This document shows positions 1 through 64,000 of a DNA stretch of 64,000 nucleotides, in pieces. Every line of letters begins with the position of its first letter. Position 1 is the stretch's first letter. The notes beneath the pieces are model-generated. The model saw only the letters and a list, made by a program, of their open reading frames with translations, was not told the origin of the DNA and did not search any database. This DNA comes from Trichosphaerium sp. ATCC 40318. Its lineage: Eukaryota; Protista; Tubulinea. The stretch spans positions 620,001 to 684,000 of the forward strand of contig JALMLS010000577.1 of assembly GCA_038496445.1 (NCBI GenBank). Direction: 5' to 3'. A program made the translations under genes and the position numbers.

Positions 1-34
1 TTTTTTCTATGTCCACTTTCTCAAACTGTACTAG

Positions 35-2779
35 GTTCTGGTATGAGAATCCGGATCAATTCACGACTGAAGAGATTAATACTATCTACGGAACAACATT
101 ACATGATCTTGTTACACGTAACTTTGATGTGAGTACAGAAGCATTCCCGTTATCTGGCTTCTTTACACTCAACAGACAGCTTGAAAACCTAGGTACCTGT
201 CTTCCGAAACTACATATCAATCTAACAAAGTTATGTAGCTTCTACAACCTTCTTTGAAGAGTTTCCTTCAAGTTTCGATGAAGTGATTGACTTGTCTTCG
301 TTGTATAGACTTGCATACAGGTAAGCTTGCTCGGAATCATAAATTCATTCTTATTTTTTTCTTTCTAAAGGATTGATGAGAATGAGTACGAACTTGAGAT
401 AATGCTTCAAACGAAAACGACCGGATGGGTTGGTATTGGTTTAGAACCATACGAAAACACAATGAAGGATGCAGGTACAAGATAAAAGTCAAAAAATGTA
501 TATTCACGTCTACTACTTGTAGATATTATTTTATGTCGCACCCTCGAGAACGGTACAGGAATATGCGATGATAGATATGCTGTTGATGTTGGAATACCAA
601 CACTTGATACAGGTAAGAGTCCTAGTGCCATGTAACACTTATATGTTGTTAGATCTTGGCGGATCAAATGATATTGTTATGATTTCTGGAAAAGTGGAGA
701 AAGGAAGATCGTACGTTTTGACAGTATTTGCTTGGAGTGTGTTTTACTTACAACGAATATTGTAGTTTGTACAGGTTTATAAGACCATTAAAAGCCACAG
801 ATGATAAACTAGATAAGTCAATAGATCCACGAGATATGAAAGTTATTTTTGCTTTTCACCCGACATCTTCTGATCTAAAATATCATGGACCGTCAAGGTC
901 AAGTTCTATAATGATTAACTTCCACGAAGGCAAGTAAAATCATTCCTAATAATTCAGTCACCAAAACCTTCTTGAGATTTTGTGTAGTACTGTAAAACAT
1001 GCAAGTATCTAACTTCTTTTTTTAGTTCTACTTTTAGATAAGGTTTCCCCTGCTATTGTATGGACTTCTGTAGTAGTAGCATCAGCAGGCGTTTTGCTAT
1101 GTATTTTCATCGCAATAACTATGGCTCTGTTTCCTAAATACTTTCACTACCAAGATCTCGTACGCGCTTTGTAAACAGAACCCTGTTTTTTTCCTTATTT
1201 TTTTGAACTAGGTCTTTTGTTCTATTATATTGATTGGCGTGGTTTTTGCCATGATGACTACTTTTATTGAACTTCCAGATCAATCTGAACTAACGTGCAC
1301 GATAATAACATGGTTTTTGGGATACGCCTTCGTTTGTGTCTTTGGGTACGATACTTTCCTTGTTGCCTTGTTTTCTGCTTCGCATTTTATTCTCACGTCA
1401 CATAGTTCTTTATTTGGACGTACATGGAGGATATGGCGTATAGTAAGCGGAGGAAAAAAAATCAAAGTAGTCAGGGTAACCAGGCTAGATGTTTTACAGG
1501 TACAATCATTCAACTATTTACGTAAGCTTGTTAAAAAACCAACTTTGTTCTTAGGTTATTGGAGCATTATTTGTTTTTGAGAGCATTTTCCTTATAATAT
1601 GGACCATAGTCGACCGTCCCACACCCACAAGAAGTACGATTAACTAGTTTTTATCACGTACAATGACCTCTCTGATAAAATATTTAGCTGGTAGTAAATC
1701 TATATGCATGAGTAGGTCTCTATGGTGGTGGGGATTTTTTACATTATATAAAGTCTTGTTTCTATTTATTGGAGTTGGCCTTGTACGCACCTCCCTCTTT
1801 TTGAGTTTCTAATGAATCTAATGATATAATATTAGGGTATTAAGACTAGGAAGTATGCCAAGGAATTCAATGACTCAAAGGAGATTGGATACTGTATTTT
1901 TGTTATCACGTTTACAATTATGATTGTTGGTCCTATTGGGTTTTTCCTTCGTGATATCATCTTTGCAGTATATTTGTGCTTATCACTAGGTACTAGCACT
2001 TGCTTGGGTTTTTTTAAGATTCATGCCTCTTATGTTTATTGTTTAGGTGTTTCTGTTCCGTTTATTCTAGCTACTGTTATACTGTTTGCGCCAACACTAC
2101 AAAGGTTCGTGTCTTTTTTTTTCCGAAAGTTGATGAGAAAAAACAATTCACTGCTTTGACTTAACTATTTCCTCATCTGCTTTTTTCACAACAACTACGA
2201 ACCTTAAGTGACAACTATTATCGTTGTCAAAGCATAAAATTGACGTGATTTAGAATCTACTTTACAAACAAACCTCCTGCGAAGTATAGAGGCGCTTCAT
2301 CATCTAGTGGTTCTGTATCTAAAACTTATGCTTCTACAATCGCCTTTCAATCAAAACAAATGTCACGTGAATCAGCTGGCAATAACGCTGCTCACTCTAT
2401 CGTTTTTATACATGACGAGGAATCCAATAGCGATGACGAACATAATTCTATTACATCATCAGTCACTTCAGTCAGTACCGAACTGAGTAGTGCTCCTACC
2501 GAGATGGAACCCTTAGAACCTAAATATAGAAGGACACGATCAAGAAAAAAGGCTAAACAAGAGACAACATCTAGACCAAGTAAACTTACAAAAACGAATA
2601 GTGTCAAAAGTACAAAGGTAAAGTCAAAGCTAACAAAACAAATGAGTGGTATAAAACAACTTAAAAAAACAAAGAGTGTAAAGAGTACAAAGCCAAAGAG
2701 ATCTAAAAAAACAAAGAAGGAGGTTAATATTAAGAATATTGAAACTCCAGAACCAGAGCACTCAGGAGAAGATGTATAG
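35..2779 (+). CDS. 5'-truncated multi-exon gene: C-terminal end of an animal-type heme peroxidase domain + DOMON domain + class C (7tm_3, GABA-B/Grl-like) 7TM domain + Ser/Lys-rich tail
   Basis: Exon at ~35-193 reads FWYENPDQFTTEEINTIYGTTLHDLVTRN (peroxidase/DUOX C-terminal signature). DOMON: TGWVGIGL..NTMKDADII..DDRY...LKYHGP. 7TM: LFGRTWRIWRI, LIIWTIVD, KTRKYAKEFNDSKEIGYCI. Exons are joined by GT-AG introns; stop at 2779. Confidence 0.75.
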
Positions 2780-2987
2780 TAAACGGTTGACAATTTTAGA
2801 CATGTAATAGTAAATATTGTATATACACTCTTGTTACTTGCTTTCAGCTACAGTAATCTGTACTTGAATTCTCTCTTTCAAATTCTAGTTCATGTACTCC
2901 TACTTCTACTTTACAAAGTACTATAAATGTTTGACTTGATACATAAATTTACATCTATACTTTGCAAGCAGTTTATTGAAATACATT

Positions 2988-4923
2988 TTATGATTCTTCA
3001 TTCACCCATGCCTTGATGTATTTGAATACAGATTCTCTTGCGCGTATAAGAGACTCAGAATCCGTTGGAGAGGAAGGAAATATTGTGCAGCCATGGCCGT
3101 ATGGTGGATCAACCTAAAAAATTATCAATTAGATGCATGTTCTCAAACAAAGAGAAAAAAAAAGAATCACGTGCAACAATAGATGGCATTGTATCAGAAA
3201 GAGACTCTAAAATATTCCACGCAGCAACTGGGTCATCATATCCATTTGTGAATACAGTATTTGAGCTCTTTATATTGCGTCCACCATACCTTGCACCTTT
3301 TACAGTCAATGTGAGATCAGAAGTCGGTATCTTATTGTAAGTACCTATAGTCCAGTTTGTGTTTGGACGTGGCATTTCTGTCTTTGGAAGCTCTGGGAAT
3401 AGTTGATAGCACCAGTTCTAATGAATTATTTAATAAACTGTGAATGGGTATTGCATGGTAACGTACTTCCCATACTTTCAGATTAAACTCTTGAGGCCAC
3501 ACAGAATCTTGAGGAGATGTGAAAAAAACAGGAATTTCTGTGCACATCTGAAACCACCATGCTCTTTTTTGAGGTAAGTTTGTTTCAAAGCTAACTTAAA
3601 GTTGTTTCTTTCGAGAAATTGTGGACTAAGAGGATGTTGTACCTAGATGAAACTGCTAAGCCGTTTGGATTTGGTTCAAAGCTTTGAAGAGAAGATAAGA
3701 ATCCGTGTATAATATCAGGTGACCACTGAAAGAATATGTTACTTCTTGTTAGTACCAAGAATGCTTCAAACGGATCATCTTGGTATTCCGCAAATGTAGT
3801 ACAGAGTCCAGAAATATTACTGTACTGGACTGGTATAACAACAATCAACAAAGAGAGCAAGTATAGGTTAGGTAAGTCCGCTTCAGATATAACTGTACTT
3901 TGCTGTAATCTCATGGTGAGTTCTTGCCTCCCTACAAAAATATGGGTTCAGTACAAGCAAAACATACTTGGATAGCAGATTGATGTCAATGTTCGTACCA
4001 GCGTCAGTTTGTGAGAGTTTGCTAATGTTAGAAACAACTGACATTACACCATCGTAGCACCTAGGGTACTGTTGTTTGAGTACCATGGCATAACGATCGA
4101 GATACAGAAAGCCTTTTTTGGAAAAGGAGGTTATTACAATTAAAATGTCTGTACTGTAAACGATGTACCGTTTGTTGTAGTTATCCCAATGGGTGCCGAA
4201 GAAGCCCAACTAGCCTTAACGATGTGTGGATACTTCAACCTCATCCATGCCGATAACATGCCTTAGCGTTAGTTAGAACTTGGCAAAAAAAACGAGAAAA
4301 TTATTGGTGCACCTGGGTAGCTCCCACCTACTGTGATAACAGGGCAATCGCCAGAGCAATACATTTTTGTAAAATCGACTATAATTTTAATGGTATCTTC
4401 TACATAAAGTTCGTTAACATCTTCAAGTTGTCTCCCCAACAACCCATTGTCTCTTTGACGTACCAAGAGCTTGTTCTGCTGATAGATACACCAAGTTCTT
4501 TGTCTCTAGTGTATTTACAGGAAAGCTTTCTCCGTAGTATCTGTGCTCACGTGCTTTGGCGACAATAAGTTTAAAAATCACGTGTATCGAAGTGACAGTT
4601 CGTAACGTACCAATCAAAAGCGCTTTTAGCTCTTTTGCTAAAGCAACGAATTGATACGGCGCGCTTAGCGTAGTATTAGCCATTGGTGCTTCTCCTGGCA
4701 TGTATACTATCATTGGACCACCAGGTTGATAGTAATCGGTTGTAACGAGAACTTTTTGTTGAAACGTTTCCGTGTTTAGAGGATCAAAGTGGTCTGTTGT
4801 TTGTTTGTAGTAAATGATGTCTACGTTATTAGATAAAACTTCTCCTATTGGCACATCATGTAACAATACAGCAGTAGTCAGACTTATACACATCAGTGCT
4901 ACGGTTGTTACTAGTAATTGCAT
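2988..4923 (-). CDS. Secreted serine carboxypeptidase, family S28 (PRCP/PRSS16-like)
   Basis: Signal peptide MQLLVTTVALMCISLTTA; QTTDHF; EHRYYGES; LSAEQAL; nucleophile motif GGSYPG; WWFQMCTE; FTNGYDDP; multi-exon. Confidence 0.9.
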
Positions 4924-5512
4924 CTTTGTCACCGTGTTGTACTTTAGATGTCAACGATGATATTTTGCGATGAAAGCTGTTGACTACTATTAAGAAAACA
5001 ATATTTAGAGAATTCAGCGAAGACAATACAAAAGATTGAAACGAAAAAAGAGGTGTGCTAGATCCAGAAAATAACGGAAAGGATAGTAGAAAAGATAGAC
5101 AACAAGAGAAAAAGGAGAGATGACGGATGCCGGAATATTATCCATAGAGCCGACTTGAAAATCAAGGCAGTTTTGCTTATTTATCAAAGAAGGATTGTAT
5201 GAAAGAAGTTCCACTTGTGCAACTCACATTTTTCTAGAAACGTACCACAATAGACCAGTGTAACAGATTATTGAGAGCTCAAGCAAGACGGGTACCACCC
5301 AAGAATAACTTGAAATCGAAATCAATATTAAAACCCAAAACCAAATTGGTTTAATCTGGCAACTTCAACTGAATTATATCATAGGGAAAATTGCTTCGCA
5401 ACTTGTAAAAAAACCCACAAATTTTTCATAGTATTAACTATTTATTTCAAACTCCTTCATTTGCACTGTAACTGTCCACGTGTTTTGGTTTTTCATACAA
5501 CAACGCAATAAC

Positions 5513-7517
5513 TCAGAACATTATACCAGCAGTAAGCCTACGTGTGAATAGTGGCAAATCTCTAGCCAATGCCCTTTTATATCGGTTTGTAAACATGAAA
5601 AAAACTAAGTTGATTGTACAAGAAGAGTACTGTTTTGTTTTGTGATTTCTCACTTCTTGAAGCTCTTTGCCCACATTTCTACATTACGCCAAACATGCTC
5701 TCCTGGTGGAGGAAGTTCTACCATTTCGAATATAGCACGCAAGGATTCTATAGGTTAAGTATTAACAAAGATTACACAAAGAAAAAAAATAGAGAATTAG
5801 TTGTTAACAATGTATTGTACCCCAGTAAGTATCCTTAGTCTTCTTTTTGCTGTGCAATAGCTTATAATAAATAGGTTCCCATAAAGCATCATCTTTCACA
5901 ACAATAGAAAATTGCCTTAACAAGCATTAGTAAGCAAAAGCGAAAATCAAGCCAAAAAAAAAACAAAAATAAGGGCCTTTAAAGCAAGATGGTAAGAACT
6001 AAAGCGAAAAAAAGCGTACTTGCAAGTCAGTGAAATGCAGAAATATTCAGACTTAGTCTATAAACATTATTAAAACAAGCTATAAAACACAAAAGCACAA
6101 AATTCAATAAAAAGAAAAAAAAAAAGAAGGAACATACAAGGTTGGAGAAGATGTTCATCCATATTTCATCAGGGACCTTGGTTGCAAAGCATGATGTAAT
6201 TTCTTGTTTATATAGTACACCTACAATCTCATCCTTAAGATTTGTACCTCCAAACATGAACCACAAACTAAACAAGTTAATACATTAGAAGAAAAAAAAA
6301 CGCAAAGACAAGAAGAACTTACTTGTCACCAGTTACAACACTATGATACGCAATTGGCTTTGGTACATCTCCTTGCACACTGACACATTCCCAAGAAGCA
6401 TTATCTATAAACAACAAAACAATTAGCTCGCCTGTGATATAAACTTCAAGAAGACGTACCCAAGTCAAACGCCCACAAGTCATCGAAATCCTTCTCTTGT
6501 TTACCTTTCCTCAAACCACCAAAAACATAGAATTTGCTCTCAGTGATCCAAGACGCATGAGCGCTACGTGCAATAGGTAGTTTATTCTTAGGTTTATCTG
6601 TTTGAGGGCTAACGCATTCCCATGTTTTCGCCTCTACAAAGAACTATAAGCATTTTTTTTCATGTTTGCTTTAAAAGTACGTACTAGTGTCATACACGTG
6701 AATATCATTGTAGTATGTGCCTGAAGTACCTCCTTTACCGCCAAATACATAAATACATGATCCACATGCAACCATTGTATGTAATTGACGAGCAGGAGGT
6801 CCTTCTTTAAGCTTTCTCCACGTGTTTTTTTCTACACAAAAAAAAAACGTTAGATGAAACAAAACCCGTTGAGAGATTAACAGCATCCCTTTTATGGTTG
6901 TCAGTGACCTTACGTACTTGAATTAAAGCGCCAAAAGTCTTTTTGCGTATCTCCGTCGGAATCGTAGCCGCCAAAGACGTACATGTATGATCCTACAACA
7001 CATGCAGTATGGCCATATCGCGGAGATGGTTTTGGGTCTGCAACTTCGACTTCTGTCCATTTGCCTTTTTTGTTTTAGTTTTATTTTGTGTAAAGTATCG
7101 TTTAGGCTGACGCACCTCCTGAGTACGTATGTACATCATTCATATAGCTATTTGCGCGACCTCCGAATAAAACGATAGAATCGCCTATTACTACTGCAGT
7201 GCAGAGTGTGCGCTTAGGGTAGTCTTTTGACGACGCTTTAACAAAAGATTTTTTGTCTAGTGTTAATTTAGCGTTGTTTTGGTTTTCTAACAAGTACCTA
7301 GATCGTACACCACCATGCTAGATGCTGTGTCATCCTTATTACGGCCGCCAACGAAATAAATCTTGTTGTTCAATAGAACGCCTTGTATTTTTAGTTTTTA
7401 CCACATAATAAGGTGTTTACCTGCGCTTCCAGCAACAGCGCGTTTTGGTACATCACCAACGATAGCAAATTTAACTGACGATGTTCTTGGTGTCTCTGTC
7501 TTACGGAATAGCCTCAT
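5513..7517 (-). CDS. Kelch-repeat protein with C-terminal F-box
   Basis: Several Kelch repeats (IVLFGG, MYVFGG, IYVFGG, FYVFGG, MFGG) followed by FATKVPDEIWMNIFSNL...CK..DDALW. The end coordinate is approximate. Confidence 0.75.
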
Positions 7518-7804
7518 TATTACCTGTGGTTAATGACAACCGAATCGTTGATTAGCCGAAGAAGCAAAAAACTTAACCAAAACTGTAATTAAGCCATATC
7601 GTATTGAAAACACAGATCTTGTGCCGAAAATGACAGTAGAAGGAGCTTTTGTATTTGGAAGTCTAGCTTACAGCTACGCCAAAACGCGGTAAAGCCAGCT
7701 TCCTTACAATTGTAACGTACATTAACAAATGTTCAGATTTTTATTCTTTGACACCTTATGGTTTGTTTTTTTTTCTTGATACAAATATACAGTTTTTTTT
7801 TTCA

Positions 7805-9999
7805 TTACACTTCAGTAATGTTGTTCTTGTTTCTTCTCTTTTTTCTTCTTGCACTCTTTTTAGGTTTAGGAGCTTCCATTGCTTCTAATTCACGTGTTGA
7901 CGCGAGCATAGGTTTACCCTCAGCAATAGCGCTCAAAGAAGATCTGTTTGTTTTCTTTTCCATCTCGCTAGCTGCTATAGACGAAGGTTCTGTATCAATA
8001 GAATCTTCCATACTTGAGTCATCCTCGTTAGATGATTCTAAGGGGAAAAGTGTTAACACTCGTAACTAAAATACAAACGGGTGGTCGTACCAGATTCTCC
8101 CATGTTTAATATGAATGAATTGTGGTTTGCAACGACGTCGTCGTTTTTAGCTCTACCCTTGTCGTCATATTCATCATCTGTAGCTGTGCGACTCTTTGCA
8201 GTAGAACTACTTGCTCTAGAATAAAGTAAGAACAACCTCAAACTACAGCATAGAAACTGATTGAAAAAGAGAAAACGTACCTCTTTGCTTGACCTTCCAA
8301 TTGCCAGAATAGTTTGAGAATTGGCCATGCAATGTATATAAGTGTTACACATGCCGTTATTTCGAGCATAAGAGCAATAAACGCGATTATGAAGTCTCTG
8401 ATATTAGTGACTAAATGTTTTCTTTGAATTCTTTGTTCTTCTTGACTAAAAACATGATTAGTTTCTTCACTTTCATCAAGTGCATCGACACAAAAAACGT
8501 ACAATAATTGTTCTCTAAAGGGAATCAAAGATCTAGTGATAATTGTCATGTTACCATACCAATACTCAGAATTCACTGGAAAGGCGTTTGTGTCACTGAA
8601 CTGGTCTTTACGCTGTGACATTGTCAGTAAGGAAGTTGCTGTTGAAAAAAAAAATTACGTACAAACACAGCCAGTCGTCTCCACTCATCAGTTATTGTAA
8701 TAGCTTCAAGGACGTCAGGAGATGCCTAAAAACAATAAGATACATCAACGTGTTCTAAACTACCAATACTTCATTAAATCTATCTCTAAATTCTCCTTTC
8801 AAAACAATCTACAACATGTTAGACAACAACAATACGTCAAACAACAATTTTTTCTTTGTCTTATAAAAATCTGTTTAATAACTTACTTCTAACTCATGCC
8901 TAGTAGAGTCTTTTTGGCTTAACTTATCGGTTAATGAAAGATACTCATCAATATCCTCAAAATATCCTAAATAATAACAACTTCAGAAAAAACAGGTCGA
9001 TGTACTGTTACTGTTGGGAATATTTTCCGAACATACCTCTGGTGAAAACTACTCCAAGAATACCCCTTTCTTCACTCTCATACTCTGTAAACTAAATGAA
9101 ATTCATAAGAAACGAGTAATTTGTAAAGAATAAGCACTCACCAAAGCTTCACGTATAACACCATACAAAGCACGAGATGTATCAGCGTATTCGGAGAAAC
9201 TTTCTTCAAGTACAAAGTCGAAAATGATTCTGTTAAGTACATTATACCAGTCAAGAGACTGGGTAAAAGAAACAGAGAGATTGTCAACCTAATATGTCGT
9301 CATCAGCACAAAGCAAATAAGGAAAAAGAAAACTCATGGGTTTTTTTTGGAAAACTGTATTTTTTTGTACCTTAGATCTTTCTACAGGTATACCATCTGC
9401 ATACAATATAGCTTGATTTAATACATCAAAACTCACTATAGTTTTAGCAACAATATCCCGGAGCTCCTTCATCTTCTCATCAACTCTAAGCCTCGCCTCC
9501 CCTTAAAGAAACAAAATGTTAGCTGTTTAGTCGTCAATAGGAAAAATCGAAACGAGAACTGTTACGATTATCAGAAAACTAATTTCTCCGTCGGAGTGGT
9601 ATCCTAAACTTAGTAATTGACCAAGAGACACTTACTCATTTCGTTAGCTTCTAGGGTACCACCAGAGGTTACAAAAATTGAAGACAAATCACGCTCTTCG
9701 CCAATAACGTCAGCGAATTCTATTGAGACTTTTACGAGTTTTACACGAGCGTCGAACTCTCTATACTGGTGTAGTTGAATACAAATCAGCAGAAAAAAAT
9801 AGAAGAAGGAAAGAGCTGATAATACGCCTAACTCGTGTTAGTGCATGTTTAGACGTTTTTAGGGGTGTTTCAAGTGTGTATGAGCCTTACCGATCAATGC
9901 TCTTGTAAATCCATTACGTAGACTTCTACGCACTGCTATTTGACTCTTATTACGCGCTGGAATACAACCGCATAGAAGTAACCATTGATGACAAGCCAT
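7805..9999 (-). CDS. Two-TM membrane protein with NIT (nitrate/nitrite-sensing) domain and low-complexity cytoplasmic tail
   Basis: Spliced translation gives TM1 (ALIGVLSALSFFYFFLLICI); EERDLSSIFVTSGG..EMREARLRVD; RSKVDNLSVS..DWYNVL; TEYESEERGILGVVFTRG; YWYGNMT; TM2 (IIAFIALMLEITACVTLIYIAWPIL). This matches my recollection of the duplicated ER motifs of NIT domains. Confidence 0.7.
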
Positions 10000-10419
10000 G
10001 TTGTTGCAGTTGCGCTTGAATTTCAAAATGCTAAAAACTGTGGAACTTTCTGCACTTGTAATTCTCCTCACTCAAAAAACACAAGCCTATAGAATCGTAT
10101 TACTGGAGTAGAAAGTCGTTTTGAATCGATAGCAAGTTTTCCACTCCCAAAACAGTATAAAACCATGGAAAGTGTTTATACGGCGATACATAGTCCTAAT
10201 TTCCGCATAGCTAGTGTTTTAACGCAACTTTTTCCGGAGAAATTATGACTTACGAGTCTGCAGGTGTCAAGCACTTCACAACAGCCTTTCGTTACAAATA
10301 CTGCAATCTCTCGGACTTACTGCTGTACAATAACCCATGGTCCGTTGCATCGTTTTCAAGCAAACAGGAGTCAAATACGTTTTCGACTTCATAGGTTGTC
10401 AGTTTTTTTTTTGTTTTAT

Positions 10420-13400
10420 TTACATTTTTACATCCTCCATCGCTGCTTCTTCATCACTATCAGGAATAATGATATCAGCGTCTTGCAATGATAGTATTGG
10501 CATATCTTCATTAACAGATAAAGGTCCTGAAGATAGCCGTTGGCGCTTAGAGCCAAAACCAAGTCGAGAAAAATTTGGTTTTGCAGGCCTACACAAAAGA
10601 AACTTAACGCAAGAAAAAAAACCAAATGAACTGACATTTGTTAAAACTAAGTGTTTTATTATTAGCCGAAAAGAAAACTCCATTAAAAAATAAAATACTA
10701 AAAATAGTCAAAAAGATAAGATAAAACGGCGTACGATATGGACTCATCATCAGAGTCTTCTATTGGTTCAAGTTCGTCTAAATCTTCAACACTTGTTTCA
10801 TCTTGTCTTTTTCGTTTATACCATGAGTTACCGTTATTGGTATCATTCATCCAAGGCCGTTTAAGCGAAAGCCTCCCAGTTCTCAAGAAAGGGCTTCTGA
10901 ATTGAGACCCTGAAGTAAAAAATCAGTTTGAGAAAAAATAGCCAAGAAAAACAGGTATTAAATACTTGTCTTCTTTCGCAAAGTATGTACCTGATATAGG
11001 ACTAGGTGTTGACGCTGAATAGAATTTATTCAGGTTAGACGTAGACTTCCTCAACAAAGGAGTTGTAGGCGATATGCCAACACAAGAAGGAATCGGGGAA
11101 TCCAAACTACCAAAGCTTCTACTCAGAGGCTCTTGAGGAACAACATCGAGCCTGTAGTTACGTTAATAACATACTCACTAATTATACGTACGTAGGAGAA
11201 GGTAATGATGATGTACTACGAGCCAAGAATGATGTGTCAAGTTGTACAGTTTCTTTTGAAATCGTTTGAACAACTTTCTGGTTTTCTCCAGAGTTTGATT
11301 TTTCTTCAGCATACAACGCGCTCTCAAGCTCAGACGATAATGCCCTCGCTAGTGGTTTAGATCCTTTGCGCTCTGTATCATCCGAAGACTTGGCAAAGTA
11401 CTTGCTTCGATAGATTACGCGTTTGTGAGGCGAAGGTGTGCTAGGAGCAAGCACGGTAGCTGTGGAGCGTCTATTCTTTGTGGCATTTGCAATTAAATCC
11501 TTAAGCAGAGGCGCTGTTCGTCGTTTGGTTGGACTTGATTTAGAGTTACCATTTGGTACTGCTTTGGATATATTTGGTTCTGGCGTTTGTTGTGGTATTG
11601 TAAAACCTGGTCTAGGTGCGTTTTGAACGTGTGCAAATCCATTTATGTAATTAAGTTTGGGTCTTGAACGCAACTTAAGTGGTCTTGCAAGCTTTTGTGG
11701 CTGATAAAAAAAAACGTTTTAATGTAATGCGTAGTAATACTTTTGTAGCGTACCTTTTTACTATTTTCTATTTTTTTTGTCTTCCTTGGAGGATTAAATG
11801 GCTTTACAACTGATTTTGAAGGTTATTAGGCTGTTAAGGAAGTGACAAAAAAATAAACAAAATAAAAACTGAACATTAATTTTGCGGATACTAAAGTAGT
11901 TTGTAACAGAATTCTGTTGGACTGGTATCCCTCCTGATAACCTCAAAGATCGATTCGTTCTTCCGATATATCGCTTAGGTTCCGCTGGGGATTGATTATT
12001 ACCAACAATCTCGTCATACTCACTTTCAGCTGTTGCCTATTTAAGACCTTTAAAAACGTGCCAAATTAAAACCTTATTCATGCATACCTCAAAACATTGT
12101 TTGGTAAAAGGATCCAAGACGCCTTTTCTACATAATTTTAATGCTATATCAGGTGCCAGTGGACTACCAAGAAAATTCAAGGCATCAATATTGAGATTTC
12201 GTGGTAGAGGCCTAAAATGTAAACAAATTAGTTTACAGGCCAAGCAAGTCATGTTTAATTTGACTATTGCACAACAATAGTCAAGAATTGCTGTAAAATT
12301 TTACACACCTTAAAGGAATGACTGTGTTTGTTTTAGGATCAAAAACACGTTGATGTTTAAACGTAAGTTCGGCTTTTTGAAACCGCTCTTCATAGTCATC
12401 AGGTACTGTAAAAGTGCCTCTGAGTACTTTAAACACCTGTATAAATAATTGAATAGATAGTTAAATAAATAAAAAGAGTAAAAAGTGGATTTGATGCAAC
12501 AGTGTTAGTGCAACAAAAAATAAGAAAAAAATAGGAACAAAAGTGTCACAAAATCATTTTGACACGAAAATGTACGCACCCTGTTCATTTCTTTGTACTT
12601 TGATATGTACGTATAAGCTTTTTTTATACCAACCCCACATATATTAGGCAAGTAATCACATCCAGCCAGTATACACATATGACGTATCATTGAAAAATTA
12701 AAGTGCTTCAAACCAGGTAATTCTGTACAGTTACACAAACTTTCACGTTTAATTTCTTGACCATTACCCTGCTTATCGAGCTTAAATATTACCTAAAAAT
12801 TCCATTAAACAACAAATAAATATAAATAAAATTACAGTGCAACAGTCAGTACTCAATTACAGTATGTAAACGCACGAGAAAAGAAGTAAGGCTCAATTCA
12901 ATATTGCAAAAAAAAAGAAGTTTTTTTTTCATCAGGTTTTCTTTTGCGTACACGTTTAGCGCCATAGGCTATCAAATCAGAGTCTTCTGTAATGATAGCG
13001 CTCACATAATTTGTCAAAGACAAAAAAGCGAGTTGTGCATCAGCTTCATAAGGTGCGACGAAATACTCGATACCGTGTTTCTGAAGTACCTAGTGTAAGT
13101 GTTAGAAGGCTTGATTGTCACTTGAGAACAATTTGTTTGGGTTTTTGTAAAAATAATAAGACGTTAGCCAATAGCGATGTCGTACCTTTATAAGGTTGTA
13201 TGCTAACAAAGGCGTTATGTTTACAGCCTTTGAAAAATATTCGCGGGCTTTGGCACGCTGGCCTTTTTGTAGATAGTTAATGGCTTGCTGTTTAGCCTGT
13301 TCGCGTCGCCTGGTATGGTTGGTAAACCGTGAATTACACGTTTTCGTTTACAACTTACTCTCTTCTATGTATTTCTTCTCCGCTCTTCGCTGGAAGTGCT

Positions 13401-13720
13401 CCACCATCGAATATAAGCACTGGTTTTATTTTATACTTTACCAACATGTTTACGAAATCCATGCAGTACGAAATATACCTACAATGCGTCAATTATATTG
13501 ACACCAATGTATTGTACCCTGCTGTCGGTGTTCCAGTTACCAAATCTTGACAGCAACCGTATGCGCCCTTATGTAGCCAAACGTACGCATCAATAGCTAC
13601 TTTTTGACCTGCTAACTCGCGAATGTGGCCTTACCGATAGTTAGGTTGGTTGGAAGCAGTATTTTGATTACATTCGCGCGTAACTGATTTCAGCTGTGGC
13701 AATAAACCAGTTATACCCAT
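10420..13720 (-). CDS. EXO1: Exonuclease 1 (XPG/Rad2 family)
   Basis: [11 protein letters not shown]; [16 protein letters not shown]; [11 protein letters not shown]; [11 protein letters not shown]; [18 protein letters not shown]; FKHQRVFDP; MIP-box-like RSKYF in the long disordered C-terminus. Confidence 0.92.
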
Positions 13721-13952
13721 TCGAAGCCGTTTATGAACTAAACGCTGCCATGATTTTAAACATACTCAGAAATGATTTTAGCGCTTTAAGTAGTCAACAC
13801 ATTTTAGATTTTGACAACGTAATAACGTTTGATGTACGTAGCAGCACGATTTAGTCGCATTGCCTTTGATCAAAAAACTGTATAGCCATATGGTGTTTAT
13901 ATTACTCGCATCGTTGTTGGACAGTGTACAATGAAGCGCGTAGTACATTGAA

Positions 13953-15366
13953 ATGAGTGACACCTCCTGTCAAAAAACAAACCAATTCAATGTTGTTCGT
14001 TTGTACAATTTACGACAAGGGTGGCAGTACCACCAACCAAGCCGTATGAAGTCAAAGAAGAAAAAGGGGAGGTTTGTAAGCGTAAACGATACAGCGTATT
14101 ACGGTCAGCGCCACACAGTTAATATACCAAAACCAAGGCGTCGTGCAACCTCCTGGACAGTAGCTAAACCAAAACGATTGTCTCACGTTCAAATGCCAGA
14201 ATTCGGCGCTAACCGCCAGCATTTACGTGGTAATCTTATTCAAGACCTACGTATGTATCTTTCGCGCGATGTTGTGTTCTAATACGCAAAAGGCAAATGT
14301 ATTAACGACCCAGAAAGTTCCGACGTTGTATTTTTGGTAGAAGGTAGCTCAAGAACTTCTACAAAGCGTGCTTACGCTTCTAGATGGTTATTGTCAGGTA
14401 TGATCAAAAAAAAATTAACTTGTTTTTTGGTTTTGTAGATGTGTCAAATAAATGACTCTGACGCTTTTATTAGTGCGTTCAGAGTATTTCCGAGCTCTTC
14501 TTCAGGTAACCCATTTGATATAAAAAACGAAACGACTTTTTCTAAACTTAACTCATAGTAAAAAACAATCCAGGCTAACTGTACGCATCTATAGGGTCCC
14601 ATGAAAGAGAGCGATAACTCAGAGATTGTTTTACGTGGTGTAAAATATGAATCCTTCGTTGGCGTCTTACACTACATTTATACTGAGAATGTTAGCTTCA
14701 GTTTACTTCATTTTGATACTGTACTTGATATCTTGATTCTATCGGATCGTTTCCTTCTATCAAACTTGAAATCTATTGCAGAGCAATTCGTATTGTCTAC
14801 TTTGAATGAAAGGAATGTTATAAAGGCAATACTTGTTGCTTATAAGGCAAATGTTAAAATGTTAAGAGAGAGGTCAATGGAGTATATCTTAAAACACAAG
14901 GTACTTTTTCAACTAGATTAAACGAGTCTGGTCATCGAGTCTTAGAGCGGCAATGCATAGCGTTGGCTTTATGCGAGTTCCATTTGAATGGAGCTTGTCA
15001 AACACGGTCGTTTGGACGCGGTGCTGGATCAAACAAAAAGAGATTGACTTTAGCTGTCAATCCAACGTTTTTTTCCAACCTAAGAAAGACCACCTTTATG
15101 TTGAAAAAGCGTTTTATTCTCACTAACAAAAACAATCTTATCTTAGTACAATTCTTTGTTTCGGTTTTTTCAGAAAATACAAATTATTTGTTTTGTTGTC
15201 CTTGTGTGGCTCTATTTTTGTTTTTTGTTTGTTATTATTGTTTTAAAGATTGGATATATTGCTTTTATGCTTACTTTATTTGTAGAAACTCGTACAGATG
15301 CAACCAGAGTTTGAAAATTTAAAAAAAAATCCAGATTTGCTTCTTGAGTTGGTACGGCGCTTATAG
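13953..15366 (+). CDS. BTB/POZ domain protein
   Basis: SDVVFLVE, RSEYFRALL, MKESDNSEIVLRGV..F..VLHYIYT, L.LSDRFLLSNLKSIAE; multi-exon. The start codon is uncertain (13953 or 14046). Confidence 0.85.
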
Positions 15367-15559
15367 CAACCACAGAGCATTGGTATTGGAGTATTCACAG
15401 CACTAATGTACATAATGTATTTTTATAAAAGAACACAATTAATTCGAGATCACGTGTGAGAGCGAAACTGAACTGCTTGTTCCGCTACTTTCCCAAATTT
15501 TTAAAGTCCAACGAACAACATGCTCGATTTGCTTAGTAAGCACAGAAATGTTGCACTAT

Positions 15560-15790
15560 TTTATTAATAGTGACTGTACACTCAATGCCTTACACCTTCT
15601 GTTGGACTCCAAGCCGATAACGTATGCGCCTTCCAATACCACACCTTTGTATATGTTTGTTATTGATGTGCAACCATCTAGATTGATATTGTGTATGCCA
15701 GCAAATGGTCTAACACTTTTATCTGTTATTGATGTGGAACCACCAGTGTATGCTAGCTAATGCCTTAACACCTTTATTTGCTATACCATC
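15560..15790 (-). pseudogene. Degraded fragment of an LRR gene related to the F-box/LRR gene at 61258-62295
   Basis: Frameshifted pieces NKGVKALASIH and SITDKSVRPFAGIHNINLDGCTSIT resemble the ITDEGVKALAGVHTINL repeats. Confidence 0.6.
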
Positions 15791-16070
15791 ACAACGTTCC
15801 TAATTAGCAATAAAGCAGTAAACAAGCAAGCACATTGAAGAGAAAGCCAAAAAAAGGCTTGAAAAATAAAATCAATCACAAAAAACCACAATTCAATCAG
15901 CTTTTCTTCTTCTTTAAAGTAACTCTTACATATTCTACTCAAGTTCATACAGTTTTTAAACCAACACACTCACTTAAATATTAAAGTACAAATAAAAAAC
16001 AATAAATACAGTTGTAAATGTGTTAATACTCAACTGGGAGTAGGTAGTTTACAAATATTCAAAAAGGAAA

Positions 16071-16548
16071 ATGGGTGCACATCTTTCAGCAATTCCTCAC
16101 GCATTACTTAACACGTGCTGTACAACTTATACAGCCAAACGTAAACCCTCCAAAACGATTAAACGTGGCCTTAAACCAATGAGAAAACGTGTTCCTATGG
16201 CACGTTTTAGTTGCCAATCGCCCCGAGATAGTACGCAGTCTCCAAGCTTTACTCCTAGCTTTGGGGATAGTACAATACAAGCTGCTCCTCCCCGCCATAA
16301 CCTTGATCTCCAGAATGCCCAGCCAGTGGATTACAAAGGTCATATCGACGTAGTTGTAAACGTGATAACTTACTTTTATTTGTAGGAACGTATGTGACTC
16401 ACAAAGAGTACACGACATGAACCCTTTTTTTAACTGATTTCCCTGCCAGCAAGTAATCGACACCTTGAAATAAAAGGGTTTATTCGCACTCAACGACCAA
16501 GACATAAAGGCCTTAGACAAATTTAGACGCAAGAGAAAAAGGATTGAT
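16071..16548 (+). pseudogene. Third copy of the MGAHLS/HEPN gene family, lacking exon 3 and the HEPN exon (internal deletion)
   Basis: Exon 1, about 265 bp upstream and the last exon/3' flank are homologous to 29070-30545 (reverse complement). Exon 2 runs directly into the poly-T of the last intron at ~16424. Confidence 0.8.
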
Positions 16549-16990
16549 ACTCGAAATCCACGCACTTTGTATTTTATAGTCTAATAAACAAAAACTTGTT
16601 CTTTGGTGTACCCTTTCTCGCTCAAAGGAGATTGGTCTAACTGTTGTCAACGTAACATACGACGATCCACGTGAACGGGCTTGCTTTTTTGCAAGGTTAT
16701 ACGGAGGATTCTGGGCACCCTACATGTCTTTAAGAAGCTTATACTCACAGTACAAGAAACCTAAGCTTTTCTCGAGATATTGTGTATCCTGTCAAGCCTT
16801 CAAACCTTTGTCTGTAACTTATGCCACGAAGAAGCAACCTCAGTTTCCCAAGCACAGCTTCTTATAGCTGTGCCGTGAATAACATTCAAACTCGGCCTCT
16901 TTAGTATACTTATGTGATAATGTATTTACCATGAGGTTTAAACTTGTTTTACTGATTTTATTATTTGTTTAAACAACTAATCAAAAGAAT

Positions 16991-19900
16991 TTATTCATTT
17001 GATTCAACACATTCAGAATACGGTTTGAATCCATCGTGTATAAGCTTTTCAGTTGAAGGTGAAGCAGTAAAGCGGAAATCAGCCTCATAAGACGATAGTG
17101 ATATTGCAGGAGCAATACCATCACCAATATCAATGTTAGTGTATGCGACTCCTAGCCAAAAAGATAAGTAAAGGACTACGCGGTGATAGGAAGAAAAAAC
17201 CCAGAAATCAACAATTTTCGATCCACAGTTTTTTTTCAAGTCAAGCAGTACGTACCGAGGTCTAAAGCATCTAATCCGAAACCCATTGTTTTTGCATCAC
17301 AATCAACCCAACATTGTACAATACTTCCTTTTCTCCATTTCCTTGCTAGAGACGGAAAATAAGAGGAAAAAAAAGAAGAAAGCCCTTTTTTGCACTCAAA
17401 AGAGTGCATACCTTTTTCTCCGTATTTTTTACACTGTCCTCCATGCCATATCTGTTTTCTATTTAAATCAACAGCCCAACTATGTATATCATCTCCTACA
17501 CCAGTTCTCATGGATGTATCAGGAGTAGCTGTCATTTTCTTTGTAGCCCAACCTTAAGCAAACAGAAAGTTAAGTCAGGTGTTTCAAAAATAAAAAATTT
17601 CTGTCTTTGGAATTGTAGCACTGTCTCATAACGTGCTATCGCTGATACAATGCACTTTTTGAAACGAGTACCACCATAAAAAACCTGCGTGACGTACCAA
17701 GTTGACAAACACCTGAAGAGAAAAGTTCAACTTCATAAACCCATTTTCCTGTTTTTACAAAACGACTTGCGATAGCACAAGCAAAGTTATTAACTATTGA
17801 ATTAACACGAAGTCCATTTGCTGATACTAACATATACTTTGTATGAGCGGTCATGTATAATCCAGTACGAACACCATTACCTTAGAAAAGAAAATAATAA
17901 GAAAAAACAGTTTACAATAGTCCAATAATAAAAAAAGATAAAAGAATGTGATGTTAAAGGGCTGTTCGTCCTTTAGCTCAATAGATGTTTGTCGTATCGA
18001 AAGACGTAAAGCAATGTTTGTAAAACTATTTTCCCAATTTAAATGTACTTACCGCTCATTAGAGCATCAAGAGATCTACACCAATATTGGTTCTTTTTGG
18101 TATCTGGTTCAACTCGCATGAACACAAATCTTGGCTTAGCTAGTGACAGCTTTAGCTTTAGTAGTTGACAAAAGGATGTTGTAACAGGTATGCTTGAGGC
18201 GTACGTGGTTTAAGTCTTGGTACTACAGAAGTCAACATGTTCGTTATTTTTTGTAAAATCTCCTTGTGTTCATCTCTAACTGATTGTTGCTCAGCCAGGT
18301 TATGAGTCAAATGAAGTGCCGCTAAAATAGCATCTCTATCTTCTATTGCAGTATCGGCAACCACTCTTTTTAGCCATTCTAATGCACCATACTTAGCTAC
18401 CTTTAGAGCAGCAGAAGCTACCCAATTGTTAACGGTTTGGAAGATTAAAGAAATAAGAAAATAATGTGAAAAACTATGGAAGGTTTGTTTAATGCTCACA
18501 GTGCGCAACGTACATGTAAAACAAAAGGCGTGAAGTAAGCGTAAGCCTTTGAAGTAATGTTCACTTGGACATTTTTCGATAGCCTCAGAGATTAGACGTT
18601 GAACATCATCTGTAAAAAGGGACAATAAGCATCGCAACATTAACAATCGTTCCACAAGAAAAAGTACCAAGTTCACAAAATCTTGTTAGAAGACTGAGCA
18701 TGATTCCCAAGTAATATTCTGTTGTTGAATGATGTTTATCTTCCATAGCAATATCCAAAAACCTCTTTAATAGTTTAGCACCAGAGTACTTGGTAAAGAA
18801 TTTGTCTGAAATTGCTAAACGAAAAATGTTAGGTAACTGCTTGGTGAAATACTATTTACCTTGACTTTTTATGAGTGTGTTCGAAATGACACTCAAGCAT
18901 GAGTTACTAAGCTCATTATTAGACTCTAAGGCAGCCAATACTCTATCAAATACTCCTTTCTCAGCGAGCAATGTTGCATTTTTAGGATCTAACAGAAAAG
19001 TTAAAAAAAATCAATCATTTGTCACAAGAAAGTCACTTGCCTTCCATGTAGTACGTTAGCATATCACACGCTGATATCATTCCATTTCTTTTCTTTTCCT
19101 TAATACATGTATCCATATATTCTAAGATAGTATCCAAGTCCTCCTTATGCTGTATCGCTTAAGTGGTAAAAGTCAGTTTTTGTGATGATAGTACACAAAA
19201 GAAAAGAGGTGGCCCAAAAACATTCTGTGGTCAAAGTCTTCAAAATCAAGTACCGTTAAAGTGGCATATTACACTAAGCGCTTGACCAAATATGGCAAAT
19301 GCGTTTATCATAACCTAATAAAGTTGTTAGATTTAGTTTAAAGTTAAAATTAAAGTGACACGTGCAGGAATCATAACATCAATGGATTCCATATGACGCT
19401 TTATAGCAGCCATGAAATAACGAAGTGTATTTCTGTTATACATAATCATAACCCTTTTAGAGTCGTTCTGTCGATTATCTACACCACCCATAGCAGCTAA
19501 TAATACAGAAGCTGCAGACTGAACAAAAAATAAATATTGAGTAAAAACAAAATACAAACTGCTTCTTCAAGAAGTGTGGAGTTGTAGAAAAGGAGTACAA
19601 CACAATTGAATATAAATATAAAACAATAAAGGTCTTCGAGCGTACAATAAGTTTTGCAGAACTTTTTGCATCTTGAATAAAGTCGATACCAATGCTAAAG
19701 TTCTTTGTTAACCAAGAAGGAAACTTATCAAAAACCTAAAAGTGATTGTCTTTGTACCCTAGCACATTCTTTTCTTCAAATGCTTTAGAAAGATCAGTAG
19801 ATGCTGGATTTTCTCTCTCCCATCTTATATTACTTTGCCCTTCGAAAAAAAGTTTATAAAGTAGCGGGATGGACGCAAAAAAGAAGAAAAATAAGAAGCG

Positions 19901-21879
19901 CTTACAAGTTTCGAAAACGCTTGCTATAGTGTGACAATGATCTATGATAACATCTTCTTCCCCATTCTTAAGTTTATCAACCAAAATATCAACATCTAGT
20001 ATTGCGGTTAACTAAAAATCACAAAGAACAGAAGGATGGATAAAAGTTCAAGTTTTTTTTCTGGCAAAAAAGAAACAACGTTAAGATGAGTTGTGTTGCT
20101 TTCTTTTTTTTTCAGGGTTACCTTTGAGTTTAAAAACGGCTTCATTGTTAACAGGGAAATAACATTTATCAACATCAATAGATCTATAACCTTCATCTAA
20201 TATTATCTTTCCATGCTATGACTACAGGTTAGTTTCCTTAATTTGTTTGCTTTGTAACAGCCCGACTGAAGTATGTGACGGTGCAAACTGTATCAAATAT
20301 ACACCCTGGGTTGGGTATATAAACCCCGAGTTGCACGTGATTATGTGATAACAACCCAAATCGAAAGAGAAGCCAGTAAAATAAAAATGACGTACACGAC
20401 ATCTTTTAAGTTTCGCAGAAGCACCAGAGCGAAGGTGAAGGTTTAACAGAGCTACAAATGAGATTAAGAAAACACTCACAAAAGAAATTTAAACAATACT
20501 TACGAGAAAGCTCAGCACTTAAAGTGACACGTGAATTCTCAGAGATTATAATATTATTTTTTTCTCCGTCTTCAGGAGCGATTACTAGGTTAACAATACT
20601 TCCACCATCAGCACTCCACAGTAGTGTCTCTTTACCAATAGTGATAGCTATAAAGATATGATATTAGTAAACCTATAACTGTTTAATATGTATCGTACTA
20701 GTTAATAGAGCTCTTGTACTGGCACCACAAATCTCTACTTTCTTGGTAATATCTAAATCCACAGGCACCTTTTTTTTGTAAGCCACCTGAAAAAAAAAAC
20801 CATTTAGTGAGTACATATTGTTCCTTTTCTTCTATATCACTTATGTCAACCATAGCCTCTTCATTTTCATTGTCTTCTAGTCCTGGAATATCTTCTGGGT
20901 TATTCTCAGAGCTTTTAGCTTTTCCAGACAGACTATGGGCGCCTTACAAAATTTTTAGGTAACGTCCTTTTTTTTTCTTTCTTTCACGTTTTTTGAAAAA
21001 GAAAGAACAAAGATTTCTTGTTTTTCTCTTGCCGTACCGGGTAGGAGTAAAATCAAATCACCTTCTGAAACGTGATTCACTGCGTCTCGTATATTTTCAA
21101 ACACCTAGAAGCATTAGAAATCTAAATAAAAGGAACAGAAGGCAAGATGCTGTACGAAAAAAAAAAGGGTAACTCACACATTTTTTCCGCTTTGGAGCAC
21201 CCTCAACCGATTCGAACTCATTGTCAAAGATCTCTAAGCCAGTACTCCAACTTTGTGCGGTAGTAGTGGTTGGTTTAACGACAACGAAAGTGCTCTACAG
21301 TGCCGTTAAAGAAAACTGATAAAAACGAGTCGCCTTACGAGTGCACGGTATGTAAACTTGCTTTTTTCCTTGCCAGTGAGGTCTTTCATTATGCTCAAAC
21401 GCTCTATTGCTGCTAACGCTAGTTCGCGAACGTAAGGGATACTTAATGGTGGCATAGCCCTGTTGCGCTCTAAAAAGGGTTAGAATCGTTGTACAGACTT
21501 TACGTCACAGAAATCAACGAATTGTTCAGTGAAGCCTTGACGTACCGTAAAGCGGGAGGTTGCTATCTTTCTCTTCAACGGGTGGTGGTACGGCATGGTT
21601 TTTTACAAACCTATCAACTACTGCGCTCCTATTCAAATGGTAAGGGCTGGATACTACGTATTTGATAACTGTAAAGCGTACCATTGTTCTACATGATCAG
21701 TTATGTTATTCCATTCACGAGAAACCAACATTGTGGCGTATACGCTAGTGCCATCGAGAAATGAAGTAATATGGATCTTTTTGTGCGTTAGTAACTGGAA
21801 AACATTTCTTTTTGCCATTTCGTTGTACCAGTAGCTCAATTGGCAATGAATCGAAGTAAGCAGGCGGTTCACCCTCCAT
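16991..21879 (-). CDS. Large F-box protein with beta-helix (FBXO11-like) segment, probable helical repeats and C-terminal SPRY domain
   Basis: N-terminus MEGEPPAYFDSLPIELL/IHITSFLDG..VSREW (F-box); VFENIRDAVNHVSEGDLILLLPG (start of beta-helix); C-terminal GKWVYEVEL..GVCQLGW, GVGDDIHSWAVD, KWRKGSIVQCWVD (SPRY). Confidence 0.75.
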
Positions 21880-22099
21880 TTTGCTTTGTTGGAGCGTGTT
21901 AAAACAATACTGCACCAGAATGTAGTTGACTCAAGCCAATACGCATGAGTTCTGGCTTACGTATAGAATCTTTGCTTGTCAGCGCTACATATGAATAAGA
22001 GGACGTGGAAGCAATTGAAGAGCATTCCCATTTCTGCTTTAGGTTGTCGTCTTAAGTCCAGGCTACTCCTTTTATCCAACGGCCGAGTAAAAACAACCA

Positions 22100-23012
22100 A
22101 TGATACGAGCTAGTTTTATAATATTGATAGTTGTCACGTGTGCGATTTGTCAACAAGAAAATAATGTAGATGTAAGCGTATGGGATAGTACTCTTCAAGT
22201 AGATTGGTCCAAGGGTATTGTTTTCCCTATTGGCGGCTCTGGTCAAGTTAATGGCGCCTTTTGTACTGTAACCTATCGCATTGCTGGTACGTTAGTGATC
22301 ACAGTCGCGGCTACAACTGGAAACGAAAAAACTAACCGATTTTTTTTTTGAAAAGGTCAAAAATCTCTTATTCAGCTCGGCCTTCGCGTGCAGAACAGAA
22401 CTGGAGTAGGTGCAGTACCTCTTACCCAAAATGTATACAACGCAGATACAGGAGTTTTTGGTGAAGGTACGCAACGTGGTTAGCCTGTTTTTAATGTTTG
22501 TTGTTTTTAGCTGCAGCTCTTTGGAATATCGACTTACACGTTGACAGCGGCACAGAGTTTCTTGGTAAGGAGTTCGGGGTACCAGATATAGAAATGGTTA
22601 ACATGAGAGGCAGCGAGTACGTTCACAAGAATGTGAGATAAATATTTGTCTGATAGTAGCAATTAGATGGGATGCCCTTTTCCGCTTTGATATTGATCCT
22701 TCCCCTGATAAAACAAACTACATTGATATCTACTTTGATGAGTTCTACGCTAATGCCACAAATGCTCCTTTCATAGGACTCATCCAAGACTCAGTACCTC
22801 CAACATCACCTCCGTATGAAATTAACCCAAGAGTACGTTTGAACGACTTTCAAGAATGAAGCTGAATTATTCTTTAGGTTGATGGTGATTATAACTTTAT
22901 GTTTGTTTTGCTCAACAAAGGTGAACAAATAGCAAGTGTAACTATCCTTTGTAGAACTAGAGGAGGTAGCATCGTCGACTGGGTGATCCAAAAAATATGG
23001 TCGTTGTTTTAA
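22100..23012 (+). CDS. Secreted hypothetical protein
   Basis: Signal peptide MIRASFIILIVVTCAIC. Spliced ORF contains IGGSGQVNGAF, IQLGLRVQNR, WNIDLHVD, FDIDPSP, INPRVDGDYNF. Confidence 0.7.
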
Positions 23013-23254
23013 TAACAATAAACTCTTTTAGATTCTAAAGGACGCTCTTAAGTTTTTTGCAATGTACTCATAGTACTCTCTTCTAATTTCTATGTCAACA
23101 TCATTTTAACCTCACGTGTATCGTATTCCATCATGTTAACACTTGATAACGCACTTCCCTTTTCACTAAAAAGAATATCGATGTAAAATCGGAAATCACG
23201 TGACCAACTTAACATCTGTAACTATACTGTTAGTCTATTACTCCATTCAACATC

Positions 23255-23844
23255 ATGTCAAGCTACTTGCAATATTTTTCTACTGGTGTCTACAATTACG
23301 GCGCTAGTTGGTGGGATTACTGCGTTGGTACTAAGAGGCAAGCAGAGCCAGTTCCTTCGGAAGAACCTGCACCAAAGAAGCAAAAAATAGAAACGACACG
23401 CAATGATAATACAGAAATACCCGCCAGACGCGTTGAGGTAAACGGGACGCCAAGCACAGGAAGAATTGCAGCTCTGAAGCATAGACTAAGCCAAGGAGGA
23501 AATAAAATGATACCATTGGGTGGTATGAGTATGGGCAGACCTCCTGTGAGAAGAAGAGAGGCAAGCTGAAATTTCTGTTTGTTGAAACATATCAGAATAT
23601 TGACAGGCTCTAGGTTATAGAGGATCCAACGCAAGAAACGACTATAGAAGGACAAAAAGACACAGAGAACAAAACACCTAAACGAACAGTTGAGAGAAAA
23701 CCGTCAATCCTAAACTCGCCTAATAAAACTCGTGCAAGAGGTCCAAGCGGAAGGAGGCTACCAACTCGTAAACGTTCTATTCGAGTGAAAGTTTCAGATA
23801 AAAATTCAACCACAGACTTAGAGAGCGACTGGAAGAAGCTATGA
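23255..23844 (+). CDS. Small disordered protein with capping-protein-interaction (CPI)-like motif (CapZIP/FAM21-like)
   Basis: Second exon encodes LNSPNKTRARGPSGRRLPTR; first exon has GRIAALKHRL. Confidence 0.6.
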
Positions 23845-23935
23845 GGAAATTGGGATAAACTGTACAGCGAAATAAAAGATAACGTTATTTTTTGATTAAT
23901 CTACAAGTTTGTTTTGTGTGGTGTTAGTACAACTG

Positions 23936-24476
23936 TCAGTTATTCCAGCCCCAATCGGCATTGCCTAGAGCTTGTCGGTTGTAACCTGCGCAACGATTAT
24001 TATTTTAAAGTTAAAACTATTGAAAACGCATTGTTAACATACCTTGAGGCGGTGGTGGGAGTAGTGAAGGTGGAATTGCGCCAGGAGGGAAATTTAGCTC
24101 CCTGGTGTATGGATTATGCTTTAAATCTCTTCTCACTGTTTTAGATGAGTCAGAAATACGTTTGTACGCAACTATACGCACTTTGTAATTCATTTATCGT
24201 GTTGGTTGTCAAATGCACACCATACATACAGCCAGGGCCATTAGGACACCGTCCTGTTTGAGCGAATAGCCTACATTGTCCCCTTTCAGCAAGGTGATCC
24301 AAAGGATCTACAAGGCGTCAAAATGTCATGAAACTCGCTGCCGTACCTTTGAAATAGTCATAGTACGCTTTTTCGTTTGTACGATGGGAATAGCCTGAAA
24401 AGTGCTTCACACGCGCTAAAGGCGTGTCGTTGAAGCTTTTTTGGCAATACTCGCAAAAGTACTTGGGCAAAGGCAT
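23936..24476 (-). CDS. ZMAT5: U11/U12 snRNP 20K protein (matrin-type + CCCH zinc fingers)
   Basis: KYFCEYCQKSFNDT...KHFSGYSH..YDYFKD; C-x8-C-x5-C-x3-H finger (CRLFAQTGRCPNGPGCMYVH); C-terminal IPPSLLPPP...DWG. Confidence 0.82.
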
Positions 24477-24682
24477 GTTCTGTGGAAGTACAAACTCAAC
24501 AAGCTGCGAATTTTGTGGAAATTGGTCCACTTTTTTCAATCGTTATTGTCTTTAAAACATTACAAATACGCATCAACTCCTCCAATGCTTGCAATACGTA
24601 CGTGCTATATCCTTATCGCAACATTTTAAAACAATCCACAAACCTACACGACTTGTTAAAAGTCATTCTCTGATTTAACAAA

Positions 24683-25424
24683 ATGTTGACCATTTCCTTT
24701 TCGTATTGCCTTCATATACGTACTAACGCCCAGTGTAGAACCCCATACTATTGTAGACGTGCTACCAGCCGACTTACAACGTAAAATAAGTTCGTACATT
24801 GGCGAAGTGCACAATAACTGGCATCTTCTATCGAAAAAAGCAGCTACATTAACACGCTTCAATGACACTTTAGAGAAGCACGGAGTTTTTATACAGTGGC
24901 ACACAACTGGCGTAGTAAGTCAAATAGCGCGCTACAAGCACGATAAGCTCCATGGAGAGGCCGTGACGTTTCACCAAAATGGAAGTATTCGCTCGAATTG
25001 TTTTTTCAAAGATGGAGCGATTGACGGAGAATACAAAGAGTGGAATGCCACTGGCGCGTTGCTAACTCTTCAGAGTTTCAGCAACGGCATTTTGGAAGGT
25101 GTAAGTAAAGATTGGTTTCCAAACGGCCAGCTTTTATCTCATTGCGAGTATAAAAATGGTTTGTGTGAAGGAAAGTCAATGAAATGGTATATCACTGGTA
25201 AAGAGAGTAATATGGTTCATTTTAAAGAAGGAAGGGAAGACGGTGAATGTAAGAGATGGGCAAGAAATGGACAATTAATGGTTCATTGGTTTAAAAAGAA
25301 TGGAAAAGATGAAGGAGAATATAAAGAGTTTTTCGAAGATGGAAAACTTGCTTGGCATTGTATCAAGAGAAACGGAAAGGTTGTTCGGACTCTTCTTTGC
25401 AGATATTTTAATGAGAATCAATGA
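24683..25424 (+). CDS. F-box-like N-terminus + MORN-variant (YwqK-like) repeat protein
   Basis: VDVLPADLQRKISSYI, then ~24-aa repeats of the type G..DGEYKEW..NG.L; one short 5' intron. Confidence 0.8.
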
Positions 25425-25773
25425 CGAAAGAACTGTTACTTGTAGATTTTGGTGAGATAAATAAATTGTTTCAACAAACATTTGACAGTTCATCTACGTT
25501 ATTAATGTTACGTTGAGTTTAGCAATGTACACCACATTTTGTAATTTGGCAATCTGGTTCAAACGTTGATCGCAATAAGATGAAGAAATAACTTACGACA
25601 TAAACGTGATTAAGCCTGAAAATGCCTTGGTATCTTAGTTAGAAGATAAAAAGATATTGTTACAGTGAGCGAGGTCTGCAAGAAAATGCAAGCCTGTAAT
25701 TCTGTTCAGTGATTGGAATACTTTCCCGACGCCATTTTGACAACTACCCGCACTTTGTACAACCTCAAACAAC

Positions 25774-26746
25774 ATGCAAGTTTTCGTGAAGACACTTACA
25801 GGCAAGACAATTACAATAGATGTTTCGCCAAGCGACACGGTTGCAGTTGCGAAGCAAAAGATCCAAGACAAAGAAGGTGAGTCAGAAATTAGACTCATAA
25901 GCCAATTGACTATTTTTAGGCATTCCTGTAGATCAACAACGACTTATTTTTGCTGGTAAACAGTTGGAGGATGGCAGAACGTTCTCTGATTACTGTATTC
26001 AGGTTTGTTGTACTCTACTTCGTTTTCAAAACTAACGTTACTGTTTGTAGAAAGAGAGTACATTACATCTTGTCCTGAGACTACGAGGGAGCTTAGTACG
26101 CGTTCCAGCAAATCCAACGGCAACTAGAACGCCATGGAAGCCTATTCACCCAGAAATCGCCCAATTTAACTCAAAGTATCTCGATTCTGGTTTTCTGCGC
26201 ATAGAAAACGACGACAACCCTCTACACGCAATTAAACAAGAGTGTCCACAGACATTCTCGTTTCCTTTGCTCTCTTCCGAGTTCTGCAAAAAGATAGTTG
26301 GCGAGATTCAAAATTACATGAAAGTAACTGGAGATTCGGGTATCGCTCTTCGGGCAGCTCGTTTCGGATTTGATAAATCAGCCGAAAAAATGGTTCGAGA
26401 CCACATTGAACCTCTTGTGCCTATCCTTTTCCCTCACTTGAAAGGACAGAGCTTCAAGCTCTTACCTAAGGTTATGGCATACACTCCAGGTAGAAATGAG
26501 GACTGGCCTGTTCACACTGATGGAGATTTGGCTACGTTAAATATTTGTCTTTCGGAAACAAAGTCATTTTCGGGTGCAAATCTTAAAGTTTTCTCTGGCG
26601 AAGATGATAGTGTTGTGGAAGTCGCTCACCAATGTGGAAGAGCTATTATTCACCCTGGAGATATACCGCATTCTGTGACGCCATTAACACGTGGTTCTAG
26701 GTTTGGATTGATCATTAAATTGAATCATCCTGACCTTAACTTTTAA
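25774..26746 (+). CDS. Ubiquitin-like domain fused to 2OG-Fe(II) dioxygenase (OGFOD2/PLOD C-terminal-like)
   Basis: Spliced [14 protein letters not shown]...[16 protein letters not shown]...[14 protein letters not shown], followed in frame by HTD...H(IPH)...R(GSRF) oxygenase motifs and TLNICL. Confidence 0.88.
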
Positions 26747-27154
26747 AGATGGTGTGCTGTTTTTGTAGTTGTAGTATTTAAATAAATATGTTATTAATAA
26801 CTTTACAATGTCTGTTGTTGCATTACTATGATATTTTTAGGAAATAACTTTTCTCGTAGATATAAATATAAATAGGTGGGCGTTTACGGCTTGCCAGGAC
26901 TGGCTACAACACCTCGCACGAGTTTCGTATTTGTTGGCATTAACAGCTTAGTATAGCCTTAATTTAAACGTTCTTAGAAAGGGGTATGTGAGTTTCTTTA
27001 GATGGCAAAAGAAAGTACACATTTTTGAAGAATTTTCTTTGATTGAAATCTTTCAAAGGAATTTTCTTTCAAATTGTCTGTTCTACTAGTAGGTACTATA
27101 AAACTAGTTTACAAGAAAAAGAGTTCTTTATTTAATGGAGACTATCTAGCAAGA

Positions 27155-28254
27155 TTAACGTCTTGTACGGCGTCTTTTTTCTCGTTTAGACGATGAGACT
27201 TTAGATGACGAAGATCTTTTACGCTTCTTTCTACCCTTTTTAAGCACTTTAATATCCTCGGCATTGAGGTAGAACACCCCTAGCTTTTCAAGCAGCTTTA
27301 TACTTACTACATAAAAACAGTCAGAAAAAAACACCATTTTTTATTTTGTTTAGTACCGTCATGTAAGTCGTCTTCCTCAACTTCTAAGAGCGTCTTAAAT
27401 GTAGTGCTCAAGGGTCTAAGGCATAGTTTTTCTATAAACTTTTTGCCTTTGATCAACGCATTTTTAATCAACGGGAAACTTATCTTGCCGTTGTGGAATG
27501 CAGCATTACGTAAGTTCTTTGTTGCCGTAATAGCTTCTCTAGTAGTTGTACCAGTTACTATCTGATGTTGTAGAGAGCCTTCAAATATTCTCGGTACTAT
27601 TTCCTTAAGATATATTATATCTGCAGTTTCAAGCGTATGCTTGTAGTAGAAGGCTGTAGCATCTGCCTCACTTAGCCGCTTAAAAAGAACACGGGCATCC
27701 TTCTTCCACATGTTGATGTAGTTCTTTAAACAAAACTCCACCTCAGATACTATTTCATGGGCAATATCTACCTTCCACTTCTCGTTCTCCACTAAGAAGT
27801 ACATTAGACTTAATTGTGAGAACGCTTGTGGTACGTACCGTGATAAAGATCAGTGGGTTTGTGCTAGAATTTTGGGTTTTAGTTTTGTTCTTTTTTTTTG
27901 ACACGAATTGAAAAAGTACCTGGTCTTTTGTTTCGTCGAACGCCCTGTATGACATTCTGTAGTCCTAAAACTATGTAAGTAATCACGTTTTACTTATATT
28001 GTAGTTACGTTGAAGTGGCCCTGATAGTTCACTTGCTGGCGCCGAGCATCTTCACGCTCAGTAACAAATACATTATCCCCAAAGCTAGGAGTACTATCTT
28101 GGCGCGATGGGCAACTAGAACGTGCCATAGGAACACGTTTTCTCATTGGTTTAAGGCCACGTTTAATCGTTTTGAAGGGTTTAAGTTTGGTTGTATAAGT
28201 TGTACAGCACGTGTTAAGGAATGTGTGAGGAATTGCTGAAAGATGTGCACCCAT
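27155..28254 (-). CDS. MGAHLS family copy A: putative myristoylated Swt1-like HEPN-domain protein with basic C-terminal NLS (5 exons)
   Basis: Intact frame across 4 GT-AG introns; SEVEFCLKNYI, LETADI, R-x4-H motif RNAAFH at 27493-27510; tail KKGRKKRKR...KRRRTRR. Confidence 0.75.
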
Positions 28255-29156
28255 TTTCCTTTTTGAATATTTGTAAACTACCTACTCCCAGTTGAGTATC
28301 AACACATTTACAACTGTTTTTATTGTTTTTTATTTGTACTTTAATATTTGAGTAAGTGTGTTTGATTAAAAACTTTATTAACTTGCGTACAATATGTAAG
28401 AGTTACTTTTAAGAAGAAGAACAGCTAATTGAATTGTATTTTTTTTTGTGATTGATTTTTTTTTTCAAGCCTTTTTTGGCTTTCTCTTCAATGTGCTTCC
28501 TTGTCTTCATTGTTGGTAATGTATATATGAAAGTGAGTTCAAACGCTTTTAGGTGAAATCATGTTTTTATTTGTTACGATTTTGTTTCAATCGATTGACA
28601 AAAAGCAAATTTTATCACGTGATTAAACGTTCAAATCAAGGTACATGACTGCGCTGATTCTTAAACTGGAGAAAGTAGCTTCCTAAATATTCATGATCAA
28701 AGACAGCTTTCAAGTCTTTCCTTTAATTCTATTTCTCGTATAATCTCACTTTAATACAGTAAAGGTGAAAAAACAAAGCCTTTAAGAGCATACAACAATT
28801 CTATTTAAAACATAAATTAAAGGTGATCTTATCACTCCCAGAAACCCACAGCAACTTCCTTCAGAACCGTCTTAAAAATCTCAAACACTGGTAGGCATTG
28901 TACGTACGTTCCAGAATGTTTGTGAGCAGGAACAAGATATAAACACGTGATATTCTTGCAATTGGAATTGCACACAATTCAACACCGGTTTTGTAAATCT
29001 TGTATATAAATTCGACAAGTACGGATACAAGATTTATTTTTGATTGATTGATCAAAGAAAGTTTAGGTCGGTGAGAAAGGATACACAAAGAACAACTTTT
29101 TGTTTATTAGAACTATACTATCTACTATAAAATACAAAGTGCGCGGATTTCTAGTA

Positions 29157-30281
29157 TCAATCCTTTCTTGTTTTCAAGCGTTTTTTTGGGCGACCTGATG
29201 ATTCTGTTCTTTTACGCTTTTTCTCCTGCTTGCGTCGAAATTTTTCTAAGACTTTTTTCTCTTGATCGTTGAGTGCGAATAAACCCTTCTTTTCAAGTTC
29301 TCGTTTACTCACTAGCAGGTAAATAAGTTAAAAAAAAAGTGTTATTTTGTTATGTACCTTCAAAAAAATCTTCTTCCTTAGCGTTAAGTAGCTTCGTAAA
29401 ACGCTTGCTAGGTTTTCTACGAACAAGATTCATAAGTGCTGCGCCTTGTATTAACGCATTTTTAATTAGCGCAAACGTTATAACGCCGTTGTGACAAACC
29501 GCATTACGCAAGTTTTTAGTGGCGCTAATACAATTGATAACACCTCCCTTGACTACTCCCTCCAAATTGGTCCCTTTAAATAATCCTTTAATGACTCCAG
29601 GCAAGTGGCTGATATCAGCTGTTTCAAGGGTGTGCTTCTTTCCTTTCTCGTTGAGCTTGTGTATCTCCTTTTGAAACTCAGCACGAGCTTCTTGAATCCA
29701 TTTATGGACATAGTTTTTGGCGGTGTACTCCACCTCGGAAATTATGCTCCTAGCTATCTCGACGAGCCACACTGGGTTTTCGACTAAGCTAAGTTAATAC
29801 ACAAACGAAAACAACTGTAGAGGTGACGTACCCTGCCAAAGGTCTTTTTTGTTTAGCTAGAATTGTGGTTTTAGTTTTGTTTTGGTGATGACAGGTAAAA
29901 AAAAAAAAAGTACCGTAGGGTTCCTTTCTGCGTACTCTGTGTGAGTCATTGTACGTTCCTACAGATAAAAGTAAGTTATCACGTTTACAATTTTTAACTT
30001 ACATCGATATGACCTTTGTAATCCACTGGCTGGGCATTCTGGAGATCAAGGTTACGGCGGCGAGGAGCATCTTGTATTGTACTATCCCCAAAGCTAGGAG
30101 TAGAGCTTGGAGTAAAGGTACTATCTCGGCGCGATGGGCAACTACCACGTGCCATAGAAACACGTTTTCTCATTTGTTTAAGGCCACGTTTAATCGTTTT
30201 GGAGGGTTTAGGTTTGGCTGTATAAGTTGTACAGCACGTGTTAAGTAATGTGTGAGGAATTGCTGAAAGATGTGCACCCAT
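29157..30281 (-). CDS. MGAHLS family copy B: putative myristoylated Swt1-like HEPN-domain protein with basic C-terminal NLS (5 exons)
   Basis: Same intron positions and phases as copy A; SEVEYTAKNYV, LETADI, RNAVCH at 29491-29508; tail RRKQEKKRKR...RPKKRLK. Confidence 0.75.
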
Positions 30282-31550
30282 TTTCCTTTTTGAATATTTG
30301 TAAACTACCTACTCCCAGTTGAGTATTAACGCATTTAAAACTGTTTTTATTGTTTTTTAATTGTACTTTAATATTTAAGTGAGTTTGCTGGTTTAAAAAC
30401 TTTATTAACTTGCGTAGAATACGTAAGAGTTACTTTAAAGTAGAAGAAAGCTAATTGAATTGTGGGTTTTTTTTTGTGATTGATTTTATTTTTCAAACCT
30501 TTTATGGCTTTTGATGTGCTTCCTTGTTTTCTGTTTTATTGTCGGTAATGCGTAGTGTATGAACATAAAATTGAATTCAAACAAAGGCTTTGGGTGAAAT
30601 CATGTTTTTATTTTGTTTTGGTTTCGATTGATAAAAAAGCAATATTTATCACGTGCAATTACGCTTTAGTTCAAAGCCAAGATACTTTATTTTTCTCTTT
30701 CGTTGTTACTTTCAAACTCATGAAGGAACACTAGCTCTTTATGGTTGTATTAGACGTTAAAGTCTACCTCCGTAATGAAATAAAACCAACTTTTTATTAT
30801 GTAACGCCATCTATTGAGGCCATTGAAAAGTGACACCGTCGTGGTACTTATCTTTATTGCAAATATTGGTATCATAGAAGCGAGCCTCAGTTAAATACAC
30901 TGACGTGTTAAAAATACTGCAAGTTGTTTTGTAAACGCTAGTAGCCTACTCTTACGTTGTCGTTTTGGCGTATAGGCATGGTATTGCTGAGAAGCCAAAG
31001 AAACATCGAATCACACTCAACTCTCGCGAATCAAGACTATGTTACGAGACACAAACACCTCTATTGTCAATAGCACGTATGCATTTATCACGTATTCGTC
31101 TTTTATGGTGTCAACTAGCGTTTCAGCCATAGATAAGCGGACTGTAAAAACAACACTATCTTGTACTGGTATGATCTCAGTACTGAGTATCGAGGTGGCC
31201 GCAAGTATCGGACTTTTTTTAAAAAACAACATGTTTGGATGAAAACATCACGTGGTTTTTTATGTTTTGTCACGTTTTACGAAGGGTTTTATTTTTAGTG
31301 GACACAAGCACGATGAAAAACATAAAACCGCGGGTAAGTTTTCCCGATAACTGTGTACTAGCGCTAGAGTTTCATACGTCACTTTTCTGAACAGTTTTCG
31401 CATGTTCTTCAACTACAAAACAAGTTATATAACATAGACAAGTTGTGCTAAAAGCGCTAGAAGATGTTTTTCTGAGTTTTTCACTAGCGCTAGTTCACAC
31501 ACAAAAACTTGACCGTGTTTTAACATCAAAAAACATTAACCCAACACATA

Positions 31551-32523
31551 ATGCATCACTTCTCACTTCTACTATCCCTACTTGCTCTTGCTGTCCTTTG
31601 TTCCGTACGTATTCTTTACCTTTTACTGCAAAAAAAGACACTAAAGAAGTAACTATGTTAACTTGCGTTCTCAGGGACAATCTACCGATGCATGCGTCAG
31701 GAGCTGTATGGAAGACTTTTCTGATTGTACTGCTAGTCGAGTAAGATGTAGAACAATCCTCAGCAATTGTATCGCAGCTTGCAATGAAGAACCAACCGAC
31801 ATGCCAACTGATATGCCAACCGAAAATCCATTTGCAGTTTGCCTTGGGGAGTGCCGCGAGACTTTTAGAATGTGTTTAAGCTCTGCAACCACCGCTGCCG
31901 CCAGAAGACAATGTACATTAGAATACAGAGAGTGCCAAACTGACTGTCGTCCACAATCAACACCTCGACCAACTGAAGAACCATCTTGCCGAAGAATGTG
32001 TATGCAAGAGTTCAGGGAGTGTAACGAAAACGGAGATGCCCAAGAATGTCGCGAAGCTCTAAGAATGTGCCTGACCGATATGTGCGATATTGATCTTCCA
32101 ACACCTCGCCCTACAAATGCCCCAACCTGCCGACAAATGTGCGTTGCTTCTTTCAGAGAATGCAGAGAGAACGGAGGAAATGTTCAAGAGTGTCGTGCTG
32201 CTTTGAGAGAATGTCTTTCCGAAGAGTGTGATCAAGGAGATGCATCACTTGTCGAAGACAGACCATCACGTAATCCTTGTGTCAACGAATGTAGTGAGGA
32301 CTTTAGAGATTGTATCGAGTTAGATGATGTCCCAGCTTCTGAATGTAGAGAAGAAAGAAGGATGTGCAGCGCCAGTTGCTTTGATAGACCTACTGGAACA
32401 CCTCGTCCAACTGAAGAGCCATCTTGCAGGAGACTATGCTTTCAAGAGTTCAGGGAGTGTCAAGCTGCTGGTAATCAACGTTCATGCGGTCAAGTTTTGA
32501 GAGCTTGTATTGAAGAATGTTAA
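31551..32523 (+). CDS. Secreted Cys-rich repeat protein (6 x CX3CX6C...CX6CX3-4C modules with Pro/Thr linkers)
   Basis: Signal exon MHHFSLLLSLLALAVLCS, one intron, then six 6-Cys modules separated by linkers such as PTDMPT and PRPTEEP. Confidence 0.85.
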
Positions 32524-32797
32524 CTTCTTGAAATAAACTTACCTTTAGATCCAAAACAATCGTTCACTTTTTTTAAAGATCTGTAATGGTGGCTACGTAT
32601 TAATTAACTCGTGATGCATATTTTGCCAGCTTAGGTTTCTGAGCATCACAATTGTTTCAATTTACGTAGTACAGTAAGTGTTTGGACGCACGTGCTGTAG
32701 TTATAGTCACGTTACTTGAAGTTGATAGTAGTAGGAAAATAAAAAAGGGAACTTACAACAGTATTTTACTAAAGTACAGGTGTTATTTAGTGTAAAT

Positions 32798-33950
32798 TCA
32801 CAGATGTGCTGCAAACACGACAGCGTGTAGAAGTATAACGAAATCGTTAGAACACAAAGGAATTATTTGATTTTTTTTAGGGTCATTGTCAGGCAAATGA
32901 GTCCATATCCAAGTTATCAAGGGTGTTGATCTAACGAAAGTGGTTGCTTCAGCGATTGTTGTTGCCCATACATCTCTCTCTTTCTCCCTTATTTCAAACG
33001 CCCAATTGCGTTTAACTCGACGTCTATCTTGTACATGAGCCCATCTAGCAGCTTTGATGAGCACTTACAATAAAAGGGCAAAGTTGTTATGAAAGAAAAA
33101 ACTTTCTAGCGATTTAAGAAAAGTTACACGTCACCTCTTAATTGCCTTGTGTGCGCTGTATATTGTCTTTGCATTCGTTCCTTTCTCTGCTGTAAAAACG
33201 CTTATTGCAAGAAAGAAGACATAATGGTTCCTAATAAAGAGCTCTTACTAAATTTATGCGAGGATCACGTGAAATAAAACTCTTACTCTACAACAAACAC
33301 AAAGTCTTCTATTTCTCTTACACCAGTACCAATAACTGTAGCCAGAGCCAAAGCCCTCAATATAGGTTTTTTGTTTTTCCCGAACCAATAACTAAACATG
33401 TAATGGTATGACAGTAAGAACATTGTCAAATAGCGCTTAGAAAAAAAAACCAGTAAGCAAAAAAAGATCGATATAGATTATGACGTACACTGCTCCAAAC
33501 GAGTTTGTCTTGAGCATGCCCTCCTATGTCCGGTGTTATAGTTCCGTTTTGTTCGTGTAGAGTCCATGTATAGGTATACCGTTGATGAGCCATAGTAGTT
33601 AGCTCAGGACGTGTTGTTTCACGGATATTTGTGTTGTTTGAGTGGTCAGTTCACATAGAACACCTATTTCGTGCAGTTACAGTTTCCGTATGTATTATCA
33701 GCCGACTGAACCTAGAACGTCTTGAAAGCTTTTTAGCACCGCTAGAATAAAAACCGTTCGTGTGATTAAAATGAAAACAATAGTCCATTTCAAGGCAACG
33801 GAAATCCTTTTTCGCATGGTTAGTGGTATATAGAGCTGTAACGAACGGGAACTACCTGTGTATCTGCCGTGATATGTGCATCGAGAACAAAGAAAATTAA
33901 CGTACAGCCATATAAAACCTCACAGGGGCTTTAAACGTGCACGTTTCTCT
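32798..33950 (-). CDS. Hypothetical multi-exon protein (structure uncertain)
   Basis: Exon-like blocks with GT-AG boundaries ending ...FVILLHAVVFAAHL*. The 5' exons were not resolved. Confidence 0.3.
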
Positions 33951-34762
33951 TTTATGGCGAAGCTAATCTTGTGGAGTTTTGAGAAAAAACTTTTTAGTTT
34001 TTGACTACCGCCGTTTAGCTTTAATTCACGTGTTGCCAAAAGGTTTGATTTTAAGCTTAACATAACTATCATGCAATCAGCAATGAAAAAAGCGTTACTT
34101 CGGACAAGATTACGGTTTTTTTAGGAAGTTAACGGAGAAGGATGTGTTGATGTTTATAGCTTGCAGTATTGTATTCTAACGGCACTCGTAAATATAGATA
34201 TTGTGTTGTAAGACAACCCCGTAGTTCCTTTTAAAAAATCTTGCTCTCGGTTGTTTGTATCTTGTTGTCATGTCCCACAATACTTGTAAACTTCACTTTG
34301 TTTCAGGGAACCTATGAGCTGTTTTTTCGAGCACTAGTTAAACTACTGACACGGTTTTATGGGCTCGTTAAACCCAAACGTACGCGTGTGGACCCGAAAA
34401 TACTTCAGTAAATGTTCAGAAATATGTGAAGGAAAAAGTCCACAGAAAGAGCCCATATGTGCAGGAACAGTAGTACTGTACCAAATCAACAATATCTTCG
34501 GACGATAAAGTGTGCTTGTAGAAGAATAAGCAAAAACACACTTACAATTAATCTTGAACTTCTTGGTATTTACAGTTAGGCTTATGTACAAGCTAACTTA
34601 CATCTTGGTTGATTTCACACGCCGGCGCCGGTTTTAGTATTTTTGCCGGAGTTATTCACTAGCGTGTCCGAATGTTAACCATGGTTTCTAAACGTGTTAA
34701 TACATTCTGGCGATGGGTGAAGAGTGACAAGGGTTGTGTACCTGTCAATGTGAAAAAAAAAA

Positions 34763-36264
34763 CTAGTCCTGGTGTAACGACGACAAAAACTTATTTAGGT
34801 CATTATCAAGAATGTCTGGCATAAGCTCTTGTACGCGTTTATGCATACATGCATATACATCAGGTCTTTCTCTCATTCTAGATCGGTAAACACTTTCAGG
34901 ATCATCAACTGATTTTGCGTTCTGAGCGAGAAGCTAAAAAGATTTAGTACTTCTTGTGGGCACGTGTGTTGCTTATTTTTTGTCCAACGTACTGTAAATG
35001 CCAGACTTGCGAATCTCTTTAACGCGAAATTAATCAACCAAGTCGGTATATAATCCAGTTTAGGGTCTGCATTTGCAATTATTGATACCCTTGTTCTATT
35101 AGGACCCAGGGGAGTCAACAGAAAGCCTCCGATCTTGAGGTCCACTCTAACACGTCCTTCTTGTACTTTAGGTATTGTATCATCATTAATAGCGCCAGGA
35201 GGTAGAACTACGAGCGTACAAGTTAAATCAAGCGGAAATAAGAGAAAAAACGTTTGATCGATATTTTTTTACTTTTTCTTTATTGTATCTAAAATACGCA
35301 CACGGCGATTGAGGTGAATCTATTGACTTGACAACACACAACAATTTGCCATCAACGTTAACCATATCCACTCCAAAACCGCATACTAAAATTGTTAGTA
35401 TCAATAAAATGACCGATAAGGATAAAGCACGTGACGTACCTACTAGATCACGTGGTGCAAAAGGCCAGGGAAAATTGACAACTAACTGAGCGACTTTTTT
35501 AAAAAGGGGTATATGTTCGAGTTCTTGAGCGTCCTAGTACTGGTCAGAGAGTCAAAAACCGATAAACCGTTAAGTTTTAATACAATTTTAGTTTTTCTTC
35601 AAGAAAACTTTTCGCTTTGATATTGAACGTACTGTCAATCCTACACCGGCTATACATGGTACCCAATTAGAATACATATCTACCTCCATGAGCAAAGAAA
35701 GAACATTAAACATGTTTGAATCCATGACGCCTAACACAGCGGGTAAACAATAAACTGTAAAGTTCCGTTGAAAAAAAAAGGGTGTGCTGTCGTTACATAC
35801 CATCACAACGTATAGTAATCAAAGGAGAACCTTTATCTTGCTTATACATTGTATGTAGCTCATTCTCAGCAATTTTAAATACACCATGCCATTCTTCGTT
35901 ACTCTCAAACTCAGAAAGCACCTTATGAACACCATTTGCTTCTGCTTCCGCGTGTTTAAGTCTTTTGTTCACCTTAGCTTGACTTTCAGCGTATTTATCG
36001 AAGTTCTCGTTTAAATCTACTCAAAATAAGCTAATAACTCCTTTTTACGCCTAAAGAACCTTTTTGTTGGTCTATAGCCTCTTTTACTAAAGTAGCAAGC
36101 GATTGTAGTAAAGCATACGCCTAAAAAAGGTTAATACGCTATGTATAACACTTCCACACCTCCAATACTCTTCCTTCAGTAACTAACTGATCACTTCGCT
36201 TTATTTCATTTTCAATGACGTCAGCTGGTACGATTTTACGCTCCCCTGCTTGTATAGGCTCCAT
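34763..36264 (-). CDS. START/SRPBCC lipid-binding domain protein
   Basis: LMEVDMYSNWVP, NFPWPFAPRDL, GGFLLTPLGPNRTRVSIIANADPKLDYIPTWLINF. Confidence 0.85.
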
Positions 36265-36599
36265 GAGGACCAGTCGTATTTACAGCTACGAGCGATGAAC
36301 AAAACCAGCACAAGGGAGAAATCTGTAAATGTTGCGAGTTTTCAAAATCTTGTTCACCAGTTAGGCGCAACTGTTACTCCGCCAATTGTTATCTGCTTGA
36401 ACACCATCATCTTATAGAAGCACCAAAAGCGCGACTAGTCTTAAAACACTCACGAGAACTTGAGCCTCGTTTGTTCGAAAAAACAACAATCACGTGCGTC
36501 AACAAAAAAAAAGCAACATGGCGAACTTGCAGGTATTTTTTAATAAGTTTCAAAGTTTACAAATCATGTATATTATGTATTTTTTTTTGTTCTAACAAC

Positions 36600-38932
36600 T
36601 CACTGTTGTTGCAACACAGGCGGACCTTTGTTTGGATTTTCACGGTCCCTAAAGTAAAGTGTTGTACCTTCTGAACGTGCAGGAGATTTCGGACGCAATT
36701 TTTCTATTTCTACAACAAATACATGTAAGCAAGTAAAAAAAATGTATTTGCAAAAAGATGTTTTAGCGCCTTCTCGTACCTGGAGTAGTACCAACAAGAT
36801 TACCATACTGGCCTTCAAAATATGATAGATAAGATTCTTTATTCCAATTTGAGCTCGTCAATTTATTACCCAGTGTTACCCATCCAGGTCTAACATTGTG
36901 ATCCTAAAAAAAATCAACATCAATAAAGCTATGTCCTGGCTTTTTTGTCGTTATAGTCTTCACTTGACTTACCTCTCCGAATAATTCTAGTCTTCTTCTA
37001 CCGGCACAAAACCTTTGTATAACGTGATATATTTCTTCAGGCTTCTCAAGGCTTGTAGGATCATCTGGTTCTTCAGCAATAATAACATCAGTATCAACAT
37101 TTGCATTGATAATATGGCCATCTTGATTTCTCTTTACTACACATACGATTGAATACATTGAGACTATGAATATTCCTATTAAGAGAATGCGTACCTGTTC
37201 CTTTTATACCCATAAGACAATGCTCTTTTACTCTAATAAATACAGAAGAATCAGGTTGTGTTTCAAGCAATAAGTTCTTTTTTGTTTTTTTGTTCGTTTT
37301 AACCCAACAAATATCCTCTGAGCGCCTATATCCCCACCTACGTAATAAATGTCTTCCCAAGTCTAATCCCTCATCTGAACCACACCAGATGAAAATAAAA
37401 GAAGGTGTATCCATGACAGAACTGATATTTAAAGAGCACATATCATCAAAAGACCAAAAAGGCTTTTCTTCATTTACATTGCCACCAAAATGCTTTGCAC
37501 GTGTATAATACCTTAAAATAATAATTACCTTAAAAAACCAACTTTGAAAGGAAAAAGTGTGCAACCGTCATCGTGAGCGTTGAAACAAGAAAAACTTTAC
37601 GGCTGACTTAAGTTCAAACACGACTTAATTTACATTTACGTACTCTTCCCAAGGAGGATCAATATGACAAACATCAAACTTTACGCCAAGTGTTGTTATA
37701 TCAAAATTTAGAAGATCTACTTTCTTATAGAAAGGCGGTGGATTTCGGACTTTAATCAAATCATCTTTCAACTGTAACAATTTCTTTAATTTTGGATACC
37801 TACAAAAAAAAAAGAACGCTTTAGTTCGTTGTCAATGTCACCCAAGAAAACAAAAAGGCGATGGATTATGCCTTTTGGATAGTTGTAGGTTTTGTAGGAT
37901 TAATTTATGGCATAAAATGACAGCGTACTCCTGAAAACGGTCAGCCATGTCTGAATCTCTAATATAATTTTGTGGTCTCAAAGAAGTATCAACGAAACGT
38001 TGACTATAGTCATTCTTTATAGCCGATTCAGAACGTCCTTTCTTTTGAGCACGTCTCTTGGTAGGTCTATAAACAATATAGATAAGCACAACTGATCCAC
38101 ACAAACGACAGCACAAACAAGAAAAAAACGTGATTCCAAAAAATCAAAAAATAGTTACGTGTTCCTATCATCTCTGAAGTACTGACTTCTGTTTGTCCTT
38201 GTGTTCACAGAAGAACGTGATCCTGAACCGCGATGAATCCTCCCAGAGCCTCTATTATTCCATGTACCTCGTCCTCTGAACCTAGAGGTACGCTGGGCTG
38301 AAGAATAATGAGCACAAATAGCGCAAAACTACATGTCAGCCAAAAAACGTTTAATTTGATTTTTTAGCGACCACTGATCACTTACGCCTGTTTTGCAAGT
38401 TCCATGAGTTACCTTGCCTATAATTGCTCCGTCTGTTGTATTCCTGACGCGGTGGTTCAATGCGTTTTTGCACTGGCGCGTAATTGGTTCTTGTATAAGT
38501 GCGGTTGTTATTATATGTATTGTAGCGAGGTTCGAAAGAGTTGAACTGTCGTCGGTTGTCGAATTCGTCTTGCTGAGCCAATAAATAAGTACCAAGCACC
38601 ACTGACGCGCACACAACGTGTGGTTAAAAGAAAAAAAGCGTTATGTACCCTGAAGTACGGACGGCGTCTCTGTTCACCGTAAAATGATTCAGGCTGTCTA
38701 TAAGGGTGAAATCTTTGACTAGCAGCTCATTAAAACTAAATTACAGACTTTGATGTTACACTAACGTTCTTTGCTCAGGTCTTTCTCTGTAACGCGTATA
38801 ACGCTCGTCTTTATGGTTTTCAGGGTATCCTCCCTTTAATTTCGTTTAAAATGACTAACCTAAATATCTATGTACCTTTACAGGCCTAGGTCTTGGCCTG
38901 TAATCTCTGCGATACCTATCTGACCCCCGCAT
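36600..38932 (-). CDS. METTL14: m6A methyltransferase complex subunit METTL14/MTB (MT-A70 family)
   Basis: [98 protein letters not shown]. Confidence 0.93.
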
Positions 38933-38972
38933 CAACGTAAAACAGATCCAGGGCTAAGTTAACACTAGTTGC

Positions 38973-41001
38973 TTAAAACTTTTCGCTGAAATACTTGTCA
39001 TGAGGATGAGACTTAGTTTTGCAACTTGAAAGAGCCCTTATTTGATGTACCTCATAGCGTGAAAGCGATTTAGGATATTTATGGTGTAGTAGCTCTACAT
39101 ATACAAGTACAACAGTTGGAAACTAAGTATTAATTTTTTTCTTTTGTCCTGACAAGAGATGAAATGGCGGCACTATACCTCTGTTGTTCGCCATCTAAAA
39201 ACAAATTTAATTTGTTTTTTCGAGAAAGTGATGTTGTACTTGAAGATGCCGAACTAATTCACCAAAGTTAGAATGCCACGTGCCAACAAACATATCACAT
39301 TCTCCGGCCAACAAAAGAGATGCAAATGTTTGAAAGGTACTTTCAATATTTTCGATATCACCTGTTGTATGTCCATCTTTGGTACTTTAGCTGCAGTAAC
39401 CATATATTCTGGGTAAGTGCGTACCTGGTAGCATATATTTAGGATCCATATACATCCAATCCCATTCAGGAAAATATTTTGTTTGCTGGGCAATCAGTTT
39501 TGAAGCCTTTTCTTATGTTAGGTTTTGTTTGTATGCATGGTGGTTATGCGTACTGTCAATAAGTATATGCTTTTTGCTCCATATAGTTTTCTAAATGTGT
39601 TGGCAAACACCATGTAGTCTACAACTCATTATGTACGTGGTTCTCCAAAAAACTCAACTCTTCAGCAAATACCTTTTAAATCAAACAGTTTTCTACCTTT
39701 CTCATGTCTTGAGTCACCTCTGCGCACATGTATTGCAATGATTGGGTGTTTACGTTCAAAATTAAACCTGTGCTTTTCTTGTTGAATAATCTTTGATACT
39801 ATGGGACCAGGACGAAGAATATACTGAAGTATCACACCAGTGAGTCTAATGACAACTTTAACTTATGTTCAAAAAGTAAGTTACTGTGTACCTCATGTGC
39901 TGTCCATACTCGTCCCAGTTAAAATCAGGAAAGTTCTAGGAGCTGTTAGTGGTAAAGGTAAAGAGCGTGAAAAGGGTGAAAGCCACTTACATATTTCTTG
40001 TGAAGAAAGAACCGCTGTGCGTTTGTATAGTTTCTTGGGTGCATTTTACTATTTCTTCCGTTCCACGTTTGAAATACTCTCATCATATTTTCTTTTGGCT
40101 TTATCTAATTACGTCATTAATATCTATCCTTTTTGATATCTACTTACTCGGTCTATGTCCCAGAGATCAGTGCTATTACATACAAGTGGATTGACCAACG
40201 GTTTAAAATAGCAATCATATCTTCTTGTTTGACAAAATGTAGCATTGTAGTACTGCACAGATAATAATGTTAGTACCATACACTACAGCATTTGACTTAC
40301 ATCCCAACTTCTTCCTAAAGATCCAAGAACAACAGTATAGTTGAGCTGTAATCCAAGTAGTATTGCTTGTGTAATATAATTTGACCCACATCCAAATCCA
40401 CACATTCTAAAGAACAAGACATGTAAGACCTTGCAACTATAATATTGCATGCGCGCTTGGAGGATAATAAAGCAAATATTTGTTTTCTCCGCAACCTCGA
40501 CTTTGAAGATCATAAACCTTTCTACAACAAAACTTGTAAGCTATAATTATCGTTGATATTTCATTGCTAAACTTCATACTTTTTCATGTCATCATACAGT
40601 GTATTAGCTTCAGCTACATTAACACATCGTGGAAGTCTGTAGTTTATTGACAGCTTTTTTCCTGGAGCTGATTCTTCGCTATATACGGAAACAAAAGGCA
40701 AGGAAGTATCGCAATATTGTTTTCTGGAAGTCGATTCAAAATCACGTGCTAATTTCGGTTCCTTAAATTTGGATACAACGTTATCTCCTCTAGATGGCGA
40801 GATTTCGTTCGAAATTAGTATGTTACTCCTCTTGGGAACGAAACAAAGCAGTACAGCACTTATGAATGCTAATACAAGCAACAATGTTGTACCACGCTTA
40901 GTACGTGTTCTTTGCTTAGCAGCTGTGAAGGATTAAAAACCTGTTTATACCTTTATCGATTTAAATTACGTTATAGCCGTACAAGGTCTCCTTTTTCTCA
41001 T
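38973..41001 (-). CDS. Type II membrane alpha-1,6-fucosyltransferase-like protein (GT23/FUT8-like)
   Basis: N-terminal anchor LLLVLAFISAVLLCFV; GT23 donor-binding motif HPIIAIHVRRGD; QYILRPGP. Some 3' exon boundaries were not resolved. Confidence 0.7.
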
Positions 41002-41819
41002 GTAACCAACCCAAACCTAACAACAGTCTAGGTTGTTGTGATGCTTTAATGTCGTGTACTTAGAAACAATAAAACACACTTAACTACAACACGTACCTAT
41101 TCTTGTAGCAGGTGTTGATTTATCCAATACAAAATTGTTGGATGGTATAATACGTGCAAGTGTACGGATATGTGAAAGGCGAAAGATAGCTCAATTGTTC
41201 TTACTTTATTCGCTATTCATTCTCAACAATGGTATTTTCTGATCTCCGTACCAGTTTGAACGCAAAGTACAGTGCCTTCATTTTCTCATAATTATTAACT
41301 AATTGTTTTAACACTTGATTAGCGACTGAAAAACAATTGGTATAGTAAAATATTGATATTAGAACCTTGGTGGAATACTTTTTGCCCTAAGTGAATGAGT
41401 AACCTTGTTAGAGCCATGGGTACCCAATTTTTCTACTTCAATACCCCTGAGCTCGTCTTTTGCTTGCATACCATCAATGTTAACAATGCCAAACATTTCC
41501 AAGGTTGCATTGGCAGTCACTACATTAGTTATCAGTATTCTCCTAAATTATACGTGCTTGTAAACGTTTCAGAAAACATCTAGAATCATCTGGGAAACTA
41601 GAAATAAGGACATGCCACTCGCTTTGGCATTGACTACCACCAGCAAATGGAACATACAAAAAACCACCTGATTTAAATGAGAAAAACTTGTTCCAGCTAT
41701 CAGATTGTAAAGGAACTACAAGAGAGTGCGTTCGACAACTGCTAACTTCCAAGAAATTGCAGAAAAAAGAAGAAATCAGTGCAGCTCCGCTGTTTATTAC
41801 TATTTAAACAATACAAACA

Positions 41820-43209
41820 CTATTCAAAGCTAAGGTGTTCGGATACCATTGCTTCAGTTACATCCCACAATTGCTTCGCTAGGTCAGAATCTTCAGCACG
41901 TGCAATCGGTGTTTTTTCCTTGCAATCTATTAATTGACTTGATAAGAATGTAACAACGTACCTTTGAGTTACTATAGTATCTACCCGGAGTACTTTCAAG
42001 GGCAGGATTCAAAGCACAGTACATAGTGGTAGCAGCGCCCTGTATAGAGCACATTTAACAATGAACGAAAAACAACTGAAAGTGACAAATGTGATAGAAA
42101 AGCAAATGAACATGCGCTAGATAGTTAACATACCTGTGCAGGTGATTTGGCGTTTGCTATTACCGATATAGCGGGAGCAAATGCATTCAAAAACTTTTGA
42201 TGCCTACCAAGGTTTGTCTTCACAATACCAGGGTGAACGCAATGAACAGTTACTTCTGATCCCTTATCACTGAGTTTTCTTTGAAGCTCTTTTCCAAACA
42301 GAATATTGGCTAGTTTGCTCGCTGAGTAAGCATCCCATGTGGAATAACTTCTCTTCTCCCAATTCAAGTCAGTCACAACGAGATGTTTACCACCATCTAG
42401 TATTTCAGTCAGGCGGTCACAAGAAATCGGTGGCAACGTCATTGCAAGAAAAAAAATAAGTGTACTTCGATTATGAACAACAGAAGAAAGAACAATGACA
42501 CGTGATTTATCTCCTTTCTCTAAAAGGTCTAGTAATCTTGTTGCAAAAGCATAATGGCCAATGTGATTAATGCCAATCTGTTTCTCGAATCCTTCATCTG
42601 TTTTTCCAAAAGGACAAGCCATAATACCTACAAAATAGTACTGTTAGTGACATAAAAACAAGAATTGAAAGACTGTGGTTAAGCAAGTACCTGCGTTGAG
42701 CACAAGAAAGTCTATTTTCTTTTCTTTCTCATGAATCTCTTTGATTGAGGATTTAACAGAAACAAGAGAACCCAAATCAAGCTACAATACTCTTGTAAGC
42801 TTTTTAATGAATATGGGTAAAATTGTTAAAATTATTGTCAAAGCATAATAAATGAGTGTTTGACGCACTGGAAGGAATACCAAAAGGTTTTCCGCAATAC
42901 CTTCTGCCACAAGCTTTGCTTTTGCTTTTTCTGCTCTATCTTTGCTTCTACATGCCATGTATGTTTTAGCACCACATCCAGCAAACACACGAGCCGTTTC
43001 ATAACCAATTCCAACATTGGCACCTGTTGAGGTTTTTTATCTTTAGTCACGTGATTGTGGACAGTTTTTTGGTCATTGAACATACCTGTGACAACCGCTA
43101 CTTTGCCTTTAAGGTTAGAATTGTATAATCGTGCCACATCTTCGCCAGTTGACTTGGAAGTTAAAGTAGTATTCTGTTGCTTGTATTTCTTACACTGTTC
43201 GTTGCCCAT
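41820..43209 (-). CDS. Short-chain dehydrogenase/reductase, retinol dehydrogenase/WWOX-like (copy A)
   Basis: TGANVGIG, LNAGIM, GFEKQIGINHIGH, YSASKLAN (YxxxK), VHPG. Confidence 0.92.
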
Positions 43210-43730
43210 TTTTAGCTACTATAGTTGCTTTGTCTGTAGTGTTTTTAGTTTATCTTATTGCAAGATTTTGTAGTCGTACACCGGTGTATGTTTTACCCGG
43301 TACGACTTCTATTGAATCGGGAAAATTTTATGTCCATTTGCGGAAAAAAAATGTCGTAACCTGTTTGCTTACCAGTGTGTACTTGTATTCATAAGAATGT
43401 TGTTACAACGTGGACGCTACCTAAGTACTTTATCAGCTCATTTGCGTTAAGATATGGAGTTTCTAGGGGAGCGGACAATTAAGCGGAAAACCATGTGAAT
43501 CCTTCTATTAACACCCAAGATAGCAAAATACCCGAAAGTATCAAACCTTCAATCTTGGCTAGCAAAAAAAAACACGTGGTTATCTCTTAACCGCCTTTAA
43601 AGTACATAATCTTCATTGGCTACACTTTATCTCAAAAAAATTGTATGCATCAAGCAAGTTATCAGACTCGGTAGAAACAAAAAACTTGGCCACTGAGATT
43701 GTGGGTAAAAGGAATATTTTAGTTTATTGT

Positions 43731-46700
43731 TTAGCGAACAAGTGCTGTGTGTCCATCAAGGCAGGAGTTGTTTGTGTACTCACTGTTAGGTCTTCCTTGG
43801 AATTTGCATCTTCTTATTTTATATACATAGGCATCGTTTTCACTTGCTCTGCTCCTTGTGATCTGGACAGTATGAGCGTGTCCGTTTCTTGTTTCAGTGT
43901 TAACATATACAATGGCGTCAGGGTTATCTATCCATCGTTGGAAGTTTGTCTTGCCAATAAATAGATCGTGGTCGTGTCCTCCGCCATTGAGATTAAGTGT
44001 GAATCCTGATGTGATGTCACCAAACAAACCATCGGGATCGTTTTCATAGTCTTTTCCAAATAGCATGATATCTTCAAGAGCTTCGAGTTCCTTCCATACA
44101 GTGCTACCACTATCATGGATTGGAGGGATAGGATAGCGTTGTCTGGAAAATAAATGGATCAGTAAGATAACAAATAGGGCTTTCGCTTAAACGCACCTAA
44201 CTTGACCAACACCTCCGCCAATTTCTGGGAACACAACCCAGTGCCCGCTGGCTTCAACATGCTTAGGAACTCCATTTCTATTTAACACACATACACCTCC
44301 TGCTTTAGATGTATCTGCTGGGTCTGGGTCCGCCGCTGTAGCAGCAAAGAAAGATGCTGGCGTTTGGTAGAATACATTTCTTTTCAATCCATTATAGGCT
44401 TTGTCTGGTTGAGTACATCCTGCACCAGTAGCTCCTGCACCGTTTCTTCCATTTGCAGTTGGAATAGGGGAATTATCGCCATGGTATTGTAAGTTGTAAG
44501 GGTTCCATTTGGTGAGCGGTGTCAAGTACACAATTTCTATCAGAGAGTATAAGCGAACAGTTTTGCTGTTTAGAGAACTGTACCTAATGGTATGGCATAT
44601 GTCCACCTTTGACTACGTATTTTAGTGTTTCCGTTGACTGTACAATCTGGTTCATTTGCAGTGCAAGATTTGTCATTTACGCTGAGTGCTACTACCTGTA
44701 AGCATGAGTTAGTACATTACTTGTAATCTATAAAAGTTGTTACCTTTTCTTGGGTTGTTCTTGCTGTCCATAAAAATTGATCTTTGAAACCTCTACGTCT
44801 ATTGTTTACACCCATGGCATCTTTTTCTTTGATCTTGTAGTATCGAGAATAGTATGCAGAGTTAAGATTTGCATTTATGTTGTTAAACTTTGTAGCTTGT
44901 CCGCCTTCAAACTTATCTGGAAGAAAAGCACCGAAGTTATCTTTACCAGGTACTTTCTATTGTACAGTTAGATTTTAAAGTATTCAAGCAGGTATCAAAG
45001 TACCTCCATCAACAGATCCATGTAGCTACGGGCAGTGGAACCTATAGAAAAATGTCAGAATTATTGTAAAATATACCATGAACGAATGACATGTATACCT
45101 TCGTTGAATGGTATTTTTTGGCCAACAACTGTCGGATTTCTCACGTTGTTATTGCCTTGAATAGCAGGGTTAAGTTCAAATCTTGCTATTCTGGAGAGTT
45201 CAAGTTCAGATAGCTTATTTGGACTTCTGTAGAGTTGTTTGTGTAAATCTCTTGCAATACGGAATTTTGATGTTGGAACATCATGATCAATAGGCGCAAC
45301 GAGTATCCTGTATTCAAAGTTTGCAATCTCGGGGAAAGTGTCATTTATGAGGTTACGAACGCTCGCTGAAGAAAAAGTGAGAAATAAGAAGGAACAGAAC
45401 AAAACGTAAAGTCTTTAAAAGCTGTTGTACCTGGAAGGTATGGAACGTTTTCTAAGTTATTTTTTCTTCCAGAGTTAAATAAATATCTTGTTTTGTCATG
45501 AAGATCACGCCAATTTGCAGCATCAATAAAGTGACGATCAGACGAGAAAGGTTCATCAAGATTACCATTATCAGTGATCCAAGCTCCTTCCAAGTAAGTC
45601 AGAACAGGTCTAAAGTAAGGTCTGTAATCACGAACAGACCAATCCTAATCACGTGATAAGTAAGATATTTGATTCTGAGGATGTCGTACCTGGTCTTTCC
45701 ATGCTTTAAACCACTTTTGCATCTCAGTAACTTGCGCTGCGACTGAATTCTTTGCTAACACCTCTGGTGGTACATCTGGGAAAGTTACAGTCCGTGTGCA
45801 ATGGTACGCCTTGTTGTTGGTACATGCTTGAGATAGAGAATAATCGTTATGGCGGGTTTGAAATTCAACACCTATTTTAAGGGTTAGAGCGGGACAAACC
45901 TCAATTTACTTTAGTACTTACCATTAAGAACAGCTTGGATTTCTCCCATACCAATCGTACGTTGGTTGTTGGCGTGATTGTGAATGTTCATTATTGAGCC
46001 ACCACCGAAAGTTGAATCGTGGTAGGATTTAAGACCCATTGAGTATCCTCTTGTTAGAGTCAATCCTGAGTCACCTTCTGATCTCACACGTTGTTCTTGA
46101 TTTACTTGCTGAAGAATCAGGGATTGGGAGAGAGCAGCGATAACACTGTTGAGCTTTTCAAGTTCTTTGACACGGTTTCTCAGGTTGTTAAATTGATTGT
46201 CTGTAACTGCTTTCTTCGCGCTCAACAAGGAACGCTTAGAGCCTGACAATGAGGACTCAGCGTTTCCATTGTTTGAAAGAGAGTTTGCAACAAGAACAGA
46301 AGCGATTGAAACTAAACTGCATAAAGCAATTATAGCCAAAGCAGAGACGATAATACCACTCCAATTTCGCGACTGTGATCCTAAAATACTGTACGTTAGC
46401 AAAATACTTGTACAGAGAAAAAAAATCACGTGTACATAACAGAATAAAACACGTGAGAAAAAAGAGCAAAAGATAATAATAAGTTGATTTGAAGCCATAG
46501 ACACCAACGTACCACCAAGAAGCGGAACAGAAAGATTCATCGTCGCACTCTTACTGAGACTGCAGTCACCGACTAGAATAGAGTCTCCGAGGTATCTACC
46601 ACGGTATTCAAGCCTTTGGCTAGCGACATCGAAACCTAGAAAGAGGTTCAGAATAAGTATTCTGTAAAAGGGTTTTTAAATGGTTATAGGCGTCATACCT

Positions 46701-46853
46701 TCTCTAGCGCTGATTCGTGACTTTAAACTGAGGATAGACTCTACATACCTATTTTAGTATTCTGATACGATAAGTTTGGTACGTACCTTCCGGTGTAACT
46801 TGAAAGGCCATTGTATTACCTTTCAGGCCTTTTATAAAGACCTGAGTTGCCAT
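43731..46853 (-). CDS. Ubiquitin-like domain (ending LLGG) + signal anchor + coiled coil + large extracellular domain of an uncharacterised family
   Basis: Exons 46853-46787, 46740-46699 and 46635-46513 encode a 78-aa UBL spliced to SQSRNWSGIIVSALAIIALC. Downstream motifs: EQRVRSEGDSGL, IHNHAN..RTIGMGEIQAVLNGVEFQTRHNDY, FPDVPPEV, RDYRPYFRPVLTYLEGAW, EPFSSDRHFIDA. Confidence 0.8.
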
Positions 46854-47188
46854 TTGTTGCTGTTTAGGTAGTGATTGTTTATGATTGGTGATATCGCCAC
46901 GCTCAGTTCAAATGTGAGTGTGGCTTTATTTTTAAAACGTGTACACTTGCGCACAGTACTTCGCTATGTGCGGCTGGTTTAGTCCTTTGTAATGTATATT
47001 CAAGAATTGGGTTTTAATCTTGGTACTAGCGGGTACACATTCCGAATTTTCTTAGCTAAACAAACAGACAAGCGTCTTACACTCTACAGTTACATGACAA
47101 TATATACGTTTGTTACTCCGGCTGTATTGCGTAAACATCCTGCATGTGTCGCTATAACTAGCGGCGCTAGACATATGTACCCAAGTTT

Positions 47189-47281
47189 TGTAACAGTGGT
47201 CAAACCAAGTAAAATAAATAAAATCACGTGGACTTACAATTTGACGACTTGTTATCTTTATCCCTAACTGACCCTTTAACA
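47189..47281 (+). repeat. 5' LTR (93 bp)
   Basis: tgtaacagtgg...ccctttaaca, identical to 53209-53301; contains AATAAA and CACGTG. Confidence 0.95.
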
Positions 47282-47282
47282 T

Positions 47283-47300
47283 TGGCGACACGACTGAGAT
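47283..47300 (+). promoter_or_regulatory. Primer-binding site (complementary to a tRNA 3' end ...GUCGCCA, possibly tRNA-Ser)
   Basis: TGGCGACACGACTGAGAT starts 1 nt after the LTR's terminal CA. The tRNA identity is inferred from the G discriminator only. Confidence 0.8.
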
Positions 47301-47407
47301 TTAAACCGGCACGCTAAAAAGGAAATTATACACTACAAAAACGAAAATATTTTTCTCAAAACTGAGAAGAAACACGAAAAAACACGGAGACACGCAGAAC
47401 AGACGCT

Positions 47408-50400
47408 ATGGCGGAATTAAAGCATGACTATCACAAATATATCCCTTACCTTAAGAAACAACAAAATGGTGATTGGATTGGCGAGTGGAAAGGAAAGAAG
47501 AGTATTGGCGATGCGAAGATTGGATACGCAAAGAAACAACTAAAATTTTCTGGTTCGCTCAAAGACCTTCCTTATTTCCTAAACGAAGTCAAAAGGATAG
47601 CTGTAGACGCACAACTAAGCAAAACAGCGTATACAATCTTTCTTCAAAGCAACTTACCCTCCATGGCTGCTGATGAGCTTGAAGATGTTGAAAACACACC
47701 CACTGCATATGTTAAACATCTCTGTGACCAAACCTTGACTCCAGAAAGACTACGAACCCTCAACAAGAGTTTTAATCGAGCAGAGATGGCAAGGAACGAA
47801 GAAGTAAAAGCGTGGCTCAAAAGAGTCATTATCTACGGCAAAATATTGGAGAAGACACCTTTCGAATTGGCGATGAAATTTCGGGAAGGATTACCAAAAT
47901 ATTTGGATCGCGCTATCAGATTCGCCACGCAGAGCAAGACGGCCCAGGAGCTCCAGAAGTACACTGCTTACGACTATGCGAAGATAGCCATCGAGAACAG
48001 CAACCTGGAAGACATAGACGATGTAGACTCGGCTCTCCTTAATGCTTTGGACTACAAACAGAAGGATTTCGATTCACGAAAACGAACTGGAGAAAGAAAT
48101 GATTGGTACCCCAACAAGAGACCCAGACAATATGCAGGACACCAACAGCTTAATTATGGACCAGAAAACGCGATATACTCTCAAAGCGGTGACTTCAAGT
48201 ATTGGTATGAGCCCAAGACCAATATCAGGTGTGTCCTCAATCTTGAGAATGGTTTCATTAGAAGATACATCGAGGGAACAGAAATTTGTGGCTACTGCCA
48301 TAAACCAGGACACATTGCCGCCAAATGCTGGCACAGGCCTTCTCAACCTTACCAACACAAAGGTAAAGGTAAAGGATACAGGAACCGAGGAAGAGGACGA
48401 GGTAGAGGATACTACAATCAAAATCAATATAACAACAGGACCAACAAAAGAAAAAATTACCCAAGACCAAAAGCTAGAGGATACCAACCTACTCCCACCT
48501 ACCCGCCTCCAAGGAACTATCACCCGGACCAACAGGAACAACAGGAACCAGGACCAAAACCTACCAACAACAACTCTTACCCTCCGCCAGAGTTAAATGT
48601 ACTGGACCAAAAACAGGACCAAGTCAATGAAAATGATATTGACTTAAATAAAATTGTTTTCAACTACTCTGTTCCTTTGAGTAAGACCAGGACCCAATAC
48701 CAGGACCTACAGGACCCATCCCAGGACCCAAACAGGCCCTCTTCTTTACTAACCAATAGCTCAGGACCTACGGACACCAACACATGGGAATGTCTTGTCA
48801 TCAATCAAGTAGACAAAAATAATCGAAAAAACTCAAACTTTGTTACTTTTTGTGGTGAAGAATTTAACTTTATTAATGAAGACCAGGCGCCTAACAAACC
48901 TGAGATAAGTTACAGTATACTCAAGGCATCTTGTGTGATAGGGAACAACAAACTGGAGACTGTCTTTGATACTGGTGCTTCTGTTTCTTTGGTGGACCTA
49001 AACGTTGTCAGAAATCTTAAGAAAATAAGTGAAGTTAAAAGAGAATATACCAGACCTTTATACACAGCGGACAACAAGATCATCAAGGTATATGGCACTA
49101 TTGTTCTTCCTGTTAAAGTTGGTGGTGTCACAATCTATCAAAGGATGTTAGTTATCAAGGACTTCAAGTTTGATGTACTATTGGGAATGGATTATATGAA
49201 CAAAAGTAAATGTGATATCAGTATGTCGAAGAAACAGATTATTGTTCAAGGAGGATTTCCTATACCTATACATACAATTAACAGAAGATACAAGAGCGAC
49301 AACCTTCATGTTTTTACTTCAAATGACATAAAGCTATCGCCTTATGCTCAAACAGAGTTTAATGCTATAGTACCTCATGCTTATAATGGAATATCAGGAT
49401 ATGTCGATGGACATAAACAACTTATTGCTGAAGGAGTCTATGTTATTCATGAGTTGGTTAAACCTATAAAGAGAAGTGTTAGAGTGATGATTTTTAATGG
49501 GACTAATAGACGGATTACATTACCTAAAGGTTATGACCTAGGTACCTTTGAACTCAAAGACCCTGAGGACACTATACATTCGCTGGAAGACAACAAGGAA
49601 GAAGCACTAAAAGAAATTAACAAAATGTTTACTAAGAAAAGGACCGATGAAGAGATAAAGGAAATCTACAGGTTATTCAGGTTAGCAGATAAGAAGCTTT
49701 CAGACAAGCAGAAGATGATGGTAGCTATTCTTCATCATGAATACAAGGACCAGTTTAGTGAGAAACTCGTACCAGGACCAACTATTACAGGACTAAAACA
49801 TGCAATTAATACTGAAGAAGGAAAAGGACCTATAGCTTTGGCTTACCGTTATATGACACCTATGAAAGCTAAGCTCATAAGACAGGAAGTAGAAAAGCTG
49901 CTGGAACAAGGGATCATCCGGGAATCTAACTCTCCTTGGGCCTCGCAAGTGGTGTTAGTACAAAAGAAAGATGGAAAATGGAGATTTTGTCTGGACTTCA
50001 GGGAACTAAATAAGATTACTAAGAAGGCTGTTCACCCTATACCACGGATCAATGAGATGCTGGACGCTACTGCATACGCTAAGTTCTTCTCTACCTATGA
50101 CCTTACAAGTAGTTACTTTCAAGTGGAGAATGAAGAAAGGGACATAGAAAAAACTGCTTTTTCAACAATTGATGGACACTTTGAATTTGTAAGAATGCCG
50201 ATGGGACTCAAAAATGCTATGGCCACCTTTCAAAAGATGATGAACCTTACCATGAGTGGTCTTCTTTGGAAACTGTGTATGTGTTATGTCGATGATGTTA
50301 TTATATTCTCCAGGAGCTTTACAGAACACCTCATACACACAAAATTAGTATTGGACAGGGTAAAAGAAAAAGGACTAAAACTAAAGGCAAGTAAATCAAA

Positions 50401-52708
50401 TATATTTAATACCAGCGTACAATTCTTGGGCCACAGGATATCAGAACAAGGAGTACTACCCAAGACATCTACAATCGAAGAAATCAGGAATATGAGAGAG
50501 CCTAACGGATTAGAAGAGTTAGAAAGATTTTTAAATGTTACCAACCACTATAGAAGGTTTATACAGGACTATGCTCGGATTACAGAACCTCTACAGAAAC
50601 TAAGGAGACAAGGAGTTAAATGGACATGGGAACAACCGCAGATAGAAGCTTATAAGGCATTGAAGGCAGCATTTACCACTCCACCAGTCCTCAAGCATCC
50701 AAACTTTAATGAAAGATTTGAACTTCATGTCGATGCATCTAACTATGCTTGTGGAGCTGTGCTAAGTCAAAAGGATGAGTCAGGAAAGGAACAACCGATT
50801 GCATACTTCTCAAAAGCTTTTTCAGAAACACAAAGGAGTTATCATACCACCGAAAGAGAGTTACTGGGCATCAAACTGGCACTGGAATATTTTAAGAATT
50901 ATTTGGCCTATTCAAAATTTAAACTCACGGTATATACAGATCATAAACCGCTAACATACCTAACAAAGATTAACTCTGTGAGACCAGTTATTGCAAGGAT
51001 CATACTCACCATACAACAATTCGATTTTGAGTTAGTATACAAACCAGGAAAGCTTCATGTGGTACCTGATGCTCTATCAAGGACACCATTTGCTACAAAA
51101 CAGGTCAATTTGATTAAGATAGGAAAGGAAGACTACAAAATTAAAGGAACGAACCAAGGATATGTGGACTGGAACAAGGAACAAAAAGCAGATATAACCA
51201 CAGCAACTTACATCGAATATTTAACGTCAGGAAAGATTAATCAGGTCATAAAGAACTCAGATAAGTTTAAAAAGTCTTTATTCTATACAAGAGTAAGAGA
51301 ACTTCGACTGAATGATGATGGAGTATTATATAGACGTACAGTACAACCGGATGGACAAGAAAGTTACCAAGTATATGTCCCTAATAATATAAATGTGAAA
51401 AGAGAAATATTCAGGCAAGGACATGATGCACCTTTAGCAGTACACTCAGGATTCGAAAAAACGTACCACAGGATAAAACAAAGATTTTACTGGCCAGGAA
51501 TGTTTACAGAAACGAAGGAATGGTGTGAGTCATGCCCATCATGCCAAAGAACTAAAACACTGAGATTAAGAAAAGCAGGATTAATGGGAGAAAATTTTAA
51601 TGTTGGAGTACCTTTTGGACTAGTCACTATGGATATCGTTGGACCACTCAACAGGACACCTAGAGGAAACACTTACCTGTTAGTGATAAATGACAACTTC
51701 ACTAAATGGGTAGAAGCTTTTGCTATGCCGGATCAGGAGGCTTTGACCATTGCCAAACTATTTGTGGACCAATGGTGTTTCAGATACGGAATTCCTAAGA
51801 AAGTGTTAACAGATCAGGGAGCTAACTTTACTGGAGAAATTATGAAGCAAGTCTATGATCTACTACACATAGACAAGCGACAAACATCAGCGTACCATGC
51901 TCAAACCGATGGACAGACAGAAAGATTCAATCATACCTTAATAGAAATGATAAGACATTTTGTAAATGAAGATCAGGATAACTGGGATGTATGGATCAAC
52001 CCTTCTCTTTTCGTGTACCGTACAGCTATTCATTCTACTACCAAGTATGAACCCTACAGGCTATTATTCGGAACAAGACCTAGGTTACCATTAGATGAAC
52101 TGGTAGGACAAGAAAACATTTTAGAAAATAAATATAATATGGCGGACTGGGCTGAAACAATTGCACATAGACTAAGAGCTGTACATGAATTAGCTAAGAA
52201 GAATATAATGGCACAGAAAAGGAAACAAGCTAAATATTATAATGAAAAAAGAAGAGAGATAGATTATGAACTGGGACAAAAAGTTTGGTTATACGTACCT
52301 TATGTCAGAGAAGGAGAAAAGAAAAAGTTGACTCAGAAATGGAAAGGACCTTACGAGATATTAGAAAGGATTGGAAGTGTTAACTACCGGCTGGACATAC
52401 CTAAAGGAAGCAAATTAAACCCTGTAGTTCATGTGGAGAGGATGAAACCTTTCATTGATTCATACCTACGGCCTACTGAAGATATTGATGTGGACCTAAG
52501 AAATATTTATACAGAAACGGCAGAAAGAGGACTTTCAGAATTAGAATCAAGTGAAGATGGAAGTGGAGAATATATACCTGGACCTGTGATGGATGGAACC
52601 AAGTCTATGCGAGATGCTAGAACAATAGCTAATAAGATAAGGGAAGAAAGTAACAAACCACAAAGAATGGAAATCGATGGAGAAGAAGAAAATAATACAA
52701 ACCTGTGA
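47408..52708 (+). CDS. Gag-Pol polyprotein (CCHC knuckle, aspartic protease, degenerate dUTPase-like insert, RT, RNase H, integrase with GPY/F)
   Basis: CGYCHKPGHIAAKC; FDTGAS; RFCLDFRELN, MPMGL, YVDD; VDAS..E..TDH; H..H..C..C, DIVGP, TDQG, TERFN; KWKGPY; intronless, 1766 aa. Confidence 0.97.
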   Translation: MAELKHDYHKYIPYLKKQQNGDWIGEWKGKKSIGDAKIGYAKKQLKFSGSLKDLPYFLNEVKRIAVDAQLSKTAYTIFLQSNLPSMAADELEDVENTPTAYVKHLCDQTLTPERLRTLNKSFNRAEMARNEEVKAWLKRVIIYGKILEKTPFELAMKFREGLPKYLDRAIRFATQSKTAQELQKYTAYDYAKIAIENSNLEDIDDVDSALLNALDYKQKDFDSRKRTGERNDWYPNKRPRQYAGHQQLNYGPENAIYSQSGDFKYWYEPKTNIRCVLNLENGFIRRYIEGTEICGYCHKPGHIAAKCWHRPSQPYQHKGKGKGYRNRGRGRGRGYYNQNQYNNRTNKRKNYPRPKARGYQPTPTYPPPRNYHPDQQEQQEPGPKPTNNNSYPPPELNVLDQKQDQVNENDIDLNKIVFNYSVPLSKTRTQYQDLQDPSQDPNRPSSLLTNSSGPTDTNTWECLVINQVDKNNRKNSNFVTFCGEEFNFINEDQAPNKPEISYSILKASCVIGNNKLETVFDTGASVSLVDLNVVRNLKKISEVKREYTRPLYTADNKIIKVYGTIVLPVKVGGVTIYQRMLVIKDFKFDVLLGMDYMNKSKCDISMSKKQIIVQGGFPIPIHTINRRYKSDNLHVFTSNDIKLSPYAQTEFNAIVPHAYNGISGYVDGHKQLIAEGVYVIHELVKPIKRSVRVMIFNGTNRRITLPKGYDLGTFELKDPEDTIHSLEDNKEEALKEINKMFTKKRTDEEIKEIYRLFRLADKKLSDKQKMMVAILHHEYKDQFSEKLVPGPTITGLKHAINTEEGKGPIALAYRYMTPMKAKLIRQEVEKLLEQGIIRESNSPWASQVVLVQKKDGKWRFCLDFRELNKITKKAVHPIPRINEMLDATAYAKFFSTYDLTSSYFQVENEERDIEKTAFSTIDGHFEFVRMPMGLKNAMATFQKMMNLTMSGLLWKLCMCYVDDVIIFSRSFTEHLIHTKLVLDRVKEKGLKLKASKSNIFNTSVQFLGHRISEQGVLPKTSTIEEIRNMREPNGLEELERFLNVTNHYRRFIQDYARITEPLQKLRRQGVKWTWEQPQIEAYKALKAAFTTPPVLKHPNFNERFELHVDASNYACGAVLSQKDESGKEQPIAYFSKAFSETQRSYHTTERELLGIKLALEYFKNYLAYSKFKLTVYTDHKPLTYLTKINSVRPVIARIILTIQQFDFELVYKPGKLHVVPDALSRTPFATKQVNLIKIGKEDYKIKGTNQGYVDWNKEQKADITTATYIEYLTSGKINQVIKNSDKFKKSLFYTRVRELRLNDDGVLYRRTVQPDGQESYQVYVPNNINVKREIFRQGHDAPLAVHSGFEKTYHRIKQRFYWPGMFTETKEWCESCPSCQRTKTLRLRKAGLMGENFNVGVPFGLVTMDIVGPLNRTPRGNTYLLVINDNFTKWVEAFAMPDQEALTIAKLFVDQWCFRYGIPKKVLTDQGANFTGEIMKQVYDLLHIDKRQTSAYHAQTDGQTERFNHTLIEMIRHFVNEDQDNWDVWINPSLFVYRTAIHSTTKYEPYRLLFGTRPRLPLDELVGQENILENKYNMADWAETIAHRLRAVHELAKKNIMAQKRKQAKYYNEKRREIDYELGQKVWLYVPYVREGEKKKLTQKWKGPYEILERIGSVNYRLDIPKGSKLNPVVHVERMKPFIDSYLRPTEDIDVDLRNIYTETAERGLSELESSEDGSGEYIPGPVMDGTKSMRDARTIANKIREESNKPQRMEIDGEEENNTNL

Positions 52709-53208
52709 AGAAGTAAAAGAGGAAATAAAACCACAAGAACGTCAAGGCTAAAAGAACTGATCCAAAGTACCTACAAGGTAATGGAGAAGTTAGGATTGGA
52801 CAAATCAAAGGAGGCGCTAAAAGATTTATTGGGAATAGGATCAAGATTTATTAGATCAGGCACCAGGAGTAAGGATTTAGAAAATGAGATTTTGTACCAG
52901 GCAGGATGTGGTCTTCTACAATTGAAAGAATGGGTTGGAGAAATGCTGGATAACTTCGATAATGAATTCAAAGAAGAACAACTACTGGCTATAAGCGACT
53001 GGTAACAAATGCGTTTAAAGAAAAGCGAAGATTTGTGATTTAATTACGTACCGACGCTAAAACAGGATCGAGGATGGTTATTAAGGCTAAACGATGCGAT
53101 AAAAATTATTAACGGTTTTGATTACAAAAATACAGACTATAAACGTACCTGGATCAAAGGAGATGATTTATAAGACGAGGGCGTCTTATCTGGGGTCCCT
53201 GGGAGATA

Positions 53209-53301
53209 TGTAACAGTGGTCAAACCAAGTAAAATAAATAAAATCACGTGGACTTACAATTTGACGACTTGTTATCTTTATCCCTAACTGACCCTTTAAC
53301 A
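53209..53301 (+). repeat. 3' LTR (93 bp)
   Basis: Identical to the 5' LTR; preceded by a short purine run (gggagata). Confidence 0.95.
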
Positions 53302-53899
53302 GTTTATACACCGTTTTGATGTGTATTTGATTATCACACGTGTACAGGAAAGTTGTAAGCTTCCACTGAAAAATTGTGTGAGATGAGTTGGTTTGGTGAC
53401 TATTTAAAGTTGAAACTTCAAAAGGGAAGCCTAGTGTGGGTTAACTTTGTTTCGATGTATCACGCCATACAAGAGTTTTAGTAAATAGCATTGAATACAT
53501 TGGATGAGTATCTTTTATCTCTGTTTTTTTTTATTTACAACTAAATCATCATGCGAGAAGACTAACTACCAACTAAGTCCAGTTATACCTCTCACACCAA
53601 CGTGAACAACAACAGATTTTTTTCCAAACAACCCTTTTGATATTACTTTGTGGTTAAGTGTACCCAAGGTCCAACTATCTCAATATTGTTGTGGACAATG
53701 TTACTATCTAAATCTGCTAGTAACTTTTCTAAGGGAGCTCAGTGTTTTACTTAGCTCTTGACAATCAAAGGTTGAAAACTCCTCAACAACTTGTACGGAT
53801 ATACTCTTTATTTTATGAAGCTTCTACTTGTACTCGGATTTTTTGTGGTTTAGTAGTTCTCTTAGAAAAAACTAGTGCAAAACTATCCAAAATCCACAA

Positions 53900-54000
53900 C
53901 TCAGTTGTAGGTGGGTTTGTAGTTGGAGGGAGCGTTGTTGGAGGAAGTGTTGTAGGTGGACGTGTTGTTGGTGGGTTTGTAGTTGGTTGCATCGTAGGCA
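53900..54000 (-). repeat. 15-bp-unit Pro/Thr coding repeat (PPTTx) in a probably decayed gene
   Basis: PTTNPPTTRPPTTLPPTTLPPTTNPPTT in ORF 53813-54037; the surrounding frames are interrupted. Confidence 0.55.
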
Positions 54001-54430
54001 TTACAAACGTTGTAGGTATAACGTTTTTACTTGACAAAATTCTTATATCAATAATACACGTGTTGGTTTAAGGTGTTCTAAATATTGTTTTGACCAACTG
54101 TACACCATATCTTGAGGGTTTTCGAGTATTGGTTATTACACGTAAGAAGGATTCACACCACGAATTCGTTTTTCTCCACACAATAGTCCGCTCCACTGGA
54201 ACTCCACATTGTAACACGAAAGTGTAATAATAACTTTACTCGAGCACTCTAAGGCAGCAATACGCTTATGAGCATTCTAAGCATTTCCACATTACAGCAC
54301 AAATGGACATAAAATTATCCCGATTCAATAGAAGTCGTACCGGGTAAAACATACACGTGTAGAATCAAATAAAATTAAAAAACCAAAGATACACAACACT
54401 ACAGACAAAGCAACATTACATCCCAATAAA

Positions 54431-55738
54431 ATGAGTAGCGAGCAGAACAGTTTAACTTCCAAATCAACTGGCGAAGATGTGGCAAGATTGTACAATTCTA
54501 ACCTTAAAGGCAAAGTAGCGGTTGTCACAGGTATGTCCAATGACCAAAAAACTGTCCACAATCACGTGACTAAAGATAAAAAACCTCAATAGGTGCCAAT
54601 GTTGGAATTGGTTATGAAACAGCTCGTGTGTTTGCTGGATGTGGTGCTAAAACATACATGGCATGTAGAAGCAAAGATAGAGCAGAAAAAGCAAAAGCAA
54701 AGCTTGTGGCAGAAGGTATTGCGGAAAACCTTTTGGTATTCCTTCCAGTGCGTTAAACACTCATTTATTATGCTTTGACAACAATTTTACCCATATTCAT
54801 TAAAAAGCTTACAAGAGTATTGTAGCTTGATTTGGGTTCTCTCGTTTCTGTTAAATCCTCAATCAAAGAGATTCATGAGAAAGAAAAGAAAATAGACTTT
54901 CTTGTGCTCAACGCAGGTACTTGCTTAACCACAGTCTTTTATTCTTGTTTTTATGTCACTAACAGTACTATTTGTAGGTATTATGGCTTGTCCTTTTGGA
55001 AAAACAGATGAAGGATTCGAGAAACAGATTGGTATTAATCACATTGGCCATTATGCTTTTGCAACAAGATTGCTTGATCTTGTTGAGAAAGGAGATAAAT
55101 CACGTGTCATTGTTCTTTCTTCTGTTGCTCATTGTAGAAGTATGTGCTTTGATTTTGCTTGCACAGGTTATTAACCATAGTGTTAGATGATGGTAAACCT
55201 CTTGTTGTGACAGACTTGAATTGGGAGAAGAGAAGTTATTCCGCATGGGATGCTTACTCAGCAAGCAAACTAGCCAATATTCTATTTGGAAAAGAACTTC
55301 AAAGAAAACTCAGTGATAAGGGATCAGAAGTAACTGTTCATTGCGTTCACCCTGGTATGGTGAACACAAACCTTCTAAGGCACCAAAAGGTTTCTGAAGG
55401 GTTTTTAGCAAACGCCAAATCACCTGCACAGGTATGTTAACTATCTAGCTCTTGGGCCATGTTCTTTTTGCTATCACATTTTCCGCATTCAGTTGTTAAT
55501 TATGTTCTATCAGGGCGCTGCTACCACTATGTACTGTGCATTAAACCCAGCACTACATAGTACTCCAGGTAGATATTATTGCGACTCAAAGGTATGGTGT
55601 TACATTGTCCTTGTTTTTTGTTGGAATACCTAACAAATTCGAAAGGAAAAAGAAGCTAGTGCACGTGCTGAAGATTCTGACCTAGCGAAACAATTGTGGG
55701 ATGTAACTGAAGCACTGGTATCCAAACACCTCATTTGA
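54431..55738 (+). CDS. Short-chain dehydrogenase/reductase, retinol dehydrogenase/WWOX-like (copy B; inverted paralog of 41820-43209)
   Basis: Same motifs and intron positions as copy A; 5' introns nearly identical. Confidence 0.92.
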
Positions 55739-56067
55739 AGAAGGGTACACTGTACGGATACTACGCATCACGCTTGTGCCAAAGTTATAAAGGCGACCAA
55801 ATAAAAGTGTCAGTACAAGAAACAACATCAAATTCTTAAACACCTAGTACGAAGAAGGATAGTACTTTCTCGGCTCAAGAGCACGGACTACTTGTGGAAA
55901 GAAAAAGACACTTTATAACGAACAATCACCTGTTTTTACTATTTTACACTATTGGGTGCTATTATACATTTAAAAAACATGTGGAACTCCTTTCCAATAT
56001 TTCAAAAAAAAAGAGCCGTTATCTTTACAATCCGCCAAAAAAATTGTTGATGGTGGTTTGGCGTTGT

Positions 56068-56515
56068 TTACTCATCATCCTCTGCGCGTTCACGCAAAAC
56101 AGCACGGTTCTTACGACTACCCCAGTCTCCGTAAACGAAACCAAACTCTAAAAAGACGTTAAATCGAGTCTTGATGATAGAAAAAGCAAGTAGACGCGTA
56201 CGATCAGGTTTAGAGAGGTTGTCGATCTTAAAGTGGCCTCTGATTTTGTTTTGAGATAAGCGTGATACGTGTTCAGCGTCGTAGTTCTCTTTTGCTTCCT
56301 TTGCAATAGCAGCGAGTTGACGAGACTAACGTTAAAGGTAAGTAACGTATAAAACATGTAAAAGCGGTTAAACCTACCCATGATCCTTTAGTCTTGATGG
56401 TGAGTGATCTCCTTGAGCGGCGGCGTGAAGTTCTTCTCTTTAGTGGGGAAGACTTTACTGTTTTGGCTTTTGAGCCTGTTTTGCGGATAGAAATTGATTT
56501 ACGTCTGCTGGACAT
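56068..56515 (-). CDS. Small protein with Arg/Lys/Ser-rich N-terminus, function unknown (3 exons)
   Basis: MSSRRKSISIRKTGSKAKTVKSSPLKRRTSRRRSRRS...KGSW / SRQLAAIAKEAKENYD...KPD / QFGFVYGDWGSRKNRAVLRERAEDDE*; phases are compatible across two GT-AG introns. Confidence 0.65.
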
Positions 56516-57227
56516 GTTGTTGATGTTGTGTGAGTTGAAATTAATGATTAGATTAGCGGGAAATTGATTTTTAACGGCAGATTTTGACATTCAAAAACCA
56601 GTAACCGTTACACGTTTTTTTTTCCTGTAAATTAATTGTTTTCGCCAAGTATAGTGATACTGTGCGTAGTAGACGTATGTCATACATGTAATAGTATGCG
56701 AGTGTTCACTACAGATTACATACAACTAACGGTTATGCATTTGTTTTTTCTTCTCAGCAAGCACGGCAAGTACGCGTTCACTCTATCTTACGCGTGAAGC
56801 ACCATTTTAACGTGTTTGTGTTTTTTAATGTACCAAATAGCCTAAAACAAAACAGAGCATCTTTTACGTTAGTAAATCTGTACTGTGACGCGTAAAGCAT
56901 GCTTCTTCAGGAGTTTTAATGCAAGCACTAAAAAGCGCCATCTAGCTGACCGATAAGCTTAATTTACAGACTCTTACCGCGTTCAAAAGCTTAAGACAAC
57001 ACTAACAGTTCTAAAGAAAGCGAAATACCACAAGGACAACTTTGTCCTACGCTTTCTGCGATTCATTAAACTATATCGGTACTGCCACTGTCAATACTAC
57101 CCTTTTATCATAGCAAATTTTGCTAACCGTTAAAAATTTCTGGGCACCTGCAAAGTGATTAAAAAAAAGCAAACCATACTGCATCTCGTTTTTGCTGTTT
57201 ATTAAATTATAGTTCACTCGATCTACT

Positions 57228-58131
57228 TTAATAATAGATGACTTGTGTGCGCTCATCTGGTTTACCCAAAACCTGAGCCTCAAGCTGTCCATTTTCATTC
57301 CATTCTCTTGCTTCTCCGTCCAGTTGGTTATCAACAAATGAACATACGCTTTTAAGCTGCCCACTTTCATACCACTCTTTGGCTTCACCATGTAGTTTAT
57401 CGTCTGCCACCATTTGTTGCAAATGAAGTTGCCCATTTTCATACCACACTTTAGCTTCACCATTCTGTCTACCATCAACCCAAGTGTCAAGGTTCTTGAG
57501 TTGCCCATTTTCGTGCCAGTCCCGAGCTTCACCATGTATCTTACCGTCAACCCAACTATTATGTCTCTTGAGTATTCCGCTTGCATACCACGCTTTGTAC
57601 TCGCCCGTTTTATTCCCATCAGCCCAAGGGACACATTCTGTGAGGTTCCCATTTTCGTACCATGCTTTCATTTCACCGTGTTGTTTAAATACACTGTCCT
57701 TTGAGTTGTCCATTTTCATACCATTGCTTTACTTCGCCATTTATCGTATTGTTTTCCCAAAAAATAAGTTCCTGTAGTTGTCCATTTTCGTACCATGCTT
57801 TGAATTCTCCTTGTCGTTTGTCGTCAACCCATATACCTTGATTTTTAACCTGTCCGTTTTCATACCACTCTGTACGTTCTCCGTTAAGTTTATCATCTAT
57901 CATTGTCTGCTGTAACTGTAGTTTAATTTGAATATACCACTTTCATAGCATTAATGACAGCACACCCGCCCATTTTTATACCAGCTTATCCATACTCCCT
58001 TACGGTTCACTAATTCATCGAAGTGTGTATTTAGCGCGGCCGTCTTCGATAACGTATGGAATTTTGTGAAGGCATGTACAAATGTAATGTTGAATTTCAT
58101 GTGGAATATCCAGTAGATTACCAGAAGACAT
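57228..58131 (-). pseudogene. Frameshifted F-box-like + MORN-variant repeat gene
   Basis: MSSGNLLDIPHEIQHYI, then FHTLSKTAALNTHFD in a different frame; further breaks near 57950 and 57700; repeats of the type GE.K.WYENGQL. Confidence 0.8.
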
Positions 58132-59049
58132 TGTTGCTTTGTGGTACTTCCTACAACAAAGCTATAAAGTGATCAGAAATAAACAACCATGTGTAAAAGG
58201 ACAGTAACATTTTAACTGACGCCATAAAATAGGAACATAGATACAATGCTACAAAAGCTATTGATAGACCATAAGTCTGTTCAATTATCACGTGAGTGAT
58301 TAAAAAACAACTTTCAGGTTTGCCCGGTATTTCTATGGACGCTGTCATTTCGTGATGACTCTATACTTACAGTACTTTGAAAAAAATAAAAGCCAAGAGA
58401 TTTCGTTGCATTTTCTTAACATGTTTAAGAAGCTATGAACAGCGTCTGAAGTTACACTCACCTTACAATAGTTTAGTATTTATGTTACTTCGCTCTGCCT
58501 GAACTGTTCATATCATTGTTGTATTGCTGAGTTAGTACGATTACTTAATAGCGTTGCTTAGGTTCCCAGAAATTTCAACGAAAGCTACAAACACGTGTTC
58601 TCGGAACAAAAATTTCAGCGAGACTTTTTCGAAAATAGTATTTCCAGATCACCAACCTTTTCCAGAACGCATGAAAGTTTGTATAAGGATGTGCAGCTTT
58701 ACAGCTGTGCTAACAGCAGTCAAGACCACTTCCTTACATTTTGTCACTAACAAAAAATAAAAGGACTATGGTAGATACTCTAGCCTGGACAATGCTATTT
58801 GTTGCAGAGCGACAATAGCTGTTGACAGTCTTGAATGACACTAGAAATCATACTGTTGGTATAATACAGTGTGCTAGTAAGGGTATAAGAAATAAAACGT
58901 TGTATGGTCAATATGTTAGCAAGTGGCTCACCAACAGTCTTCTAAAGTAAGTACTATCTGTCTTAGACTCATAACTTGCTAAAAATAGAAACCGTTTCGC
59001 ATCACATTACAGAAGTTTACTCCTACAAGTTGTTTATAACCTCATAACA

Positions 59050-60517
59050 ATGGCAGCGCAACGAAAGGTAGGTTGCACTCGTTTAAAAGGAAACTAATGC
59101 TAAAACAAGGAAAAACCTCAAACGGCATACACTACACGTCTACTAGACCTTCCAAGTGAGCTACACAAGGAAATAGCAGACTTAGACGGAGATTTATTTG
59201 TAATGTGGCCTCTACTGTCTAAACGAATGGCAACATCATCACGGTTTAATAGAAGTCTCGAAAAGAATGGTGAATGGGTTAGATGGAATAGATACTCCGA
59301 AATAGAATGTGAGTTTCATTTCCTCAACGGTAAGAAACACGGAGAGGCAAAGAAGTGGTACTGTAATGGACAGATGGCACCAAAGGAGGTGTATGTCAAC
59401 GGTTTACACCATGGTGAGAGCATATCTTGGCATATGAAGAGGCAGTCTGCAACTGGTGAACAAGGTCAAATCAAAAATCACTTTCATTTTATCGAAGGGA
59501 AATTATCAGGAGATTATAAAAAATGGCATGAAAATGGGCAATTACGCTTGCACACGACTTATATCGATGATGAGAAGCAAGGAGAGTTTAAGCAGTGGTA
59601 CAATAATGGGCAGTTAAGGATTGCAACTTCGTACATTGGCGGGCAAGAGAACGGCGAGCATACGGTTTGGTATAAAGAGGGACAACGCAAATCGCATGGC
59701 ATGTGGGTCAATGGTGAGCAAAATGGAGAACACAAATCATGGCACGATAACGGACAAATAAAATCACGCGGTTTGTGGGTTAACGGTAAACAAACTGGTG
59801 ACTTCAGGGTTTGGTATGCGGATGGAAAAATAGTTTCCCAAACCACGTGGGTTGATGGTAAACAGGACGGAGAACACAAAGCGTGGTATAGTAATGACCA
59901 ACTCATGACAAGTTCTCTATGGGTCGATGGTAAGCTAAATGGGGAATATAGCGAGTGGTATGAGAACGGACAGTTGAAAGGACTGGTAATGTTTGTCAAT
60001 GGTAAGGAAAATGGAGCCTACAAAGAATGGTACCAAAATGGTCAGTTGAAACGTGTCCGCATTTTTCTCGATGGTATAAGACATGGATCTCACAAGGAGT
60101 GGTGGGAGCATGGCCAACTAGCAAAGCAATATGAAATGGTTGACGGTAAAAAGGAAGGGGAATACAAGGAGTGGCATCTCAATGGTAAACTAGAAACTCT
60201 TTGTCATTTCGCAAATGATTTGAGAGAAGGAGTACAAAAAGTGGAATCACAAAGGACACCTGAAGGAGAAGTGTACTTATGTGAATGGAGAACTAGAAGG
60301 GGAGTATGAAAGTTGGTTTCATGATAATACAAGCCAATACAAAACGCATACTACCTATGTCAGTGGAAAGCTAGAAGGGACGTACAGATGTTGGCATTCT
60401 AATGGTAAATTGATGGAACATAGTCAATATGTCAGTGGAATAGTAACTGGATTATTCAAGACCTGGGATAGTGATGGTGTATTGCTCCAATGTTGGACTG
60501 ACATTAAGGTGGATTGA
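59050..60517 (+). CDS. F-box-like + MORN-variant (YwqK-like) repeat protein, with a frameshift near 60230
   Basis: Short 5' exon/intron, RLLDLPSELHKEIA, many WY.NGQL / DGK..GE repeats. The repeats continue in another frame (EYKKWNHKGHL...) to 60517. Confidence 0.8.
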
Positions 60518-61257
60518 ATACTATGAAAATCATTGATGGCACTCACATTGCATCTAGTCGTTGTGACAAACTTAGGTCCTTGTAAATACAACTAAAACAT
60601 GTACATACTAATTTAAATTGAACGTTTTGAATATTCTGTTTCAGTCTCGTGCTTTGAACACGTTTTGTTTTTTATTCCTGTGTGGGCAGTAACGCACTAA
60701 TAAGTGTACAACAAGCATGAATTTATGTCACATCCACGGAACTGAGAAATATGTAAGTTAATGAGAAGTTCATCAATTGACAATCTCATAACTCAAAGTT
60801 TAGTCCAAACTAATGTCTGGTCCAATTGTACGGATAAATACGTTCACGCCATGATGGAATGATCAATGTCAATACCAATATCACAATCACAAGTAATATA
60901 ACAAGTACAGTGAAAACTGCTACAGGTACTATAGGAAAATCAGAACCACCATCTGGTTGAGATGAAGATGAAGAAAACAAAATAACTTTCCACGTGTATC
61001 TACAAGTTATTTTAAGGAAAGGCTATAACTTTGGTTTCACTATCAAGAGTATCACTTGCTTTCTGGAAAGCATGAGTTGATATTGTCTATAAGCGAGATG
61101 TTTTGTTGGTCAACGACACAATCATCTCTGAAGTTAATCAATGGCAGCATATCGATTTCCTGGAACAGCAACTTCATATAATCTCGAATTACAAATCTAA
61201 GTGAACATTGGTTTTACAAAGGCAAAAAGTTGGAAAAAAATGCTTGGGAGCTTGGCT

Positions 61258-62295
61258 TTATTTGTACACCTGATGAGCATTGTCAAGGTATCTGAGAACC
61301 CTGTCGGATACCAATGGACATCTTTGTATATTTATTGAGTGTACTCCAGCCAATGCTTTTACACCTTCATCTGTCACCTTAGTATTTTCTAAGATTATAG
61401 TATGCACACCTGACAACGCTTTAACTCCTTCATCTGTAACTGATGTACTACATAAATTAATCTCATGTACGCCAGACAGAGCGTTGACACCCACATCAGT
61501 AACATACGTTTCTCCTAAAGATACAGAGTAAGCGCCAGCAAGAGTTTTAATGCCAACATCACTGATACACCCACAACCGAATAAGTTTATTGTATGTACT
61601 CCAGATAGGGCAGTTATACCTTTATCCGTTACTTTAGAACCCATTAGATTAATAGTATGAACTCCAGCAAGTGCTATTATACCTTCATCAGTTACTTTAA
61701 GACAAGCACTTAAGTTTATTTCATGAACGCCTTTAAGGCATTTAACACCTTCATTATCTACCATAGTACGTGACAGGTTAATTGTGTGTACACCAGATAG
61801 ATACTTCAAACATTCGCCGGAAATATTTCTGTTCCTTCTGAGGTTGATAGTGTGTACTCCTGACAGTTCTTTAATTCCTTCATCTGTTATGTTGTAGCAT
61901 CCTGCAAGGTTAAGATATCTCACTCCTGATAGGTTAGATAGTTGATTGTCGTTTGTTCTCATGTGACACGTGATCATACTGTTTCTAATGATACCCTTGT
62001 AATCACGTATTCCGCTTGTGTATGGCTGCTTGAACTTTATTTTGTTGTACCCGAGATGATAGTGGATTATATCTGCAAAAAAGGTACATGATGCTGCTAC
62101 AGCATGTCTTGGTTTGTCTGGAAGGTGTTCGAATATTAAATAAGCTACTTCTAACGGCATAGTCAAGAAATTTGTTTGTTCGTAATTAAACTCCTTAGAG
62201 CTAGTGTACAGGTAAGTTACATTTAAAAATGATAACAAACGCAAAAAACGCGCTTGGCTACATAACTTGTTCGAAATAATGGATGCCAAGCGCAT
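61258..62295 (-). CDS. F-box + leucine-rich repeat protein
   Basis: FLTMPLEVAYLIFEHL..ASC (F-box) followed by ~10 VTDEGVKALSGVHTINL repeats. Confidence 0.9.
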   Translation of the reverse strand: MRLASIISNKLCSQARFLRLLSFLNVTYLYTSSKEFNYEQTNFLTMPLEVAYLIFEHLPDKPRHAVAASCTFFADIIHYHLGYNKIKFKQPYTSGIRDYKGIIRNSMITCHMRTNDNQLSNLSGVRYLNLAGCYNITDEGIKELSGVHTINLRRNRNISGECLKYLSGVHTINLSRTMVDNEGVKCLKGVHEINLSACLKVTDEGIIALAGVHTINLMGSKVTDKGITALSGVHTINLFGCGCISDVGIKTLAGAYSVSLGETYVTDVGVNALSGVHEINLCSTSVTDEGVKALSGVHTIILENTKVTDEGVKALAGVHSINIQRCPLVSDRVLRYLDNAHQVYK

Positions 62296-64000
62296 AGTGT
62301 GTAGTGTGGGCGAATGAATAAACGTACGTAAGAAGATGTTTTGTCATAGCGTCCTCTGTGAATTGTTAGCAAGGTTTCTTTTTCAATGAAAAAGCTGCCT
62401 TAAAATACAGGTAACTTATAAATGTTGTTTCTTCAAACGTCATTTACGTCATAAACGGATCAAAACATGTTCAACACATCAACTGTATTCCTGTTATGTA
62501 TCTTACCTATTGTTTACGCGTGTTCCGTACTTGTACAACCCGTACGCCAACAAAGACTCTAACCATTACTAAACCACTAAGGGTATACACGTGAACTATT
62601 ACAGCTGTTCGAATGATCCATACAAGTACGTCAAGTTTGTTTGGTGAGTTTAACGGCTTATAATTTCTTTTCTACAGGTACATCTTCTCTCTTGGCGAAT
62701 GGAACTATTTAGGACCTGTTGGTATTAATTTTACTATGTTTTAGTCGTAGTGACCTCTTATTAGGTGAAACAGCACATGCGACCTTTGATACACGTGATG
62801 GCGCTGTTGAGAAGTACCCAACTACTGATGCTGTTATTTTATGTGATGGTACGTTATTTTTCGAACACGTGATTCTCGCTGGCTTACCTATTGGAATTTA
62901 AGAACTCATTGACCCCACCACACATGATTACAGTATCTCTGCAAATTGTACTCCAGACGGGCTTATGTGGATTGTAAACCAGAACGGTACAAAAATCGGG
63001 CAATTTAAATTCGAATTTCTCCATGAAGACAACTTTTTGTAAGTCATTAAAGGTTTGTAGTAAATATCTGACTTTTCATTACATAGCTATGAAGCCCTCC
63101 TATTCTTTTATGATCCTGACACTGATAACTTCGTTATCCAATTTGGTTCCTCTCATATGGATGCTATTAATGTTCTTGTATCACGTGATACTTTTGAAAT
63201 TGTGTCAAGAGTAACAGCTGATAAGGTGCGTAAAGATGTTGTTGTAATCAAAGTTATATTGACGTATTATGTAGATGCCATCAACTACGTGGTGTCGCTC
63301 GTATACAGTAAAGGACGGTGCATGCTTCGCGCAAAATGATTGTGAACAGTTCACCAATTTGACAACAGTCGAATACGTAAGTGTTCAAGAAAGCAACCAA
63401 ATCTCTATTTTATTTCTTGCCAAGAGCGTTGTATTCTTTTTTATCAATACTCACCATCTAACGAGAATATTAGTATTCAGATGCTAAGATACTTAACCTT
63501 GTAGACAGTTTCGCCTATCAGTGCAGTGTACCATACTTATCATATGTCTATAATCCATCGTAAGTAAACAAAGAATTAGAAAAAATATGCATAATGCTAA
63601 CTTGAGTACAATAGGACAGGACTTACAAGACCAATAGAGAGTACCTTTACGCATACTTCCTACAAAAAAATTGGTAATATGCATCAAGCTATAAGAAAAT
63701 TAGATGAAAATACGGTAGAAGTCTACACGTGGCCGCCATTCACTGGTACGCATTAAATTTGGACAAGAATCTAAACACTTTTTTTTTTCTTTCTCCTTGT
63801 TTTAGTCACCTAGCACTTTCTACGCCCTTTTAGTATCCTTGGGTATTTTAATCATATTTTTAATGCGTTCATACGTGGCGATATACCAGTCAAGGAAAAA
63901 CCAAGCACTGAAAAGTGCTTTGAAACAGTTGGCTTTTTTTCTTCTTTTTCTACGAATTTTGGTTTCGTCTTTTTACTGCGGCTTCTGGGTGTTATCTTGT

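Follow-up and report, generated by a model that had tools for sequence, protein, structure and literature searches.

A class C receptor gene of the amoeba Trichosphaerium with a peroxidase-like and DOMON head that may act as a haem-based sensor

A single, intact and expressed amoebozoan gene was found at the beginning of a stretch of 64,000 nucleotides from Trichosphaerium sp. ATCC 40318 (the window). It encodes, in this order, the tail of an animal-haem-peroxidase domain, then a short linker, the whole of a DOMON domain and a membrane domain of the class C (GABA-B-like) type with seven helices. The reading favoured here, by a modest degree, is that the product is a class C receptor whose peroxidase-like and DOMON domains form a head that acts as a sensor and not as an enzyme, with haem in this head triggering the switching of the seven-helix part. 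In class C GPCRs the ligand is sensed by a Venus-flytrap clamp, and no GPCR is known to have a haem domain as its sensor. The known haem-based sensors, which are mostly intracellular, feed cyclases, kinases, phosphodiesterases and transcription factors. On a more far-reaching form of this reading, held to be less likely than not, it would be the first GPCR with a haem-based ligand-sensing head, through which the amoeba would monitor O2, NO, H2S, peroxide or the surrounding redox potential right at its surface.

The spliced reading frame runs on the forward strand from 35 to 2779 and consists of 14 phase-consistent exons with 642 codons, no frame break and a stop codon at 2777-2779. The features of the gene are as follows.

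35-192, 239-320, 371-474, 523-612, 653-710, 766-929 and 1026-1159, forward strand: exons 1-7 of the spliced model.
1212-1345, 1406-1499, 1555-1633, 1688-1782, 1836-1989, 2047-2104 and 2254-2779, forward strand: exons 8-14 of the spliced model.
35-192, forward strand: exon 1, internal, open on its 5' side, with an acceptor AG at 33-34 (Pfam; the tblastn match of the relative P0005 starts at 33).
193-238, forward strand: intron 1, 46 nt, GT..AG, phase 1, at the joint between peroxidase tail and DOMON (phase-consistent model).
239-929, forward strand: exons 2-6, complete DOMON (Pfam on exons 3 and 6, tiling, joints of the X2 contig).
930-1025, forward strand: intron 6, GC-AG, 96 nt, skipped in the X2 contig.
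1026-2104, forward strand: exons 7-13, stalk and seven-helix class C domain (Pfam, hydropathy, tiling, X2 and X5 joints).
2254-2779, forward strand: exon 14, cytoplasmic tail of about 174 residues (model, X2 contig coverage).
2780-2810, forward strand: short 3' untranslated stretch with which the cDNA contig closes (end of X2 record 2).

The model contains 13 introns of 40-149 nt, 12 of the GT-AG type and one GC-AG, and 12 of them were confirmed by one assembled cDNA contig of 1749 nt (run X2), in which all exons from the exon 2/3 joint to position 2810 are joined exactly as modelled. At the GC-AG intron this contig has a gap of 96 nt that places the cut at 929/1026, with 2 nt of slack. Two of the same joints, both within exons 7-13, were also supported by run X5 from another study. 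The DOMON and the seven-helix domain are therefore one transcript. The claim of the original prediction, that one spliced frame runs from the tail of a peroxidase through a DOMON into a membrane domain of the GABA-B/Grl type, was borne out by the 14 in-frame exons and by Pfam matches at the level of single exons. The joined 642-residue model was used for the frame check and for hydropathy, while searches were run with single exons or with relatives. A chance reading frame or a pseudogene is ruled out by the intact 14-exon frame, the expression and the conserved motifs; a second copy within the window is likewise ruled out, as tblastn of P0005 on all 64 kb matched only 33-2156.

The joint between the peroxidase-like exon and the DOMON requires separate consideration. 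Splicing of the intron at 193-238 was not seen in RNA, since the sole contig across it (run X3, 1-318) is unspliced, and retention of intron 1 would bring the frame to a stop at 255-257. A pair of neighbouring genes, one for a secreted peroxidase ending at that stop and a separate one for a DOMON-7TM protein, would agree with this unspliced contig and with the start of the X2 contig inside exon 2, behind a template-switch adaptor. We consider such a pair of genes very improbable, however. X3 also keeps two introns that are spliced out in X2, a run on the same sample, so X3 reads pre-mRNA or DNA. The peroxidase exon and the DOMON exon are only 46 nt apart; there is no ATG in exon 2, whose frame meets a stop upstream at 223-225. 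A DOMON starting from the first in-frame Met would be without its first strands and without any signal peptide. In the paralogue-like genomic locus L001, an intron of about 45 nt sits at the matching place, after ...RQLNASS, and the transcript-derived proteins of three other amoebae, together with three JGI environmental contig proteins, are colinear across the joint. The missing start codon, the matching intron of L001 and the colinear relatives support the splicing of intron 1 and a single gene.

Exon 1 contains the last 35 or so residues of the peroxidase-like domain (FWYEN...RNFDV..AFP), followed by the linker through RQLENL. Its match to Pfam An_peroxidase (PF03098) takes in the final 34 residues of the domain and covers 487-523 of the 530 model positions (E 2.6e-4), scoring 20.1 bits where the cut-off is 25. 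This agrees with the earlier statement that only the tail of this domain lies inside the window. Single-exon Pfam matches fall below the whole-domain cut-offs because each exon carries only a piece of a domain. Among 1.84 billion representative proteins, the best matches of exon 1 were peroxidase-DOMON proteins. The whole domain is present in relatives colinear with the window, at 300.8 bits in P0005 and 333.3 bits in P0010. Residues 581-1072 of P0005, a protein with a signal peptide and then seven transmembrane helices, are colinear with 33-2156 of the window (tblastn, summed E 1e-62), and the genomic loci L001 and L002 are also colinear with the window gene. The combination of An_peroxidase, DOMON and 7tm_3 that had been proposed exists in single transcripts of relatives. 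The three-domain architecture was found in P0005, P0010, P0013/P0001, P0007 and P0016, and three of these relatives were taken from Trinity assemblies of the Rhizamoeba saxonica and Pyxidicula operculata transcriptomes. P0009 of Amoeba proteus is a cut fragment with peroxidase and DOMON only.

The peroxidase body of the window gene lies upstream of the window, and the catalytic-site residues discussed here are those of the relatives. In the distal GQxxDHD motif, the DH is replaced in all five relatives that cover the site (TV, TT, IA and TG, with AV in L002). Among the nearest bacterial peroxidases, all seven in which this site is covered keep the distal His, as does 8s6c. The proximal RYGH and the distal Arg (GDxRxN) are kept in P0005, P0010, P0013, P0007, P0014 and P0016, as in every relative covering them, and L001 has the proximal motif as FRYGH. 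The distal Gln is kept in four of five relatives, being absent in P0016, and the Ca-site motif in the four aligned for it. In canonical peroxidases, the distal His and Asp are required for reaction with H2O2, and without the distal His compound I forms more slowly by orders of magnitude. Their absence from five of five relatives suggests that the head is probably not a working peroxidase. The original prediction had read the architecture as a possible redox or peroxide-sensing receptor; the architecture stood, while the proposed function, a two-haem redox module that responds to peroxide, stays hypothetical. An enzymatic ancestor of the head is likely, as its nearest peroxidases come from bacteria and have intact catalytic sites.

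The DOMON is complete in exons 2-6 and carries the motifs GWVGIGL, NTMKDADI, DVGIPTLDT, IFAFHP and KYHGPSR. Pfam DOMON (PF03351) was matched by exon 3 at positions 11-45 of 124 (E 4.3e-4) and by exon 6 at positions 95-124 (E 0.24), and exons 2-6 tile, without gaps, the DOMON of seven relatives that score 52-75 bits. The two ligands named beforehand, Met in NTMKDAD and His in KYHGP, are indeed present and fall within the two DOMON motifs that the family conserves best. These candidate ligands are invariant in the window and in 7/7 relatives, with a Met-His spacing of 93-94 residues in the family and an Arg at His+4. Published haem-ligand pairs of DOMON domains are M286/H379 with R383 in CG8399 (predicted, CG8399/SDR2) and M90/H174 in HYP1, and a comparable Met/His pair occurs in cellobiose dehydrogenase as well as in HYP1. 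The spacing and the Arg at His+4 of the amoeba family match the predicted ligands of CG8399/SDR2; the non-haem DBH has Leu/Glu where the candidate Met aligns.

The structural comparison of the DOMON was made with an AlphaFold model of the P0005 domain (pLDDT 81, pTM 0.80; the His loop is of low confidence). Its best structural match was the non-haem DBH 4zel (TM 0.70), and it also matched the haem cytochrome domains 6jt6, 4qi3 and 1d7b (TM about 0.55-0.62). The fold search gives ranges and not residue pairs, and the likeness of the Met and His to published haem-ligand pairs is one of spacing. No solved haem DOMON was found by sequence, as single-sequence and profile searches against PDB gave only DBH (E 0.023 and 0.32). 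The DOMON of the receptor probably binds haem. Haem binding by the head as a whole is plausible, because the relatives keep the proximal His and the distal Arg, and the Met and His of the DOMON do not vary and stand at the spacing of haem DOMONs.

A head without haem is the main rival to this reading. It would be a decayed peroxidase scaffold with a sugar- or ligand-binding DOMON on an ordinary ligand-gated class C GPCR, recognising a macromolecule or a metabolite, for example from prey bacteria. Its analogues would be peroxinectin-type adhesion proteins and the peroxidase-homology domain of vertebrate DUOX. The loss of the distal residues described above, extended in P0016 to the distal Gln, would fit such a binding or adhesion head, as would the sugar binding also known for DOMON domains, the closeness of the non-haem DBH among solved DOMONs and the presence of CBM9 sugar-binding modules among the weaker fold matches. 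Against it, the proximal His and distal Arg persist in five of five covering relatives, the Ca-site motif persists in the four aligned, and the DOMON Met and His do not vary within the two best conserved motifs. In the same alignment the bird DUOX P0027, which belongs to a vertebrate group that we take to be haem-free, has lost the proximal His. The haem-free head is considered unlikely.

The DUOX structure 7d3e is among the PDB matches of the peroxidase-like domain, and P0027 resembles the amoeba family in having a peroxidase-fold ectodomain without the distal catalytic His on a multi-pass membrane protein. In DUOX, however, the parts that follow are EF hands and an NADPH oxidase, not a DOMON and a GPCR, and the proximal His that P0027 lacks is kept in the present family.

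The membrane part has several features of a class C receptor. Exon 8 matches Pfam 7tm_3 (PF00003) at positions 45-87 (E 0.05) and exon 12 at positions 185-220 of 251 (E 1.9e-4), both below the cut-off of 33.5 bits; in the colinear relatives P0005, P0010, P0013 and P0001 the domain scores 114-147 bits, and the exons of the window tile it in P0005, P0010 and P0013. Hydropathy of the spliced model gave six peaks over threshold at model residues 230-436, and a seventh helix at about 438-460 (exons 12-13) was read by eye and not from the hydropathy scan. A Cys pair is formed by ELTC of TM3 (exon 8) and KSIC of ECL2 (exon 11), the latter Cys being an invariant column in the family alignment A1. The ICL2 motif GRTWRIWRIV lies in exon 9 and EFNDSKEIG precedes TM6 in exon 12; the TM5-6 loop reads TRKYAKEFNDSKEIG. 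Among solved structures, the seven-helix domain of P0005 is closest to GABA-B R2 (E 2.5e-19).

GABA-B receptors and the Grl proteins of Dictyostelium share with this receptor the 7tm_3 domain, a short stalk to helix 1 without a cysteine-rich domain, the TM3-ECL2 Cys pair, TWRI in ICL2 and FNDSK before TM6. They differ in the head, where the amoeba receptor has peroxidase-like and DOMON domains in place of the Venus-flytrap domain, and in TM7, which here reads APTLQRIY instead of carrying the PKxY motif of class C. No Venus-flytrap domain (ANF_receptor or periplasmic-binding-protein-like) was found by Pfam in the exons of this gene or in the full-length relatives, whose ectodomain is entirely An_peroxidase and DOMON. 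Such a domain marks the typical class C receptor, not the seven-helix fold as such. The receptor of the window has no cysteine-rich domain either, and its DOMON lies some 20-30 residues before helix 1.

A DOMON directly before a multi-pass membrane domain is also the arrangement of the CYBDOM proteins (SDR2/FRRS1, Drosophila CG8399, plant HYP1). The likeness includes the extracellular PF03351 domain, a Met and His spaced by about 84-94 residues, the Arg at His+4 of CG8399, and a match by shape (TM 0.81) between the DOMON model of a relative and a plant CYBDOM cluster. Unlike these proteins, the amoeba receptor has a peroxidase-like domain before its DOMON and a GPCR in place of the haem-carrying b561. 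A cytochrome b561-type membrane domain was ruled out by the seven helices, the class C motifs and the absence of His pairs in the helices. The membrane domain being a GPCR and not a b561 conduit, there is no evident transmembrane electron path in the receptor.

Electron exchange could in principle take place within the head itself, with the DOMON cytochrome passing electrons to or from the peroxidase-like haem as in cellobiose dehydrogenase. Product or turnover, and not ligand binding, would then matter, and the seven helices would be an anchor or a reporter of turnover. Cellobiose and pyranose dehydrogenases do carry, on a single secreted chain, both a b-haem DOMON-fold domain and a domain with a redox cofactor, and they are found among the fold matches; their partner, however, is a flavin or PQQ dehydrogenase in a soluble enzyme, and no similarity of the DOMON to their cytochromes was detectable by sequence or profile against PDB. 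An ESM Atlas cluster of proteins of about 750 aa, mostly from Mucoromycota, pairs An_peroxidase with DOMON without a membrane domain, which suggests an enzyme-type partnership, and the retained proximal His, distal Arg and Ca site would suit a redox enzyme. Such an enzyme is nonetheless quite improbable on the membrane receptor, as the distal His has been lost throughout the receptor-linked family, the Asp of the covalent link is missing from 5/5 relatives and the Glu is retained in only one of the six covering its site, and two different signalling outputs fit a sensor better.

The second of these outputs is found in P0014 (a JGI contig) and P0015 (Stereomyxa ramosa), in which the peroxidase-DOMON head is followed by one transmembrane helix and a protein kinase instead of the seven helices. 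These receptor kinases share the two-domain head with 41-42% identity over the tail and DOMON, and in them, too, the distal His is replaced and the DOMON Met and His are invariant. The same head wired to single-pass protein kinases in other amoebae supports the view that it behaves as a portable sensor module, an input that may be joined to different outputs.

From the residues compared we infer that the head is a sensor rather than an enzyme, the distal-site comparison behind this reading covering five relatives. A haem-holding sensor is likelier than a working peroxidase, because the relatives have replaced the distal His and Asp but preserve the proximal His and distal Arg of the peroxidase-like domain and the Met and His of the DOMON. 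In the favoured mechanism, one or two haems in the head would change ligation or redox state on meeting an extracellular small molecule, for which O2, NO, H2S, H2O2 or a reductant or oxidant are candidates. The DOMON, abutting the extracellular loops, would then shift its conformation and so switch the seven helices and G-protein signalling. A more specific form, in which a five-coordinate haem in a disabled peroxidase fold is coupled to a six-coordinate DOMON cytochrome and O2, NO, H2S, peroxide or redox state is read out, the head being reused on receptor kinases, is put forward tentatively, as a possibility that falls somewhat short of an even chance.

A full-text literature search returned no description of a peroxidase-DOMON-class C GPCR architecture, and the large papers on GPCR evolution found in that search made no mention of peroxidase. 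The one paper in which DOMON, haem peroxidase and GPCR occur together describes separate diatom genes.

A haem-holding receptor at the surface would represent a new input logic for G-protein signalling and would be a candidate for the oxygen or redox sensor behind amoeboid aerotaxis and oxidant avoidance. Should the head be haem-free, it would still be a kind of ectodomain not described before in class C receptors. Three residues lend themselves directly to testing, namely the proximal His and the Met and His of the DOMON, and one head on two outputs, seven helices and a kinase, with a likely enzymatic ancestor, offers a clean natural experiment.

Two minor observations concern the reading frames of the region. 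The products of three open reading frames of the window, at 2360-2776 and 9-254 on the forward strand and 3594-3914 on the reverse strand, had no record in the public gene index. The cytoplasmic tail encoded by exon 14, for which a Pfam search returned no family, is rich in Ser, Lys and acidic residues and contains SVKSTK as a repeat.

The gene at 35-2779 on the forward strand is expressed and encodes a class C seven-helix membrane receptor, with a DOMON domain directly on top of the helices and a peroxidase-fold tail before the DOMON. The window is AT-rich eukaryotic DNA (G+C about 36-40%) with very short introns. An exon model was built from the three forward frames of 1-2900 and paired splice signals, and a Pfam scan was run separately on the in-frame part of every exon. 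The phases of all 14 exons are compatible.

Exons of the gene (splice-signal model) and their Pfam matches
35-192, +, exon 1: acceptor at 33-34, 5' side incomplete; An_peroxidase, model 487-523 of 530, E 2.6e-4
239-320, +, exon 2
371-474, +, exon 3: DOMON, model 11-45 of 124, E 4.3e-4
523-612, +, exon 4
653-710, +, exon 5
766-929, +, exon 6: DOMON, model 95-124, E 0.24
1026-1159, +, exon 7
1212-1345, +, exon 8: 7tm_3, model 45-87, E 0.05
1406-1499, +, exon 9
1555-1633, +, exon 10
1688-1782, +, exon 11
1836-1989, +, exon 12: 7tm_3, model 185-220 of 251, E 1.9e-4
2047-2104, +, exon 13
2254-2779, +, exon 14: stop at 2777-2779

The introns are 40-149 nt long. Twelve have GT-AG ends, often with GTAC at the donor, and one (930-1025) is GC-AG. 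Since exon 1 follows an acceptor and is not complete on the 5' side, the gene starts upstream, and the window holds only the tail of the peroxidase domain, as had been proposed. Each single-exon Pfam match is weak, since one exon provides only 30-50 residues; their order and profile positions are both correct. Together with hydropathy and class C motifs, these matches uphold the original prediction of a peroxidase tail, a DOMON and a class C membrane domain in one spliced frame.

Six helices exceed the hydropathy threshold after the DOMON, which ends about 20-30 residues ahead of helix 1; a seventh, in exons 12-13, was identified by eye. Class C marks are cysteines in TM3 and ECL2, the second-intracellular-loop motif GRTWRIWRIV and, ahead of helix 6, TRKYAKEFNDSKEIG. 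In P0005, the full-length reference relative, the membrane domain is nearest to GABA-B R2 (E 2.5e-19), with metabotropic glutamate receptors behind; its identity to the window exons is 23-60%, peaking in the second intracellular loop. The cysteine-rich domain is absent here, as in GABA-B receptors. The cytoplasmic tail (2254-2779), in which the Pfam scan found no family, starts with an acidic part rich in Ser and continues with one rich in Lys, Ser and Thr, where SVKSTK is repeated; it may serve regulation, through phosphorylation or in an arrestin-type manner.

Among assembled contigs of public RNA runs placed on the window, a 1749-nt contig of run X2 extends from the exon 2/3 boundary to 2810 and contains all exons joined exactly as modelled, with the GC-AG intron also removed; the last two joints were confirmed by run X5, from another study. 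This contig spans the DOMON, the membrane domain and the tail, and thus a single mRNA carries all three. At its 5' end (window 369) a template-switch adaptor (...CAACGCAGAGTACGGGGG) precedes the final bases of exon 2, which marks the end of a truncated cDNA and not a transcription start. The single transcript of the original prediction was therefore recovered for these three parts; for the peroxidase-DOMON intron (193-238, 46 nt), no spliced contig was present among those placed on the window. Contigs of run X3 over 1-318 and 298-620 are unspliced. X3 retains two introns that X2 removes, and both runs are from the same sample; the X3 contigs therefore represent pre-mRNA or DNA and are no argument against splicing. 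Either pre-mRNA or DNA was carried over, or these introns of about 46-50 nt are often retained.

The unspliced junction would suit two separate genes, a reading that we consider very improbable given the structure of the junction and the relatives. Only 46 nt separate peroxidase exon 1 from exon 2. Exon 2, with the first strand of the DOMON, contains no ATG and has an in-frame stop ahead of it at 223-225. The first in-frame Met is in exon 3, and a protein starting there would have neither a signal peptide nor the first DOMON strands. Exon 1 (52 residues) was searched against 1.84 billion representative proteins, as this exon alone tests the junction, and gave 11 matches at E<=1e-3. A Pfam scan of the longer matches showed An_peroxidase, DOMON and 7tm_3 in this order within single proteins (P0005, P0010, P0013/P0001 and P0007), and relatives have all three parts preceded by a signal peptide.

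Relatives with the peroxidase-DOMON head
P0005, 1136 aa: An_peroxidase-DOMON-7tm_3; short intron-free JGI contig
P0010, 908 aa: An_peroxidase-DOMON-7tm_3; Trinity transcriptome, Rhizamoeba saxonica
P0013/P0001, 922/683 aa: An_peroxidase-DOMON-7tm_3; Trinity transcriptome, Pyxidicula operculata
P0007 (cut): An_peroxidase-DOMON-7tm_3; short intron-free JGI contig
P0009 (cut): peroxidase and DOMON; Trinity transcriptome, Amoeba proteus
P0016, 1017 aa: same three domains; from profile search

The nearest relatives indicate an amoebozoan host. By tblastn, residues 581-1072 of P0005 are colinear with window 33-2156 (summed E 1e-62), and no second copy was found elsewhere in the 64 kb. Two genomic loci, L001 and L002, are also colinear with the gene, and in L001 an intron of about 45 nt directly follows ...RQLNASS, matching window 193-238 in position. 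It is very probable, close to certain, that the peroxidase tail and the DOMON-7TM part form one fused protein.

L001 (365-1083 of a 1087-nt Logan contig, SRR28285721) shares the G+C (0.364) and GTAC donors of the window; it encodes a paralogue-like end of the peroxidase and beginning of the DOMON, and lacks the window's extra intron within the first DOMON strands. L002 (1200-5400; also L003) lies on a 51% G+C genomic contig of another organism, with the peroxidase-DOMON-7tm_3 order and far fewer introns. Exon 1 also matched P0002 (1116 aa) in five separate stretches (E 9.4e-7); Pfam found no An_peroxidase there, and it looks like a repeat protein with a short shared motif.

Aligned to the DOMON of seven relatives, the five DOMON exons cover it with no gap. 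The two longest blocks without variation, TMKGxDI and YHGPTR, correspond to NTMKDADI and KYHGPSR in the window, where the predicted Met and His are both found; their spacing is 93-94 residues. In cellobiose dehydrogenase, b-haem is ligated by Met and His, and the predicted ligands of the CYBDOM proteins are Met286 and His379 in CG8399/SDR2, with Arg383 four residues on, and Met90 and His174 in plant HYP1 (PMC10691727, PMC10784544). The family DOMON has a candidate pair of this kind, whereas the non-haem DOMON protein DBH has Leu/Glu opposite the family Met. An AlphaFold model of the P0005 DOMON, made with the family alignment, is a beta-sandwich (pLDDT 81, pTM 0.80) with a poorly defined His loop; its first fold match is DBH (TM 0.70), followed by cytochrome domains of pyranose, cellobiose and ethylbenzene dehydrogenases. 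Haem binding by the DOMON is likely. A haem-free binding or adhesion head, to which the DBH match would correspond, is possible and rather doubtful beside the Met/His pair.

Peroxidase residues were read in relatives, as the window gene's own domain body lies upstream. Aligned to the solved bacterial-type peroxidase 8s6c (E 4e-61), GQLLTVDI stands opposite GQFLDHDL. The distal DH is replaced in all five relatives covering the site (by TV, TT, IA or TG in the family; AV in L002, GQWVAVDI, where His is absent), and the His of GQF(I/L/V)DH(D/E) is kept in the seven nearest non-family peroxidases covering it, which their other domains and source names mark as bacterial. Lys or Gln mostly replaces the Glu of the second covalent link. 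In peroxidases, a missing distal His severely impairs the reaction with H2O2, so the head is very probably not a working peroxidase, and a tethered enzyme appears unlikely. Every family member covering these sites keeps the distal Arg, the RYGH proximal His and the T..D.S..YG motif of the Ca site, and haem may well still be bound by the head. Both histidines are missing from a bird DUOX in this alignment, whereas the receptor family keeps the proximal one.

Beyond the receptor family, the nearest peroxidase domains (P0017-P0023) are bacterial, several with a T9SS sorting tail and one labelled Mycobacteriaceae, and the best solved match, 8s6c, is a short 528-aa enzyme. The head may descend from a bacterial-type rather than an animal-type peroxidase.

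A word search with the tail plus DOMON of P0005 found P0014 (1332 aa, signal peptide predicted) and P0015 (950 aa, Stereomyxa ramosa), in which a single transmembrane helix and then a protein kinase come after An_peroxidase and DOMON. One head therefore serves two unrelated signalling outputs, as expected of a sensor module. The head would bind one or two haems and act as a sensor, and a change of haem ligation or redox state would be relayed through the membrane-proximal DOMON to the helices; taken whole, we consider this reading moderately probable. An ESM Atlas cluster of eukaryotic proteins of about 750 aa, mostly Mucoromycota, has An_peroxidase and DOMON without a membrane part, and is a lead only.

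In the non-subscription full-text literature searched, neither a GPCR nor a receptor kinase with a peroxidase-DOMON head was found described; the proteins themselves are already in public transcriptome sets.

On the reverse strand, a convergent neighbour (2960-4950) codes for a serine carboxypeptidase of family S28 (Pfam E 2.9e-19 for its first coding ORF, 4426-4932). Runs X1-X3 show it spliced at 3112/3174 and 3294/3343, and only about 150 nt lie between its 3' end and the receptor cDNA end.

Follow-up and report, generated by a model that had tools for sequence, protein, structure and literature searches.

A spliced and transcribed amoeba gene for a two-pass membrane protein with a probable NIT ectodomain and no output domain

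The window analysed here, a 64,000-nucleotide stretch of DNA, contains an amoeba gene that is real, is spliced and transcribed, and encodes a membrane protein. Its 484-aa product is composed of a 33-aa N-terminus, a first transmembrane helix (TM1), a helical ectodomain of ~255 aa (about aa 57-327), a second transmembrane helix (TM2) and a low-complexity tail of ~130 aa. The ectodomain very likely belongs to the NIT family, an assignment that comes from the profile and the fold of its homologs, and we lean, with some reserve, towards a two-pass amoeba receptor whose NIT ectodomain would signal through a separate partner.

The gene model was built manually and checked by translation: 12 exons on the minus strand, read from 9999 to 7805, encode the 484-aa product (Table 1). 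All 11 introns are bounded by GT-AG, measure 38-134 bp and have an AT content above that of the exons. The start ATG (9999-9997) lines up with the N-termini of complete homolog ORFs, and the reading frame is closed by a TAA (7807-7805). Assembled transcript contigs from runs X1-X3, mapped to 7600-10200, contain each of the 11 predicted joints: the X2 and X3 contigs (coded organism B), which are 100% identical to the window, cover every intron joint and the X1 contigs (coded organism A; 95-99% identity) cover several, meaning that splicing is observed and goes beyond prediction. The single listed X1 letter difference (9700) is synonymous. The transcript contigs begin near 10001, pass through the stop codon and end at 7747-7782 (25-60 nt past the stop), giving no sign of extra coding exons. 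In the first-pass annotation four peptide stretches had been quoted, and all four are found in the spliced minus-strand reading frame. The long intron that it described also exists, but its size and boundaries had to be revised, from ~133 bp (9635-9503) to 134 bp (9635-9502). Both Glu-Arg (ER) motifs, to which that annotation had attached importance, are kept in the spliced transcript, the exon with the second motif beginning at 9091 and reading FTEYESEERG. The alternative 45-bp intron leaves a 12-nt micro-exon (8514-8503) and brings a TGA stop after aa 291; the isoform that uses it is probably minor and unproductive.

Table 1. Positions of the gene and its features in the window, with the support for each
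Feature	Position	Strand	Support or remark
Whole coding region	7805..9999	-	Translation and transcript joints
Exon 1: N-terminus aa 1-33 (LLCGC at 9978-9964) and start of TM1	9891..9999	-	63% mean pairwise family identity
Exon 2: remainder of TM1 and NIT helix 1, first Glu-Arg motif E81 R82 (9696-9691)	9636..9827	-	Joints 9826/9890 and 9500/9635
Exon 3: NIT, first four-helix bundle	9371..9501	-	Transcript joints, translation, homolog alignment
Exon 4: NIT, SLDWYN stretch, invariant R183 and R190	9142..9288	-	Joints, tblastn, family alignment
Exon 5: NIT helix 5, second Glu-Arg motif E201 R202 (9070-9065)	9037..9091	-	Acceptor 9091 backed by joint 9091/9142
Exon 6: NIT	8887..8966	-	Transcript joints and translation
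Exon 7: NIT	8764..8808	-	Transcript joints and translation
Exon 8: NIT, preceded by 38-bp intron	8663..8725	-	Transcript joints and translation
Exon 9: last NIT helix, W..NM[TS] motif (WYGNMT, 8561-8544)	8503..8612	-	X2 joint 8445/8503; W292, N295 and M296 invariant
57-bp in-frame intron; open frame when retained	8446..8502	-	Removed in X2 contig
Exon 10: TM2 aa 328-352 (8396-8322), Glu339 (8363-8361), juxtamembrane AWPILKLFWQLE stretch (to 8283)	8281..8445	-	Best-conserved part
Exon 11: Ser/Asp-rich tail, semi-conserved HN...L motif (8142-8107)	8091..8215	-	No Pfam match
Exon 12: acidic, Ser-rich tail, terminal polybasic run aa 463-478 (7873-7826), stop	7805..8037	-	No Pfam match
Alternative 45-bp GT-AG intron	8515..8559	-	One X3 contig

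The window protein is a member of a small family, for which an exhaustive phmmer search of 1.84 billion representatives with the exon-9 reading (110 aa) returned only four proteins: P0001 (414 aa), P0003 (412 aa) and P0004 (429 aa), which have the architecture of the window protein, and P0002, a fragment of 86 aa. P0004 originates from Trichosphaerium sp. ATCC 40318, an amoebozoan (MMETSP0405); P0001 and P0006 are two ORFs of another MMETSP transcriptome; a single sample contributes two paralogs, represented by P0003, P0008 and P0005; and P0002 comes from an environmental contig of 1.2 kb, where its ORF runs through an intron-like insert at the site of the window's 57-bp intron. The spliced form of the window gene, from which this intron (8502-8446) is removed, aligns without gaps with P0001, P0003 and P0004. 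The family is seen only in the organism of the window gene, in Trichosphaerium, in two MMETSP transcriptomes and on the one environmental contig, and its members in public data bear automatic Pfam labels only. With P0001, P0003/P0008, P0004 and P0005 the window protein shares the N-terminal LLCGC/basic segment, LE[VI][TI]AC in TM2, the juxtamembrane [WY]P..KLFW..E signature and a length of 400-490 aa. No paralog was found within the window by tblastn, and a family-pattern search of JGI metagenome contigs retrieved no relative. Protein searches by word index, in which the queries were the family profile and residues 1-385 of P0001, retrieved only P0001, P0003 and P0005; because they overlooked even P0004, their blanks mean little. 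A degenerate DNA pattern for the AWP[VI]LKLFW stretch had seven matches in metagenome contigs, none of which matched the family by tblastn, and at the three of these loci whose ORFs were read (L002, L004 and L006) the genes are bacterial and unrelated. A reading by eye of the ORFs next to the gene, at 2.5-16 kb, brought no conspicuous nitrate-related gene to light.

The two hydrophobic segments that enclose the ectodomain, visible in a hydropathy scan, lie at aa 34-56 (TM1, 9900-9769) and at about aa 328-352 (TM2) of the final model. The N-terminus (aa 1-33) is basic and Cys-rich, with six basic and zero acidic residues (net charge +6), and contains LLCGC. As for the tail, it had been described as short and of acidic/basic low complexity; the composition (D10, E14, K14, R9, S19) bears out the latter, with the addition that it is also Ser-rich, while at ~130 aa the tail is not very short. 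Its exons have no match in Pfam, and only about 13 residues after TM2 are conserved. In particular, a class III cyclase domain after TM2 is absent, as judged from the Pfam scan of the tail exons, from the homologs and from transcripts that end near the stop; nor do HAMP, MCP-signal or HisKA/HATPase outputs have a Pfam match in the window exons or in the homologs. The earlier suggestion that the protein has no output domain therefore holds for the window exons and for the relatives, the homologs carrying NIT only, and the cytoplasmic side is likewise devoid of any enzymatic or known adaptor domain. All full-length members of the family (402-484 aa) stop soon after TM2, and given that the output domain is missing from all relatives too, the stand-alone architecture is a conserved feature of the family and not a truncation. 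Animal and algal NIT proteins often bear cyclase or kinase domains (PMC7400543, PMC9481584), which could suggest that the gene is what remains of a truncated NIT-cyclase or NIT-kinase gene, a wrongly assembled part of one, or else bacterial contamination. This explanation is essentially excluded: the transcript contigs run beyond the stop codon and terminate shortly after it, at least three other transcriptomes contain complete ORFs (412-445 aa) whose ends are the same, the gene is interrupted by eleven spliceosomal introns, and two family patterns found no relative among 185,579 prokaryote genomes. The gene is thus an intron-rich, transcribed eukaryotic one, as had been argued at the outset against contamination.

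The assignment of the ectodomain to NIT is drawn from the homologs. The window exons, scanned one by one against Pfam, gave blanks at E up to 10; this is uninformative given that the exons encode only 15-63 aa each, and it is not evidence against NIT. The full-length homologs match Pfam NIT (PF08376) over profile positions 2-236 of 239, with 77.2 bits for P0001, 75.3 for P0003 and 75.0 for P0004 (gathering score 24.9 bits), and have nothing else of note in Pfam. These homologs are connected to the window by two comparisons: P0001, P0003 and P0004 match its exons in order by local tblastn (E 2e-16 to 3e-24), and in local alignments the joined model is 43% identical to P0001 over 382 aa (E 4e-95, aligned end to end, from residue 1 to 370) and 32-33% identical to P0003 and P0004. 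An AlphaFold2 model of P0001, the closest homolog, was obtained from a 7-row family alignment (mean pLDDT 78, pTM 0.67) and predicts two consecutive four-helix bundles as in the nitrate sensor NasR. In the PDB, Foldseek ranks NasR (4AKK) first with E 9e-7 and a probability of 1.0, the runner-up having E 0.08; VIA-align superposes 269 residues of the two (model 41-336, NasR 9-287; rmsd 3.6) at Z 29.1, with a runner-up at Z 11.9, and at Z about 12 come sensors with a single four-helix bundle (PilJ, Tar, McpN), which cover only half of the domain. The comparison with NasR/McpN-type sensors that had been proposed thus comes out, on the homolog P0001, in favor of NasR, and McpN covers one bundle only (Z 11.5); in fact McpN had been misplaced among NIT-type sensors, as it is of the PilJ type (PMC12358799). 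A sequence search of the PDB with the family profile and the P0001 ectodomain did not find NasR. By shape, the neighbours of the P0001 model in the ESM Atlas are bacterial NIT kinases, NIT-HAMP proteins and mollusc NIT guanylate cyclases (TM-scores 0.66-0.74), and a feature search of the Atlas with NIT excluded gave generic four-helix-bundle sensors only, all below 0.85. Residues ~106-155 of P0001 also resemble the E-F region of hemoglobin alpha, but with E 0.016-0.05 for single chains and lower values only for tandem di-alpha constructs, which we regard as a chance helical similarity. The two Glu-Arg motifs, E81/R82 in helix 1 and E201/R202 in helix 5, are invariant in all five family members, and their spacing is 120 residues in the window protein versus 125 in P0001. 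Together, the Pfam NIT scores of the full-length homologs and the NasR-like fold of the closest one make the NIT identity first proposed from the spliced reading very likely.

Conservation is unevenly distributed along the protein. Measured as mean pairwise identity among only five distinct sequences, it reaches 63% in the cytoplasmic N-terminus, 51% in TM1, 62% in TM2 and 62% in the 13 juxtamembrane residues, as opposed to 31-32% in the NIT halves and 28% in the tail. Invariant positions in and after TM2 include E339 (mid-membrane), A342, C343, L346, Y348, P352, K355-L-F-W358 and E361, the conserved juxtamembrane stretch reading AWP[VI]LKLFWxLE; in the N-terminus C10, G11, C12, R24, R28 and R33 are invariant, and six arginines are invariant in the ectodomain, those of both ER motifs included. 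What appears to set the amoeba family apart, judging from these sequences, is that conservation is higher in the membrane module than in the sensor. In the P0001 model, one continuous helix (18-90) leads from TM1 into NIT helix 1 and another (301-385) comprises the last NIT helix and TM2 and then enters the cytoplasm. Helices that are continuous from a sensor through the membrane form the usual geometry by which sensor movement is passed across. That the N-terminus, both transmembrane helices and the juxtamembrane residues are more conserved than the sensor points to an output that would depend on a partner.

The same pattern may be read in other ways. The module formed by the N-terminus, TM1, TM2 and the juxtamembrane residues could itself be the effector, for example as a pore built from oligomers or as a pathway for protons or ions, with the NIT domain as its gate and Glu339 lining it; oligomers of TM1/TM2 would then open when a ligand binds to the NIT domain, in the style of P2X or ASIC/ENaC. 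These channels have two transmembrane helices, keep both termini inside the cell and bind their ligand with a large ectodomain, and the topology of the amoeba protein equals that of such two-TM ligand-gated channels. An ion pathway would also fit with membrane helices and a juxtamembrane stretch that are twice as conserved as the sensor, with the invariance of E339, A342, C343, L346 and Y348 in TM2, and with the fact that no other output is detectable. However, no channel family is similar in sequence or fold, the structural neighbours are all allosteric sensors and none are pores, and a lone conserved acidic residue in a transmembrane helix is just as characteristic of proteins that assemble with a partner subunit. 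We thus consider a channel distinctly improbable; if the module were nevertheless the effector, the family would be a class of two-TM, anion-gated amoeba channels that was not known before. Alternatively, the protein may not signal at all: a membrane-anchored NIT domain could bind an anion, buffer it or present it, for instance to a transporter, or act as a decoy, and be sorted via motifs in the tail. The absence of an output domain and a tail that holds short motifs only are compatible with this, as is the existence of ~354-aa bacterial proteins, partly annotated as NIT and free of any other common Pfam family, that align nearly full-length with the model. Yet a passive anchor would not need an N-terminus, TM2 and juxtamembrane stretch conserved at 62-63% while the binding domain drifts to 31%, and the continuous sensor-to-membrane helices have the geometry usual for signal transmission, making a non-signalling binder rather unlikely. 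The partner-dependent receptor remains the reading that we prefer.

A stand-alone TM-NIT-TM protein in a protist, as the first-pass annotation described the gene, is not unprecedented: the architecture stands, but it is less novel than was implied, having been published for the alga Pelagomonas (PMC9481584). One of the three NIT proteins of Pelagomonas is a NIT domain between two transmembrane helices with no other domain (PMC9481584); in Pelagomonas calceolata this protein has been proposed to be an external sensor of nitrate/nitrite, with more transcript in low-nitrate water (Guerin et al., 2022, PMC9481584). Its reported homologs come only from pelagophytes, dictyochophytes and a single cryptophyte (PMC9481584). 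The Pelagomonas protein and the amoeba protein are alike in architecture, both being protist TM-NIT-TM proteins with no output domain: Pelagomonas belongs to another supergroup and is a photosynthetic stramenopile that assimilates nitrate, and the conserved N-terminal/TM2/juxtamembrane module of the amoeba family is not described for its protein. Among better known systems, the NIT domain of NasR from Klebsiella oxytoca (4AKK) shares with the P0001 model the two four-helix bundles and a Glu-Arg pair in helix 5, where its E175/R176 are predicted nitrate-pocket residues (PMC7496416); in contrast, NasR is soluble, cytoplasmic and fused to an ANTAR RNA-binding output, and with an identity of 16-17% there is no match at the sequence level. 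The NIT guanylate cyclases of animals (placozoans, molluscs, Platynereis NIT-GC1) are eukaryotic TM-NIT-TM proteins like the amoeba protein (TM-score 0.66 over sensor and transmembrane helices) but carry a C-terminal cyclase domain where the amoeba protein has its 130-aa low-complexity tail. The best shape neighbours (TM-scores 0.69-0.74) are bacterial NIT chemoreceptors and kinases (PscN, Dd15070, CvnA-type kinases), in which an extracytoplasmic NIT domain is likewise flanked by two transmembrane helices; their HAMP plus MCP-signal or HATPase outputs are, however, absent from the amoeba protein. Similar in size are short bacterial NIT-like proteins of the ESM Atlas (~354-356 aa), one cluster of which aligns over 322 residues with a TM-score of 0.76 by target. 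NIT is the only common Pfam family in these clusters, which we treat as leads only: in the structurally aligned cluster NIT is found on only 17% of members, and the cluster with 92% NIT came from language-model features and not from alignment. As to the membrane module, the phmmer search of 1.84 billion representatives did not detect it outside the amoeba family. Eukaryotic NIT domains have been published for animal guanylate cyclases (PMC7400543) and pelagophyte algae (PMC9481584); in the literature covered, that is, outside the study of Monteagudo-Cascales 2023 (Mol Microbiol) on eukaryotic NIT domains, nothing was found that ties NIT to amoebae.

For the partner-dependent receptor, we hypothesize that a small anion binds at the interface between the two bundles of the NIT domain, most likely nitrate or nitrite, or an NO-derived N-oxyanion related to them. 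Binding could shift both membrane-spanning helices, and a separate partner protein located in the membrane or at it would receive the shift through the conserved membrane-proximal module; short motifs for sorting or phosphorylation would perhaps be supplied by the tail, which is variable, acidic and Ser-rich. As for the ligand, the KD values of bacterial NIT domains are 2-47 uM for nitrate and nitrite (PMC12358799), and Platynereis NIT-GC1 depends on its NIT domain to respond to an NO donor (bioRxiv 10.1101/2023.08.02.551600). Some NIT domains, on the other hand, bind neither nitrate nor nitrite (PMC13343842), and it could be that the same architecture serves another ligand, the NIT fold being re-used for a different small molecule or for a protein; an ectodomain identity of only 31% within the family and of only 16-17% to NasR would be compatible with such a change. 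The analysis also gave no sign of nitrate assimilation by this amoeba, although this is not evidence of absence. We find another ligand unlikely, given the invariance of both ER motifs and of another four arginines, the pattern expected of an anion pocket, and given that the NasR counterparts of the helix 5 motif are themselves predicted to line the pocket (PMC7496416).

The output-less TM-NIT-TM design was already known, and what is new here is the amoeba lineage: the gene carries this design into heterotrophic amoebae. NIT sensors are well studied in bacteria and have been noticed only recently in eukaryotes, where they are mostly fused to guanylate cyclases or kinases. In the amoeba lineage, the strongest selection appears to act on the membrane-proximal segments rather than on the sensor. 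The practical importance of the protein will stay modest until its ligand or a partner is identified; the invariant E339, the KLFW stretch and the LLCGC motif nevertheless offer handles on how a sensor that has no enzymatic domain may signal. The family also raises the question of what benefit a bacterivorous amoeba would draw from sensing nitrate, nitrite or NO-derived anions.

The introns of the gene encoding the TM-NIT-TM protein (7805-9999, minus strand) are very short, at 38, 50, 50, 53, 57, 63, 65, 70, 78, 82 and 134 bp, and several of them open with a GTACGT donor. One of these positions may recur in an environmental relative: the called 86-aa ORF (P0002) of a 1.2-kb environmental contig (L001, GC 41%) runs through an insert at the site of the 57-bp intron, which suggests that the intron position is conserved. 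In one contig assembled from one of three sequencing runs (X3), removal of an additional intron (see table) leaves a micro-exon, and residue 291 is then followed by a TGA stop; this isoform would lack the tail and TM2 as well as the final helix of the NIT domain.

Features of the NIT-domain gene, its environmental relative and its surroundings
Feature	Position	Strand	Remark
Last-NIT-helix/TM2 exon of the relative	L001:34-339	+	Equivalent to that of the window gene
Polybasic run APKPKKSARRKKRRNK	7826-7873	-	aa 463-478, tail end
N-M-[TS] sequon	8544-8552	-	aa 295-297, last NIT helix; common to all family members
Extra 45-bp GT-AG intron	8515-8559	-	Spliced out in one assembled contig, run X3
12-nt micro-exon	8514-8503	-	Left over by the 45-bp intron, X3 contig
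Neighbouring ORFs	4423-4932	-	Read by eye only
	6671-7293	-	Read by eye only
	11182-12738	-	Read by eye only
	14601-14921	+	Read by eye only

The polybasic run of the tail, found in none of the homologs, looks like a candidate nuclear-localisation or acidic-lipid-binding signal. The shared sequon may serve as a conserved site of N-glycosylation, or may just belong to the NIT W..NM motif. Residues ~106-155 of the relative P0001 (..ALSAL..L...LRVD.V) locally resemble hemoglobin alpha in its E-F helix region, with an E value of 0.016-0.05 against single chains. This was judged to be due to chance, and the motif is poorly matched in the window protein.

Judged by eye only, the neighbouring ORFs resemble exons from unrelated genes (a peptidase-like secreted protein, kelch-like repeats, an XPG/exonuclease-like gene and a BTB-like exon); no nitrate-related gene was seen in the same reading. 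A single family copy is seen in the 64-kb window. Two paralogs, P0003 and P0005 (loci L009 and L010), come from a single transcriptome sample (JGI 3300016894), hence the family is present twice in at least one species.

Follow-up and report, generated by a model that had tools for sequence, protein, structure and literature searches.

Intact orphan paralogues with a probable, highly divergent HEPN domain in Trichosphaerium sp. ATCC 40318

Two neighboring spliced genes in the amoeba-like protist Trichosphaerium sp. ATCC 40318 raise the question of whether they encode HEPN-type ribonucleases and, if so, where in the cell such enzymes might act. We analyzed these genes, A and B, in a window of 64,000 nt (assembly GCA_038496445.1, contig JALMLS010000577.1, positions 620,001-684,000 of the forward strand). 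A previous sequence-only reading had proposed that they form a tandem family of myristoylated HEPN ribonucleases with a nuclear localization signal. The best explanation of our results, which we hold with moderate confidence, is that A and B are intact orphan paralogues that combine a diverged HEPN domain from the Swt1/Abi2 clade with a putatively anchored or targeted N-terminus and a basic tail.

Gene models and protein layout

Genes A and B proved to be two intact five-exon paralogues on the minus strand with the same exon structure, as the sequence-only reading had described them, and every motif that it had listed is present in both (Table 1). The introns are GT-AG in 8 of 8 cases and 44-57 nt long (44, 56, 47 and 50 nt in A; 44, 57, 48 and 46 nt in B). 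Their positions and phases are identical between the two genes; the differences in intron length are not multiples of three, and the spliced frames are nonetheless open. Judged by their sequences, A and B are real and intact tandem paralogues that separated long ago and belong to a very small family. Nothing suggests that they arrived recently by horizontal transfer or as part of a viral insert: introns are present and the G+C content of the window is even.

The predicted proteins appear to consist of four parts: (i) a basic, acid-free N-terminus of ~50-60 residues that begins with Met-Gly, (ii) a short linker, for which two micro-exons code, (iii) a helical domain of ~140 residues encoded by a single exon, and (iv) a conserved helix of small size with a tail rich in lysine and arginine behind it.

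Table 1. Positions of the predicted genes, their parts and related features in the window
Feature	Positions	Strand	Content or basis
Gene A	27155-28254	minus	predicted spliced model, 5 exons, 300 aa
Gene A exons	28254-28009, 27964-27920, 27863-27839, 27791-27357, 27306-27155	minus	GT-AG introns, open frame
Gene B	29157-30281	minus	predicted spliced model, 5 exons, 309 aa
Gene B exons	30281-30003, 29958-29914, 29856-29832, 29783-29358, 29311-29157	minus	GT-AG introns, open frame
Shared 5' module of A, comprising promoter and 5' UTR	28255-28584	minus	identity among copies A-D
Shared 5' module of B	about 30282-30610	minus	counterpart of the A module
MGAHLSA start of A	28234-28254	minus	N-myristoylation consensus match
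MGAHLSA start of B	30261-30281	minus	N-myristoylation consensus match
CC pair	A 28204-28209; B 30231-30236	minus	motif
Polybasic stretch	A 28135-28188; B 30162-30215	minus	motif
Exon 4 of A, HEPN-like domain	27357-27791 (in-frame 27358-27789, 144 aa)	minus	language-model neighbors, profile alignment, AF2
Exon 4 of B, HEPN-like domain	29358-29783 (in-frame 29359-29781, 141 aa)	minus	sub-cut-off Pfam match, ESM Atlas
R-x4-H of A, RNAAFH	27493-27510	minus	in the block of the domain that is best conserved
R-x4-H of B, RNAVCH	29491-29508	minus	aligned with RNDWAH of cyanobacterial HEPN_Swt1 (hhalign)
E-x3-K	A EFCLK 27724-27738; B EYTAK 29716-29730	minus	HEPN motif Ex3[KR]
LETADI	A 27616-27633; B 29611-29628	minus	motif
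Exon 5 of A	27155-27306	minus	conserved LEKLGxF helix and basic tail
Exon 5 of B	29157-29311	minus	counterpart of A exon 5
Basic tail of A, KKGRKKRKR	27215-27241	minus	motif
Basic tails of B, RRKQEKKRKR and RPKKRLKTRK	29208-29237, 29163-29192	minus	motif
Copy C	15803-16570	plus	relic: 5' module, intact exon 1 (16071-16352), frameshifted exon 2, last-exon remnant

The central domain and its HEPN assignment

HEPN domains are defined by an R-x4-6-H motif with a polar residue (N, D or H) directly after the arginine; a second motif is an upstream conserved acidic residue, typically within E-x3-[KR] (Anantharaman et al. 2013, PMC3710099). Both motifs, including the polar residue, are found in A, in B and in a third HEPN-bearing copy, D, where the equivalents are RNARCH and EHALR. 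The arginine and histidine, on whose conservation elsewhere in the family the earlier HEPN assignment had been made to depend, are therefore retained, and R-N-x3-H and E-x3-[KR] occur in all three HEPN-bearing copies.

At the family level, B matches the Pfam family HEPN_Swt1 (PF18731) with 21.5 bits and an E-value of 3e-4 over profile positions 19-114 of 115, which is under the gathering cut-off of 27.5 bits, and the A and D pieces have no match to this family. An hhalign alignment of the family profile with 31 genuine HEPN_Swt1 domains from cyanobacteria spans 88 columns and has a score of 21.5 (P 0.005, probability 7%). In this alignment three conserved blocks follow in the same order and RNAVCH falls on RNDWAH; when the columns were shuffled 300 times, 0 shuffles reached its score, the highest value being 20.8 (mean 12.1, sd 2.6). 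All named language-model neighbors of A and B are HEPN families, those of A being HEPN_Swt1 and HEPN_DZIP3. In the ESM Atlas, the top feature match of B (0.89) and its top shape match (TM 0.57/0.53, 106 residues) are the same HEPN_Swt1 cluster, and a MAE_28990 HEPN cluster reaches TM 0.50.

The domain models are AlphaFold predictions built on a 4-row alignment, and their middle third is of low confidence in both A and B. Exon 4 of A is predicted to be all-helical (AF2, pLDDT 75.3), and its R-x4-H terminates helix 81-98 on the C-terminal side. In the B model, R92-H97 closes helix 72-96, which is followed by a loop (97-102) and a further helix (103-119). The surroundings of the motif have a pLDDT of 86-93 in both models, and its modeled position agrees with the placement of the HEPN motif at the end of a helix or the start of the following loop (Anantharaman et al. 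2013, PMC3710099).

A and B could instead belong to an orphan, lineage-specific helical family outside HEPN, in which R-x4-H and E-x3-K are coincidental or have a non-cleaving binding role. We consider this unlikely. All family-level scores are sub-threshold, and an equally strong spurious match exists: NCBIfam assigns AhaH to B with an E-value of 6.6e-4, as strong as the Pfam match yet clearly spurious. This match and one to lpg1689, likewise spurious and also on the charged helix of B, are the only ones in NCBIfam, and the PADLOC models give none. Known HEPN structures have an up-down core of four helices. Searches of solved structures with the A and B models return only generic helical bundles, with nothing above helical-bundle noise (Z <8); inside this noise are the yeast Swt1 C-terminal domain 4pqz (Z 5.7, rmsd 3.6, 108 of its 136 residues aligned with the A model) and Cas13 (Z 6.1-6.3). 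The A model retrieves no HEPN cluster in the ESM Atlas, its best TM being 0.45. In addition, R-x4-H is a short motif, and its conservation is judged from three paralogues only, with no homologues. On the other hand, four partly independent lines agree on HEPN, namely Pfam, the profile-profile alignment with its shuffles, the language-model neighbors of both paralogues and the Atlas shape match of B. The motif also lies in the most conserved block, its structural position is the expected one, and its arginine is followed by a polar residue, as is typical.

We therefore place the central domain, strongly diverged but with both R-N-x3-H and E-x3-K intact, among the HEPN domains of the Swt1/Abi2 clade; this assignment is probable, not proven. 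The Swt1-like HEPN domain proposed from the sequence stands as far as a weak, reproducible, in-register similarity of Swt1 type is concerned, whereas the Pfam match remains below the cut-off and the solved-structure searches within noise. A homodimer prediction for the B domain has a median score of 0.24, under the mark of 0.32, and counts neither for nor against a dimer. A HeLo/MLKL-type death domain was rejected: the MLKL scores (Z 6.3-6.7) are within noise, and such domains are absent from the named language-model neighbors.

Termini, proposed function and relation to known HEPN proteins

N-myristoylation rules of the PROSITE type require glycine at position 2, a small uncharged residue at position 3, one of Ser, Thr, Ala, Gly, Cys or Asn at position 6, and no proline at position 7. 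MGAHLSA, which is conserved in copies A, B, C and D, is a motif match to this rule, in line with the sequence-only reading; across the four copies, no other part of the protein is retained as strictly as this start and the Cys pair. Upstream of Met-Gly, an in-frame TAG lies at ~43 nt and no ORF is conserved; a splice that joins the leader within its final 35 nt is conceivable, and the Met-Gly start is a predicted one. Exon 1 has only IL8 noise in Pfam. Dual-acylated anchors of the MARCKS or Src type likewise combine a Met-Gly-x3-Ser start, nearby cysteines and a basic cluster, although the Cys pair here, at residues 16-17, is more distant from Gly2 than in classical SH4 motifs. The strongly basic tail noted earlier is present in both proteins, where it matches the K-[KR]-x-[KR] cluster of classical monopartite nuclear localization signals; the tails, and exon 5 as a whole, have no family in Pfam.

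HEPN domains with an intact motif are metal-independent endoribonucleases that act as dimers, two R-x4-H motifs forming the active site. By analogy, A and B would be enzymes of this kind, with an active site built from both subunits. Their N-terminus may direct them to a membrane through myristoyl-Gly2, possibly palmitoyl-Cys16/17, and the polybasic patch, or else to an organelle, and the tail might bind RNA or serve as a nuclear signal. The same analogy makes it plausible that they take part in biological conflict, and the lipid anchor, the nuclear signal and the defence role are motif-level guesses. Proteolytic release, import into the nucleus or nucleolus, an antiviral or cell-death effect and selfish-toxin behavior, all put forward in the sequence-only reading, are conjecture. 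We regard as speculative, and rather improbable, the more specific proposal of lipid-anchored HEPN endoribonucleases directed against intracellular parasites such as giant viruses, in which gene conversion would homogenize a cassette of inducible promoter and membrane-targeting segment while the nuclease domains diverge. Such a constant cassette joined to a diverging nuclease would be a eukaryotic parallel to bacterial polymorphic toxins, in which a constant head is combined with variable toxins.

The N-terminus also bears on an organellar (mitochondrial) or housekeeping role, with a cleavable presequence and processing of organellar or ribosomal RNA in place of defence. The first ~50 residues of A contain no Asp or Glu (pI 11), and those of B, C and D have the same acid-free basic character, so an organelle presequence would fit equally well. 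Eukaryotic housekeeping HEPN proteins such as Las1 and Swt1 are also known (PMC3710099). However, the strict retention of MGAHLSA and the Cys pair in four copies speaks against a presequence, and housekeeping genes are seldom orphan and tandemly duplicated amid dead copies. We thus judge this role improbable.

No homologues were found among 1.84 billion proteins with the family profile (HMMER, representatives), and word-indexed searches with B and A at E-values up to 10 recovered no relatives. PDB sequences gave noise only, and viral and metagenome contigs held no relatives. As far as could be searched, the family seems restricted to one amoeba-like protist within these databases. The layout had been thought to match no described family, which overstated the case: solo, catalytically intact proteins of the Swt1 family (Ava_2192-type) were described in 2013 in dictyostelids, Naegleria and Daphnia as predicted defensive endoRNases (Anantharaman et al. 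2013, PMC3710099). A and B are probably, if not provenly, a very divergent form of these proteins previously described in amoebae. They share with them a probable HEPN domain that stands alone, an amoeboid protist as host, R-x4-H with its polar residue and lineage-specific multiplication, and in the alignment of the family profile with bacterial members of the Swt1-family clade the motifs are in register. They differ in having no HMMER-detectable kinship, in scoring below the Pfam cut-off and in numbering only 2-3 functional copies. The Met-Gly/Cys-Cys/polybasic N-terminus and the basic tail are unmentioned in that study, in which the term 'myristoyl' has 0 occurrences (PMC3710099). The novelty is thus extreme divergence combined with N- and C-terminal appendages.

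Three further systems invite comparison. The C-terminal HEPN domain of yeast and animal Swt1 (4pqz) is the namesake of the sole Pfam family matched here; however, Swt1 joins it to a PIN nuclease, and little is left in it of R-x4-H (PMC3710099), which A and B keep. Bacterial Abi2/AbiD/AbiF and other toxin-antitoxin or abortive-infection HEPN toxins are small HEPN RNases of the Swt1-like clade used against viruses, whereas A and B are spliced eukaryotic genes without a PADLOC match. On inspection of the ORFs listed around A and B, no antitoxin-like or MNT neighbor was seen. KEN-domain RNases (RNase L, Ire1) are eukaryotic dimeric endoRNases of the HEPN superfamily in antiviral and stress responses; A and B lack their kinase or ankyrin regulatory modules, and no match to them in sequence or structure was found here.

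The finding at present is an orphan family with a probable fold assignment. Amoebae are hosts of giant viruses and intracellular bacteria, so genes of this kind are candidates for protist innate immunity. To our knowledge, the functions of protist solo HEPN proteins have never been tested; A and B, if active HEPN RNases, would extend this group by a form targeted to a membrane or an organelle.

Copies, divergence and the shared 5' module

A genome-wide search for copies, proposed in the sequence-only reading, was run on the 70-Mb genome and recovered A, B and D as the only HEPN-bearing members, with both the family profile (E up to 10) and the back-translated motif. The back-translated LRNAxxHN pattern has exactly three matches, all within the family, and a genome-wide PF18731 scan gave a single weak match on another contig (C7) that looks unrelated. 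Copy D, whose apparent frame breaks all fall at poly-A runs, lies on contig C278 together with a start fragment. Copy C has lost its HEPN exons by deletion; its DNA is 92% identical to the 5' module of A, and 92% identical to B beyond +160. The family thus comprises two intact copies (A and B), one with frame breaks (D) and two relics, a composition that suggests a history of birth and death of copies.

The domain exons of A and B share 44-45% protein identity (46% by genome search), with pS 0.745 and pN 0.348. Since synonymous sites are saturated at this pN, the domain exon is under purifying selection, and pN/pS is <0.5 in each segment past the converted 5' part. It is therefore very improbable that the family is decaying or silent and the open frames residual, as the three broken or fragmentary copies of five might suggest, given saturated synonymous sites at ~45% protein identity, the low pN/pS and the retention of all splice sites and frames in A and B.

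The 5' part is conserved quite differently. In codons 1-58, 0 of 41 synonymous sites differ between A and B; in exon 4 the count is 65 of 88, a contrast with a Fisher p of 2e-17, and synonymous sites are saturated outside the 5' module. The four copies A-D show 89-98% identity over a stretch from ~-200 to +65 relative to the ATG (89-96% at -200 to -1; 89-98% in codons 1-21). The copies form an identity mosaic with sharp borders, and the module extends over ~265-400 nt, covering the promoter, the 5' UTR and the first 21-53 codons. This identity points to gene conversion or constraint; from the sequences, gene conversion is most likely, possibly with added regulatory constraint. An RNA gene in the module was rejected (no Rfam match; RNA folding not unusual, z-score +0.52), as was a second gene, the sole upstream ORF of A (33 aa) not being kept in B. 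With a near-identical module next to a saturated remainder, the family is a clear case, provided by nature, of concerted evolution confined to a segment, and the contrast between the two parts could be used for mapping conversion tracts or regulatory constraint.

Gene structure, copies and selection

The two minus-strand paralogues A and B described by the sequence-only reading hold up as intact five-exon genes, and the motifs that it had named were all found in both at the expected places. Spliced models were built by hand and then checked by script. All eight introns are of the GT-AG type, 44-57 nt long, with positions and phases identical between the genes; the lengths of paired introns differ by non-multiples of three, yet the spliced frames are open. 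Nei-Gojobori proportions of synonymous and non-synonymous substitutions (pS, pN) between A and B are 0.745 (saturated) and 0.348 in the domain exon (exon 4, encoding the HEPN-like domain), 0.635 and 0.354 from the remainder of exon 1 to exon 3, and 0.681 and 0.444 in exon 5. In copies that old, splice sites and frames would have been lost without selection, and the evolutionary evidence strongly suggests that A and B are real genes under purifying selection.

The genome (70 Mb, 642 contigs) contains only three HEPN-bearing copies, A, B and D: the same set was recovered with a protein query, with a profile at E values up to 10 and by matching a back-translated LRNAxxHN pattern. The 5' region of A, used as a DNA query, identified five copies of this region, including those of copy C and fragment E. 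The Arg and His of the putative catalytic motif are kept in this further family member, copy D (RNARCH), which also carries EHALR and has a GC donor at intron 4. Its frame is broken in exon 3, the domain exon and the last exon; all breaks lie at poly-A runs and may thus be artefacts of assembly instead of true lesions. Copy C, absent from the sequence-only reading, has a frameshift in exon 2 and a decayed, frameshifted last exon, and is 92% identical to B beyond position +160 relative to the ATG; these features mark it as a recent derivative of B that is now dead. Just upstream of its 5' module, two to three imperfect direct repeats are visible by eye.

Coordinates of the genes, further copies and neighbouring features (positions in the window unless contig C278 is named)
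Feature	Position	Strand	Description
Gene A	28254-28009, 27964-27920, 27863-27839, 27791-27357, 27306-27155	-	spliced model, 300 aa
Domain of A	27358-27789	-	HEPN-like domain
Gene B	30281-30003, 29958-29914, 29856-29832, 29783-29358, 29311-29157	-	spliced model, 309 aa
Copy C	15803-16570	+	5' module and intact exon 1 (16071-16352); exons 3-4 (HEPN exons) deleted
Copy D	C278, 103-1540		HEPN-bearing copy, short contig
Fragment E	C278, 1624-1753		follows copy D; start reads MGAHL-stop
Direct repeats	15640-15780	+	~60-70 nt each (ttattgatgtg...ccagc...taacac)
Upstream ORF of A	28309-28317		two codons (ATG-TGT-TGA), ~58 nt before main ATG
Neighbouring ORF	24759-25424	+	MORN-repeat-like protein
Neighbouring ORF	26267-26746	+	2OG-Fe(II)-oxygenase-like protein
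Neighbouring ORF	31663-32523	+	cysteine-rich protein, repeated PRPT...EC units

Probable assignment of the domain to the HEPN fold

The Pfam HEPN_Swt1 profile matches B at positions 19-114 of 115 (E 3e-4, 21.5 bits), which is below the cut-off; a Pfam scan of A gave no match, and an NCBIfam match on B is equally strong yet meaningless. Using hhalign, we compared a profile of A, B and D with 31 genuine cyanobacterial HEPN_Swt1 domains, which score 47-146 bits. The alignment (score 21.5, P 0.005, 88 columns, probability only 7%) places the E-x3-K block, the LETADI/EDV block and R-N-x3-H each on its own counterpart. The real score was reached by none of 300 column-shuffled profiles, whose scores averaged 12.1 (sd 2.6) and peaked at 20.8; reversing the profile gave 15.4. 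In the language-model search, the best neighbour of B is a HEPN_Swt1 cluster (0.89), and all named families among the top 100 neighbours of A are HEPN (HEPN_Swt1 0.85; HEPN_DZIP3/DUF4559 0.80). Closest of all to A's domain are three Ascomycota clusters without a family name (133-224 aa, 0.91-0.93, 175-192 shared features), which may represent an unannotated fungal HEPN-like family; neither the profile, run against 1.84 billion representatives, nor the word-indexed search with A reached them.

The top Atlas shape match of the B AlphaFold model (pLDDT 77.6) is the same HEPN_Swt1 cluster (TM 0.57/0.53, 106 residues), and a MAE_28990-type HEPN cluster scored 0.50; the Atlas search with the A model (pLDDT 75.3) found no HEPN. 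Prediction is poor in the middle third of each model. In confident regions of both, R-x4-H lies at the end of a long helix and the start of the next loop, the placement given by Anantharaman et al. (PMC3710099); the polar residue that typically follows the Arg (PMC3710099) is Asn in this family. In PDB searches (Foldseek, VIA-align), all matches stayed at Z below 8, within helical-bundle noise; among them were Cas13 (Z 6.1-6.3) and 4pqz, the C-terminal domain of yeast Swt1 (Z 5.7 over 108 residues). A BFVD search of viral proteins returned nothing. The proposed HEPN identity is supported by the Pfam match of B, the in-register alignment, the language-model neighbours, the Atlas match of B and the placement of R-x4-H, and is weakened by the sub-threshold score of that Pfam match, the lack of one in A, the equally strong NCBIfam match, the low hhalign probability, the lack of HEPN among shape matches of A, the PDB noise and the poorly predicted parts of the models. 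We consider a HEPN fold quite probable for A and B; the full explanation, in which they are real tandem paralogues with a divergent HEPN domain and predicted RNase activity, is favoured with modest confidence. A conserved L-E-x-x-G-x-F helix between domain and tail in A, B and D matched no Pfam family when A and B were scanned.

Predicted function and relation to known HEPN proteins

By analogy with HEPN biology (PMC3710099), the products would be metal-independent endoRNases, probably dimeric, with an active site of R, N, H and an upstream Glu. Motifs suggest that they could be held at a membrane via Gly2 myristoylation, Cys16/17 palmitoylation and a polybasic patch. Alternatively, the N-terminus, acid-free and basic (pI 11), may act as an organelle presequence. 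The basic tail may be a nuclear signal, or it may bind RNA or lipid. Nothing in our analysis supports the proteolytic release and nuclear import envisaged by the sequence-only reading.

Solo, catalytically intact Swt1-family HEPN proteins were described in 2013 in dictyostelids, Naegleria and Daphnia (PMC3710099); therefore, amoebal candidates for solo eukaryotic HEPN RNases are of an already known kind. The claim that no family with this layout had been described is overstated; A and B differ from those proteins by the acylation-type N-terminus and basic tail, and, unlike them, the family also fails the Pfam threshold and is undetectable by sequence search. As far as sequence is concerned, it is an orphan: the profile recovered no protein from 1.84 billion representatives (E up to 0.001), and word-indexed searches with either A or B were empty (E up to 10). 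Viral contigs, metagenome contigs, PDB sequences and PADLOC yielded no relative either. No relevant paper emerged from a full-text literature search that combined HEPN with myristoylation. That the family could act in defence is plausible, given its orphan status, tandem arrangement and birth and death, and given the precedent of predicted defensive solo HEPN expansions. As read from their translations, the three neighbouring ORFs offer no candidate partner for the HEPN genes.

The shared 5' module

Identity between copies shifts abruptly along the gene. From -200 to +65 relative to the ATG, all four copies A-D are 89-98% identical; from +66 to +160, A, B and C share 93-94% identity and are about 50% identical to D; beyond +160, high identity is restricted to B and C, and A is 63-65% identical to either. 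Synonymous differences between A and B are found at 0 of 41 sites in codons 1-58 and at 65 of 88 in exon 4 (Fisher p 2e-17). All 11 differences in codons 1-58 are non-synonymous (chance expectation 0.05), a pattern that is suggestive only. The module has no Rfam match, unusual fold or conserved ORF. Nested gene-conversion tracts are the simplest reading of this mosaic; constraint on the shared promoter, leader and N-terminus may also contribute, because even D is about 95% identical in the 5' module.

An in-frame TAG lies ~43 nt upstream of the ATG, and thus Met-Gly is the likely translation start; splicing into the final ~35 nt of the leader would be an alternative. The two-codon upstream ORF is kept in all four copies (ATG-TGT-TAA or ATG-CGT-TAA in B, C and D), and a stretch of the shared module from about -160 to -66 (GTAACT...CAG) may be a 5'-UTR intron.
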